A stretch of DNA of 42,329 nt from a virus: the UHGV virus genome UHGV-1357302. One strand, given 5' to 3'. The notes beneath the pieces are model-generated. The model was not told the origin of the DNA, searched no databases, and saw only the letters and a list, made by a program, of their open reading frames with translations. The position numbers and the translations under genes were made by a program. Positions 1 to 42,329 of this stretch are shown piece after piece (positions within the stretch are counted from its first letter, which is position 1; each line of letters begins with the position of its first letter).

Positions 1-36
1 TTAGAATTCAAAATACTATAGAGAGAAGGAATATAA

Positions 37-567
37 ATGGCTAATGAAGCAAAGGTAGCGGCTAAAGGTATTGATATTATTTTACTTTTCCGTTTGCTAA
101 AAAAATCAAAAGAGGAAGCAGCATGGAAATTAGCTTTCCAGACAGAACATGAAAATACAAAAACAAAAGATAGTGACTCCGTGGCCACTAAAGATGGTCC
201 GATTCGTATCCCAGGATCATTGGAAATTGATTTTTCAGCAACATCTATTTTATCAGTCGGTGATCCGTATGTTGATCAACTAGAAGAAGCTTTAGACAAT
301 GACGATATTATTGAAATTTGGGAAATCAACAAAGCAGAAAAAGGCACAGGAGATAATGCTGACAAATACAAGGCAACCTATTACCAAGGATATGTAACAT
401 CATTTGGTAAATCGCCTAATGCTGAAGACACCGTAGAAGTTTCATTAGAATTTGGTATCAATGGTAAAGGTGCAAAAGGATTTGCAACATTAACTGCTGA
501 TCAAGAAGAAGTAGTTCAATATGTCTTCAAAGATACGACTATTGAAACAGCTGATCCGGGAAAGTAG
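37..567 (+). CDS. phage major tail protein (zero-frame product)
   Basis: 176-aa ORF with GAAGGA RBS 7 nt upstream of the ATG. It sits directly after the head-tail joining genes (by wrap-around) and before the Ig-like ORF, the G/GT chaperone pair and the tape measure, which is the canonical siphovirus position. Composition is typical of phi13/TP901-1-type major tail proteins (recall, not searched). Confidence 0.7.
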   Translation: MANEAKVAAKGIDIILLFRLLKKSKEEAAWKLAFQTEHENTKTKDSDSVATKDGPIRIPGSLEIDFSATSILSVGDPYVDQLEEALDNDDIIEIWEINKAEKGTGDNADKYKATYYQGYVTSFGKSPNAEDTVEVSLEFGINGKGAKGFATLTADQEEVVQYVFKDTTIETADPGK

Positions 568-629
568 ATAGCCCTTCTGTGGGAAGTGTAACTCCTACAG
601 TCGATGGGGCTTCTATTGAATTAAGCTAA
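558..629 (+). other. putative -1 programmed frameshift site (G GGA AAG, 558-564) plus 21-codon -1-frame extension (564-629) of the major tail protein
   Basis: The slippery X XXY YYZ heptamer spans the last two sense codons (GGA AAG) just before the TAG stop at 565-567. The -1 frame then reads VDSPSVGSVTPTVDGASIELS and stops at TAA 627-629. The extension is paralogous to the one after the major capsid gene at 40868-40933. Confidence 0.45.
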
Positions 630-644
630 GAAAGGAAAATAAAT

Positions 645-1103
645 ATGGTGAATACTTTTAAAATTTATAAAGGCCAAACCGAAGTTGTTTCCGGCACATC
701 ACCTTTAACTATAACAGGAATGGAACCTAACACCTCTGTGCCAGTTGGTGAGTACCAAGTAACTCGTGTTGTTAATGGGAAAGAATCAGAGCGAGTAGAT
801 ATTCCAGCTTTTAAAACATTGTCTATTGCTGTAACTGGCTTAGAGTTTTCTCCTAAAACATCAACAGCAGATGCGGGTACTGCAGGTAGCCGACAAATCA
901 CAGCAACTGTCTTGCCTGAAAATGCAACCAACAAAAAAGTAACCTATAAGATTACGCCTGAAACAGAAGGTCTTGCTGTCTCTGAAACAGGAAATATTAC
1001 TTGGACAGAAGCGGTACCGGCTGGTGTTTATACTACAACAGGAACAACAGAGGAAGGTAAAAAAACAGCTCAACACACCTTAACATTGAATAATCAAGCT
1101 TAA
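645..1103 (+). CDS. Ig-like (Big_2-type) domain protein, probable tail or capsid decoration
   Basis: 152 aa with its own RBS (AAAGGAAAATAAATATG). The segment ITATVLPENATNKKVTYKITPE...GNITWTEAVPAG fits the bacterial Ig-like group 2 consensus. It lies in the same frame as the major-tail -1 extension, separated from it by a single TAA. Confidence 0.6.
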   Translation: MVNTFKIYKGQTEVVSGTSPLTITGMEPNTSVPVGEYQVTRVVNGKESERVDIPAFKTLSIAVTGLEFSPKTSTADAGTAGSRQITATVLPENATNKKVTYKITPETEGLAVSETGNITWTEAVPAGVYTTTGTTEEGKKTAQHTLTLNNQA

Positions 1104-1158
1104 AATATAAATTTAGAGGGCAGCTTAGCGGCTGTCCTTTTCTTATGGAGGAAAAGGC

Positions 1159-1509
1159 ATGCAAATCGAAATTAAAGGAAAAAAATATAACTGTATTTTT
1201 GGAGTCAAGTTTATTCGTGAATTGGATAAGCAGCATGGGGTAGTTCGCAATGATGTAAATCTTGGGATGGGACTAACAACATTATTACCGCAGCTAGTAA
1301 GTGGAAATATCGTTGTTTTATCTGATGTACTCTACACAGCTACCATTACGGAAAAAAGTAGACCTTCTAAGGATGAAGTAGATGAGTTCGTTGAAACTGT
1401 GGATGATATTGAGGCATTATTTGATGAAACGTTGAAATACTTAGAAGAAAGCAATGCGGGAAAGTTAACGGTCAGAAATTTCAAGAAAGCTCTGATGGAG
1501 AACAAGTAA
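1159..1509 (+). CDS. tail assembly chaperone (gpG-like)
   Basis: 116-aa ORF between the major tail protein and the tape measure, with RBS GGAGGAAAAGGCATG. It contains the slippery heptamer G GGA AAG at 1458-1464. Confidence 0.6.
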   Translation: MQIEIKGKKYNCIFGVKFIRELDKQHGVVRNDVNLGMGLTTLLPQLVSGNIVVLSDVLYTATITEKSRPSKDEVDEFVETVDDIEALFDETLKYLEESNAGKLTVRNFKKALMENK

Positions 1510-1859
1510 GAGAGGAACTAACCTCAGCTGAAGCTTATGAAAATATTCTTATTAATTGTTTTCGTTACCTAGAAATTACTGATTTATCAGAAATTGAACG
1601 AATGACTTTGTATGAATATGAAGTTAGGCTATTGGCGTTTCAGTTAAAAAGACTTGACCATGAAAGAGACCTCTATCTTCAATCTTGGCTAAATAACCAA
1701 ATTAAGGCGACTAAAGGTAAAAAATCTGAACCTTATTATAAGGAATTCAATAAGTTTTTCAATTATGAAGAACGAGAGAAGCTTATTTTTGGTAAATCAT
1801 TAATTGATGAAAAAGTTGATATAGGAGCAATTGATTTATTAAGAAAAGCAAATAAGTAG
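1159..1859 (+). CDS. tail assembly chaperone G-T fusion via -1 frameshift at 1458-1464 (T segment open in -1 frame from 1428 to 1859)
   Basis: The frame of ORF 1602..1859 is -1 relative to ORF 1159..1509 and stays open upstream to 1428, so it overlaps the last 80 nt of G. Slipping on G GGA AAG joins ...SNAGK to VNGQKFQE...RKANK. This is the conserved G/GT arrangement upstream of tape-measure genes. Confidence 0.5.
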
Positions 1860-1871
1860 GAAAGGAGGAAA

Positions 1872-4800
1872 ATGATGGAACAATATTCAGTAGAAGCAAT
1901 ACTTATTGCCACTGATAAAACGTTTAGTAGCACGATGAGTAGCGCTGAGCGTTCAATGGTTGGTGTAAACAAACAATCTGGTGAACTAGGTGATGGACTG
2001 GATAAAAGTACCACTAAAGGTAATCAATTGGGTAAGTCAATTCTTAGTATTGGAGCAGGCGTGGGCGCTGTAAAATTAGTATCTACGGCCGTAAATATGG
2101 TTAAGGACTCTGTTGAAGGAGCGATTAACCGTTTTGATACGTTGAATAAATATCCTGTAGTTATGAAAGCTCTAGGTTACTCAACAGAAGATGTAGATAG
2201 ATCAATGACTAAGTTAAGTGATGGGATTGATGGGCTTCCTACATCGTTAGATGAAATCGTATCAAATACGCAACAGTTAGCAATTTCAACTGGTAGCTTG
2301 AGTAAAGGAACTGACACAGCTATTGCATTAAATGATGCCTTTCTTGCTTCTGGAGCTTCAACTGCTGATGCAACTCGTGGTATGCAACAATATATTCAAA
2401 TGCTCGGTAAGGGTGAAGTTGATATGCAGTCTTGGCGAACATTACAAGAAACAATGCCGATTGCGATGGATAAAGTTGCTAAGTCTTTCAAAGAACAAGG
2501 TGTAAACTCAGTTAACCAATTATATGATGCCTTAAAAGAAGGAGATATTACATTTAATGAGTTCAATAATCGTTTGATTGAATTGGATAAAGGTGTAGGC
2601 GGTTTTGCGGACCTAGCAAAGAAAAACTCAAAGGGTATCAAAACATCATGGGCAAATATTAAAACAGCCACCGTTAAAGGTGTAACTACAGTAATTAAAT
2701 CATTTGATGAACTATCCAAAGCAGTGACAGGAAAAAACATTGCCGAAAATTTAGATTCTTTAAAAAATGTAGTGAATATAACTTTTAAGGCAATCGATGC
2801 AGCGATTCAATCAACTATTCCATTGATGAAACTATTCGGAAAAGCTATTACGTCGGTAGGTACAGCCTTAACACCATTACTGCCAACAATTGCCAGTTTT
2901 GCTGCCACTTTTACAGCATTGAAAGTAATTCAGCAAGTGACAGGTTATATAAAACAATCTGAATTGGCAATCAAAGCTTATACAACCGCAATAAGTTTAT
3001 ACAATGGAATATCAAAACTGGCAACGTTGTCTACCACAGCACTCGGAAGAGCATGGATGTTAAACTTAGCAGCCGATAAAGCCAATTCTGCAGCAATAGC
3101 AATAAAAACTGGTCTTTTAGTGGCGCAAAATACAATCGTTGGTGTTTTGACAGGAACAATTAGTTTAGCTACAGTAGCTACAACTGTTTTTAGTACCGCT
3201 ATGAAATTGTTGATGGGCCCTATTGGTTGGGTAACAGCTGCAATAGGAGGACTAGTAGCTGTAGGGGTAAACTTGTGGAAATGGTTAAATAAGGAAACTG
3301 AATCAACTAAGGCAGTTAAAAAAGAACAAGAAAACCTTATGAAAACCACAGATGACTTGATTAAAAAGAATCAAGAACATGCACAATCCCGAAAAGATGA
3401 AGCTATTGAGTTAGAAAATACTAAAGAAAAATATAATTCAATGATTTCTGAAATGGCAACGCTCGCTGCCAAAGAGAAATTAAGTAACGGCGAGAAAAAA
3501 CGTATGACAGAAATTGTTGAAGAGTTGAACGGTAAAATGACAGGTTTAAACTTAGTTTACGATGAACAAAGTAATAAACTTTCTGAAATGCCAGGTAAAA
3601 TTCAACAACAAATGGACGCATATAGCGCATTAGATAAAGCTTCAAAAGCACAAGAAGATATCAATAAGATGTTGCAGCAAAGAAATGATAATGAAGCAAA
3701 ATTAATGGAAATCAATGCAGCTAGGGAAAAATGGAATCAGACATTAAAAGAATCTGGCGGGAATACAAAAGAAGCCCGTGAAAATATAGCTGAATTAGGT
3801 GAACAAGAAAAAGTTCTAATGGGCGTTCAAGAAGATTTGAGAAATGATATTATAAATACTGCAAAAACACATGAATCTGCAATGCAAACAGCTAGTCAAG
3901 CTGTAGCAAATGGAGTTTTAGAGCAGACGGTTTCTTACAATGCGTTAAGTGGTAAAACAAAAGAGACTATGGATGCTATGCGTGCTGAATACACTTCTCT
4001 TGAAACAAAAGTGGGTAGCGCCTTTGATGTTATTGAGCAAAAGCAGGCTATTTCAGTTGATCAGATGGCTGCTAACTTACAGAAGAACCAAGAAGCTGTT
4101 GCACAGTGGGGACAAAATATTTCAACTCTTGCAGAACGACATGTTGACCAGGGGTTATTGGAACAACTTAGAAAAATGGGTCCAGAGGGTGCAGCACAAG
4201 CAGCAGAGCTTGTTAATGCATCAGATGAACAATTACAACGCTTAAATGATGTTTATCGTAATACAGGCGAAACTTCCATGAACGCAATGAAAGAAGGTTA
4301 CCAGTTAGGTAAAAATGGTGTTAATGAGGAAATAGCAAGCTTAATCCCAACACAAAAAGATACATTAATGACACAGATTAAAAATACAAATTTTAACGAT
4401 ATTGGTAGAAGTGTTACTGAAGACTTTAAAGCAGGAATTGAGAATGGTAGAAATGCAGTAGCAGAAATGACCAAAGGAATTGTTCCACAAATGGGAACCG
4501 ATATGAAAGGTGAAGTTGAAAAAGCTAATTTCCCTGATATAGGTAAAGCTATCCCTCAAGGTCTAGAGAAAGGTATTGGAGCTAATAAACAATTACCTGT
4601 AAAAACATCTAATCAAATGATTGATGATGTTGTTTCTGGTGCCAGAAAAGGTTTAGATTCTCACTCTCCTTCTCGTGTATTTCACTCAATTGGTGAAGAT
4701 GTTGATTCTGGATTATCAAACGGTATCGAACAAAACGCAATGAATCCAGTAAGAGCTGTTGAGTCTATTGTTGATAAAATAATTTCTGCAATGGATAAAT

Positions 4801-5282
4801 TGCCATCAGAAATGAATTCTATCGGAGCAAATGCAATTGATGGATTGACTAATGGTATTAATGCCAATGCGAATAGTGCTTTAGCTGCAGCAAGAGGTGT
4901 GGCAGATCAAATTGTAAGTACAATGAAAAGTGCTATGGATATTCATTCTCCATCACGTGTAATGCGTGATGAAGTAGGTAAAATGATTCCAGCAGGAGTA
5001 GCGGTTGGTATTGATAAATATTCAAACTTTGTGGAAAAATCTATGCAACGACTAAGTAAAAAAGTAGCCATGCCAGCGCTGGATAATTTAAATTCAAATC
5101 TGTCATTTAGTGGAGGATCACAAAGCTTAGCATTTGCTGGAGATGTATCTTCAAAATTGACTGTAGAGGTACCTGTTATTTTCGATAGTTCAGAGGTTGC
5201 AAGGGTTATTGCTAAACCAATGAGTAAAGAATTGCAGAATCAACAAGATAAAAAGAATGTTTCTTTAGGAAGGAGGCGCTAA
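1872..5282 (+). CDS. tail tape measure protein
   Basis: 1136 aa with RBS GGAAAGGAGGAAAATG. It has long coiled-coil and Ala/Gly-rich segments, a central hydrophobic block (about residues 300-470), C-terminal duplicated HSPSRV motifs, and the standard position after the G/GT chaperones. Confidence 0.9.
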   Translation: MMEQYSVEAILIATDKTFSSTMSSAERSMVGVNKQSGELGDGLDKSTTKGNQLGKSILSIGAGVGAVKLVSTAVNMVKDSVEGAINRFDTLNKYPVVMKALGYSTEDVDRSMTKLSDGIDGLPTSLDEIVSNTQQLAISTGSLSKGTDTAIALNDAFLASGASTADATRGMQQYIQMLGKGEVDMQSWRTLQETMPIAMDKVAKSFKEQGVNSVNQLYDALKEGDITFNEFNNRLIELDKGVGGFADLAKKNSKGIKTSWANIKTATVKGVTTVIKSFDELSKAVTGKNIAENLDSLKNVVNITFKAIDAAIQSTIPLMKLFGKAITSVGTALTPLLPTIASFAATFTALKVIQQVTGYIKQSELAIKAYTTAISLYNGISKLATLSTTALGRAWMLNLAADKANSAAIAIKTGLLVAQNTIVGVLTGTISLATVATTVFSTAMKLLMGPIGWVTAAIGGLVAVGVNLWKWLNKETESTKAVKKEQENLMKTTDDLIKKNQEHAQSRKDEAIELENTKEKYNSMISEMATLAAKEKLSNGEKKRMTEIVEELNGKMTGLNLVYDEQSNKLSEMPGKIQQQMDAYSALDKASKAQEDINKMLQQRNDNEAKLMEINAAREKWNQTLKESGGNTKEARENIAELGEQEKVLMGVQEDLRNDIINTAKTHESAMQTASQAVANGVLEQTVSYNALSGKTKETMDAMRAEYTSLETKVGSAFDVIEQKQAISVDQMAANLQKNQEAVAQWGQNISTLAERHVDQGLLEQLRKMGPEGAAQAAELVNASDEQLQRLNDVYRNTGETSMNAMKEGYQLGKNGVNEEIASLIPTQKDTLMTQIKNTNFNDIGRSVTEDFKAGIENGRNAVAEMTKGIVPQMGTDMKGEVEKANFPDIGKAIPQGLEKGIGANKQLPVKTSNQMIDDVVSGARKGLDSHSPSRVFHSIGEDVDSGLSNGIEQNAMNPVRAVESIVDKIISAMDKLPSEMNSIGANAIDGLTNGINANANSALAAARGVADQIVSTMKSAMDIHSPSRVMRDEVGKMIPAGVAVGIDKYSNFVEKSMQRLSKKVAMPALDNLNSNLSFSGGSQSLAFAGDVSSKLTVEVPVIFDSSEVARVIAKPMSKELQNQQDKKNVSLGRRR

Positions 5283-6212
5283 ATGTTATACAACTTTATT
5301 GATGTAAATGAACAACAAACAAAAGCCTCTTTGCCTTCGGAAGCCATGAATTTTAATGGTTCCTTTTTAGAAGATTTAGTTCCAGGTTATAGAACATTAT
5401 CTGTTGTTGGAAGAGAGTTAGCTCCTACTGAGATACAAAGCTACCAATTGGGAATTCGTGATGGAATGCGACATGTTTATGCTCGTATTCCGGAAAGAGA
5501 ATTAGCAGTTAAATTCAAAGTTGAGGCTAACTCTAACGAAGCGTTTAGGGATTCTTTTAACAGACTAAACGTTGCTTTGTTTACAGAAAAAGATGTACAG
5601 ATTTGGTTTAATGATGAACCAGAAATGCTTTGGTCGGGTAGTAAATCAGACATTGATGCAGTTCCTGAAGGATTGAATCGTGTCGTTGGTACATTTACAA
5701 TCTTGTTGAATAATCCATATAAATATACTCGAAGCGATGCTACTAGTGTTATGTGGGGTTCTACAGAAATAACGTTTCAGGCTAACTATCTTATGGGTAA
5801 TACTGGATCAGGGGCTGTTGACTTACCTATTGTTATCGAAGGTGGGGCTTATTGGGGTTCTACCATGATTACTTTTCAAAACCGTTCCTATCTAATGGGA
5901 GATAATGGTCAAGAAGTGAAGCCGATTGAAATATATCCAACTGTCGAAGGGTTAAAAGTAAAACCGATTATTACTATAAAAGGTACTGGTAGAGGCGTGT
6001 GGATAAAAACTAGAAGCGATACTATTGATATTGGTGATTTTGATAAATCAGAAATAGTGATTGATACAGAACAGTTTAATATTACGAAAAATGGGAAGCC
6101 AATGATTCGTCCTATGAACGATTTTTATATTTATCCAAATGAGCCACTATACATCCAAGCGAAAGACAGTACTTTTAATCTAACTATTCGATATCCAAAT
6201 CGTTTCTTATAG
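5283..6212 (+). CDS. distal tail protein (Dit, siphovirus tail component)
   Basis: 309 aa. Its ATG overlaps the tape-measure stop (TAAATG). It lies immediately after the tape measure and before the tail endopeptidase-like gene. Confidence 0.7.
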   Translation: MLYNFIDVNEQQTKASLPSEAMNFNGSFLEDLVPGYRTLSVVGRELAPTEIQSYQLGIRDGMRHVYARIPERELAVKFKVEANSNEAFRDSFNRLNVALFTEKDVQIWFNDEPEMLWSGSKSDIDAVPEGLNRVVGTFTILLNNPYKYTRSDATSVMWGSTEITFQANYLMGNTGSGAVDLPIVIEGGAYWGSTMITFQNRSYLMGDNGQEVKPIEIYPTVEGLKVKPIITIKGTGRGVWIKTRSDTIDIGDFDKSEIVIDTEQFNITKNGKPMIRPMNDFYIYPNEPLYIQAKDSTFNLTIRYPNRFL

Positions 6213-6228
6213 GAGGTGTTGCTAAAAT

Positions 6229-8247
6229 ATGTTGATGGCAATGGATTTAAAAAGAGAATACACGGCAGTTTTAGATAACGCTTATAATGTTGGATATGAA
6301 AAAATTGAAAACCAAATAGGGAATCTAGAATTTTCAATGCCGTTGGATGATCCTAAAAATGAATTTTTGCAAGAAATGTTATGGGTCGAATTAACAGATA
6401 ATGAAAATGAATATATAGGATTATACCGTGTTATGCCTTCAACGGTTCGCAAAGATGCTAGTAACAATTCAATCACGTATACGGCAAATGAAGCCCTGTG
6501 TACTTTGCTAGACACAGTTCTTTTTGGTTATCATGAACTAGTGAATCGAAAAACGATTGATGTTATTAACTATCTTTTGAATAAACAAAGGACAAAACAC
6601 TGGGTTTTAAAAAAATGTGAATTCACTCGGTATTTTAGTTATGCATGGGAAAATGAAAATGGTCTTGCTGATGCCTTGTTTAGTATTCCTCAAGCATTTG
6701 ATGAAGACTATATGTGGCAATGGAATACCAAAGTTTATCCATTCGAATTATCTTTAGTGAAGCCACCAAAAGAACCTATCGCTCGTATTCAAGAAGGATA
6801 TAACATGCAAGGCTTTGAGATTGAAAGAGATCCTAACAATTTAGTTAATCGAGTTTATCCTTTAGGTGCTGGTGAAGGCGTCAATCAGATAAATATTAAA
6901 TCGGTAAATAAAAATATTCCTTATGTAGAAGATGCAAAGTCTATAAAAGAACATGGTTTAGTTGAATATGTTTGGGTAGACCAACGATTCACAGTTCCAC
7001 AAGCTTTAAAAGACAATGCAATCAACATGTTAAAAAAATGGGCACAGCCTAAAATTTCTTGGGATGTTACTGCGGCTGATTTATTGAAATTAACAGATGA
7101 ACCTTTAAGCATTGATAAGTTAAGACAAGGAACTGTAATTATGATTAACACAGATGATTTTGGAAGTATAAATTTGCGTATTAAAAAAGAGACAAAACAG
7201 GATGTATTCGGCGCACCACAAGATATTCAGCTAGAGCTTGGTAATTTATCTGACGATTTTACTACGACAATGTCTGATTTGAAACGTAAACAGGAAATAA
7301 ATGAGACGTATTCGCAAGGCGCAACGAATATTTTGAACTACAGTTATCAAGATAACTGCGAAAAGGCATACCCAGCAGAAATTGAATTCTTCTTAGATGA
7401 TGATGTATTTCATGTAAATACTGTGGAACTGACTTTTAAAACTAAGCGGTATCGTGGTTATACAAAAGCCGTAAAAGGCGGAGGAGCTACAGTAAAAAGT
7501 ACTTCAGCTGGAGGAGCTTCAACACAAACTAGTTCAGCTGGTGGCGGAAGTGTTGTTTCAAGTTCAGCTGGAGGAGGTTATTCTAGTGGATCCACCACAG
7601 GTGGTGGTGGAGGTAGTATTCAATCTAGTTCTGTAAATGGTCAAAGCTCACAAACAAGTTCAGCAGGTGGAGATCATAATCACCTAGTTGCATCTAATAA
7701 TGGTAGCACTGAATCAAGTGCATTTTATCGAGAAATGGATGCGGGGTCAGGTATGAGATTTAGACTAATGTCGACTGCATCAACAGATTGGTACACAAAG
7801 ACGAGCTCAGGTAACCATACTCATAATGTGACTACACCGGCACATTCCCACACAGTGAACACACCTAACCATAGTCACAATTTTAATATTTCTATACCAA
7901 ATCATACTCACAGCATATCGGTTCCTAGCCATAGCCACCAAGTAAGAATACCGGCACATACACACCAAATTACTTTACCTGATCATAGCCATCCATTAGA
8001 ATGGGGGATTTATGAGGCACCAAGTAGCGCAACTAGTGTTGATATAGTTGTAGATGGTACCACCATTCCAGTTCATGATACTAGCCAACAAAGACTAAAC
8101 ATTGTTAATTACCTTAGGAAAACTAGTGGCGGTAAAATCTCTAGAGGTAATCATACAATCAAGATAATACCTAACAAACTTGCACGAATTGAAGCGCAAG
8201 TTATTTGTCGTGTTTTTATACAATCACAATTAGGAGGACAATTTTAA
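6229..8247 (+). CDS. tail-associated lysin / prophage tail endopeptidase-like protein (Tal) with Gly/Ser-rich and HxH repeat region
   Basis: 672 aa. The N-terminal 350 aa resemble the prophage-tail (phage minor structural protein N-terminal) family by composition and position after Dit. The C-terminal half carries (S/T)SAGG decapeptide repeats and seven PxH(S/T)H nonapeptide repeats. Confidence 0.7.
   Translation: MLMAMDLKREYTAVLDNAYNVGYEKIENQIGNLEFSMPLDDPKNEFLQEMLWVELTDNENEYIGLYRVMPSTVRKDASNNSITYTANEALCTLLDTVLFGYHELVNRKTIDVINYLLNKQRTKHWVLKKCEFTRYFSYAWENENGLADALFSIPQAFDEDYMWQWNTKVYPFELSLVKPPKEPIARIQEGYNMQGFEIERDPNNLVNRVYPLGAGEGVNQINIKSVNKNIPYVEDAKSIKEHGLVEYVWVDQRFTVPQALKDNAINMLKKWAQPKISWDVTAADLLKLTDEPLSIDKLRQGTVIMINTDDFGSINLRIKKETKQDVFGAPQDIQLELGNLSDDFTTTMSDLKRKQEINETYSQGATNILNYSYQDNCEKAYPAEIEFFLDDDVFHVNTVELTFKTKRYRGYTKAVKGGGATVKSTSAGGASTQTSSAGGGSVVSSSAGGGYSSGSTTGGGGGSIQSSSVNGQSSQTSSAGGDHNHLVASNNGSTESSAFYREMDAGSGMRFRLMSTASTDWYTKTSSGNHTHNVTTPAHSHTVNTPNHSHNFNISIPNHTHSISVPSHSHQVRIPAHTHQITLPDHSHPLEWGIYEAPSSATSVDIVVDGTTIPVHDTSQQRLNIVNYLRKTSGGKISRGNHTIKIIPNKLARIEAQVICRVFIQSQLGGQF
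7501..7680. repeat. imperfect tandem DNA repeats (agttcagctggWggMgg..., 30-nt period) encoding (S/T)SAGG-containing decapeptides
   Basis: Copies start near 7501, 7531, 7561 and 7647. Translation reads TSAGGASTQT / SSAGGGSVVS / SSAGGGYSSG / SSAGGDHNH. Confidence 0.6.
7795..8000. repeat. tandem coding repeats specifying HxH motifs (NHTHNV, PAHSHTV, PNHSHNF, PNHTHSI, PSHSHQV, PAHTHQI, PDHSHPL)
   Basis: Read directly from the translation of 6229..8247. There are seven consecutive 9-10-residue units, each with a His-x-His pair. Confidence 0.6.
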
Positions 8248-8421
8248 ATGAGATTAACAGTAAAACTAATTAGCAAACAAGAAGAATTTATAATTAATGA
8301 TGAATCAGGTAAAACATTAGATGATTATTTTGCAGAACTAATTGATAATAGTTCGCCATTCATCAAGATAGGAAATCGTATTTTACAAAAAGCCACGATT
8401 GAATACATTAATGCAGAATAG
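8248..8421 (+). CDS. small hypothetical protein (57 aa)
   Basis: ATG overlaps the preceding stop (TAAATG) and an AGGAGG lies 9 nt upstream. Sequence is MRLTVKLISKQEEFIINDESGKT... It is not in the supplied ORF track because it is under 60 aa. Confidence 0.4.
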   Translation: MRLTVKLISKQEEFIINDESGKTLDDYFAELIDNSSPFIKIGNRILQKATIEYINAE

Positions 8422-8432
8422 GAGTGATAAAC

Positions 8433-10391
8433 ATGGCTATCGAGCAAATTAAAGAAACCGACACACTGAATCAAGGTCGAATTAAAATTAATGCGATTTT
8501 GGATCAATCAAATGCTTCATCTGAAAAAGTAGATGCGTATCAAGAAGAATTAAAAAACGGCGTTGATGATGCGAAGAAAATAGCTGATACCGCTGGTAAA
8601 GAGGCAATCAAAGTTGCTGAAGAAGCAGGAGCTCAAGCAAATGCAACGGCGAACCAAGCGATGGATAATGCTAATACGGCAATTACGATTGCAGGAAATG
8701 CAGTTTCAACGGCAAATAATAATAAACAAGAATTCGATGCTCTAAGAAATGATTTTGACAAGTTGGTCGGTGAAGCAGGTGATAGTAACCCTGAAATCGT
8801 ACAAGCTAGAACAGATACTCAAGGAGTAACGCAACCGACATTAGCGACTCGATTACTGGTTGATTTTAACGATCGTATGACTAAATCGGAAGGTGTATCA
8901 TTATTGTCAGGAACAACAAATGTAAAAATTTCTATGGATTTTTCTGGGAAAACGGCAGGTAATACAGCAACTAATGCGCATCAATATTTTACGGATGTAA
9001 CTGCTAAATCGCTAAAAAAACCAAAAGATATATGGAATGAAGTTTCTCAAGCAGAATACAATAAATTAGTAAGCCGTGATGATTCTGGAGTAAGTAGTGG
9101 TTCAACACAAACTGGAGTTATCCCACAACAGTTAGGTTCATTCAATGCTTTAGAAGCTGCAAAAAAATTAATTCCTCAAATTTTCGAAGGATTAAATCAA
9201 GAAGAAGCGGTATCTTTATTAAAAGATAGCTTTGTAGCGTTCACTATTAGCGAACGTGCTAAAGCAACTTCGCCAAACAACAAAACAATTAAAGTTTCTA
9301 CTTACATTGAGTCAACAGATTCATGGGCAACTCAAATCCAAGAAAGCGCTGGAGAGTATAAAGATATATCAGCGCAAATAACAGACAAAAATTTCATTAC
9401 TAGCGAAGGGGTTATATATCTAATTAATTATACAGATCCATCGAATGGAGTAACAACAGCTAATTTAGATATAGACTATTCAGCTATTCAATTAGAAATT
9501 AGTGTTAATGTTCAAGACGTTTTAGAAAAAAGTGGGTTTGTTAAATCAAAACAATTAAATGATCATGTAGACGATAAAGAAAATCCACATCAAGTGACAG
9601 CTGAGCAAGTGGGAGCATATAGCAAGACTGATTCTACTGATCTATTTATTAACAAAACTGAAGCAGAAAATGGATTGTTTGTTGCTAAAAAAACAGTTGT
9701 TAACTCGCAAGATTGGGATAAAATTCTAGATGCAGGTATTTACACCGTTTTTGGAGCTTCTGGAGCAAACAGACCTTATTCGGGTGCAGCTTATGGTGCT
9801 TTAGTTGTTTATGCTGATAATACATTTGTAAGTCAAACGTATATGTATAAAGGTGAAACATACACCCGTAGTCGTCAAGGCAGTCCAGCGACTTGGACAC
9901 CATGGAATAAAATGCTTGTGGAAAAAGAACAACCTTTTGAAGCTTGGTATTCACCAGGAACTAATCATCCTGGATTCAAAAATAAGGCAAGATACAATTT
10001 AGGGCCAGAATTTAGCAACGTAGGCCAGCGACTGGGGTTACCTATGAAAAGCAATCCATTAGAATGGAATAGTGGACGGTGGCAAGCAAAAGTGCTTAGA
10101 GACTGCAAGCTAAATGTAAGCGGAACTGTAAAATATCAAGTTGGCGGTTCGAGAGGAGTTCTATATGCTTATACTCATATTGACAAAGGACTTGATGAAG
10201 GTGTAGGTGACTTAGGTATTGGATCAGCAGTCGGAGCTGTTGGCGGTTTGAATTATCAAAATGTCGCAGCCTTTGACTTAAACGTCACACTAAAAAAAGG
10301 CGAGTATTTTGCGTTTCGTTTAGAATTAGCAGCAGATAAGCAACTTGATAATACGCAACTTTCTTCTATGCATATTACAGAATTAGTATAG
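8433..10391 (+). CDS. tail fibre / receptor-binding (upper baseplate-like) protein
   Basis: 652 aa from the ATG at 8433 (RBS AGGAGTGA; the track's earlier start is a GTG). The N-terminus is Ala/Asn-rich coiled coil and the C-terminus is a divergent globular domain. It is the last structural gene before the holin. Confidence 0.55.
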   Translation: MAIEQIKETDTLNQGRIKINAILDQSNASSEKVDAYQEELKNGVDDAKKIADTAGKEAIKVAEEAGAQANATANQAMDNANTAITIAGNAVSTANNNKQEFDALRNDFDKLVGEAGDSNPEIVQARTDTQGVTQPTLATRLLVDFNDRMTKSEGVSLLSGTTNVKISMDFSGKTAGNTATNAHQYFTDVTAKSLKKPKDIWNEVSQAEYNKLVSRDDSGVSSGSTQTGVIPQQLGSFNALEAAKKLIPQIFEGLNQEEAVSLLKDSFVAFTISERAKATSPNNKTIKVSTYIESTDSWATQIQESAGEYKDISAQITDKNFITSEGVIYLINYTDPSNGVTTANLDIDYSAIQLEISVNVQDVLEKSGFVKSKQLNDHVDDKENPHQVTAEQVGAYSKTDSTDLFINKTEAENGLFVAKKTVVNSQDWDKILDAGIYTVFGASGANRPYSGAAYGALVVYADNTFVSQTYMYKGETYTRSRQGSPATWTPWNKMLVEKEQPFEAWYSPGTNHPGFKNKARYNLGPEFSNVGQRLGLPMKSNPLEWNSGRWQAKVLRDCKLNVSGTVKYQVGGSRGVLYAYTHIDKGLDEGVGDLGIGSAVGAVGGLNYQNVAAFDLNVTLKKGEYFAFRLELAADKQLDNTQLSSMHITELV

Positions 10392-10412
10392 GGATTGAAT
10401 TTTAAAATGAAG

Positions 10413-10443
10413 CCGTTTAGCAAAAAGCTAAGCGGTTTTTATT
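10413..10443 (+). terminator. rho-independent terminator between the tail fibre and the holin
   Basis: Stem ccgtttagc / gctaagcgg (9 bp, one G-U pair), loop aaaaa, then TTTTTATT. Confidence 0.5.
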
Positions 10444-10460
10444 ATTGGAAGGTGGAAAAT

Positions 10461-10865
10461 ATGGTGATTATTGATAATCAAGCGTTGATACTAGAATTTA
10501 AGAATATGATTTCTAACGGATTTATCCAAGTGTTTGTCTGGATTGTGTTAGGGGATATCTTAACAGGGTTATGTAAAGGTATTTTCATTAAGGAAGGAAA
10601 TAGCACAAAAGGATTGCTAGGACTAGTAAAACATTTATTAGTGGTCTGCTTAATAAGCGTTGCCTATCCATACTTGAAAATCATGGGTTTAGAATCAATC
10701 GCTACTGGATTTGTCTTATTTTATATAGCAGTGTATGGCATTTCCATTATTGAAAACTTAGGGCAGTTAGGCGTTCCCTTTCCTTCATGGGTTAAGGAGC
10801 ATTTAAGTAAATTAAAAGATGAAAATGATAAAGGTGGTGAACCTAAAGATGGTGCAAGTGATTAA
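10461..10865 (+). CDS. holin
   Basis: 134 aa from the ATG at 10461 (RBS GGAAGGTGGAAAATATG). It has two or three hydrophobic helices and a charged C-terminus (KDENDKGGEPKDGASD). It lies immediately upstream of, and overlaps, the endolysin gene. Confidence 0.65.
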   Translation: MVIIDNQALILEFKNMISNGFIQVFVWIVLGDILTGLCKGIFIKEGNSTKGLLGLVKHLLVVCLISVAYPYLKIMGLESIATGFVLFYIAVYGISIIENLGQLGVPFPSWVKEHLSKLKDENDKGGEPKDGASD

Positions 10866-11682
10866 TCAATCTGTTTGCGGTGGGATTGCCGGGAGACGTC
10901 CCAATGCAACGCCAAAAGGTGTTGTCATTCATAATGATGCTGGAAGTATTTATGCGACCGCTGCACAGTATGTTAATGCCTTGGCTGTAATGTCTCCTAC
11001 ACAACTGGCGAATGGTTTTGCTCATTATTATATTGATCGAAATACAATTGCACGTGTAGAAGATACATTCAATGCAGCATGGCACACAGCGAATCCAGAG
11101 GGGAATTTGAACTATGTTGGCTATGAAGTATGTCAATCAATGGGTGCTAACGATGCTGATTTCTTAGCGAATGAACAAATGACATTTAAACAAGTTGCTG
11201 AAGATATGAAGTTTTGGGGAATGTACCCTAATAGAGATACTGTAAGATTACACAAAGAATTTGTTCCTACGGCATGTCCTCACCGTTCCTGGGAATTGCA
11301 TGGAAAAGAAACAAATGCCGTAAAAGACTATTTTATTAGTCAAATAAAAAAATATATGGGCAATCCGAACGAAGGTAGTGGCAATTCAAGTAATAACAAT
11401 CAAAATAATATAAAAGGTGGAGAAACGACTATGCAATGTTTATACGAAAGACCAATTAATTCAAAAACAGGTAAACTAGAATGGAATGGAGATGCTTGGA
11501 CGGTAATGTTTTGTAACGGAGTGAATACAAGACGTGTGTCTCATCCAGATGAAATGAAAGTCATTGAGGACTTATACAAGAAAAACAATGGCAAAGATAT
11601 TCCTTTCTACGGACAAGATAAATGGAACAAAAACGCTCCTTGGTATAATCGCCTAGAAGCTATGTTTCCAGTTGTAAAATAA
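10849..11682 (+). CDS. endolysin, N-acetylmuramoyl-L-alanine amidase (Amidase_2/PGRP-type) with C-terminal cell-wall-binding region
   Basis: Start chosen at MVQVINQ (RBS AAAGGTGGTGA). The N-terminal 170 aa carry zinc-amidase features (HNDAG...H...C). A Gly/Asn-rich linker precedes a C-terminal domain. It is the last late gene and is followed by a strong terminator. Confidence 0.8.
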   Translation: MVQVINQSVCGGIAGRRPNATPKGVVIHNDAGSIYATAAQYVNALAVMSPTQLANGFAHYYIDRNTIARVEDTFNAAWHTANPEGNLNYVGYEVCQSMGANDADFLANEQMTFKQVAEDMKFWGMYPNRDTVRLHKEFVPTACPHRSWELHGKETNAVKDYFISQIKKYMGNPNEGSGNSSNNNQNNIKGGETTMQCLYERPINSKTGKLEWNGDAWTVMFCNGVNTRRVSHPDEMKVIEDLYKKNNGKDIPFYGQDKWNKNAPWYNRLEAMFPVVK

Positions 11683-11731
11683 AATATTATAGGTAGTATA
11701 AAATAAGAATACACTTATTAAGTTTCTCTTA

Positions 11732-11763
11732 AGCCACCTCCCCCAAGGTGGCTCTTTTTTTGT
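11732..11763 (+). terminator. rho-independent terminator after the endolysin
   Basis: Stem agccacct / aggtggct (8 bp), loop ccccca, then CTTTTTTTTG. Confidence 0.7.
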
Positions 11764-11989
11764 TATTTAATTAAAATTAACAATATGGCAACCAGCTTAT
11801 GATCAGGCACATTTACGTGTTTGTAAGTGAAAAAATCTTCTTAAACTTGTTTTTATGTTGTATTTTAAATAATTTCATGAGATATTTTTATTGCATACGA
11901 TACATTTAGATGTTATATTAAGTGTGAGGAAAGGATATCATTACCTCGTTTTCTAGTCTAGCTTTAGATCATTATTTACAAGCAAAGTG

Positions 11990-12082
11990 GGAATTGAGTG
12001 CACCCACGTTCCCCAGCAGGTGGGTTAACCTAGCGTTGGTCAGCATGGGACGGTATCCATGATTTGCACTCTTTTTTTTTAT
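11990..12082 (+). other. GC-rich structured element (two hairpins ending in T9) upstream of the moron gene
   Basis: The stretch gcacccacgttccccagcaggtgggttaacc...gcatgggacggtatccatg...gcactcttttttttt is about 58% GC in an AT-rich genome. Stems are acccac/gtgggt and catgg/ccatg. It could be an attP core, an sRNA or terminator, or a regulatory leader. Confidence 0.3.
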
Positions 12083-12109
12083 GTCTAAAATTATAGAGGA
12101 GTTGTAAAA

Positions 12110-12643
12110 ATGCCTAAAGATTTGCAGAAAACATACAACTTATTTTTATCAAATCTTGATGGCAAAATGGCTGTTATAACAACGCCATTTGTTAAACTGG
12201 ACTGTTTTTATGTAAAATTTGACATCTTACAACTCCCACATTTATTGGGTTTACACAAAATTTATAAGGATTCACCTAGAATAATTTGTCAAAAATTGAA
12301 TGATGAAGTTATTACATATAAACATCTGCAAAGGCACCGCAATTTTGGTACTATAAAAGATCGAGTAGAGCTATTTGAATTTATTCTAGAAATATTTTTA
12401 GAGGGATACAATGATTCAGTGATATATGTGTCTGAAGCAGATAAGTTTGGTTCATCTATGAAACTAGACATAGCTTTTAGCCATCCGCATAAAAATAAAA
12501 TATTAACACTTGGATTACGTGAAGTAAACGATTGTGTCTATGCACCAGTCACTTTCTACGTATCAAAGAGTAGTCGCCCAACATTTACTAAATCAAAAAG
12601 AGCAAAAATTCTAACTTTAGAGCTTATTTCATTTAATTTATAG
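12110..12643 (+). CDS. hypothetical protein (177 aa), moron
   Basis: RBS GAGGAG 8 nt upstream. I recognise no motif. It lies between the lysin terminator and the tRNA. Confidence 0.5.
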   Translation: MPKDLQKTYNLFLSNLDGKMAVITTPFVKLDCFYVKFDILQLPHLLGLHKIYKDSPRIICQKLNDEVITYKHLQRHRNFGTIKDRVELFEFILEIFLEGYNDSVIYVSEADKFGSSMKLDIAFSHPHKNKILTLGLREVNDCVYAPVTFYVSKSSRPTFTKSKRAKILTLELISFNL

Positions 12644-12667
12644 ATTAATTAATAAGTAAAGTTTCCA

Positions 12668-12741
12668 GGACCATTAGCTCAGTTGGTTAGAGCAAACGGC
12701 TCATAACCGTTCGGTCGATGGTTCGAATCCGTCATGGTCCA
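12668..12741 (+). tRNA. tRNA with CAU anticodon, elongator type (tRNA-Ile2(LAU)-like or tRNA-Met)
   Basis: Cloverleaf folded by hand. Acceptor stem GGACCAT/ATGGTCC with discriminator A. D-stem GCTC/GAGC. Anticodon stem AACGG/CCGTT with loop CTCATAA. Variable loop 5 nt. T-stem GATGG/CCGTC with loop TTCGAAT. No encoded CCA. The G1:C72 pair excludes an initiator. The anticodon stem-loop GGCUCAUAACCG and the C4/C5 acceptor bases resemble Firmicutes tRNA-Ile2. Confidence 0.8.
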
Positions 12742-12765
12742 TAACGAAAAATAAGATAAAAAATC

Positions 12766-12794
12766 TTGACAAGTCGTCTTCTATATATTAAGCT
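12766..12794 (+). promoter_or_regulatory. putative sigma-A-type promoter (TTGACA -35) for the Abi leader
   Basis: Perfect TTGACA at 12766-12771. AT-rich -10 candidates (TATATT / TATTAA) lie 12-17 nt downstream. The -10 match is weak, so the call is tentative. Confidence 0.3.
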
Positions 12795-12836
12795 ATTTGT
12801 GAAGAGAGATGTATTGGGCCAGCCAGTACACCGGAA

Positions 12837-12870
12837 AGTGTCTGGGATTTATTCCAGACACTTTTTTATT
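12837..12870 (+). terminator. intrinsic terminator-like hairpin inside the leader, 20 nt upstream of the Abi start codon
   Basis: Stem agtgtctgg / ccagacact (9 bp), loop gatttatt, then TTTTTTATTTTC. The GGAGGG RBS and ATG 12889 follow. Confidence 0.5.
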
Positions 12871-12888
12871 TTCTTTAGGAGGGAATAG

Positions 12889-13851
12889 ATGGGAATTGAA
12901 TTTAAAACCTTAGACGAACAAATAAATATATTAAAAAGTAGAGGCTTATGCTTTATAGATGAAGAGCAAAGCAAAAAATTATTAATGAGATCTAATTATT
13001 ATGATGTTGTAAACGGTTATTCTAAGCTGATACAAAGCAATACAAATAAATATATAGATAATGCAACATTTAATGAGTTATATGCAATATATATGTATGA
13101 TAAAAACATAAAAAGTATTTTTTTCAGTAAAATTGAGAAAGCTGAAGCTTTTTTACGCTCATGTATAGCTTACACTTTTGCAAAAAATCATACCGACCCA
13201 TATCCCTACTTAAATTCAAATAATTTTGGAGACAAATACTTAGAAATAGGCCCCTTGCTAGCCAAAATATCTAAAATTATAACAAATAACAAGAAGTATA
13301 AAAATAATGCGATTAAACATTATTCTGATAAATATAATGAGGTTCCCATTTGGGTACTAGTTAATTTTTTAGATTTTGGTACGTTGCGAACTTTTTATTC
13401 TTTAATGTTAGATAAAGACAAAATTGAAATTGCAGATCACGTAAATCAACATTTTAAATATGAATACGGTCTTAGTCCAAATATTGTACCTTCACAAATT
13501 GATAGTTTTCTAATTAATATTAATGATATTCGTAATATTGTTGCTCATGACAATCGATTGCTACAGTTCCGTTTAAGAAGACATGCTACAAAAAATACTG
13601 TTTTACTTTCGGATTATGAAAAAACTAGTACAGATAGCGTTTTTTATGTGTATTTAACGTTACGTTTATTTTTAACAAGAGAGCAGTTTAAAAACTTTAC
13701 AAATGCTTTGAAAAATCGGACAAGAGATTTGAATAAGAAGTTTAAACAATCGAGTAGTGATAGTAATATTAACGATATTCTTTTATCTATAGGTTTCCCG
13801 ATGGAATGGTTCGAATCCTCTTTTGACGATAGTTATCCAAAAGTTAAATAA
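12889..13851 (+). CDS. Abi_2-family (AbiD/AbiF-like) abortive-infection protein
   Basis: 320 aa. The N-terminal segment FKTLDEQINILKSRGLCFIDEEQSKKLLMRSNYYDVVNGY matches my recollection of the Abi_2 N-terminal signature (..QI.iLk.RGL......a...L...nYY.l.gY). Lys/Asn-rich and AT-rich codons suggest foreign origin. It sits in the moron position between lysin and integrase. Confidence 0.55.
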   Translation: MGIEFKTLDEQINILKSRGLCFIDEEQSKKLLMRSNYYDVVNGYSKLIQSNTNKYIDNATFNELYAIYMYDKNIKSIFFSKIEKAEAFLRSCIAYTFAKNHTDPYPYLNSNNFGDKYLEIGPLLAKISKIITNNKKYKNNAIKHYSDKYNEVPIWVLVNFLDFGTLRTFYSLMLDKDKIEIADHVNQHFKYEYGLSPNIVPSQIDSFLININDIRNIVAHDNRLLQFRLRRHATKNTVLLSDYEKTSTDSVFYVYLTLRLFLTREQFKNFTNALKNRTRDLNKKFKQSSSDSNINDILLSIGFPMEWFESSFDDSYPKVK

Positions 13852-13914
13852 TATATAAGTAAGATATAGATTCCCAACATAAAACAATTCATTAGTAATG
13901 TGCTTTCGTAAAGA

Positions 13915-13950
13915 AAGCCTCACTCCTAGATAGAGTGAGGCTTATTTTTT
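13915..13950. terminator. bidirectional rho-independent terminator after the Abi gene
   Basis: Stem aagcctcactc / gagtgaggctt (11 bp), loop ctagatag, flanked by AAAG on the 5' side and ATTTTTT on the 3' side. Confidence 0.7.
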
Positions 13951-14197
13951 ATGCACTAACCAAAGATTTCCTTACAAGCATTTTCTCAATGACAAGTTGA
14001 TTTCGTTTATTCAAATGACCATAGACAGCTAGTTCAGATTTTTCGGGTAGCATTAGTAGCGTATTTGCCAGCTCGTGTTTGGAGACGATACAGTTTATAG
14101 TTTCGTCCTGTGTTACTAATGAGAATCGAACTAGCATTTTTGGATACATACTTAACATTCTAATCTTTTCAACTACTCCTACATAATTAGTTTTCAT
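13949..14197 (-). CDS. hypothetical protein (82 aa) downstream of the integrase
   Basis: Strong RBS (AGGAGG, 7 nt) before ATG 14197 on the - strand. No recognisable motif. Confidence 0.5.
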   Translation of the reverse strand: MKTNYVGVVEKIRMLSMYPKMLVRFSLVTQDETINCIVSKHELANTLLMLPEKSELAVYGHLNKRNQLVIEKMLVRKSLVSA

Positions 14198-14317
14198 AAT
14201 ATCGGCCTCCTAGTAATATAATTATACCGAATGTATGTTCGTGTTGTCTATCGATTTGTATAAATGTAATATTTTAGGTATATAGTTTTGTTTATTAGTG
14301 TAAATAACACTATGTAC

Positions 14318-15712
14318 CTAAAATTTATATTTAATAATTACCTCATCATCAAATAGTTCTATACGTTCAACAAACTCTTTGATGATAAGGATTTTATTTT
14401 CTGTAGTTTCAGTTTCCCAATTAAAAGTTTTTAACGTTTCAAGCTTATTAATTAATGACTCACTTTTGGTACCTTCTAAGTTTGCTATATTGGCAGTTAA
14501 CGCATTTATTTCATTATCAATTTTTTTCATACGTTCATTAAGCATTGTGACATCAAATGTACCATATTGATACAAATCTAGAATTTTTTGCTTTTCATTA
14601 TGCTTCTTGGAAATTTGGTTATTAATAGTGGTGATTTTTGATTTTGTTTTATTTTCAACTTGTTTTAATTCACGTTCGATTTTTTTGAAGTCCAATGATT
14701 TAAGTGAATCTATTACTTTCTTTTCAACTACTTCTTGTCTGAGACTAGGTTGTTTGCAGTTCCAATCTTTTACTAGCGAAGGTAGCATTTTCTTTACTGA
14801 TCTACACATATAATAATTATATCGATATTTTTTGCCTCCTGATACATAACGAAATACTTTAGCTCCGCATTTACCACAATAAGTAATCCCTAATAAAAGC
14901 CCTAATTGATTTCCATGCTGTTCGCCACCTTTTTGAGCCTTTCTGGCAATAATTTCTTGAGCTTTATCGTACATAGATTTATCAATTATAGGTGTGTGAT
15001 GGCCATCATACACTTTGCCGTCCCAACTTATTTTGCCAATATATAATGGATTGGTTAAGGCATATTTTACTATGGTTAATGTTTTTACCTTATCTGGGTA
15101 TTTTGCAACCATACGTTTTGTTATATATTGCTGTCCTTTACCTTGGTTCACATATAAATCATAGATTTCTTGAATAATTTGCGCCTCGTAATCATTGATA
15201 ATTAATTCTCCATCCACATAATCGTAACCTAAGGGAACAATGCCACTTCCGTGATAGTATCCTTGTTTTGCACGTTCTGTTCTTCCCATGTGCATTCTTT
15301 CTGTAATTGTGTCTCGCTCTAATTGTGCAAAAACGGATAGCATTCCTATCGTCGCACGGCCAAAAGGTGTTGATGTGTCAAAGCTTTCTTGCATGCTGAT
15401 AAAGTCTACATTATTTTTTAGAAATACATCTTCAATTAAATACAATGTATTCTTTTGTGAACGTGAAAGCCTGTCTAATTTGTAGACTAGAACCACATCA
15501 ATTTTTTTATTTTGAATATCAGATATCATTTCTTGTAATGCAGGGCGCTCCATTTTTGCTCCTGAAAACCCTGGATCAGTATATACTTTTGCAACTGCCA
15601 TATCTTTTGCTTTTGCAAAAGCTTTTAGTTTATCTGTTTGTGCGGGAATGCTGTATCCTTCCTTGGCTTGTTCCATTGTGGATACACGTATATACAATGC
15701 TGCACGTTTCAT
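14318..15712 (-). CDS. int: large serine recombinase (phage integrase)
   Basis: 464 aa. The N-terminal resolvase catalytic domain is MKRAALYIRVSTMEQAKEGYSIPAQ with the catalytic Ser in YIRVS. A recombinase domain and a Cys-containing zinc-ribbon region (CGKCG...C..C) follow, then a C-terminal coiled coil. It sits at the edge of the lysogeny module. Confidence 0.9.
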   Translation of the reverse strand: MKRAALYIRVSTMEQAKEGYSIPAQTDKLKAFAKAKDMAVAKVYTDPGFSGAKMERPALQEMISDIQNKKIDVVLVYKLDRLSRSQKNTLYLIEDVFLKNNVDFISMQESFDTSTPFGRATIGMLSVFAQLERDTITERMHMGRTERAKQGYYHGSGIVPLGYDYVDGELIINDYEAQIIQEIYDLYVNQGKGQQYITKRMVAKYPDKVKTLTIVKYALTNPLYIGKISWDGKVYDGHHTPIIDKSMYDKAQEIIARKAQKGGEQHGNQLGLLLGITYCGKCGAKVFRYVSGGKKYRYNYYMCRSVKKMLPSLVKDWNCKQPSLRQEVVEKKVIDSLKSLDFKKIERELKQVENKTKSKITTINNQISKKHNEKQKILDLYQYGTFDVTMLNERMKKIDNEINALTANIANLEGTKSESLINKLETLKTFNWETETTENKILIIKEFVERIELFDDEVIIKYKF

Positions 15713-15739
15713 ATAAAATTGCTCCTTTCAAAATAAATA

Positions 15740-15913
15740 CTAGTTGTTTTCATCAATATTTTCTAACTGTAAAAACAATTTGGCGTAGTCGGATTTCAAC
15801 TCCTGATATTCTTCTTCGGTAAATATATAGCTAGGTCCAGTGCGAAGGTTTAAATTTATATATTCGATATTTAGTTCATCGCATAGTCTTTTTTCAACAT
15901 CATATTTATTCAT
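15740..15913 (-). CDS. small hypothetical protein (57 aa) upstream of and co-directional with int
   Basis: RBS AAAGGAAC 8 nt before the ATG (15913, - strand). Sequence is MNKYDVEKRLCDELNIEYINLNLRTGPSYIFTEEEYQELKSDYAKLFLQLENIDENN. A recombination-directionality role cannot be inferred from sequence. Confidence 0.35.
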   Translation of the reverse strand: MNKYDVEKRLCDELNIEYINLNLRTGPSYIFTEEEYQELKSDYAKLFLQLENIDENN

Positions 15914-15978
15914 AGTATAGTTCCTTTCGAATGTATGTTCTTACTTTTTGAAAAAGAAAAGCCCTAAGGCTATTCCTT

Positions 15979-16179
15979 TTACTTGAACAAATCCCAAAAG
16001 CTAAAAGTTGTTTTATTATACACTTTATTATACATAGCTTTTTTGGGGTTCTTAATGAAACCAGTTCCTTTTTGCCCATAACCAGGAATTACTGCTTTTT
16101 TAAGCTTACGTTTAGCTTTTCCAGTAGTACGAGCACTTATTGATTTTTTTATACTTGGTTTACGCATTCCTACTTTCAT
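15979..16179 (-). CDS. small lysine-rich basic protein (66 aa)
   Basis: ATG MKVGMRKPS with AAAAGGACGTG RBS. The track's longer version starts at an upstream GTG. About 30% Lys/Arg. Directly downstream of the lipoprotein gene. Confidence 0.35.
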   Translation of the reverse strand: MKVGMRKPSIKKSISARTTGKAKRKLKKAVIPGYGQKGTGFIKNPKKAMYNKVYNKTTFSFWDLFK

Positions 16180-16205
16180 GTAAAACACGTCCTTTTATAT
16201 ATGAT

Positions 16206-16970
16206 TTAGAAGTTTTCTGAAACAACTTCTCCATTTACGATTTTTGCAATCTCTTTATTATCTTTGAGTAATACTATAGGGTAATCTATTTCATATGCAG
16301 ATTTAGCAGATTTAGATAACGATGTGGCACTGTCTAATAAAGATTTTTTTATATCTGATGAATCGAGTTGTTTAACATTTGAAATATCAATTTCTAGCTG
16401 CTTGCTATCAGCATTAAATTTAGAAATAGCTCCCGTTGATTTAAAGATGTAATCAGAATCTCGAACTAAATAATTTTGATATTCTAAATCTTTAGAGGAA
16501 TTAGAGCTGTTATTATCTAATATTGGAAATGTAACATTACCATCTTGAACAACAAAAACATCTTTGTTAATATCACCAGGATATTTCAATTTAATTTTAT
16601 ATTCTTTACCAATAGCATTAGAAATACTCTTAGATAAGTTTGTAAAGTTAGATGAAATATCAGTTAAAGAATCTTTGTATTTTGGTATCTCGGCATTGTC
16701 TGCAACAGTTTTTAAAGTATCTGTTACTGGTAATCCTACTATCGGATCTAAGACAAAGCTTTTTGATTCTTTATCAAAAGTAACTTTATGATTTTTGGAA
16801 AAATTATCTTGCAAGTCTTTTAAAGTTGAGCTTATTAATTCTTCTTTTTTGTTATCAAGTTTACCTACTTCTGTTTCTGAACTATTATTTGTTTTTTCGT
16901 TAGATTGAGAACAACCAGATAATGCAACGGTCAACAGCAAAAGAGATGTGAAAATAACCTTCTTTTTCAT
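16206..16970 (-). CDS. prophage lipoprotein, candidate superinfection-exclusion (Ltp-like) protein
   Basis: 254 aa. Signal peptide MKKKVIFTSLLLLTVALSGC with lipobox LSGC. Ser/Asn/Lys-rich mature domain. Located between int and the repressor, as are the Ltp/Sie lipoproteins of streptococcal and lactococcal temperate phages. Confidence 0.7.
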   Translation of the reverse strand: MKKKVIFTSLLLLTVALSGCSQSNEKTNNSSETEVGKLDNKKEELISSTLKDLQDNFSKNHKVTFDKESKSFVLDPIVGLPVTDTLKTVADNAEIPKYKDSLTDISSNFTNLSKSISNAIGKEYKIKLKYPGDINKDVFVVQDGNVTFPILDNNSSNSSKDLEYQNYLVRDSDYIFKSTGAISKFNADSKQLEIDISNVKQLDSSDIKKSLLDSATSLSKSAKSAYEIDYPIVLLKDNKEIAKIVNGEVVSENF

Positions 16971-17059
16971 TTTTAAAACTCCCCATTTCTGATATAATGT
17001 ATTTATTGAATAATTCTCATAAATGAGGAAAGAGTTCCGTGTTGTAGCACGGGGCTTTT

Positions 17060-17533
17060 TTATTGTAAATTTGTATTTAAAATCATGACTGATAAATCAT
17101 TAAACTCAAAAATTCTTCCTTTATAAAAATGGGTATCACCAAATTTTTGTCGATAATAGGCGAGTACATTTTTTAGCGTTTCAACGTCTACCCCTAAAAA
17201 TTCAGCGCACGTGTAATGATTACTGAATCCTGATTCTGAACACTTAATTAAATCATCTAAAGTGACTAGTTGTTCTAAAGCATATTGTCTAGCTTTTAAT
17301 TCTTGTTTGCGATTTTCTAAACAATCCTGGTTTAATATATCGCCAAACGAGGTATCATGGTGACCAAGTTCTTCAGCTAGCACATTTCTTTTTTCAACTA
17401 GACTCAACGATTTTTCAATATAAATTCTACCATCACGGTACAACCCATAGCATCCAGTATTTTGAAACAAATCTGTTTCAATAACTGGTGCTTTTTTCTG
17501 TACCTCTGACACCAACAGTTCATATTCGTTCAT
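17060..17533 (-). CDS. ImmA/IrrE-family zinc metallopeptidase (anti-repressor protease)
   Basis: 157 aa from ATG 17533, with AGGAG 6 nt upstream and only 4 nt after the XRE stop. HEXXH motif AEELGHHDTSF. The track's longer start would overlap the repressor gene by 70 nt. Confidence 0.75.
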   Translation of the reverse strand: MNEYELLVSEVQKKAPVIETDLFQNTGCYGLYRDGRIYIEKSLSLVEKRNVLAEELGHHDTSFGDILNQDCLENRKQELKARQYALEQLVTLDDLIKCSESGFSNHYTCAEFLGVDVETLKNVLAYYRQKFGDTHFYKGRIFEFNDLSVMILNTNLQ

Positions 17534-17549
17534 AAAATACTCCTGAAAA

Positions 17550-18053
17550 TTATTCTTTATCATCTGATTCATCATCAAAAAGATGTTTACATTCTTTTTG
17601 CTTTCTATCATAATCAGCATCCACTTTATCTAGAAATTTATTAATTTTAAGTTTCTCTTCATCAGTAAATACTTTATCAGGATCTGGTGAATGCGCAGCT
17701 AAAGTATCATATTTTTTCTTGTTAATGTTAACTACATTATTAGAAGATTTATTTTGTTGTGCCAATTGTTCTTTAGCAGTATCATATACAATTTTTTGTC
17801 TTTCGGGTTCTAGTTGGTTGTACAACTCATCGATAGAAGAAATTTGATTTAGTCCAAGAATATATTTAGGATCCAAATCTAAAACAGAAGAAAAGTTTTG
17901 TATTTCATCAAGAGGATATTGATGCTTTAAATTTTCATATCTGGAAAGAGTGGATTTTGGTATGTTTAGTCTTCTTGCCATTTCTGATAATGAAATACCT
18001 AATTCTTTTCTTCTAGCTACTATAATATCCCTGATTTTTTCGTTATTGTTCAT
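17550..18053 (-). CDS. XRE-family HTH repressor (CI/ImmR-like), no S24 peptidase domain
   Basis: 167 aa with RBS AAAGGAGG. N-terminal HTH_3 (LGISLSEMARRLNIPKSTLSRYEN). Acidic C-terminus without an Ala-Gly or Ser-Lys autocleavage signature. Divergent from cro. Confidence 0.8.
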   Translation of the reverse strand: MNNNEKIRDIIVARRKELGISLSEMARRLNIPKSTLSRYENLKHQYPLDEIQNFSSVLDLDPKYILGLNQISSIDELYNQLEPERQKIVYDTAKEQLAQQNKSSNNVVNINKKKYDTLAAHSPDPDKVFTDEEKLKINKFLDKVDADYDRKQKECKHLFDDESDDKE

Positions 18054-18211
18054 AAGTACCTCCTTTCGAAGCTATTATATCATAAAGTTCCAAAAATGAA
18101 ACAAAAATATTTGTTTTTCTAAAAAAGTGTTGCAAAAATGGAACGATGGTGTTATTCTATATTCGTAGCTAGATTATGAAGCTATGAGATTAATAGAGAG
18201 AAGGTGATTAC
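18054..18211. promoter_or_regulatory. divergent lysis/lysogeny switch region with PR candidate and repeated operator-like 16-mers
   Basis: PR candidate: TTGCAA (18131-36), 17-nt spacer, extended -10 TGtTATTCT (18151-59), then cro. Direct 16-nt repeats gttccaaaaatgaaac (18088-18103) and gttgcaaaaatggaac (18130-18145). The second overlaps the -35. Confidence 0.5.
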
Positions 18212-18442
18212 ATGTTTAACACAGATAGAATTAAAGCGGAACGGATTGCTTCTGGATTAACTCAAGAAGAGGCTGCGAATAAACTTGGTTGGTCTAGAGC
18301 TAAGTATGCAAAATTCGAAAACGGAAAGTCTAAAACAGGTGCAGATGATTTGGCAGATTTTGCAGAGATTGTAGGCGTTACAGATATGAATATTTTTTTT
18401 AAATTCACTGTTCCAATAACGGAACGAAAACAACCAGCTTAG
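18212..18442 (+). CDS. Cro-like XRE-family HTH regulator
   Basis: 76 aa. HTH IASGLTQEEAANKLGWSRAKYAKFENG. First gene of the rightward early operon. Confidence 0.75.
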   Translation: MFNTDRIKAERIASGLTQEEAANKLGWSRAKYAKFENGKSKTGADDLADFAEIVGVTDMNIFFKFTVPITERKQPA

Positions 18443-18452
18443 GAGGCAGAAC

Positions 18453-18596
18453 ATGAAGATAACAATCGAAGGAACTGAGCAAGAAATAAAAAATATCCTC
18501 TCAACTATCGGAAGTAGTCAAGAGGATAAAAAACAAATTTCTGTAAAATTAGGAGATGGTTTTATAAATCCTCAAAATACAGAGGTAACTATTTAG
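18453..18596 (+). CDS. small hypothetical protein (47 aa)
   Basis: AGGAGG 6 nt upstream. Sequence is MKITIEGTEQEIKNILSTIGSSQEDKKQISVKLGDGFINPQNTEVTI. Below the track's length cut-off. Confidence 0.3.
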   Translation: MKITIEGTEQEIKNILSTIGSSQEDKKQISVKLGDGFINPQNTEVTI

Positions 18597-18792
18597 ATAT
18601 TTCGGCGTTTTTAAAGTCTTCATTGATTAAATGAAGAAATCCACAACTAGTACATGCTATTACGTCAACAACCAATCCATTACCAACATTAACAGAATTA
18701 GATTTAGTATCAATTTCTGTTAACAGATATCTATCTCCTGATGAAGTTTTAACTGGAGCTATATGTGTGCTACCGCAGTTCATACAGTTCAT
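18589..18792 (-). CDS. zinc-ribbon protein (two CxxC pairs), transcribed against the early operon
   Basis: 67 aa: MNCMNCGSTH...IACTSCGF. Followed on the + strand by 60 nt lacking an obvious terminator. Confidence 0.4.
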   Translation of the reverse strand: MNCMNCGSTHIAPVKTSSGDRYLLTEIDTKSNSVNVGNGLVVDVIACTSCGFLHLINEDFKNAEISK

Positions 18793-18861
18793 TATATTCC
18801 ACCACCTTACAAATTATTTCAGCAGACCACTTGCTGATAATCAAATTATACCAGAAAGGAT

Positions 18862-19056
18862 GTGTTCTATTTGTCAAAAGAAATAAAAGTGCGTTCATTT
18901 TTAGCTGATGGTACAGAAATTTTTGTTAATCCAAAAACAGGAATGTATGATCCGCCAGTATCACCACCTATTGAAAGCCAAAAACGTGTGCTAGACATTA
19001 TCAATAATAGACGAATTGCAGATGCAGAACGAGCGAATAACACGAAGGTTGTCTGA
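18862..19056 (+). CDS. hypothetical early protein
   Basis: 64-aa ORF with a GTG start in the track. No motif recognised. Confidence 0.35.
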   Translation: MFYLSKEIKVRSFLADGTEIFVNPKTGMYDPPVSPPIESQKRVLDIINNRRIADAERANNTKVV

Positions 19057-19058
19057 TT

Positions 19059-19247
19059 ATGGGGTATAGCGAAAGACAACAAAAACAAATTCTAAAGTGG
19101 ATTCAAAATGATAGAAGGGCTATTCAAGAAGATCGTGAAGCCTTAAAAAAAGCTGACATGCTGACCAATAGGAAAATGGAGCAATTTCAAAGTGAATTAG
19201 AAATCTTAAGGGAAATGGAGTTAGAGAATAAGGGGCAACGTCTATGA
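19059..19247 (+). CDS. hypothetical early protein (coiled-coil, charged)
   Basis: 62 aa. Tightly spaced after the previous ORF. Confidence 0.4.
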   Translation: MGYSERQQKQILKWIQNDRRAIQEDREALKKADMLTNRKMEQFQSELEILREMELENKGQRL

Positions 19248-19384
19248 GAGCTTTAACGATAATTACCACGACAGTATTTAGTCTAATAGCATTAGTTGAT
19301 CTATTTACTGGTCATTTTATTCAAGCCGGAATGTTTGGTGTCATAGCATTGTTTGCCAGCGTTGCTTACAGGAGGCGGTTGTGA
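19244..19384 (+). CDS. small membrane peptide (46 aa)
   Basis: ATGA overlap with the previous stop. A single hydrophobic helix (LTIITTTVFSLIALVDLF...GVIALFASVAY). Confidence 0.3.
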   Translation: MRALTIITTTVFSLIALVDLFTGHFIQAGMFGVIALFASVAYRRRL

Positions 19385-19587
19385 TGAAAGAGTTGTATAA
19401 ATCACGCTTACTAGGCGCTTTCATAGGGTTAGCTATAGTTGGCGCAATATTAGCACTAAGTACTCCTGTTGGGTGGTTAGTGGCTATAGCTGGTAGCGCA
19501 AGTCTTACATGGTTTGCAAATGATACAGAAATCCAGTGGGATTTATATGAAAAATCGATTGAAAGGAAAGAAAAAGATGTTGAATGA
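19384..19587 (+). CDS. small membrane protein
   Basis: ATG 19384 overlaps the preceding TGA. Hydrophobic core LLGAFIGLAIVGAILALSTPVGWLVAIAGSASL. Confidence 0.4.
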   Translation: MKELYKSRLLGAFIGLAIVGAILALSTPVGWLVAIAGSASLTWFANDTEIQWDLYEKSIERKEKDVE

Positions 19588-19771
19588 AAATGAGGCTTTC
19601 TTAGTGCGTGAAACCGTGCGAGAAAAGGTTGAATCATTGCAAGACACAGTACGCCATGAAAGTGCTAAACACCCAATGAAACAAGATATCCATACGTTAA
19701 AACATTTTCAAAAAGAATTGGATCGTTATGAAATAATCTATCAAAAAATGTTAAACGAAGTGGGATGTTAA
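19577..19771 (+). CDS. hypothetical protein (65 aa)
   Basis: Start moved to MLNENEAF, which has RBS GGAAAG and overlaps the previous ORF by 11 nt. The track's longer start would overlap by 74 nt. Confidence 0.4.
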   Translation: MLNENEAFLVRETVREKVESLQDTVRHESAKHPMKQDIHTLKHFQKELDRYEIIYQKMLNEVGC

Positions 19772-19922
19772 ACGATGAATGAAATCGAAAAAAAGAGCCT
19801 ACCTCGTTTGCAGACGAAGTCAGGCACTAAACAAAAATTATACAAGTAAATAATAACACGGAAATAGAGAAAGTTAAATGGCAATGTCACATTGTCTAGT
19901 TTCTCAGAAGGAGAGTGAAAAT

Positions 19923-21230
19923 ATGACAGTGAAGATTAACAGTTTAGAAGTAGAAAACGTTAAACGTGTTAAAGCAGTAGTAATCCAACCTAATGAAAAT
20001 GGATTGACAATTCTTGGCGGGAATAATAACCAAGGAAAGACAAGTGTCTTAGATGCAATTGCATGGGCCTTGGGTGGAAATAAGTATAAACCTTCAAATC
20101 CCTATCGCGAAGGTTCTGTGAATCCACCAAACTTAAAAATAACTATGAACAACGGCCTAGTAGTAGAGCGAAAAGGTAAAAACAGCTCTCTCACCGTTTT
20201 GGATCCAGAAGGAAATAAAGGTGGACAACAATTGCTCAATAGCTTTGTAGAAGAATTAGCCATTGATTTACCTAAATTCATGGAATCAACAAGCAAAGAA
20301 AAAGCGGCAACTTTATTACAGATTATTGGTATTGGTGATCAATTAATGTTGCTAGATCGAAAAGAACAAGAAATATATAACGAACGCTATCAAGTTGGTC
20401 GTATTGCAGATCAAAAGAAAAAGTTTGCTGAAGAACAAATTCATTATGCTGATGTGCCAAAGGAATTAGTATCAACTTTTGATTTAATTCAACAACAGCA
20501 ATCTGTGCTAGCTAAGAATGGCGAGAATCAAAAAAAGAGAGAAAATGTTCAACGCCTACAAACACAGTTTGATTATGAAACGCAGGAAGTTGAAAGAGTC
20601 CGTCAGCAGTTAGCACAAATGGAAGAAAAGCTCAAAATCACAGAAAGTGATTTAGCAACAGCGAAAATGTCCGCTCAAGATTTGCAAGATCAATCAACTA
20701 CTGAATTAGAACAAAATATTCAAAATATTGACGAAATCAATCGTAAAGTTCGAGCAAATCTTGATAAAGAAAAAGCTGAACAGGAAGCTGAAGACTATTT
20801 AAATCAGTACAAAGAATTATCTGATGCAATTGATCTTATACGTGAAGAGCGTATGAAGTTATTAGAAAACGCTGACTTGCCACTACCTGAATTGTCAGTA
20901 AAAGATGGTGAGTTGGTTTATAAAGGACAGCAGTGGGACAACATGAGTGGTTCAGATCAATTAAAAGTTTCAACTGCAATCGTACGCAAACTAAAACCTC
21001 AATGTGGCTTTGTTTTGTTAGATAAATTGGAACAGATGGATATGATTACACTTAATGAATTTAGTCAGTGGCTGCAACAAGAAGGATTACAAGCCATTGC
21101 TACCAGAGTGTCTACTGGGGAAGAATGTAGCATCATTATTGAAGATGGATATGTAACTGAAAATAAATTAGTTGAGGGCGGAACCCCACCTCAACAAGTA
21201 CAACCAACATGGACGAAAGGAGCATTCTAA
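19923..21230 (+). CDS. SMC/RecF/SbcC-like recombination ATPase (AAA_23-type)
   Basis: Start at MTVKINSLEV (RBS GAAGGAGAGTGA). N-terminal Walker A GGNNNQGKTSVLDAIAWAL. Long central coiled coil. C-terminal Walker B / D-loop GFVLLDKLEQMD. Confidence 0.7.
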   Translation: MTVKINSLEVENVKRVKAVVIQPNENGLTILGGNNNQGKTSVLDAIAWALGGNKYKPSNPYREGSVNPPNLKITMNNGLVVERKGKNSSLTVLDPEGNKGGQQLLNSFVEELAIDLPKFMESTSKEKAATLLQIIGIGDQLMLLDRKEQEIYNERYQVGRIADQKKKFAEEQIHYADVPKELVSTFDLIQQQQSVLAKNGENQKKRENVQRLQTQFDYETQEVERVRQQLAQMEEKLKITESDLATAKMSAQDLQDQSTTELEQNIQNIDEINRKVRANLDKEKAEQEAEDYLNQYKELSDAIDLIREERMKLLENADLPLPELSVKDGELVYKGQQWDNMSGSDQLKVSTAIVRKLKPQCGFVLLDKLEQMDMITLNEFSQWLQQEGLQAIATRVSTGEECSIIIEDGYVTENKLVEGGTPPQQVQPTWTKGAF

Positions 21231-21233
21231 TTT

Positions 21234-22280
21234 ATGAACATTACACGTGGAGTAATTGCGAAAGCACAAAAATCAGTAATTTATGGACCCGAAGGAATTG
21301 GAAAATCCACTTTGGCAGCCGAGTTCCCAGATCCATTATTTATTGATACTGAAGGAAGTACTAATAATATGAACGTTGCCCGAATGGATAAACCAACTAG
21401 TTGGAGTATGTTGATGCAACAAATTGAATTTGTTAAGCAAGCAATGCCATGTAAAACACTAGTTATAGATACAGCAGACTGGGCAGAACGTTTGTGCATT
21501 GAGTTTATAACTAGCAGCGCAAATAAAACAAGTATTACCCAATTTGGTTATGGAGAGGGCTTTATAAAATTAGAAGAAGAATTTGGGCGTTTCTTAAACA
21601 AGCTATCAGATTTAACGGAACTAGGAATTAACGTTGTTCTTACAGCTCATGCCAAAATTGTAAAGTTTGAACAGCCAGATGAAATGGGTGCTTATGATCG
21701 GTGGGAATTAAAATTAGGTAATAAGACGACAGCTAAAACAGCCTCAATAACTAAAGAATGGGGAGACATGGTTTTATTTTGTAATTACAAAACTTTATCT
21801 ATTGCTGCGGATGATAAAGGAAGTAAGTTTAAAGGTCAAGGTGGAAAACGAGTTATTTATACGACACATCATCCAGCTTGGGATGCTAAGAATCGTTTTA
21901 GTTTACCCGATGAAATGGACATGAGCTTTGCTGGCTTAGCACATATTTTTACGCCCAAGAATCCCTTGCCAGTGCAACAACCAGTAATGGAACCGCAAGT
22001 ACAAGAGAATCATCAAGAATTACAGTCAGAACCACAAGTACAATCTATTAACGATTCATCGGTTGACTATACAGGTATTCCACAAAATTTAGTCGATTTA
22101 ATGAAAGCTAACAACGTTTTACCAGAAGAAATTATGGCAGCTACAGAGTCTAAAGGTTATTACCCAACAGGTACCCCAATTCAGAATTATGATCTTGGTT
22201 ACATTGATGGCGTATTGGTTGCAGCTTGGCCAGATGTGTTTGCGATGATTCAAGAAATTAGAAAACAAAAAGTAAACTAG
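21234..22280 (+). CDS. Sak4-like RecA-fold ATPase (AAA_24)
   Basis: Walker A VIYGPEGIGKSTLAAEF followed by FIDTEGS. Walker B LVIDTADW. An extra Gln/Pro-rich C-terminal region of about 100 aa. Confidence 0.75.
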   Translation: MNITRGVIAKAQKSVIYGPEGIGKSTLAAEFPDPLFIDTEGSTNNMNVARMDKPTSWSMLMQQIEFVKQAMPCKTLVIDTADWAERLCIEFITSSANKTSITQFGYGEGFIKLEEEFGRFLNKLSDLTELGINVVLTAHAKIVKFEQPDEMGAYDRWELKLGNKTTAKTASITKEWGDMVLFCNYKTLSIAADDKGSKFKGQGGKRVIYTTHHPAWDAKNRFSLPDEMDMSFAGLAHIFTPKNPLPVQQPVMEPQVQENHQELQSEPQVQSINDSSVDYTGIPQNLVDLMKANNVLPEEIMAATESKGYYPTGTPIQNYDLGYIDGVLVAAWPDVFAMIQEIRKQKVN

Positions 22281-22289
22281 GAGGAAAAA

Positions 22290-22877
22290 ATGATGACACA
22301 ACAATTTCAACAAGAACGTGAATTAGGATGGGACGATACTATCCAACAAGATAATGATGGAGGCTTATTGTTAGAGCCAGGAGATTATATTTTTGAAGTA
22401 GTTAAATTCGAAAGATCTCGTTATACACCTAGAAGTGGGGATGCAAAACTTCCAGCTTGTAATATGGCTAAATTAGAATTGAAAATCCAAACAGCTCAAG
22501 GGACAGCCATCGTCTTCAATAATTTATATTTGCACACTTCTACAGAAGGGTTATTGTCCGCTTTCTTTGCTTCAATTGGCCAAAAGAAAAAAGGAGAGCC
22601 ATTACAAATGAATTGGACTTTAGTTCCTGGATCAAAAGGTGCAGTGAAAATTAAACATCGTTCATATAATAACAACACATACAACGATGTAGATCGTTTC
22701 TATCCAAGTGACGACAGCTACTATCAAACAAAAGAAATGCCTGAGATTGTTAAACAGTTACAACAGCCAATTCAAGGAACTCAACCAGGAATGCCACAAC
22801 AAAACAATTGGCAAGCACCACAGGCACCACATCCAGCTCAACAGCCAACTCAGGGATATCAACCAGGAGCATTTTAG
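22290..22877 (+). CDS. hypothetical protein (DUF669-like partner of Sak4), Gln/Pro-rich C-terminus
   Basis: Position immediately after the AAA_24 gene. AGGAGGAAAAAATGATG RBS. Low-complexity QQP tail. Confidence 0.4.
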   Translation: MMTQQFQQERELGWDDTIQQDNDGGLLLEPGDYIFEVVKFERSRYTPRSGDAKLPACNMAKLELKIQTAQGTAIVFNNLYLHTSTEGLLSAFFASIGQKKKGEPLQMNWTLVPGSKGAVKIKHRSYNNNTYNDVDRFYPSDDSYYQTKEMPEIVKQLQQPIQGTQPGMPQQNNWQAPQAPHPAQQPTQGYQPGAF

Positions 22878-22889
22878 GAGGAAAATACT

Positions 22890-23318
22890 ATGAGCAAAGA
22901 AATCGAATTAAATTTATCCAAATTAGCTAATGGAGCAATTCAAGAAAAATTAGATGGTGAATTAAAAAAGTTGTTTGAAAATATTCATGATCCGAATACT
23001 TCTCCAGTTGCTAAGCGAGCAATCACTATTAAGTTAGAATTTAAACCAGATGAAAATCGTCAAGTAGTTTCAATGACAAGTGATTTTAGCTTGAAATTAG
23101 CACCAGTTGATGGAGTGAATACAACGGTATTAACAGGAAAAGATTTAAATACAGGACAGATTGAGGCACACGAGCTTCAATCTTCAGTCCCTGGTCAAAC
23201 GTATATGGATCCAGAAACAGGGGAACCCAAAACAGATATTGGTGAACCAATTGATGTAATTGAAAAAGAAGAAGCAAAGCAAAAACAAATCATAGACTTA
23301 CAGGAGAAAAGAGGATAA
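22890..23318 (+). CDS. hypothetical acidic protein (142 aa)
   Basis: RBS GGAGGAAAATACTATG. No motif recognised. Confidence 0.5.
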   Translation: MSKEIELNLSKLANGAIQEKLDGELKKLFENIHDPNTSPVAKRAITIKLEFKPDENRQVVSMTSDFSLKLAPVDGVNTTVLTGKDLNTGQIEAHELQSSVPGQTYMDPETGEPKTDIGEPIDVIEKEEAKQKQIIDLQEKRG

Positions 23319-23322
23319 TTAA

Positions 23323-24072
23323 ATGACAATGACTAAAGAAGCAATTCAATATTTAATGGAACAAGGAATAAAGCCAGAAAATCGATTGATTAATTTTGAT
23401 AATGACGAACGTTGGATTTTAATAGACGCTGCAGGACAAGGAAAAGAAATTTTACCTCGTGTCTACACTGCAGAGGAACCGCTAAGAATTAATACACTAA
23501 GTGGATTAGTAAATTATATTAAAGCAAATTTAGAGAGAGAATCAAAAAAACTAATTGTGCATATTAAAAATGAAGCGACAGTTTCAGTAAAAGGTTTGCT
23601 TGAAGTAAATGGGGAACGTGAAACATTAGCTGTTGCTCAAGCGATTATCCCGACTTTCAATTTTGACTGTTTCATGGATACTGAAACCTTCAATATTGCT
23701 TTGCAGTCAAAATTTGTCGATAACAAGGACCGTGGCATTCTTTTAAAAGTTGTTGGCAATATTGCTGAAGAAAATGTAAAAACTACAGGAGATGACGGTG
23801 TTAGTCAAGCAGTCACTATTAACCAAGGTGTTGCATCAAAAGCGGATGTGCGTGTTCCTAATCCAGTAGAACTTGCGCCATATCGGACGTTTTTAGAAGT
23901 CGAACAACCTGAAAGCCAATTTGTTTTCCGCATGAAAGATGGCCCTCGTTGTGCAATCTTTGAAGCTGATGGTGGGGCATGGAGAAATCAAGCAATTACC
24001 AATATTCGAGAGTATCTAAAAGATGAACTATTTGAAGAAATTGATTCTAATCGTATTACGATCCTTGCATAG
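23323..24072 (+). CDS. hypothetical replication-module protein (249 aa)
   Basis: Tightly packed in the operon. No motif recognised. Confidence 0.5.
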   Translation: MTMTKEAIQYLMEQGIKPENRLINFDNDERWILIDAAGQGKEILPRVYTAEEPLRINTLSGLVNYIKANLERESKKLIVHIKNEATVSVKGLLEVNGERETLAVAQAIIPTFNFDCFMDTETFNIALQSKFVDNKDRGILLKVVGNIAEENVKTTGDDGVSQAVTINQGVASKADVRVPNPVELAPYRTFLEVEQPESQFVFRMKDGPRCAIFEADGGAWRNQAITNIREYLKDELFEEIDSNRITILA

Positions 24073-24084
24073 AAGGTGACGGTA

Positions 24085-25689
24085 ATGAAGCTAAGACCAT
24101 ATCAAGAGGAAGCGCGTTCTGCTGTTCAAAATGAATGGCAGAATAACAAAAAGAAAACATTATTAGTTTTGCCTACAGGCTGTGGTAAAACGATAGTATT
24201 TAGCAAAATCATTGAAGACCGTGTAAGGGCAGGCGAGCGTGTGCTCGTCCTTGCTCATCGTGGTGAATTATTAGATCAAGCCTCTGACAAATTAGAAAAG
24301 TCAACAGGGATAAAAACAGCAACTGAAAAAGCAGAACAGACTAGTCTAGGCAGTTTTTTAAGAGTAGTTGTTGGTTCTGTGCAAACCATGCAACGAGAAA
24401 AACGTTTAAGTAAGTTTCCACCAGATTATTTTGACACTATAGTAGTTGATGAAGCTCACCACTGTATCAGTGAAGGGTATCAACGAGTATTAAAACATTT
24501 TGACAAATCGAATGTGTTAGGCGTAACCGCAACGCCAGATCGTGGAGACATGAGAAATTTAGGTTCTTATTTTGAAAGTTTAGCTTATGAATATTCGCTA
24601 GTACAAGCCATTAAAGAAGGCTATTTATCACCAATAAAGGCCCTAACTATTCCTTTAAAATTAGATTTATCAGGTGTAAAACAACAAACTGGCGATTTCT
24701 CTACTAAAGATTTAGGAACGGCATTAGATCCATACTTGGAACAAATTGCTGAAGAAATGGTTAAACACTGCATAAACAGGAAAACAGTTGTTTTTTTACC
24801 ATTAGTTAAAACTTCCAAGAAATTTAGAGACATTTTAAATAGTAAAGGTTTTAGAACTGCAGAAGTAAATGGAGATTCAAAGGATCGTCAAGAAATTTTA
24901 GAAGATTTCGACAATGATAAATATAACGTACTCTGTAACTCAATGTTACTAACAGAAGGCTGGGATTGTCCTTCGGTGGATTGTGTAGTCGTTTTAAGAC
25001 CAACAAAAGTTCGATCCTTATATTCTCAAATGATAGGACGTGGCACACGTTTATTTCCTGGAAAGGAAGAATTATTGCTTTTAGATTTTTTATGGCATAC
25101 AGAAAGACATGAGCTATGCCATCCAGCGCATTTGATAGCAAATAGTGATGAAGTAGCTAAAAAAATGACTGAAAATATTGAAGAAGCAGGTGCCCAAGGT
25201 TTCGCTATGGATATTGAAGAAGCTGAAGTTCAAGCAGAAAAAGATGTTATTGCAGAAAGAGAAGAAGCATTAGCAAAGCAGCTTGAAGAAATGCGTAAGC
25301 GTAAACGAAAATTAGTTGATCCTCTTCAATTTGAAATGTCTATCCAAGCGGAAGATTTAACTGGTTATGTTCCTAGTTTTGGATGGGAAATGGGGCCGCC
25401 TTCAAGTCAACAAGTTTCAGCATTAGAAAAATTAGGAATATTACCAGATGCAATTGATAACGCTGGTAAAGCTAGTCTAATACTTGATCGATTACAAAAA
25501 AGAAAAGAAGCTGGGTTGGCAACACCTAAGCAAATCAGATTATTGGAACAACGTGGATTTAAGAATGTCGGTACATGGTCCTTTGATGGTGCAAGTAAAA
25601 TGATTAATCGCATTGCTGCAAATGGATGGAGATTACCAAATGGTATTAATCCAAAAACATATCAAGAAGGTGGTACGCATGCCGTTTAA
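24085..25689 (+). CDS. SF2 DEAD/DEAH-box helicase
   Basis: ATG 24085 with GAAGGTGA RBS. Motif I LVLPTGCGKT, motif II VVDEAHH, motif III TATPDR, motif VI QMIGRGTRL. A C-terminal extension of about 170 aa. Confidence 0.8.
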   Translation: MKLRPYQEEARSAVQNEWQNNKKKTLLVLPTGCGKTIVFSKIIEDRVRAGERVLVLAHRGELLDQASDKLEKSTGIKTATEKAEQTSLGSFLRVVVGSVQTMQREKRLSKFPPDYFDTIVVDEAHHCISEGYQRVLKHFDKSNVLGVTATPDRGDMRNLGSYFESLAYEYSLVQAIKEGYLSPIKALTIPLKLDLSGVKQQTGDFSTKDLGTALDPYLEQIAEEMVKHCINRKTVVFLPLVKTSKKFRDILNSKGFRTAEVNGDSKDRQEILEDFDNDKYNVLCNSMLLTEGWDCPSVDCVVVLRPTKVRSLYSQMIGRGTRLFPGKEELLLLDFLWHTERHELCHPAHLIANSDEVAKKMTENIEEAGAQGFAMDIEEAEVQAEKDVIAEREEALAKQLEEMRKRKRKLVDPLQFEMSIQAEDLTGYVPSFGWEMGPPSSQQVSALEKLGILPDAIDNAGKASLILDRLQKRKEAGLATPKQIRLLEQRGFKNVGTWSFDGASKMINRIAANGWRLPNGINPKTYQEGGTHAV

Positions 25690-26005
25690 AAACAAACAAA
25701 TTGAACGGTTAGTTTATATAATAGAAAACATTCCTGATTGGGAAAATAATCCTACACTTGTTGAAGAGGTAAAAAAGCTACGTAAGCCTTCGCAAGAAGG
25801 CATTCATAAGTCGAAGACTAGAATAAGAAACAGAGCAATGGCCAGATATCGTTTATATGAAAATGGTAGTTATGTTACTACCCAGTCGATTAATATGCTA
25901 TCGGAATACACTGGTCTTTCAGAAATATCATTATATCAAATGCTGGATGTTGAGAGAGTAAACCGTGATGGTGTGCGTAGAAAAATTGAAAGATTGAAAA
26001 AATAA
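25679..26005 (+). CDS. hypothetical protein with C-terminal HTH-like segment (108 aa)
   Basis: Start at MPFKNKQ with GAAGGTGG RBS, overlapping the helicase stop by 11 nt. The track's start overlaps by 77 nt. Basic region KSKTRIRNRAMARYR. Confidence 0.45.
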   Translation: MPFKNKQIERLVYIIENIPDWENNPTLVEEVKKLRKPSQEGIHKSKTRIRNRAMARYRLYENGSYVTTQSINMLSEYTGLSEISLYQMLDVERVNRDGVRRKIERLKK

Positions 26006-26061
26006 CCAGAAGGGAGTGGAGTTTGTGGCCACAGTAAAGAATTCTTTACTCCTTTGAAATT

Positions 26062-26715
26062 ATGAAACTAACAACAGAAAAAATAAATGAACTGCTAGGT
26101 GTTGATGATGCCTACAAAGCGCCAGAAGCACTCATGAATATATTACTAAGTCGTGATAAGCGAGAAATCGTGTTTAACAAATTTTTAGAAATAGAAAATG
26201 ACTTAACTTTCGATTGGTTTCACGAATATTTTCAAGACGAACACGCTGATCGGAAAGTTAAGAAACAAGATTTTACGCCAAATTCTATTGGCGAAGTGAT
26301 TGCAAAAATCGTAGGACCTGGAAGCGGATTGACACATGAAGTAGCTTCTGGGACAGGTGGAATGATCATACAAAAATGGCGAGCAGACAGACTATCTATT
26401 GGTTTTTTTGAATATAAACCATCAATGACTTTTTACGATTTAGAGGAGTTATCTGATAGAACAATTCCGTTTCTGCTGTTCAATCTTGCTATTCGTGGGA
26501 TGAACGCCACCGTAGTCCACGGTGATTCGCTAGACAGAAAAATAAAACAGATTTACTTTTTACAAAATTCAAAAGATGATTCGTTGGCTTTTAGCGATGT
26601 AAATGTTATGCCGCACAGCGATGTGGTCACAAGAGAGTTTCAAGTCAAAGAATGGATAGAAGAAGCTATTGATCACATCGAAAGTCACATCGTGTTAGGA
26701 GGAGAAAACGAATGA
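26062..26715 (+). CDS. HsdM-like N6-adenine methyltransferase-fold protein lacking the NPPF/Y catalytic motif (pseudo-methyltransferase)
   Basis: Motif X/I: QDFTPNSIGEVIAKIV...HEVASGTGGMII (compare GQFFTP...DPAAGTAGFL in HsdM). HsdM-type helix FLLFNLAIRGMNATVVHGDSL (compare LALMNCLLHDIEG...GNTL). Where NPPF is expected the sequence reads FLQNSKDD. Only 217 aa. The stop overlaps the recombinase ATG (ATGA). Confidence 0.5.
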   Translation: MKLTTEKINELLGVDDAYKAPEALMNILLSRDKREIVFNKFLEIENDLTFDWFHEYFQDEHADRKVKKQDFTPNSIGEVIAKIVGPGSGLTHEVASGTGGMIIQKWRADRLSIGFFEYKPSMTFYDLEELSDRTIPFLLFNLAIRGMNATVVHGDSLDRKIKQIYFLQNSKDDSLAFSDVNVMPHSDVVTREFQVKEWIEEAIDHIESHIVLGGENE

Positions 26716-27656
26716 GCAAACGTCCCAGACTTTTTGCTGGCTATTTTTTAGAATGGATTGAAACTTACAAAGTCGGTGCAATTAGAGATATCTCAGTTAG
26801 TAAATATTATATAGCCCATAAACACCTTACTGAAATTTGCCCTGATTTAACGATAGATAAATTAGATAGAAAGGCTTATCAAAGCATTCTTAATGAATAC
26901 GCTCTGACACATGAGCGGCAAACAACAATGGATTTCCATCACCAAATTGGCAGCTGTGTAAGAGATATGTATCACGAAGGACTAATTAAACGTGATCCAA
27001 CCTACAAAGCGATTATCAAAGGAATACCGCCGAGACCAAAAAAGAAAAAATTCTTGCAAAAAGGCGAACTACAAAAGCTGTTGAAATCACTAGAACTTGG
27101 CGAAGGGATAAATATGGATTGGTTTATTTTACTGGTTGCAAAAACAGGAATGCGCTTTGCGGAAGCCATTGCGTTAACACCAGCTGATTTTGATTGGACC
27201 AGAAATACCGTCAGCATTAATAAAACATTGAACTATAAAAATTCTACAATGTTTTTTCAGGATACGAAAAACAAAAGTTCTGTTAGAACGATAAGCATTG
27301 ATTGGCAAATAGTTGGTCAGTTTAAACCGCTCATTGAAAATTTACCTCAAGATGAATTGATTTTTGTAAATCGAGATGAAAAGACAGGCAAATATAAACG
27401 AATTTTCAATTCAACATACAATTCCCACCTGATCAGAAAATGCAAAGAATCAGGAATCACTGTCATCACAATGCACGGACTTAGACACACGCATGCAAGT
27501 ATTTTACTCGCTGACGGGGTATCAACTCATAGTATAGCTAAGCGTCTAGGCCATTCAAGCGTGACTACTACTCAAGAAACATATATGCATATCATTGATG
27601 AATTGCAGAGTAAAGATGATGAAAAGATTCTTGGTGCATTGATGCAACTTTCCTAG
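26712..27656 (+). CDS. tyrosine site-specific recombinase (phage-integrase family), second recombinase of the element
   Basis: 314 aa. Box II HGLRHTHASILLADG and a catalytic Tyr in LGHSSVTTTQETYMHI. N-terminal SAM-like core-binding domain. No arm-binding domain. Translationally coupled to the HsdM-like ORF. Confidence 0.8.
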   Translation: MSKRPRLFAGYFLEWIETYKVGAIRDISVSKYYIAHKHLTEICPDLTIDKLDRKAYQSILNEYALTHERQTTMDFHHQIGSCVRDMYHEGLIKRDPTYKAIIKGIPPRPKKKKFLQKGELQKLLKSLELGEGINMDWFILLVAKTGMRFAEAIALTPADFDWTRNTVSINKTLNYKNSTMFFQDTKNKSSVRTISIDWQIVGQFKPLIENLPQDELIFVNRDEKTGKYKRIFNSTYNSHLIRKCKESGITVITMHGLRHTHASILLADGVSTHSIAKRLGHSSVTTTQETYMHIIDELQSKDDEKILGALMQLS

Positions 27657-27668
27657 TGTGGTGATTTC

Positions 27669-28241
27669 ATGTATAGAAAATGGACAGAAGACGAACTAGT
27701 GTATTTAGAGTATTTCGTTTTTGAAAACGATACTCAGCTAATTGAAGCTTCTAAGTACTTGAATAGAAGCATCAATGCGATTAGAAAAAAATTATGTAAA
27801 ATGCGAAAAGAAGATGATTTTAGATGCTACATGCACCGTCTATGGTCTGAAAAAGAGGATGAGTTCTTAAAAAAGCACTATCTATCTATGAAAAATAAGT
27901 ATATAGCTGATAGGTTAAATCGTACAGTTGGAGCTGTTGAGTTTAGGGCTAAAAAATTAGGGCTGACAAAGCACAAGAAGATTAAAGAGCTAGATACAGA
28001 AATCCGACGTTTGATTGACGAAGATTACTACCTCAGCCAAATATGCACAAAATTAAACATTAAGATGTCGTCTCTAATCGCACATTGCCAACGTGAAAAA
28101 ATCCCTTATAAAAAAATGCCTAGAACTGAGTATAAAAACTATGGTAAACACGTTTGGAATGTGCAAGATAAAGTGAGATTCCAAGAATATTTAAGCAAAC
28201 AAGAGTTGAAAGCGAGTGAAGAAGATGATTCCAAAGTTTAG
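27669..28241 (+). CDS. hypothetical protein with tandem W-x-E/D-rich (Myb/SANT-like) helix repeats
   Basis: WTEDELVYLEYF... and WSEKEDEFLKKHY... units are each followed by basic helices (IRKKLCKMRK; RAKKLGL). Confidence 0.45.
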   Translation: MYRKWTEDELVYLEYFVFENDTQLIEASKYLNRSINAIRKKLCKMRKEDDFRCYMHRLWSEKEDEFLKKHYLSMKNKYIADRLNRTVGAVEFRAKKLGLTKHKKIKELDTEIRRLIDEDYYLSQICTKLNIKMSSLIAHCQREKIPYKKMPRTEYKNYGKHVWNVQDKVRFQEYLSKQELKASEEDDSKV

Positions 28242-28584
28242 AGCAAGAGATGAACGAGGAAATTGGCATGTTGGACTTCTAACTTTTATGTTTGGCCAGT
28301 ATGCCATCGTAAATGAAGTAGATGAAAACACGGTTTATTTGATTGATAAGGAAACAGTCGGACAGTCAACAGGCTTGAAAGACAAGAACGGTATGGATAT
28401 TTCCGAGGGTGATATTGGCTGGGATGACCATCAAGAAGTGCACGGACAAGTAATTTTTGAAAATGGTGCATTTAAATATGAGTGGGACAATATATCTGAG
28501 GATTTATTTGAAGCTACCGACGATATTGAGATTGTTGGGAATATCTACGAGAATCTAGAACTGTTGGAGGGAATCGGATCATGA
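28225..28584 (+). CDS. YopX-family protein
   Basis: MIPKFRARDERGNWHVG...GDIGWDD matches the typical YopX N-terminus (FRAWDK.NG.W..G...). The track's GTG start is 9 nt earlier. Confidence 0.6.
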   Translation: MIPKFRARDERGNWHVGLLTFMFGQYAIVNEVDENTVYLIDKETVGQSTGLKDKNGMDISEGDIGWDDHQEVHGQVIFENGAFKYEWDNISEDLFEATDDIEIVGNIYENLELLEGIGS

Positions 28585-28717
28585 CAATGATAGAAAAAAT
28601 GGATAAGCTGCTAAAAAAGTTAGAAAATTCTCCTGATGAACTAGAAAAATTTATGAAGGAGTTTAAGCGAAGCAGCAAATGTCAAAGTATCAGAGATGTT
28701 GATCAGGAGGAAGAAGA

Positions 28718-28912
28718 ATGAATAGTTCAGAAGCAATAGCTAAAATACAAGAATTACAAGATATCTACGGTGGCATTGAAATCTTGGTAAATGCTCAAGG
28801 ATCAGACAACGGCTTTTTCAAAATTATCACCAGTGTTGAAATTCAAGAAGGCATGTGTGATGAAGATGGGGGGTTTATTGACGAGAGAGTTATTTTAATC
28901 TCATGTGAATAG
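28718..28912 (+). CDS. hypothetical protein (64 aa)
   Basis: RBS GGAGGAAGAAGAATG. Confidence 0.4.
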   Translation: MNSSEAIAKIQELQDIYGGIEILVNAQGSDNGFFKIITSVEIQEGMCDEDGGFIDERVILISCE

Positions 28913-28923
28913 GAGGAACAGCG

Positions 28924-29442
28924 ATGAATAAACAAGAATTGATTGAAGAATTAGAATGCATAGAAGTTTCTACAGACAGCCTTGATTGTTTGAAAGGTGC
29001 TGACTATGCCAACGAAAGAGCAATTAAATTAGCAAAACAACTAGATGAACCGATAAAAGTTGTTGTTCCGAAGTTTGTTGCGGAATGGCTTGATAAACAT
29101 AAGTATTCCACTGATATAATTGATCTCTTTTTAAGCGTTGAGTACGCAACTGATTCAGATGGGTTTGTTGCTGAAAAATGGGATTACAGCGGAGAATTTT
29201 ATGATTGGTTGAGTAATAGTGCAGACATACAGTTTACGTTGTGCGACGCTATGAGGTACGGCTACGAAGTCGAGAAAGAGCAATTGTATTATGTGAAGTT
29301 GCCAGAAATTGGGTATATGCGTTTCGGTAAAAAGTATTTCTATTCAACTGATAAAGAAGATGCAAAACGATATACAGAAAACCAAATCAAAGCAATTGAT
29401 GAGCGTTACTGGCCGTTTGCTGTGAAGGTGGAGGAAGAATAG
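28924..29442 (+). CDS. hypothetical protein (DUF1642-like, 172 aa)
   Basis: AGGAGG RBS. This family is common in the early regions of Firmicutes phages (recall). Confidence 0.45.
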   Translation: MNKQELIEELECIEVSTDSLDCLKGADYANERAIKLAKQLDEPIKVVVPKFVAEWLDKHKYSTDIIDLFLSVEYATDSDGFVAEKWDYSGEFYDWLSNSADIQFTLCDAMRYGYEVEKEQLYYVKLPEIGYMRFGKKYFYSTDKEDAKRYTENQIKAIDERYWPFAVKVEEE

Positions 29443-29622
29443 ATGCTTTTAGAAGAATTGAAATTTACAACGCCAAAACAAAAAGAATTGTTCAAATCAA
29501 TCGTAGAGGATAAGCGCCGATTATTAGACAATGAAATCGAAAAATTATATGAGCAGTATTTTAAGCCAGCAGATTCGAGAAAAATTGAAAACTTAATTAA
29601 TGGGAAAATGGAGGCTGAATAA
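29443..29622 (+). CDS. small hypothetical protein (59 aa)
   Basis: ATG immediately after the previous stop. GGAGGAAGAATAGATG context. Charged, helical. Confidence 0.3.
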   Translation: MLLEELKFTTPKQKELFKSIVEDKRRLLDNEIEKLYEQYFKPADSRKIENLINGKMEAE

Positions 29623-29816
29623 ATGGAAACTATCTTGTATATACTGCTGCTTATGTGGCTTAGCTTTTTAATCGGTTACATTGTTAGCGCCACAAATATC
29701 TTAAAGTGATGAGAGCTGCAATTGACTATGAACGAAATTTTCCTATGGGCAACTATCGATATGGATGGATTGATTGTTTATATTTCATTCTTAACAGTAA
29801 CAGAAAGGACAGATAG

Positions 29817-29990
29817 ATGAAAACAGCTGAAGAAGAAATCAATGAATTACTCAGCAAATACAATTTTGATTTAGCGGTTTTAAAGGATATTAGCTATAGA
29901 TTATCTTGCTGTAGAGATGAAGCATATGCAAGACAGCAACTGCGATATTTAAAGAATCAAATTATCATGGGATTTGCAACTGAAAAATAA
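29817..29990 (+). CDS. small hypothetical protein (57 aa)
   Basis: Sequence is MKTAEEEINELLSKYNFDLAVLKDISYRLSCCRDEAYARQQLRYLKNQIIMGFATEK. Two tiny hydrophobic ORFs (29623-29709 and 29728-29820) precede it. Coordinates are accurate only to within a couple of nt. Confidence 0.3.
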   Translation: MKTAEEEINELLSKYNFDLAVLKDISYRLSCCRDEAYARQQLRYLKNQIIMGFATEK

Positions 29991-30012
29991 AAAAAGAGAG
30001 CTGAACATACAA

Positions 30013-32232
30013 ATGGAGAACAAGTTAGATTTAATTGAGTTACTAGAATACATTGACCCAGCTTCTCTTGGTTACCAGGAGTGGGTCAATGTTGGAATGG
30101 CGCTAAAACAAGAAGGGTACACAGCTGTCGATTGGGATCAATGGAGCCAATCAGATAGCCGATATCACTCAGGAGAATGTTTTAAAAAATGGGAGTCTTT
30201 TCAAGGAACCTCTTCACCAATTACGGGTGCTACAATTACACAGTTGGCCAAAGAAAACGGATGGACTTCGCCATTCAAATCAGGAGATGGTGGCCATGAG
30301 CTGGATTGGAATGATACTTTACAAAAAGATGACCTGGTTATCATTGACCGAAATTGGATTGAAGGAAAAGAAATTCAGGAACCTAAGAAGTGGGAGCCAG
30401 CGAAAGAAATTATTCGCTATTTAGAAACATTGTTTGAACCGTCTGAAACAGTGGCTTACAATGTCCAGTCGTGGCAAGACGAAGATGGAAAGTGGAAACC
30501 TTCTAACAAAGGTGCATATGACAGAACTGCCGGTCAGTTAATCGAAGAATTGACCCATTGCGGGGATGACATTGGAGCAGTACTAGGGGACTATAATGAA
30601 GAAGCTGGGGCTTGGATTCGTTTTAATCCTATGGATGGAAAAGGCGTAAAAAATGACAATGTAACAGAATTTAGATATGCATTAGTAGAGTCTGACAATA
30701 TGGGGCTTGAACAACAAAATGCTATCATGCGAGAACTAGAGCTTCCTATTGCTGCCATGCTGTATAGCGGAAAGAAATCAATACATGCTATCGTTCGAGT
30801 AGATGCAGATAACTATGCTGAATATAGAAAGCGTGTTGATTACTTATATGATGTCTGCAAAAAGAATGGGTTAACGAATGATAATCAAAATAGAAATCCT
30901 TCTCGTTTAAGCCGAATGCCTGGTGTACTGCGTGGAGACAAAAAACAATTTATTATCGATACCAATTTAGGAAAATCTACTTGGGACGAGTGGAAAGAAT
31001 GGATTGAAAGCGTTAATGACGATTTGCCTGATCCAGAAAGCCTAGAAGATTTGTTCGCAAAACCGATTGAATTAGCACCAGAACTAATTAAAGGCATGCT
31101 AAGACAAGGCCATAAGATGCTTATAGCTGGTCCATCAAAAGCCGGAAAGTCCTTTTCGTTGATACAATTAGCTATTGCAATTGCTGAAGGTCGCCAATGG
31201 TTCGGTTTTGATTGCGAAAAAGGGAAGGTATTATATGTAAACCTTGAGTTAGATGAACGGTCCGCAAAAGTTCGTTTTGTTGATATCTATGAAAAATTAG
31301 GTCAGGGCCACTCCAATGTATCAAATATTGATATATGGAATTTACGTGGAAAGACAAGTCCAATGGATAAATTGGCGCCTAAGTTGATTAGACGTGCACA
31401 GAAATCTAATTACATGGCTGTGATTATTGATCCAATCTATAAAGTTCTGACTGGTGATGAAAATAGCGCCCATGAAATGGCTAAGTTTACCAACCAGTTC
31501 GACAAAATAGCTACGGAATTAGATTGTGCAGTAATCTATTGCCATCATCATTCAAAAGGATCGCAAGGAGGTAAAAATTCAATTGATCGTTCAAGTGGTA
31601 GCGGAGTATTTGCTAGGGATCCCGATGCGATTTTAGATTTAATTGAGTTGCCTATTACAGAAGATAGGTATATGGCTTTAGAGAATGAAGCGATTTGTCA
31701 GACTTATGAACAAGCAATAAAAAAATATAATCCATCATATAACGCCATTAGCCAAGATGATATATTTAGTACAAAACAAATGGGAATGCACTTAATGAGT
31801 GCAATTAAATCTCAAACTATTTTACAGGAAGTTGAATTAGATAGACAAAAAGCAGTTCGTGCAGCTCGGCAATGCACGGCTTGGAGAATTGATGGTACGC
31901 TGCGGGAATTCCCTAAGTTTGATCCTATCAATGCATGGTTCAAATATCCTATTCATGTCCTCGATGATTCATTGAAAGATATTTCGCTAGAAGACAATCC
32001 TAAAGAAAACTGGAAAAAAGGTGTTAGTAAGTCTAATCAATCGAGAAGTGAAAAATCTAAGCAAGAACTAGAAACAGCGTTCAGTGCATTGTCTATGGAT
32101 GGTGGACCAGTAGAAGTTAGTGATATGATTGAATATTTAGATATTACCAAACAATCGGTATACAACAGAGTAAAAAAACATAGTGGATTTAAAATAGAGG
32201 GTGGTTTTTTAAGTAAAATAAACTCTGACTAG
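30013..32232 (+). CDS. replicative primase-helicase (primase/polymerase-like N-terminus, P4/D5-type P-loop NTPase centre, C-terminal HTH)
   Basis: ATG MENKLDLIELL (the track's earlier start is a TTG). Walker A LIAGPSKAGKSFSL. Walker B MAVIIDPIYK followed by CHHHSKG. C-terminal HTH ITKQSVYNRVKK. The origin-like repeats follow directly downstream. Confidence 0.8.
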   Translation: MENKLDLIELLEYIDPASLGYQEWVNVGMALKQEGYTAVDWDQWSQSDSRYHSGECFKKWESFQGTSSPITGATITQLAKENGWTSPFKSGDGGHELDWNDTLQKDDLVIIDRNWIEGKEIQEPKKWEPAKEIIRYLETLFEPSETVAYNVQSWQDEDGKWKPSNKGAYDRTAGQLIEELTHCGDDIGAVLGDYNEEAGAWIRFNPMDGKGVKNDNVTEFRYALVESDNMGLEQQNAIMRELELPIAAMLYSGKKSIHAIVRVDADNYAEYRKRVDYLYDVCKKNGLTNDNQNRNPSRLSRMPGVLRGDKKQFIIDTNLGKSTWDEWKEWIESVNDDLPDPESLEDLFAKPIELAPELIKGMLRQGHKMLIAGPSKAGKSFSLIQLAIAIAEGRQWFGFDCEKGKVLYVNLELDERSAKVRFVDIYEKLGQGHSNVSNIDIWNLRGKTSPMDKLAPKLIRRAQKSNYMAVIIDPIYKVLTGDENSAHEMAKFTNQFDKIATELDCAVIYCHHHSKGSQGGKNSIDRSSGSGVFARDPDAILDLIELPITEDRYMALENEAICQTYEQAIKKYNPSYNAISQDDIFSTKQMGMHLMSAIKSQTILQEVELDRQKAVRAARQCTAWRIDGTLREFPKFDPINAWFKYPIHVLDDSLKDISLEDNPKENWKKGVSKSNQSRSEKSKQELETAFSALSMDGGPVEVSDMIEYLDITKQSVYNRVKKHSGFKIEGGFLSKINSD

Positions 32233-32234
32233 CG

Positions 32235-32317
32235 TAAATATCTATTTAGCTATTTAAAGCTATTTACAAAACGTAGTATCCGTTAAATATCTATTTAGCT
32301 ATTTAAAGCTATTTACA
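32235..32317. repeat. two 34-nt direct repeats (32235-32268 and 32284-32317), each with three CTATTTA iterons; candidate replication origin
   Basis: taaatatctatttagctatttaaagctatttaca is repeated exactly, with a 15-nt spacer. Located immediately 3' of the primase gene. Confidence 0.6.
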
Positions 32318-32348
32318 GTCAAAAAACATTGTTATACCGCTGTCCGCT

Positions 32349-32395
32349 ACCCTTATCAATAGCTCCCTTCCAGGGATAGCTATTGATAAAAGGGT
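32349..32395. repeat. imperfect 20-bp-arm palindrome (cccttatcaatagctccct / agggatagctattgataaaaggg)
   Basis: Inverted repeat centred near 32370, next to the iterons. It is not followed by a T-tract, so it is not a standard terminator. Confidence 0.5.
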
Positions 32396-32476
32396 GGAGC
32401 GTGACAAAAATAGAATTTGAAAGAACGAAAAATATTGGACTATACCAAAATAAAATAACAAGAAATGAGGATTGTT

Positions 32477-32872
32477 ATGATTGAATTTTTTCTAAACATA
32501 ATTCCGCCAGAAACTACCCATCAGCAGAAGAAAGTCCATGTGGTGAAAAACAAGCCAGTATTTTATGAGCCAGACGATTTGAAAAAGGCACGTGCTAAGT
32601 TGATGGCTCACTTATCGAAACATGTACCGAATGAAAAATTTGAGGTGCCTGTTCGGATGATGGTGAAGTGGTGTTTCCCAGTTGTGGGCAATCATAGTAA
32701 TGGTGAGTACAAATATACAAAACCCGACTTAGATAATAGTAATAAGCTGTTGCAAGACTGTATGACAAAACTGAATTTCTGGAAAGATGACAGCTATGTT
32801 GTCAGTTTAATCACTGAAAAGTTTTGGGCAGATGTTCCAGGGATTTATATCAAAGTGGAGGCGATTGAATGA
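32477..32872 (+). CDS. rusA: RusA-family Holliday-junction resolvase
   Basis: 131 aa from ATG 32477 (GAGGA RBS). Conserved acidic core KPDLDNSNKLLQDCMT...WKDDSYV typical of RusA. Confidence 0.75.
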   Translation: MIEFFLNIIPPETTHQQKKVHVVKNKPVFYEPDDLKKARAKLMAHLSKHVPNEKFEVPVRMMVKWCFPVVGNHSNGEYKYTKPDLDNSNKLLQDCMTKLNFWKDDSYVVSLITEKFWADVPGIYIKVEAIE

Positions 32873-33102
32873 ATTGGTCCAATGTATTTATAGATATTCA
32901 ACAATGGATGGCTGATTCTAACCATATATCTAAAAAATATCCAATCACTTCAGATAAATATTGGGATTGGTTAATACAGTCAATCGGAGAATTAGGAAAT
33001 CGCTATAACAATCATCCAGTTGTATTAGCATTCTTAACGGTATTGATCAAAATTCAAGAAGATAGTTATAAACAGGTTGTGGGAGGTAATGCCAATGGCT
33101 GA
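32869..33102 (+). CDS. hypothetical protein (77 aa)
   Basis: ATGA overlap with rusA. Confidence 0.4.
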   Translation: MNWSNVFIDIQQWMADSNHISKKYPITSDKYWDWLIQSIGELGNRYNNHPVVLAFLTVLIKIQEDSYKQVVGGNANG

Positions 33103-33628
33103 AGGATTAAGCAAGCACCAAATTGAGATTATCACAGCTAAAGTTCTTGAAATTCAAGAAAAGAAAAAGAAAGAAACAAAAAGAGAAAAAAGAGACTGGA
33201 AATTAAGAAATACAAATTTACTATTGAAAAATTATCGTATGTTAAAAAAACATTGCGATAGCATTGTTCCGACTATTCAAGATTACGAAATAAGCGTATT
33301 TGATTCAGAAGCTTTAAACTTAGATACATTAATGAAATATAAAGCTCGGACAAAAGAAATGCTTGATTATTTTGATTTAATGTTTTCGTCCTACAATAAT
33401 TATTGCAGAAGTAATGGCGATGCAGCGGAGAGAAGATTCGATATTATAAAATCAGTTTATATAGAAGATGGTAATTTCAGAAAATCCAAATCAGAAATGG
33501 CCTCTTATTATGCTATCGATTTTCGAACGGTTGATCGAGATATCAAGAAAGCGACGGATGAGTTATCTATATTCTTGTATGGAATCGATAGCTTGGATGA
33601 TTTAGCAAATGTCTTAAAGTTGTCTTGA
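33095..33628 (+). CDS. ArpU-family late transcriptional regulator
   Basis: 177 aa from MAEGLSKHQ (GGGAGG RBS). Size, basic N-terminal region and position immediately upstream of the terminase small subunit fit the ArpU/RinA-type late activators of Firmicutes phages. Confidence 0.6.
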   Translation: MAEGLSKHQIEIITAKVLEIQEKKKKETKREKRDWKLRNTNLLLKNYRMLKKHCDSIVPTIQDYEISVFDSEALNLDTLMKYKARTKEMLDYFDLMFSSYNNYCRSNGDAAERRFDIIKSVYIEDGNFRKSKSEMASYYAIDFRTVDRDIKKATDELSIFLYGIDSLDDLANVLKLS

Positions 33629-33682
33629 ACATGCCCTATTCAAGATGTTACTATGGTAGCGTGAAATAAATACGTAAAAATA

Positions 33683-33709
33683 AAGACATCTCTTTCGAGG
33701 TGTCTTTTT
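33683..33709 (+). terminator. rho-independent terminator between ArpU and terS
   Basis: Stem aagacatctc / gaggtgtctt (10 bp, one G-U pair), loop tttc, then TTTTG. Confidence 0.55.
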
Positions 33710-33731
33710 GCATTGAAAGAAGGTGAATATC

Positions 33732-34256
33732 ATGGCTGAATCAAAGCAAAGCCAGTTGATTAATGAAATAGCTGATTTAGCATCAGATCTTATGAGTGAG
33801 TGGCCATCCACTCGAAATAAGCAAAAAGAATTCGTGTTAGCATATGTTTCAAATGGTTTTATCAATGGAACAGAGGCTGCAAAAAAAGCAGGGTATAGCG
33901 CTAAAACGGCAGGAACTATTGCTTCTAACTTATTAACAGGAATGAAAAAGTATGAACACATCCCTCCTGTTATTGAAGAACTGAAAAATGCTTATGATGA
34001 AAGAGCGATAGAATTATCTATTGCCTCGGGAACTGAAGTTTTGCAATATCTCACTTCTGTAATGCGTGGATCTCAAAAAGAGCAAACCTTAATCGGCCTG
34101 GGCGAAGGGGCTCAAGGATTAACTGATATTGATGTTGGAGCCAAAGAAAGGCTAAAGGCTGCTGAATTACTGGGCAAACGTCATGCGCTGTTCACTGATA
34201 AACAGGAGATTTCAGCGACCGAAATTGTAACAATAGTGGATGATGTTAATGAGTAA
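33732..34256 (+). CDS. terS: terminase small subunit
   Basis: ATG MAESKQ with GAAGGTGA RBS. HTH-like FINGTEAAKKAGYSAKTAGTIASNLL, typical of phage TerS. Overlaps the terL start. Confidence 0.6.
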   Translation: MAESKQSQLINEIADLASDLMSEWPSTRNKQKEFVLAYVSNGFINGTEAAKKAGYSAKTAGTIASNLLTGMKKYEHIPPVIEELKNAYDERAIELSIASGTEVLQYLTSVMRGSQKEQTLIGLGEGAQGLTDIDVGAKERLKAAELLGKRHALFTDKQEISATEIVTIVDDVNE

Positions 34257-35595
34257 AGTAGTATTATCAGAAATTTTGCTTGATCAGTTTAAACCATTTT
34301 GGGTAGCCTCTAAGAGAAAAAAACATTTAAGATATGTTTTAAAAGGGGGCCGTGGCTCTGGTAAATCATTTCATATTCCAATGCGAATCATGTTAGATAT
34401 TATGGAATATCCTGTTTCTGCTCTGGGAGTTAGGAAAGTTCAGAATACAATACTAAAATCTGTATATGCAAACTTTAAGGGTGCTGCAAACGCTATGGGC
34501 GTTCGGCATCTTTTTCGGTTTGTAGATTCTAAGTTAGAAATTACTTACAGGCCACGGGGTAACAAAATATATTTTGCTGGTGCTGACGATCCCGAAAAAA
34601 TAAAATCTATAAAAGATGCAGATTTCCCTTTAGCTATTATGTGGATAGAAGAACTTGCAGAATTTAAAACCGAAGATGAGGTTACAACAATTGAAAATTC
34701 GGTATTGCGTGAGGAGTTAGAAGGGAAAATTGTAAACGAATCTAAGCGAAAGAATGTTTATCCATTTGATTACAGCTTTTACTATTCTTATAACCCGCCT
34801 AAACGTCGTCAGTCATGGGTTAATAAGAAATATGAATCAAGCTTCATAGATAATAATACCTATGTTCATCATTCGACATATTTAGGAAATCATCACTTAT
34901 CGAAAAAATTTATCGAAGAAGCAGAAAATGTGAAAGCTAATAAGCCTTTAAAATATCGATGGGAATATTTAGGAGAAGCAATTGGGTCAGGTGTTGTACC
35001 TTTCGGTAATCTAAAAATTGAGAAAGGCTGTATCACTGATGAAATGGTTGCTAATTTTGATAATATCAGAAATGGGCTTGACTTTGGCTACGCTACTGAT
35101 CCGCTAGCATTTGTTAGATGGCACTATGACAAAAAGAAAAATGGCATTTATGCTATTGACGAAATCTACGGAGTGAAAATCAGCAATCGAGAATTAGCTA
35201 AAAAAGTAAAAGCAAAAGGATATGAATCAGAAAGAATTGGAGCAGATTCCGCTGAACCTAAATCGATTGCTGAGCTTATTAATGAACACTCGATAAAGAA
35301 ATTATATGGAGTGAAAAAAGGACCTGATTCAGTTGAGTATGGTGAAGAATGGTTAGACGATTTAGATTTTATTTGTATAGATCCTATAAGAACACCAAAT
35401 ATAGCACATGAATTTGAAAATATTGATTATCAAACCGATAGAGATGGTAATCCTAAGCCAAGGCTTGAGGATAAAGATAATCATACAATTGATGCTACTC
35501 GATATGCATTTAGTGAGGATATGAGAAGTAAACGTGAATCAGCAAACGTTAAGAAAACTATTAATACATTCAAAAAGTTAGGATTAAGTAGGTGA
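34240..35595 (+). CDS. terL: terminase large subunit (PBSX/pac-type)
   Basis: Walker A YVLKGGRGSGKSF. ATPase and C-terminal nuclease acidic residues. 451 aa. Confidence 0.85.
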   Translation: MMLMSKVVLSEILLDQFKPFWVASKRKKHLRYVLKGGRGSGKSFHIPMRIMLDIMEYPVSALGVRKVQNTILKSVYANFKGAANAMGVRHLFRFVDSKLEITYRPRGNKIYFAGADDPEKIKSIKDADFPLAIMWIEELAEFKTEDEVTTIENSVLREELEGKIVNESKRKNVYPFDYSFYYSYNPPKRRQSWVNKKYESSFIDNNTYVHHSTYLGNHHLSKKFIEEAENVKANKPLKYRWEYLGEAIGSGVVPFGNLKIEKGCITDEMVANFDNIRNGLDFGYATDPLAFVRWHYDKKKNGIYAIDEIYGVKISNRELAKKVKAKGYESERIGADSAEPKSIAELINEHSIKKLYGVKKGPDSVEYGEEWLDDLDFICIDPIRTPNIAHEFENIDYQTDRDGNPKPRLEDKDNHTIDATRYAFSEDMRSKRESANVKKTINTFKKLGLSR

Positions 35596-35599
35596 TAGA

Positions 35600-37213
35600 G
35601 TGGATAATAAATTATTGAACGGTTCTAGGTTTGATAAAGAAGCAAATCTAGTTTATAAAGTGCCAGTAAGCAAACTGCCTACTCGAATAATGCAATATTC
35701 GAACGGAGAAAAAGAAGAAGTCATAGATTTTGAGCACCAGGATGTTTTTAATATGATTGTTAAATTTGTTCAACACCATAAAGAAAAACAAGTTCCTCGC
35801 CTTAAAGAATTAAAGCGTTATTCTTTAGCGCAAAATAATATTAAGTTCACTGAAGATAAAAGTGAAAATCGAGCAGATAACAAGATTGCAAATGATTGGG
35901 CTAGATTTATTGTCAATTTTAAAAAAGGCGTGTTACTAGGTAATCCTTTGAAGTACAATGGCGATAAAACTATTGCTGATAAAATTAATGATTTTTCTAG
36001 CAAATCAAATGAAGATTATCATAATCAGTTAATGTTAGACGACTTGCTTGTATATGGAAGAGCATTTGAATATATCGGTAGAGATGAATACGGTAAAGAA
36101 ATGTTAGCTAAATTCAGTCCAGAAGAGACGTTCGTTATTTATGATACAACGACAAACAAGAATTCTGTATGTGCTATTCACTGTTATGATCTGGAGTTTA
36201 ACGATGAAACATTTAGTTATATCGATATTTATGCCAATGATGGTTATTTTTATCAACATGAATCAAAAAATCAAGACTATGAACAATCTAAATTAATTGA
36301 TAAATATCAAACTTTCTTTGATTCTATTCAAGTAAATGAATGGATTAACAATGAAGAGCGTTTAGGAGACTTTGAAACAGTTTTAGATAATATAGATGCA
36401 TATGATTTATCACAATCTTCAATGGCTAATTTCCAACAAGATTCATCTGAAGCTTATTTAGTTATTAAAGGAAACCCCGAAACTGCTATAGATGATGAAG
36501 AAGGTAATTCTGCAGTAGACGTTTTAAACGACATGATAAAAGCTAGATTGTTAATATTAGGGGATAAGAAATATTATGGTGATGGTCAAACAGGTAGCGA
36601 TCCTGATGCATACTATTTGAAAAAAGAGTATGATACACAAGGAACAGAGGCATATAATGACCGTTTGGTTTCTGATATGTTGCGCTTCACTTCTTTAATT
36701 GATTTTACCGATGAAAATATTGGTAGTAATCAGTCTGGCATTGGATTTAGATTTAAAGGTTGGGGAAGTGACAATGATAGAAAGAACAAAGAAAGAATGG
36801 TCAAAAAAGCAATCATGAGAAGACTAAGATTACTAACTTATTCTTGGTCATTGAAAGATAACTTAAATAAACCAACAGGGCTTGCTGAGAAAGTTAAGTC
36901 TTTTTTTGTATCTAGAGATAATGATAAAGAGCTGCTTTTTGAAAAGGTGAATGCTATAGAGATATTATTCACACCAAACGTTCCTCAATCAGATAAAGAA
37001 ATTATGGAAGTTATTGCCGGAATGGTTGGAATTGTTTCAGATGAAACACTTTGCGAAATGGCGGCTAAATTGACTGGTGTTCCTGTTCAAACAGAACTAA
37101 AGAGGTTGAAAAAGGAAAATCAGCCAGATACATTATCCGATGAAGATACAGCGAAGCTTAAAGAAAAACAGGCAGAGTTTTTGGCGAATCAGTCGGAAAC
37201 AGAGGAGGACTGA
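35600..37213 (+). CDS. portal protein (SPP1 gp6-like)
   Basis: 537 aa directly after terL, with the acidic C-terminal tail typical of portals. Confidence 0.8.
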   Translation: MDNKLLNGSRFDKEANLVYKVPVSKLPTRIMQYSNGEKEEVIDFEHQDVFNMIVKFVQHHKEKQVPRLKELKRYSLAQNNIKFTEDKSENRADNKIANDWARFIVNFKKGVLLGNPLKYNGDKTIADKINDFSSKSNEDYHNQLMLDDLLVYGRAFEYIGRDEYGKEMLAKFSPEETFVIYDTTTNKNSVCAIHCYDLEFNDETFSYIDIYANDGYFYQHESKNQDYEQSKLIDKYQTFFDSIQVNEWINNEERLGDFETVLDNIDAYDLSQSSMANFQQDSSEAYLVIKGNPETAIDDEEGNSAVDVLNDMIKARLLILGDKKYYGDGQTGSDPDAYYLKKEYDTQGTEAYNDRLVSDMLRFTSLIDFTDENIGSNQSGIGFRFKGWGSDNDRKNKERMVKKAIMRRLRLLTYSWSLKDNLNKPTGLAEKVKSFFVSRDNDKELLFEKVNAIEILFTPNVPQSDKEIMEVIAGMVGIVSDETLCEMAAKLTGVPVQTELKRLKKENQPDTLSDEDTAKLKEKQAEFLANQSETEED

Positions 37214-37218
37214 TTTAG

Positions 37219-38157
37219 ATGTCCTATTTAAAAGATCGTGAAGATGCTTGGATCAAAGAGCAGATGAAGCTAGATCGTAATAGAGAAAAAGAAATTGTTA
37301 AACAGCTTCAAAATGCTATTGATGCGATTCAAAAGGAAATTGAAGCTAACTGGGATAGATTTTCCAATGGCCAAAAGATTACGATTAGCGAAGCAAGAAA
37401 AATGGCTAATAAGATGGACGTAAAACGCTTTGAGAGAAAAGCGAAGGAGTATGTAAAAAATAAAGACTTTAGTCCACAGGCTAATAAAGAATTGAAAATC
37501 TATAACTTAGTAATGCGAGTGTCTAGATTAGAGCTATTAAAGTCTCAAATTGGCTTAGAACTAATCACGTTGTTTGATGAGCTAGATAAGTGGGGATATT
37601 CTCAGTTAACTGAAGCCGCAAAAGATGAATATTTAAGACAGGCGGGAATACTAGGCGAAACCGTTAAAGAAAATTATTCGTCTAAGGTTAGAAAAATTGT
37701 TAATGCCTCATTCAAATCAAGTGACTTCCCTTCGTTTAGTGATAACATTTGGCAAAATTTTGTTGAAATGAAAGCTGATTTAGAAAAAACAATCACTCAG
37801 GCAATCACTCAAGGTAAAAATCCAAGAGCAGTAGCAAAAGAGATGGCTAAATTTTTAAAGCCTAACCAATTAAATATAAGATACAAGCTAAATAGGCTAA
37901 TGATGACTGAAATATCTGGTGTTCAAACAGATATTCAAAAGCAAAGCTACTTGGATGCAGATATCAAAGAATATGATTACATTGCAGAACCGTTTGCCTG
38001 TGAAATATGTAAAAAAGTAGCTAAGGGTAGTCCTTATAAAGTACTAAAGATGAAAAAAGGAATTAATGCTCCTTATATGCATTCTCATTGTAAGTGCTCT
38101 ACTGTCCCTAAAGTTAGTGAGGATTATGAGAAGTCGCTGAAAGAAAGAGGTTTGTAA
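37219..38157 (+). CDS. minor head protein (SPP1 gp7 / Mu F-like head morphogenesis protein)
   Basis: 312 aa following the portal. A Cys cluster near the C-terminus (CEICKK...HCKC). Confidence 0.65.
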   Translation: MSYLKDREDAWIKEQMKLDRNREKEIVKQLQNAIDAIQKEIEANWDRFSNGQKITISEARKMANKMDVKRFERKAKEYVKNKDFSPQANKELKIYNLVMRVSRLELLKSQIGLELITLFDELDKWGYSQLTEAAKDEYLRQAGILGETVKENYSSKVRKIVNASFKSSDFPSFSDNIWQNFVEMKADLEKTITQAITQGKNPRAVAKEMAKFLKPNQLNIRYKLNRLMMTEISGVQTDIQKQSYLDADIKEYDYIAEPFACEICKKVAKGSPYKVLKMKKGINAPYMHSHCKCSTVPKVSEDYEKSLKERGL

Positions 38158-38427
38158 ATGGATAATCTATATAAATGCAATCAATGTCATAAACACACTC
38201 CTTTAATTAGAAAATCTGAAAATATCACGAAGGATGTCGAACACCATTATGCTGAATGTGCAAATTGTGGATATAAAGCGACAATTATGTATATGAATAC
38301 CGAAATCAAGTTATTAATGTATGAACAAAGAAAAACAAAATTTGGTACAAAAAAGAAAGGTAAATTGACAGAAAAGCTAAACAGACTAATTTCTCAATTA
38401 AGAAAAGAAGTCGAGGGATCAAGTTGA
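38158..38427 (+). CDS. small zinc-ribbon protein (CxxC...CxxC)
   Basis: 89 aa: CNQCHKH...CANCGY. The ATG abuts the previous stop. Confidence 0.4.
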   Translation: MDNLYKCNQCHKHTPLIRKSENITKDVEHHYAECANCGYKATIMYMNTEIKLLMYEQRKTKFGTKKKGKLTEKLNRLISQLRKEVEGSS

Positions 38428-38645
38428 AAAGTTATTCTTTAGTTTATTGGTCAGGTGTTGACGATGAAACTGGTGCGTTTAAGCAAATAGATTGTCTCAT
38501 TAATGATGAAACAGTTCAGAAATTGCTTGAAGGTAAACCTAAATTTATCTCAATTATTATTGATGATGGTGAACAAATGTTAATTCAAACGGATAATATC
38601 AATCAGATAAAACAAGTTTATGAAAAATACGGCAGAAAGGCGTGA
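38424..38645 (+). CDS. hypothetical protein (73 aa, TTG start)
   Basis: Overlaps the previous stop. No ATG alternative nearby. Confidence 0.3.
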   Translation: MKSYSLVYWSGVDDETGAFKQIDCLINDETVQKLLEGKPKFISIIIDDGEQMLIQTDNINQIKQVYEKYGRKA

Positions 38646-38839
38646 TTCTATGAATGACGATCCTTACGATTACTTAGATGCTGATTATGAAGAATATTTA
38701 AAGAGAGAAGAGTCTAACAAACGTTAGGCTTTTTATATTGCCTTCTTACTGCTTACAGGCACTAAAGAGAAAGCTGTTTCGATTGATAGGCGTAACTTAT
38801 CAAATATATCGGGTAGCGGCGTAACCGTGGAGGATAATC

Positions 38840-39481
38840 ATGAAAACAAAAAAACTATTATTGCCAATGCATTTACAATTCTTTGCTGATAATCCAGATA
38901 CTGGCGCTGGGGATACGGACCAACCGGCCGGAGGTCAAGAGCAAACACCGCCAGAAGATGATAGTAAAGATAAAGGCAATGGAAAAACGTTTTCTCGTGA
39001 TGAAGTAGCAAAAATGATTGCTGCTGAAGTATCAAAAACAAAAGAAGCTTGGGAAAAAGAGCTTCAAGAGAAACAAGAAGAAGCCGATAAATTAGCCAAA
39101 ATGAATGATCAGGAGAAAAATGATCATGAAAAGCAGAAGTTACTTGAAAAAATCAAAGAGCTGGAAAGTGCGCAAAACTTAGCTGAAATGTCTAAGACTG
39201 CTACTACAATGTTTTCTGATAAAGGTATTCAAGCGACTGAGGGATTACTTACGTTAGTAGTAAAGGAAACAGCAGAGGAGACATCTGAAAATGTTAAAGC
39301 TGTTGTAAAACTTATCGAAACTGAACGTGAAGCGATTAAAGCAGATTTTGAGAAACGAATTGGTTCTAAACTCCCACTTGATGGAAATGCTGATGCTAGC
39401 TTATCTCGTGGTGCACAAATGGCTAAACAAGCAAATAATCAAAATAAAGCGCCTGAAAATAATCCTTGGGCGACAAATTAG
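38840..39481 (+). CDS. head scaffolding protein
   Basis: RBS GGAGGATAATCATG. The N-terminus MKTKKLLLPMHLQFFAD carries the LQFFA motif characteristic of scaffold and prohead proteins. Highly charged coiled coil. Immediately upstream of the capsid gene. Confidence 0.65.
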   Translation: MKTKKLLLPMHLQFFADNPDTGAGDTDQPAGGQEQTPPEDDSKDKGNGKTFSRDEVAKMIAAEVSKTKEAWEKELQEKQEEADKLAKMNDQEKNDHEKQKLLEKIKELESAQNLAEMSKTATTMFSDKGIQATEGLLTLVVKETAEETSENVKAVVKLIETEREAIKADFEKRIGSKLPLDGNADASLSRGAQMAKQANNQNKAPENNPWATN

Positions 39482-39493
39482 GAGGAATTTTGA

Positions 39494-39835
39494 ATGGTTT
39501 ATGTAAAGAAAACTCAAACATATCAAGATATTAATTTTTTAAAGAGCGAAAAATTCATTTCATTTACAAAACAAGTTGATGAAACAACTGAAGGGGTAGA
39601 AAAAGGAGTGCTACCTGCAGGGTCAGTGTTCCCTAAAAATGATGCTACAGCAGAAGGTATTACAATTAATGATGTTGATGTATCAAATGGACCACAACCA
39701 GTGGGCGTAATTGTTGAAGGGCATGTTCTTATTAAACGATTACCAGTTGAGCCATCATCGGAAGCTCAAAAAGCAATGCGTGAAGTTAAATTTTATGATG
39801 CAAACGGTAAAATGCTAGCAGTTCCAACTGCTTAA
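39494..39835 (+). CDS. hypothetical head protein (113 aa) between the scaffold and the major capsid protein
   Basis: RBS GGAGGAATTTTGAATG. Decoration or auxiliary capsid protein by position only. Confidence 0.4.
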   Translation: MVYVKKTQTYQDINFLKSEKFISFTKQVDETTEGVEKGVLPAGSVFPKNDATAEGITINDVDVSNGPQPVGVIVEGHVLIKRLPVEPSSEAQKAMREVKFYDANGKMLAVPTA

Positions 39836-39857
39836 TAAATAATTAGGAGGATTTCAA

Positions 39858-40871
39858 ATGGCAAATATTGCAGAATTATTTTCACAGAAAAATGTATTAG
39901 ATTATGTAAATAATCGTCAAGCACCAGTTTTATTAGGAGAAACATTGTTTCCAGCACGTAAGGTACAGGGGTTAGAGTTTGATGTTTTAAAAGCGGGATC
40001 TAAAATCCCAACAATTGCAAGCGTTCATGCGTTCGATACAGAAGCTGAGATTGCTTCACGTGTTGGATCGAAAACAGCTCAAGAGTTAGCGTTCATCAAA
40101 CGTAAAATTCAATTAAAAGAAAAAGATTTAATGGCCTTACGCAAGCCTCGTGATGCAGCAGAACAACGTTTCTTAGAACAAGAAGTGTACAACGATGTAG
40201 ATGCAATGGTTGGATCTGTAAATGCGCGTGTTGAAAAGATGCGAATGGAAGTATTAGCAAATGGAACAGTTACATTAGACGAAAATGGTTTAGATTTAGT
40301 AGTTGATTACGGCGTACCAAAAGAACATCAAGCTACAGCTGACTTTACTGCACCTGAAACAGATGTTATTGGGCTATTGACTGAATGGGCAAGCGCTTTG
40401 GATACTACGCCTACTCGTATCTTAACATCTACAAAAGTACGCAACGCGATTCTTCAAAACACTGGGATTAAAGCATATTTTAAAGATGCAGGATTATTGC
40501 CAACAATCGGCTCTTTAAATCAAATGTTCCAACAGTTTGGATTGCCAACGCTTGTAACTTATGATGCGAAATACAACAAAGAAAATGAAAAGGGCGTATT
40601 AGTAAAAGAACGTTATTTCCCAGAAAACAAGCTAGTCATGTTTGGTGATGAAAACCCAGGAGAGTCTATTTTCGGTGTAACACCAGAAGAATCTCGTTTG
40701 TTATCAACTGGATCAAATAACTACACAGTAGGCAATATTTTCGCAATGGTATACGAATCTAATTTAGACCCAGTTGGAACATGGACTAAAGCATCAGGAA
40801 CAGCTCTACCAAGTTTCCCAGAAGCTGACAATGTATTCCAAGCTACTGTCTTACCTGATTCAAAAAAATAG
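39858..40871 (+). CDS. major capsid protein (zero-frame product)
   Basis: 337 aa with RBS AGGAGGATTTCAAATG, following the scaffold. Ends in ...LPDSKK with the A7 run before TAG. Confidence 0.8.
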   Translation: MANIAELFSQKNVLDYVNNRQAPVLLGETLFPARKVQGLEFDVLKAGSKIPTIASVHAFDTEAEIASRVGSKTAQELAFIKRKIQLKEKDLMALRKPRDAAEQRFLEQEVYNDVDAMVGSVNARVEKMRMEVLANGTVTLDENGLDLVVDYGVPKEHQATADFTAPETDVIGLLTEWASALDTTPTRILTSTKVRNAILQNTGIKAYFKDAGLLPTIGSLNQMFQQFGLPTLVTYDAKYNKENEKGVLVKERYFPENKLVMFGDENPGESIFGVTPEESRLLSTGSNNYTVGNIFAMVYESNLDPVGTWTKASGTALPSFPEADNVFQATVLPDSKK

Positions 40872-40933
40872 AAGCCCCGAAAGTTGAAAGTGTAACACCA
40901 ACAACTGACGGGGCCTCAATCGTATTAAGTTAG
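40862..40933 (+). other. putative -1 programmed frameshift site (A AAA AAA, 40862-40868) plus 21-codon -1-frame extension (40868-40933) of the major capsid protein
   Basis: The -1 frame reads IEAPKVESVTPTTDGASIVLS then stops at TAG 40931-33. It is paralogous to the tail-protein extension (SVTPT(V/T)DGASI(E/V)LS), and most nucleotide differences are synonymous in this frame. Confidence 0.45.
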
Positions 40934-40944
40934 GTGGTGTTTAA

Positions 40945-41277
40945 ATGCCTAGCATTACAGAGGACATAACAAAACTGTTAAATAGTCCAGCTAATGAAAA
41001 GTTAGAAGTGATTGAGCGACGAACTCGAGAACGTCTCAATAGTTTGTTAAATGTATCGGAAACACCAAGCAAATTTGATTCGATTATATACGAGGTCGTT
41101 TTAAAAAGATTTAACCGGATTGGTCAAGAGGGTATGATTTCATATTCTCAAGAAGGTTTAACAATGGCCTTTCCTGATTCTGATTTCTCTGAATATGAAA
41201 AACAAATTAACGATTATTTGAATGAAGAAAAAGAAGTGCAATATAAAAAACTTCGTGGAAAGGCCCGATTCGTATGA
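40945..41277 (+). CDS. head-tail connector (gp6-like adaptor)
   Basis: 110 aa immediately after the capsid gene. Typical position and size. Confidence 0.5.
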   Translation: MPSITEDITKLLNSPANEKLEVIERRTRERLNSLLNVSETPSKFDSIIYEVVLKRFNRIGQEGMISYSQEGLTMAFPDSDFSEYEKQINDYLNEEKEVQYKKLRGKARFV

Positions 41278-41609
41278 GATATACAGATGAAATTACCTTT
41301 GTAAAAAAATCTTCAGAATCGCATTATGATCCAAACTCAGGGGAATGGATTGAAGAAGAACCGTTTAGAAAAACTACTGATGTCAATTTAACTGATATTG
41401 GTACAGATCGTTCTATTACTATTTTCGGAAGCATTAAAGAAGGGGCTAAGGTCATTAGGACACAGCCCCTTTTTGTTATTCCAGAATTTGATTACATTGA
41501 GTTTGAGGGTAAAACTTGGGAAGTTATTACAAGTAGAGTTCCTGCATTAAGAAATAGCTTGATTGTTCATGAGGTGATTATTGATGGCAAGAAGTCAAGT
41601 AAGAATTAA
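41274..41609 (+). CDS. head closure / head-tail joining protein
   Basis: 111 aa. ATGA-coupled to the previous ORF. Confidence 0.45.
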   Translation: MRYTDEITFVKKSSESHYDPNSGEWIEEEPFRKTTDVNLTDIGTDRSITIFGSIKEGAKVIRTQPLFVIPEFDYIEFEGKTWEVITSRVPALRNSLIVHEVIIDGKKSSKN

Positions 41610-41964
41610 TGGATTAGCTGGAATTTCTAAAAAACTAAAGAGAAATGCTCAACTTGATGATGTGAAAAAAGTTGTTAGAAATAACACAGCAGAATTAACC
41701 GCCAATATGCAAGCTGAAGCCGGAAAAGTGTTAACTGGACACTGGGAAGGTAAAAAGTTTGTTAAACCTACTGGGGCAACAAAAAGAAGTATCGTTATGA
41801 GGCTTTCGAACAATGGTTTTTCTGGGCATACAGGACCAGGAACGGAGTACGCACCGTATTTAATAAACGGTACGAGATTTATGGTGAAACGTGATTTCTT
41901 TTTACCACCGCTGAAACAACAAAAAGTGAAATTTAGAACGGATTTGGAAAGGTTGATGAAATGA
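41584..41964 (+). CDS. HK97 gp10-like tail-component protein
   Basis: [14 protein letters not shown] (the track's start is an upstream TTG). Position and size match the family. Confidence 0.45.
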
Positions 41965-42329
41965 TTAAAACAAGAGATCAATCAATCTTCGATGAAGTGT
42001 ATAAGAAGTGTCAATCACTGGGTTATGAAACCTACGATTATAAACCTATGAATGATGTAGGTTATCCATTTGTCGAATTAGAAGATACTCAGACACTGCA
42101 CCAAGCCAACAAGACTGATATTAAAGGTTCGGTTATATTGAATCTATCTGTATGGGGATTGGCAAAAAAACGTAAACAAATATCGGATATGGCTTCAGCA
42201 ATTTTTGCTGAGGCTCTATCTATTTCTGAAACGGAAGGTTATTATTGGTCGCTCAATATCCAATCAAGCGGTATTCGGTTAGTAGATGACATTTCGACTA
42301 ACACACCATTGAAGCGGGCAATGATATCT
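41961..42329 (+). CDS. tail completion protein (gp11-like), 3'-partial in this window
   Basis: ATGA-coupled. There is no stop before the window end. Reading on from position 1 adds LEFKIL and stops at TAG 19-21, just before the major tail gene RBS. Confidence 0.5.

What the first reader, a model, noticed from the sequence alone, without database searches (positions are those of the whole stretch)
40862..40933. Major capsid protein gene shows the same architecture: an A7 slippery run at the stop codon and a paralogous -1-frame tag under purifying selection
TCA AAA AAA TAG gives an A AAA AAA heptamer. The -1 frame reads IEAPKVESVTPTTDGASIVLS then TAG. Across the 16 shared codons, the capsid and tail extensions differ at 9 codons. 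Seven of those differ only at synonymous third positions (act/aca, cct/cca, gat/gac, gct/gcc, tct/tca, att/atc, agc/agt). Only two are amino-acid changes (V/T, E/V). That pattern is expected only if this frame is translated and the peptide is conserved, even though it lies 3' of the annotated stops of two different genes. A shared C-terminal tag on sub-stoichiometric capsid and tail subunits suggests a common docking peptide, for example for the Ig-like protein at 645-1103, or a vestigial first strand of an Ig-like domain.
Basis: seen in the sequence. Interest (0 to 1): 0.8.

Follow-up and report, generated by a model that had tools for sequence, protein, structure and literature searches.

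The report
Split-domain docking tag on capsid and tail
A 21-residue peptide, reached by ribosomal frameshifting at the ends of both the capsid and the tail-tube genes of this Enterococcus phage, is the missing first two strands of a fibronectin-type domain whose remainder is a separate virion protein, so it most likely acts as a plug that lets one Ig-like decoration protein dock on head and tail.

Summary
The capsid gene (39858-40871) ends TCA AAA AAA TAG. Its -1 frame reads IEAPKVESVTPTTDGASIVLS and stops at 40931-40933. The tail-tube gene (37-567) ends G GGA AAG TAG, and its -1 frame gives a paralogous 21-residue peptide. The codon counts were slightly off (8 synonymous, 3 non-synonymous), but the pattern holds (dN/dS 0.18).

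Comparison shows the peptide is what is conserved. It is reached by -1 shifts in Enterococcus and Bacillaceae prophages and by +1 shifts in Staphylococcus phages. In phiEf11 and others it is fused in frame. It sits on two unrelated capsid families, on tail-tube proteins and on a small head protein.

Tags occur only where a homologue of ORF 645-1103 is present (47 loci with both, 74 with neither). That protein starts at strand C of an FN3-like domain. Unsplit homologues carry tag and N-domain as one contiguous domain, so the tag supplies strands A and B.

Docking by fold complementation is inferred, not shown: AlphaFold2 did not place the tag. I rate it a new variant of frameshift-appended Ig-like decoration, and found no prior description.

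The parts
39858..40871 (+). Major capsid protein gene, lambda gpE-like, 337 aa. The zero-frame product ends ...LPDSKK.
   Evidence: ORF list. Pfam PF03864 Phage_cap_E, E = 7.8e-38. 91% nucleotide identity to the phiEf11 major head protein.
40862..40868 (+). -1 slippery heptamer A AAA AAA, in X XXY YYZ register with the capsid frame and directly followed by the zero-frame stop TAG (40869-40871).
   Evidence: Sequence. Identical in 9 related contigs. Capsid genes at 52-55% identity keep TCA AAA TAG at the same place.
40868..40933 (+). Capsid tag: -1 frame codons IEAPKVESVTPTTDGASIVLS plus stop TAG. The stop overlaps the Shine-Dalgarno sequence (AGGTGGTG) of the head-tail connector gene at 40945.
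   Evidence: Tag HMM score 35.0.
40871..40917 (+). Predicted two-tier stem-loop. The main outer stem GCCCCG (40874-40879) pairs with CGGGGC (40909-40914), and the inner stem is AGUUG/CAACU. The main stem starts 5 nt after the heptamer. It is the likely frameshift stimulator.
   Evidence: RNA fold: -21.5 kcal/mol, z = -2.3. Equivalent hairpins occur in the tail copy, EFC-1 and phiSLT. The Gly codon in the stem is GGG in 49 of 60 frameshift-dependent tags.
37..567 (+). Major tail (tube) protein gene, 176 aa.
   Evidence: Pfam PF06199 Phage_tail_2, E = 7.4e-18. In phiEf11 it is annotated as a 197-aa protein because the tag is in frame there.
558..564 (+). -1 slippery heptamer G GGA AAG, in register and followed by the stop TAG at 565-567. 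The same heptamer serves the tail-chaperone G/GT frameshift at 1458-1464.
564..629 (+). Tail tag: -1 frame codons VDSPSVGSVTPTVDGASIELS plus stop TAA.
   Evidence: Tag HMM score 38.8.
565..615 (+). Predicted two-tier stem-loop downstream of the tail heptamer. The outer stem is AGCCCU/GGGGCU and the inner stem is CUGUGGGA/UCCUACAG.
   Evidence: RNA fold: -22.3 kcal/mol, z = -2.6.
645..1103 (+). Proposed partner protein, 152 aa. Residues 1 to about 58 are an FN3-like domain that begins at strand C (strands A and B are missing). Residues about 60-148 are a Big_2 Ig-like domain. It has its own ribosome-binding site and starts 15 nt after the tail tag's stop codon (18 nt after the last sense codon).
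   Evidence: Homologues all start at the same point. AlphaFold2 with an alignment gives pLDDT about 90 for this N-domain. The top Foldseek hits are FN3 domains. A profile of this family matches a solved Big_2-like domain at E = 1.5e-15. A staphylococcal homologue is a separate virion protein.

Best explanation
The window is a temperate Enterococcus faecalis siphophage close to phiEf11.

A minority of ribosomes finishing the capsid gene slip -1 on A AAA AAA (40862-40868), with the stop codon next in the A site and a hairpin 5 nt downstream. A minority finishing the tail-tube gene slip -1 on G GGA AAG (558-564) in the same kind of context. Each event adds the same kind of 21-residue peptide, giving capsid protein of 337+21 aa and tail-tube protein of 176+21 aa.

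This peptide is the first two beta-strands (A and B) of an FN3-like domain that has been split at its B-C loop. The rest of that domain (strands C-G), followed by a Big_2 Ig-like domain, is made separately from ORF 645-1103.

The truncated domain binds the tag by completing its own fold. One Ig-like decoration protein is thereby anchored non-covalently to a frameshift-determined fraction of head and tail subunits, probably to aid adhesion to cell-surface carbohydrates.

Shown here: the sequence features, their conservation, selection on the peptide, strict co-occurrence with the ORF family, and homology of tag plus ORF N-domain to contiguous domains.

Inferred: that frameshifting actually occurs here and how often, that the two pieces physically complement each other, and the adhesion role.
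For: Translation and selection.
- The tag is in frame with the tail-tube gene in phiEf11-type phages and in L151, through independent 1-nt insertions. It is also in frame in L043/L044, Staphylococcus phage 187 and L226.
- It is in the -1 frame behind the slippery sites G GGG GAG, G GGA AAG/A/C, A AAA AAA, A AAA AAG and C CCA AAA in Enterococcus, Oceanobacillus, Siminovitchia, Bacillus and Atopostipes prophages.
- It is in the +1 frame behind UUA CCC NNN UAA or CCC UAA in Staphylococcus phages.
- It sits on two unrelated capsid families and, in L041, on a 119-aa head protein.
- dN/dS between the window's two copies is 0.18 with dS 1.5.
- Across 67 distinct tags, entropy by codon position is 0.89, 0.85 and 1.65.

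Frameshift signals.
- Both heptamers are in register and followed directly by the stop.
- Hairpins start 5 nt downstream, with z from -2.3 to -3.3.
- The same heptamer serves the conserved G/GT site at 1458-1464.

The partner.
- Among 124 loci fetched through capsid or tail-tube homology, 47 have both tags and the ORF and 74 have neither. The only 3 discordant loci are truncated contigs.
- In 14 of 14 prophages from several genera, a tag ends 12-36 nt before the ORF.

The split domain.
- 178 of 190 family members start directly at the N-domain.
- phmmer of tag+linker+N-domain found contiguous homologues that align across the junction: P0122 (query 3-85, E = 2e-21), P0134, P0135, P0163 and P0151.
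- P0122 itself has one truncated copy followed by two complete copies.
- Foldseek hits to the N-domain are almost all FN3 domains, including anastellin, an FN3 fragment lacking strands A and B.

Virion evidence.
- The staphylococcal homologue is seen in intact virions at its exact unfused mass (PMC5923470).
- The two tags within one phage resemble each other more than tags of other phages (0.58 vs 0.45, permutation P = 2e-4).
Against: - AlphaFold2 of the fused tag-linker-N-domain left the tag disordered (pLDDT 47-49, no strands), although the N-domain itself was confident. This test is therefore uninformative rather than negative.
- Pfam FN3-type hits on fused sequences are all below threshold.
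- hhalign against four eukaryotic FN3 domains matched only the E-F-G region, at 33% probability.
- There are no proteomic data for this phage. The MALDI table for the staphylococcal phages lists only the unshifted tail-tube mass.
- The tail tag and the ORF are adjacent, so part of their co-occurrence is simple linkage. Many loci are near-identical phages, so the counts overstate independence.
- On the A7 run, transcriptional slippage (insertion of one A) would give the same protein.
Confidence: 0.7

Rival explanations
1. The tag is translated and selected, but it works independently of ORF 645-1103. It might be an assembly or spacing signal, or a short adhesin in its own right, while the Ig-like protein joins the virion through some other contact.
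For: AlphaFold2 did not dock the tag onto the N-domain. Part of the tag-ORF co-occurrence could be linkage, because the ORF is always adjacent to one tag.
Against: The second tag lies 1.5-2.7 kb away, on unrelated carrier genes, and still never occurs without the ORF family. Tag plus N-domain form one contiguous domain in the unsplit homologues. A domain lacking two of its seven strands is unlikely to be stable alone. The Kayvirus proteins form a tag-to-truncated-domain series.
Confidence: 0.12
2. For the capsid gene, the long isoform arises by transcriptional slippage on the A7 run (insertion of one A) rather than by ribosomal -1 frameshifting.
For: An mRNA with A8 would encode exactly ...SKK-IEAPK... 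(from the sequence). G5 runs at other tags could behave in the same way.
Against: Runs of 5-7 bases are short for efficient polymerase slippage (general knowledge). The tail site G GGA AAG is not a homopolymer run. A hairpin at the canonical 5-nt spacing is conserved. Distant capsid genes keep only A AAA plus a stop. The phage uses the same heptamer at the G/GT site.
Confidence: 0.1
3. The conservation reflects RNA or regulatory function only, such as a hairpin, translational coupling or the ribosome-binding site of the next gene. On this view the peptide is incidental or never made.
For: A stable hairpin overlaps the tag. The tag's stop overlaps the next gene's Shine-Dalgarno sequence. The GGG codon bias suggests selection at the RNA level.
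Against: In-frame tags with different codons keep the peptide motif. -1 and +1 versions have unrelated nucleotide contexts but a related peptide. Third-position variability and dN/dS well below 1 hold only in the tag frame, and the other frames contain stops.
Confidence: 0.04
4. The tags are decaying remnants of an ancestral frameshift-appended full Ig/FN3 domain and no longer have a function.
For: Full-length frameshift-appended FN3 or Ig-like domains exist in other phages, for example SPP1 gp17.1* and Listeria A118.
Against: The same split, at the same loop, is conserved across Enterococcus, Bacillaceae, Staphylococcus and other hosts, with intact slippery sites and exact tag length. Purifying selection is measurable.
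Confidence: 0.03

Closest known systems
Bacillus phage SPP1 tail-tube proteins gp17.1 and gp17.1* (frameshift-appended FN3 domain)
   Same: A recoding event at the very end of the tail-tube gene puts an FN3-type module on a fraction of subunits, about 1 in 4 in SPP1. The module is dispensable and is proposed to bind cell-wall carbohydrate (PMC8718954).
   Different: In SPP1 the whole FN3 domain is appended covalently. Here only strands A and B (21 aa) are appended, the remainder is a separate protein, and the same tag is also on the capsid protein.
Listeria phages PSA, A118 and A500: long capsid and tail-shaft isoforms (Cps-L, Tsh-L) made by +1 or -1 frameshifting
   Same: Both the capsid and the tail-tube genes of one phage are recoded at their 3' ends, including shifts next to the stop codon. 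The products were verified by peptide fingerprinting (PMC5009743).
   Different: The Listeria extensions are unrelated to this tag. My tag and N-domain HMMs found nothing in PSA or A118. In PSA the capsid and tail extensions differ from each other, and A118 Tsh reads into a whole Ig-like ORF.
Phage lambda G/GT tail-chaperone -1 frameshift
   Same: It uses the same heptamer, G GGA AAG. This phage has the canonical G/GT site at 1458-1464.
   Different: G/GT products are assembly chaperones that are absent from virions. The tags sit on structural proteins and lie directly at the stop codon.
Donor-strand complementation in chaperone-usher pili
   Same: An Ig-like fold lacking part of its sheet is completed by a strand supplied by another polypeptide. 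Head-to-tail chains are possible, as suggested here by Kayvirus ORF059, ORF080 and ORF189 and by the 85-92 aa proteins that carry a truncated domain plus a C-terminal tag.
   Different: Pilins lack the C-terminal G strand and receive one N-terminal strand. Here the two N-terminal strands are missing and are supplied by a C-terminal tag. There is no homology, and complementation is not shown here.
Anastellin (a fibronectin 1FN3 fragment lacking strands A and B) and engineered split Ig-like pairs such as SpyTag/SpyCatcher
   Same: Anastellin is an FN3 domain without strands A and B. It appears among the Foldseek hits to the N-domain (1q38). The tag-plus-catcher logic matches SpyTag/SpyCatcher.
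   Different: Anastellin is an artificial or proteolytic fragment. SpyTag forms a covalent isopeptide bond, whereas the staphylococcal homologue is found in virions at its unmodified mass, which argues for non-covalent binding.
Ig-like capsid decoration proteins with a dedicated anchoring domain (T4 Hoc, T5 pb10)
   Same: A separate protein displays Ig-like domains on the virion surface.
   Different: Hoc and pb10 bind capsomer surfaces through their own folded binding domain. They do not bind a recoded tag, and they decorate heads only.

Membership tests
Programmed -1 ribosomal frameshift site | Slippery heptamer X XXY YYZ in register with the zero frame | tested here: met
   A AAA AAA at 40862-40868 and G GGA AAG at 558-564 are both in register. 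Equivalent heptamers occur in relatives.
Programmed -1 ribosomal frameshift site | Stimulatory RNA structure 5-9 nt downstream | tested here: met
   Predicted two-tier hairpins start 5 nt after each heptamer: -21.5 and -22.3 kcal/mol, z = -2.3 and -2.6. Similar hairpins occur in EFC-1 (z = -3.0) and phiSLT (z = -3.3). These are predictions only.
Programmed -1 ribosomal frameshift site | Two protein products detected from one gene | not testable with these tools
   There are no proteomic data for this phage. Indirect support comes from in-frame natural variants.
Frameshift-appended Ig-like or FN3 C-terminal domains on capsid or tail proteins (Fraser et al. 2006 class; SPP1 gp17.1*) | Recoding at the 3' end of a major capsid or tail gene | tested here: met
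Frameshift-appended Ig-like or FN3 C-terminal domains on capsid or tail proteins (Fraser et al. 2006 class; SPP1 gp17.1*) | The extension encodes a complete Ig-like domain of about 80-100 aa | tested here: not met
   The extension is 21 aa, ends at a conserved stop, and corresponds only to strands A and B. The system therefore works like this class but is not a plain member of it.
FN3 fold (Pfam PF00041 and relatives) | Significant match to an FN3 profile over the whole domain | tested here: inconclusive
   All Pfam hits are below threshold (E = 0.02-0.14). The ORF part aligns from profile position about 29-39, and some hits cross the junction from position 2-12. hhalign gives 33% probability over strands E-G only. 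The top Foldseek hits are almost all FN3 domains, but at E = 0.09-1.
Split domain (tag plus ORF N-domain forming one ancestral domain) | Homologues in which the two parts are contiguous and align across the junction | tested here: met
   P0122 (query 3-85, E = 2e-21), P0134, P0135, P0163 and P0151. Alignment A5. The tag HMM hits directly upstream of N-domain hits in P0134, P0135 and P0151.
Split domain (tag plus ORF N-domain forming one ancestral domain) | Physical complementation of the two polypeptides | tested here: inconclusive
   AlphaFold2 on the fusion left the tag at pLDDT 47-49.
Big_2 bacterial Ig-like domain (PF02368) | Profile match in ORF 645-1103, residues about 60-148 | tested here: met
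   The window protein scores 19.2 bits against a cut-off of 22.8. The family profile matches a solved Big_2-like domain (7quz) at E = 1.5e-15, and many homologues carry a precomputed PF02368 hit.
Covalent tag/catcher pairs (isopeptide, SpyTag-like) | Covalent bond between tag and partner | tested here: not met
   In Staphylococcus phages 3A, 42E and 47 the homologue is detected at its exact free mass, 15,855 vs 15,857 Da (PMC5923470). This is indirect, coming from a different phage.
Lambda gpE-like major capsid protein (PF03864) | Profile match over the full length | tested here: met
   E = 7.8e-38, residues 11-331.

The most novel reading that the evidence does not exclude
Many phages of Bacillota carry a natural, non-covalent tag-and-catcher system built from a split FN3 domain. 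The group includes the therapeutic Staphylococcus Kayviruses and the E. faecalis phiEf11/EFC-1 group. A roughly 20-residue tag (strands A and B) is placed on any virion protein by a -1 shift, a +1 shift or in-frame fusion, and it recruits proteins that begin with the strand C-G remainder. Proteins that carry both a truncated domain and a C-terminal tag would assemble head to tail into chains, as in Kayvirus ORF059, ORF080 and ORF189 and the 85-92 aa proteins. This would resemble donor-strand complementation in pili. It would be a new principle of virion decoration, with stoichiometry set by recoding efficiency.
Probability: 0.55. Interest if true: 0.85.

Novelty: new variant of a known kind. 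Interest (0 to 1): 0.78.

Why it matters
Frameshift-appended Ig-like domains on phage heads and tails have been known since about 2003-2006. In every described case the whole domain is appended.

Here the domain is split. Recoding adds only a 21-residue plug, and the socket-bearing Ig-like protein is supplied in trans to both head and tail.

If this is confirmed, three things follow.
- It explains short, unannotated post-stop reading frames in hundreds of phage genomes.
- It corrects a widespread misannotation: the partner is labelled 'major tail protein' (phrog_341).
- It gives a natural peptide tag for displaying cargo on Enterococcus and Staphylococcus phages, at a density tunable through the slippery site.

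It also offers a clean system for studying how a frameshift signal and a protein-coding constraint share the same 63 nucleotides.

Tried and rejected
- **AlphaFold2, single sequence.** The tag+ORF fusion gave pLDDT 39 and was uninformative.
- **AlphaFold2, unpaired alignment.** The rerun with 107 ORF homologues folded the N-domain (pLDDT about 90) but not the tag. Docking is therefore not shown.
- **Pfam on fused sequences.** Only sub-threshold beta-sandwich hits were found.
- **hhalign against FN3 domains.** Only a local match over strands E-G appeared, at 33% probability.
- **PDB sequence search.** Only the Big_2 part has solved relatives.
- **Stop-codon readthrough from tail tag into ORF 645.** Rejected. 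The two are in the same frame in this window, but in other phages the frame differs and the ORF has its own start and ribosome-binding site.
- **Same system as Listeria PSA/A118.** Rejected. There are no tag or N-domain hits, and the extensions are unrelated.
- **Rfam.** No known frameshift element was found in the window.
- **Literature.** Nine full-text searches and several papers gave no description of a split domain or shared tag. Dorscht et al. 2009 was not available.
Full report
**Identity of the window.** The window is a temperate Enterococcus faecalis siphophage. Its capsid-to-connector region is 91% identical to phiEf11. Its tail-tube region is 95-98% identical to phiEf11, EFC-1 and IME197. 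The capsid protein (39858-40871) is lambda gpE-like (PF03864, E = 7.8e-38). The tail-tube protein (37-567) is Phage_tail_2 (PF06199).

**Observation.** The sequence is as described.
- The capsid gene ends TCA AAA AAA TAG. That gives an in-register A AAA AAA heptamer (40862-40868) directly before the stop (40869-40871).
- The -1 frame from 40868 reads IEAPKVESVTPTTDGASIVLS and stops at 40931-40933.
- The tail-tube gene ends CCG GGA AAG TAG. Its heptamer G GGA AAG lies at 558-564.
- Its -1 frame reads VDSPSVGSVTPTVDGASIELS, with the stop at 627-629.
- Both extensions are exactly 21 codons and align without gaps. They share 42 of 63 nucleotides and 14 of 21 residues.
- Over 21 codons, 5 are identical, 9 synonymous and 7 non-synonymous.
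- Over the last 16 codons, 8 are synonymous and 3 non-synonymous.
- Twelve of the 21 nucleotide differences are at third positions (P = 0.006). dN is 0.27, dS is 1.51 and the ratio is 0.18.
- The other two frames are closed by stops in both copies.
- Only these two copies exist in the window.

**The peptide, not the nucleotide context, is conserved.**
- In phiEf11-type phages and in contig L151, independent 1-nt insertions place the tag in frame with the tail-tube gene. phiEf11 has also lost the slippery motif.
- EFC-1 and IME197 have an unrelated 310-aa capsid protein. Its gene ends GCG GGG GAG TAA, and its -1 frame reads VTSPVVGKVTPTTNGATIELT.
- Capsid genes only 52-55% identical keep TCA AAA TAG. 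They carry a longer -1 ORF that ends in the same motif.
- In L041 the tag follows a 119-aa head protein, the homologue of window 39494-39835, instead of the capsid gene.
- In Staphylococcus phages phiSLT and 187 a related tag lies in the +1 frame, behind UUA CCC AGC/UCG UAA. In phage 187 the tail-tube copy is in frame.
- A census of about 100 loci gave -1, +1 and in-frame versions. In-frame tags were seen only on tail-tube-sized carriers or on ORF-family proteins, never on capsid-sized ones.
- Across 67 distinct tag DNAs, entropy by codon position is 0.89, 0.85 and 1.65, and the median pairwise dN/dS is 0.39.

**Frameshift signals.**
- Each window tag folds into a two-tier hairpin whose main stem starts 5 nt after the heptamer: -21.5 and -22.3 kcal/mol, z = -2.3 and -2.6.
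- EFC-1 (z = -3.0) and phiSLT (z = -3.3) have equivalents.
- The outer stem, GCCCC/GGGGC, is built from the (S/A)-P and D-G-A codons.
- The glycine codon is GGG in 49 of 60 frameshift-dependent tags but in only 3 of 7 in-frame tags. The 63 nucleotides therefore appear to carry both a protein constraint and an RNA constraint.
- The same heptamer, G GGA AAG, serves the canonical tail-chaperone G/GT frameshift at 1458-1464, whose -1 frame is open to 1859.

**What the tag is.**
- ORF 645-1103 starts 15 nt after the tail tag's stop codon.
- Its homologues number 166 significant hits and 493 phage records, mostly Staphylococcus and Enterococcus. All begin at the same point, M.FKIYKG...SPLTITGL.PNT...GEYQ...ES.RVDIPAFKT. 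None extends over the tag.
- 178 of 190 family members start directly at this N-domain.
- With an alignment, AlphaFold2 folds this N-domain confidently (pLDDT about 90).
- Its best Foldseek matches are almost all FN3 domains, aligned over about 60-68 columns. They include anastellin, an FN3 fragment without strands A and B. E-values are weak (0.09-1).
- Sub-threshold Pfam matches place the ORF's first residue at position about 29-39 of FN3-type profiles 84-93 positions long.

*The decisive result.* I ran phmmer of tail tag + linker + N-domain against 1.84 billion representative proteins.
- Most hits cover only the N-domain and start at residue 1-4 of the hit.
- Five proteins carry both parts as one contiguous domain aligned across the junction. 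They are P0122 (query 3-85, E = 2e-21), P0134, P0135, P0163 and P0151.
- In them the sequence reads, for example, PPTVESVTPTDTTASIEM-NSGNGITGS-TMILY... (alignment A5).
- The tag is therefore strands A and B, and the split lies in the B-C loop.
- P0122 has one truncated copy followed by two complete copies. It is itself preceded by a tail-tube gene with an in-frame tag.

**Link between tags and the partner.**
- Among 124 loci retrieved through capsid or tail-tube homology, that is, not through the ORF, 47 have tags and the ORF and 74 have neither.
- The only 3 discordant loci are contigs that end before the ORF. Many of these loci are near-identical phages, so the count overstates independence.
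- In 14 of 14 prophages from Enterococcus, Oceanobacillus, Siminovitchia, Bacillus, Atopostipes and Lacticaseibacillus, a tag ends just upstream of the ORF. A second tag lies about 2 kb upstream or 2.4-2.7 kb downstream; the second tag is marginal in L141.
- The ORF may follow the capsid gene or the tail-tube gene, and its frame relative to the tag varies. This excludes stop-codon readthrough.
- The two tags of one phage are more alike than tags of different phages (0.58 vs 0.45, P = 2e-4).
- In Staphylococcus phages 3A, 42E and 47, the homologous 'Ig-like domain' protein is detected in intact virions at its exact free mass (PMC5923470). It is thus a separate, non-covalently held virion component.

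**Mechanism proposed.**
- A fraction of ribosomes shift -1 at each heptamer and add the tag.
- The 645-1103 protein completes its FN3-like domain with the tag and so displays its Big_2 domain on head and tail.
- Occupancy is set by frameshift efficiency.
- Shown: the sequence features, selection on the peptide, co-occurrence with the ORF family, and homology to unsplit domains.
- Inferred: the frameshift itself, physical complementation, and the adhesive role. The adhesive role rests on analogy with SPP1 gp17.1* and other phage Ig-like domains.

**What did not work.**
- AlphaFold2 left the tag disordered in the fusion (pLDDT 47-49).
- Pfam and hhalign do not reach significance for FN3 over the tag.
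- No solved structure contains the N-domain.

**Comparison with what is known.**
- Recoding that appends Ig-like or FN3 domains to capsid and tail proteins is established in SPP1, in Listeria PSA, A118 and A500, in Lactobacillus A2 and in T3.
- The Listeria extensions are unrelated to this tag.
- The new element is the split. Only two strands are appended, the same tag is used on head and tail, and the rest of the domain is supplied in trans.
- Nine literature searches found no description of this.

**Verdict.**
- Novelty: a new variant of a known kind.
- Confidence in the full mechanism is about 0.7. Confidence that the tag is translated and selected is about 0.9.

Noticed in passing
window 1458-1464 (with ORFs 1159-1509 and 1602-1859): This is the canonical tail-assembly-chaperone G/GT -1 frameshift. 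G GGA AAG is in register with ORF 1159-1509, and the -1 frame is open to 1859. It is the same heptamer as at the tail-tube gene end. Only 3 GGGAAAG occur in the window, and the third (777) is out of register.
   Followed up: yes
L001 6493-6623 (phiEf11); L151 3876-4006: Two independent 1-nt insertions just upstream of the slip site put the tail tag in frame, so every tail-tube subunit carries it. phiEf11 has also lost the slippery heptamer (CCA GAA AAA). In-frame tags were never seen on capsid-sized carriers.
   Followed up: yes
L143 5355-6764 (Staphylococcus Kayvirus G1, ORF059, ORF080, ORF189): Three adjacent virion proteins look like a chain of split-FN3 joints. ORF059 ends in a tag. ORF080 is a truncated FN3 plus an Ig domain plus a C-terminal tag. 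ORF189 (7.8 kDa) is a truncated FN3 only. All three were detected in K/812 virions by MALDI (PMC5923470).
   Followed up: partly
L043 6531-6809; L044 6586-6864; proteins P0142, P0176, P0192, P0200: Small 85-92 aa proteins consist of a truncated FN3 followed, after a linker of about 5 residues, by a C-terminal tag. The linker looks too short for self-complementation, so these proteins may polymerise head to tail.
   Followed up: partly
L041 848-1269 (homologue of window 39494-39835): In this phage the head-side tag sits on a 119-aa head protein (phrog_909) rather than on the capsid protein. It is reached by -1 at G GGG GAG TAA. The window's own 113-aa homologue has no tag.
   Followed up: partly
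L013-L042 (capsid genes 83-91% identical to the window): These close capsid relatives end ...VLAEG* and have no tag, a different downstream gene, no tail tag and no Ig-like ORF. The mosaic joint lies at the very 3' end of the capsid gene.
   Followed up: partly
window 645-1103: RefSeq and PHROGs (phrog_341) label this protein 'major tail protein'. It is an Ig-like accessory protein, and the true tube protein is 37-567. The label is probably an annotation error that has been propagated.
   Followed up: partly
BFVD hits to model m24c1246e2074: The truncated FN3 module is also found by fold search inside large Kayvirus proteins: a 697-aa beta-N-acetylhexosaminidase, a 616-aa lipase/acylhydrolase and a 1268-aa beta-helix protein. 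It also makes up whole small proteins (Enterococcus phage Aramis 58 aa, Staphylococcus phage Remus 70 aa). Its position within the enzymes was not checked.
   Followed up: no
L133/L211 about 9890-9985: Here the tag lies in the +1 frame of the upstream 312-aa ORF, although a GGGAAAC motif is present. This could be an assembly indel or a -2/+1 event.
   Followed up: no
window 12668-12741 (+) and 19789-19842 (-): There is a tRNA gene (Rfam, 70 bits) inside the window. There is also a borderline match to Enterococcus sRNA Ref55 (43.6 bits against a gathering score of 43).
   Followed up: no
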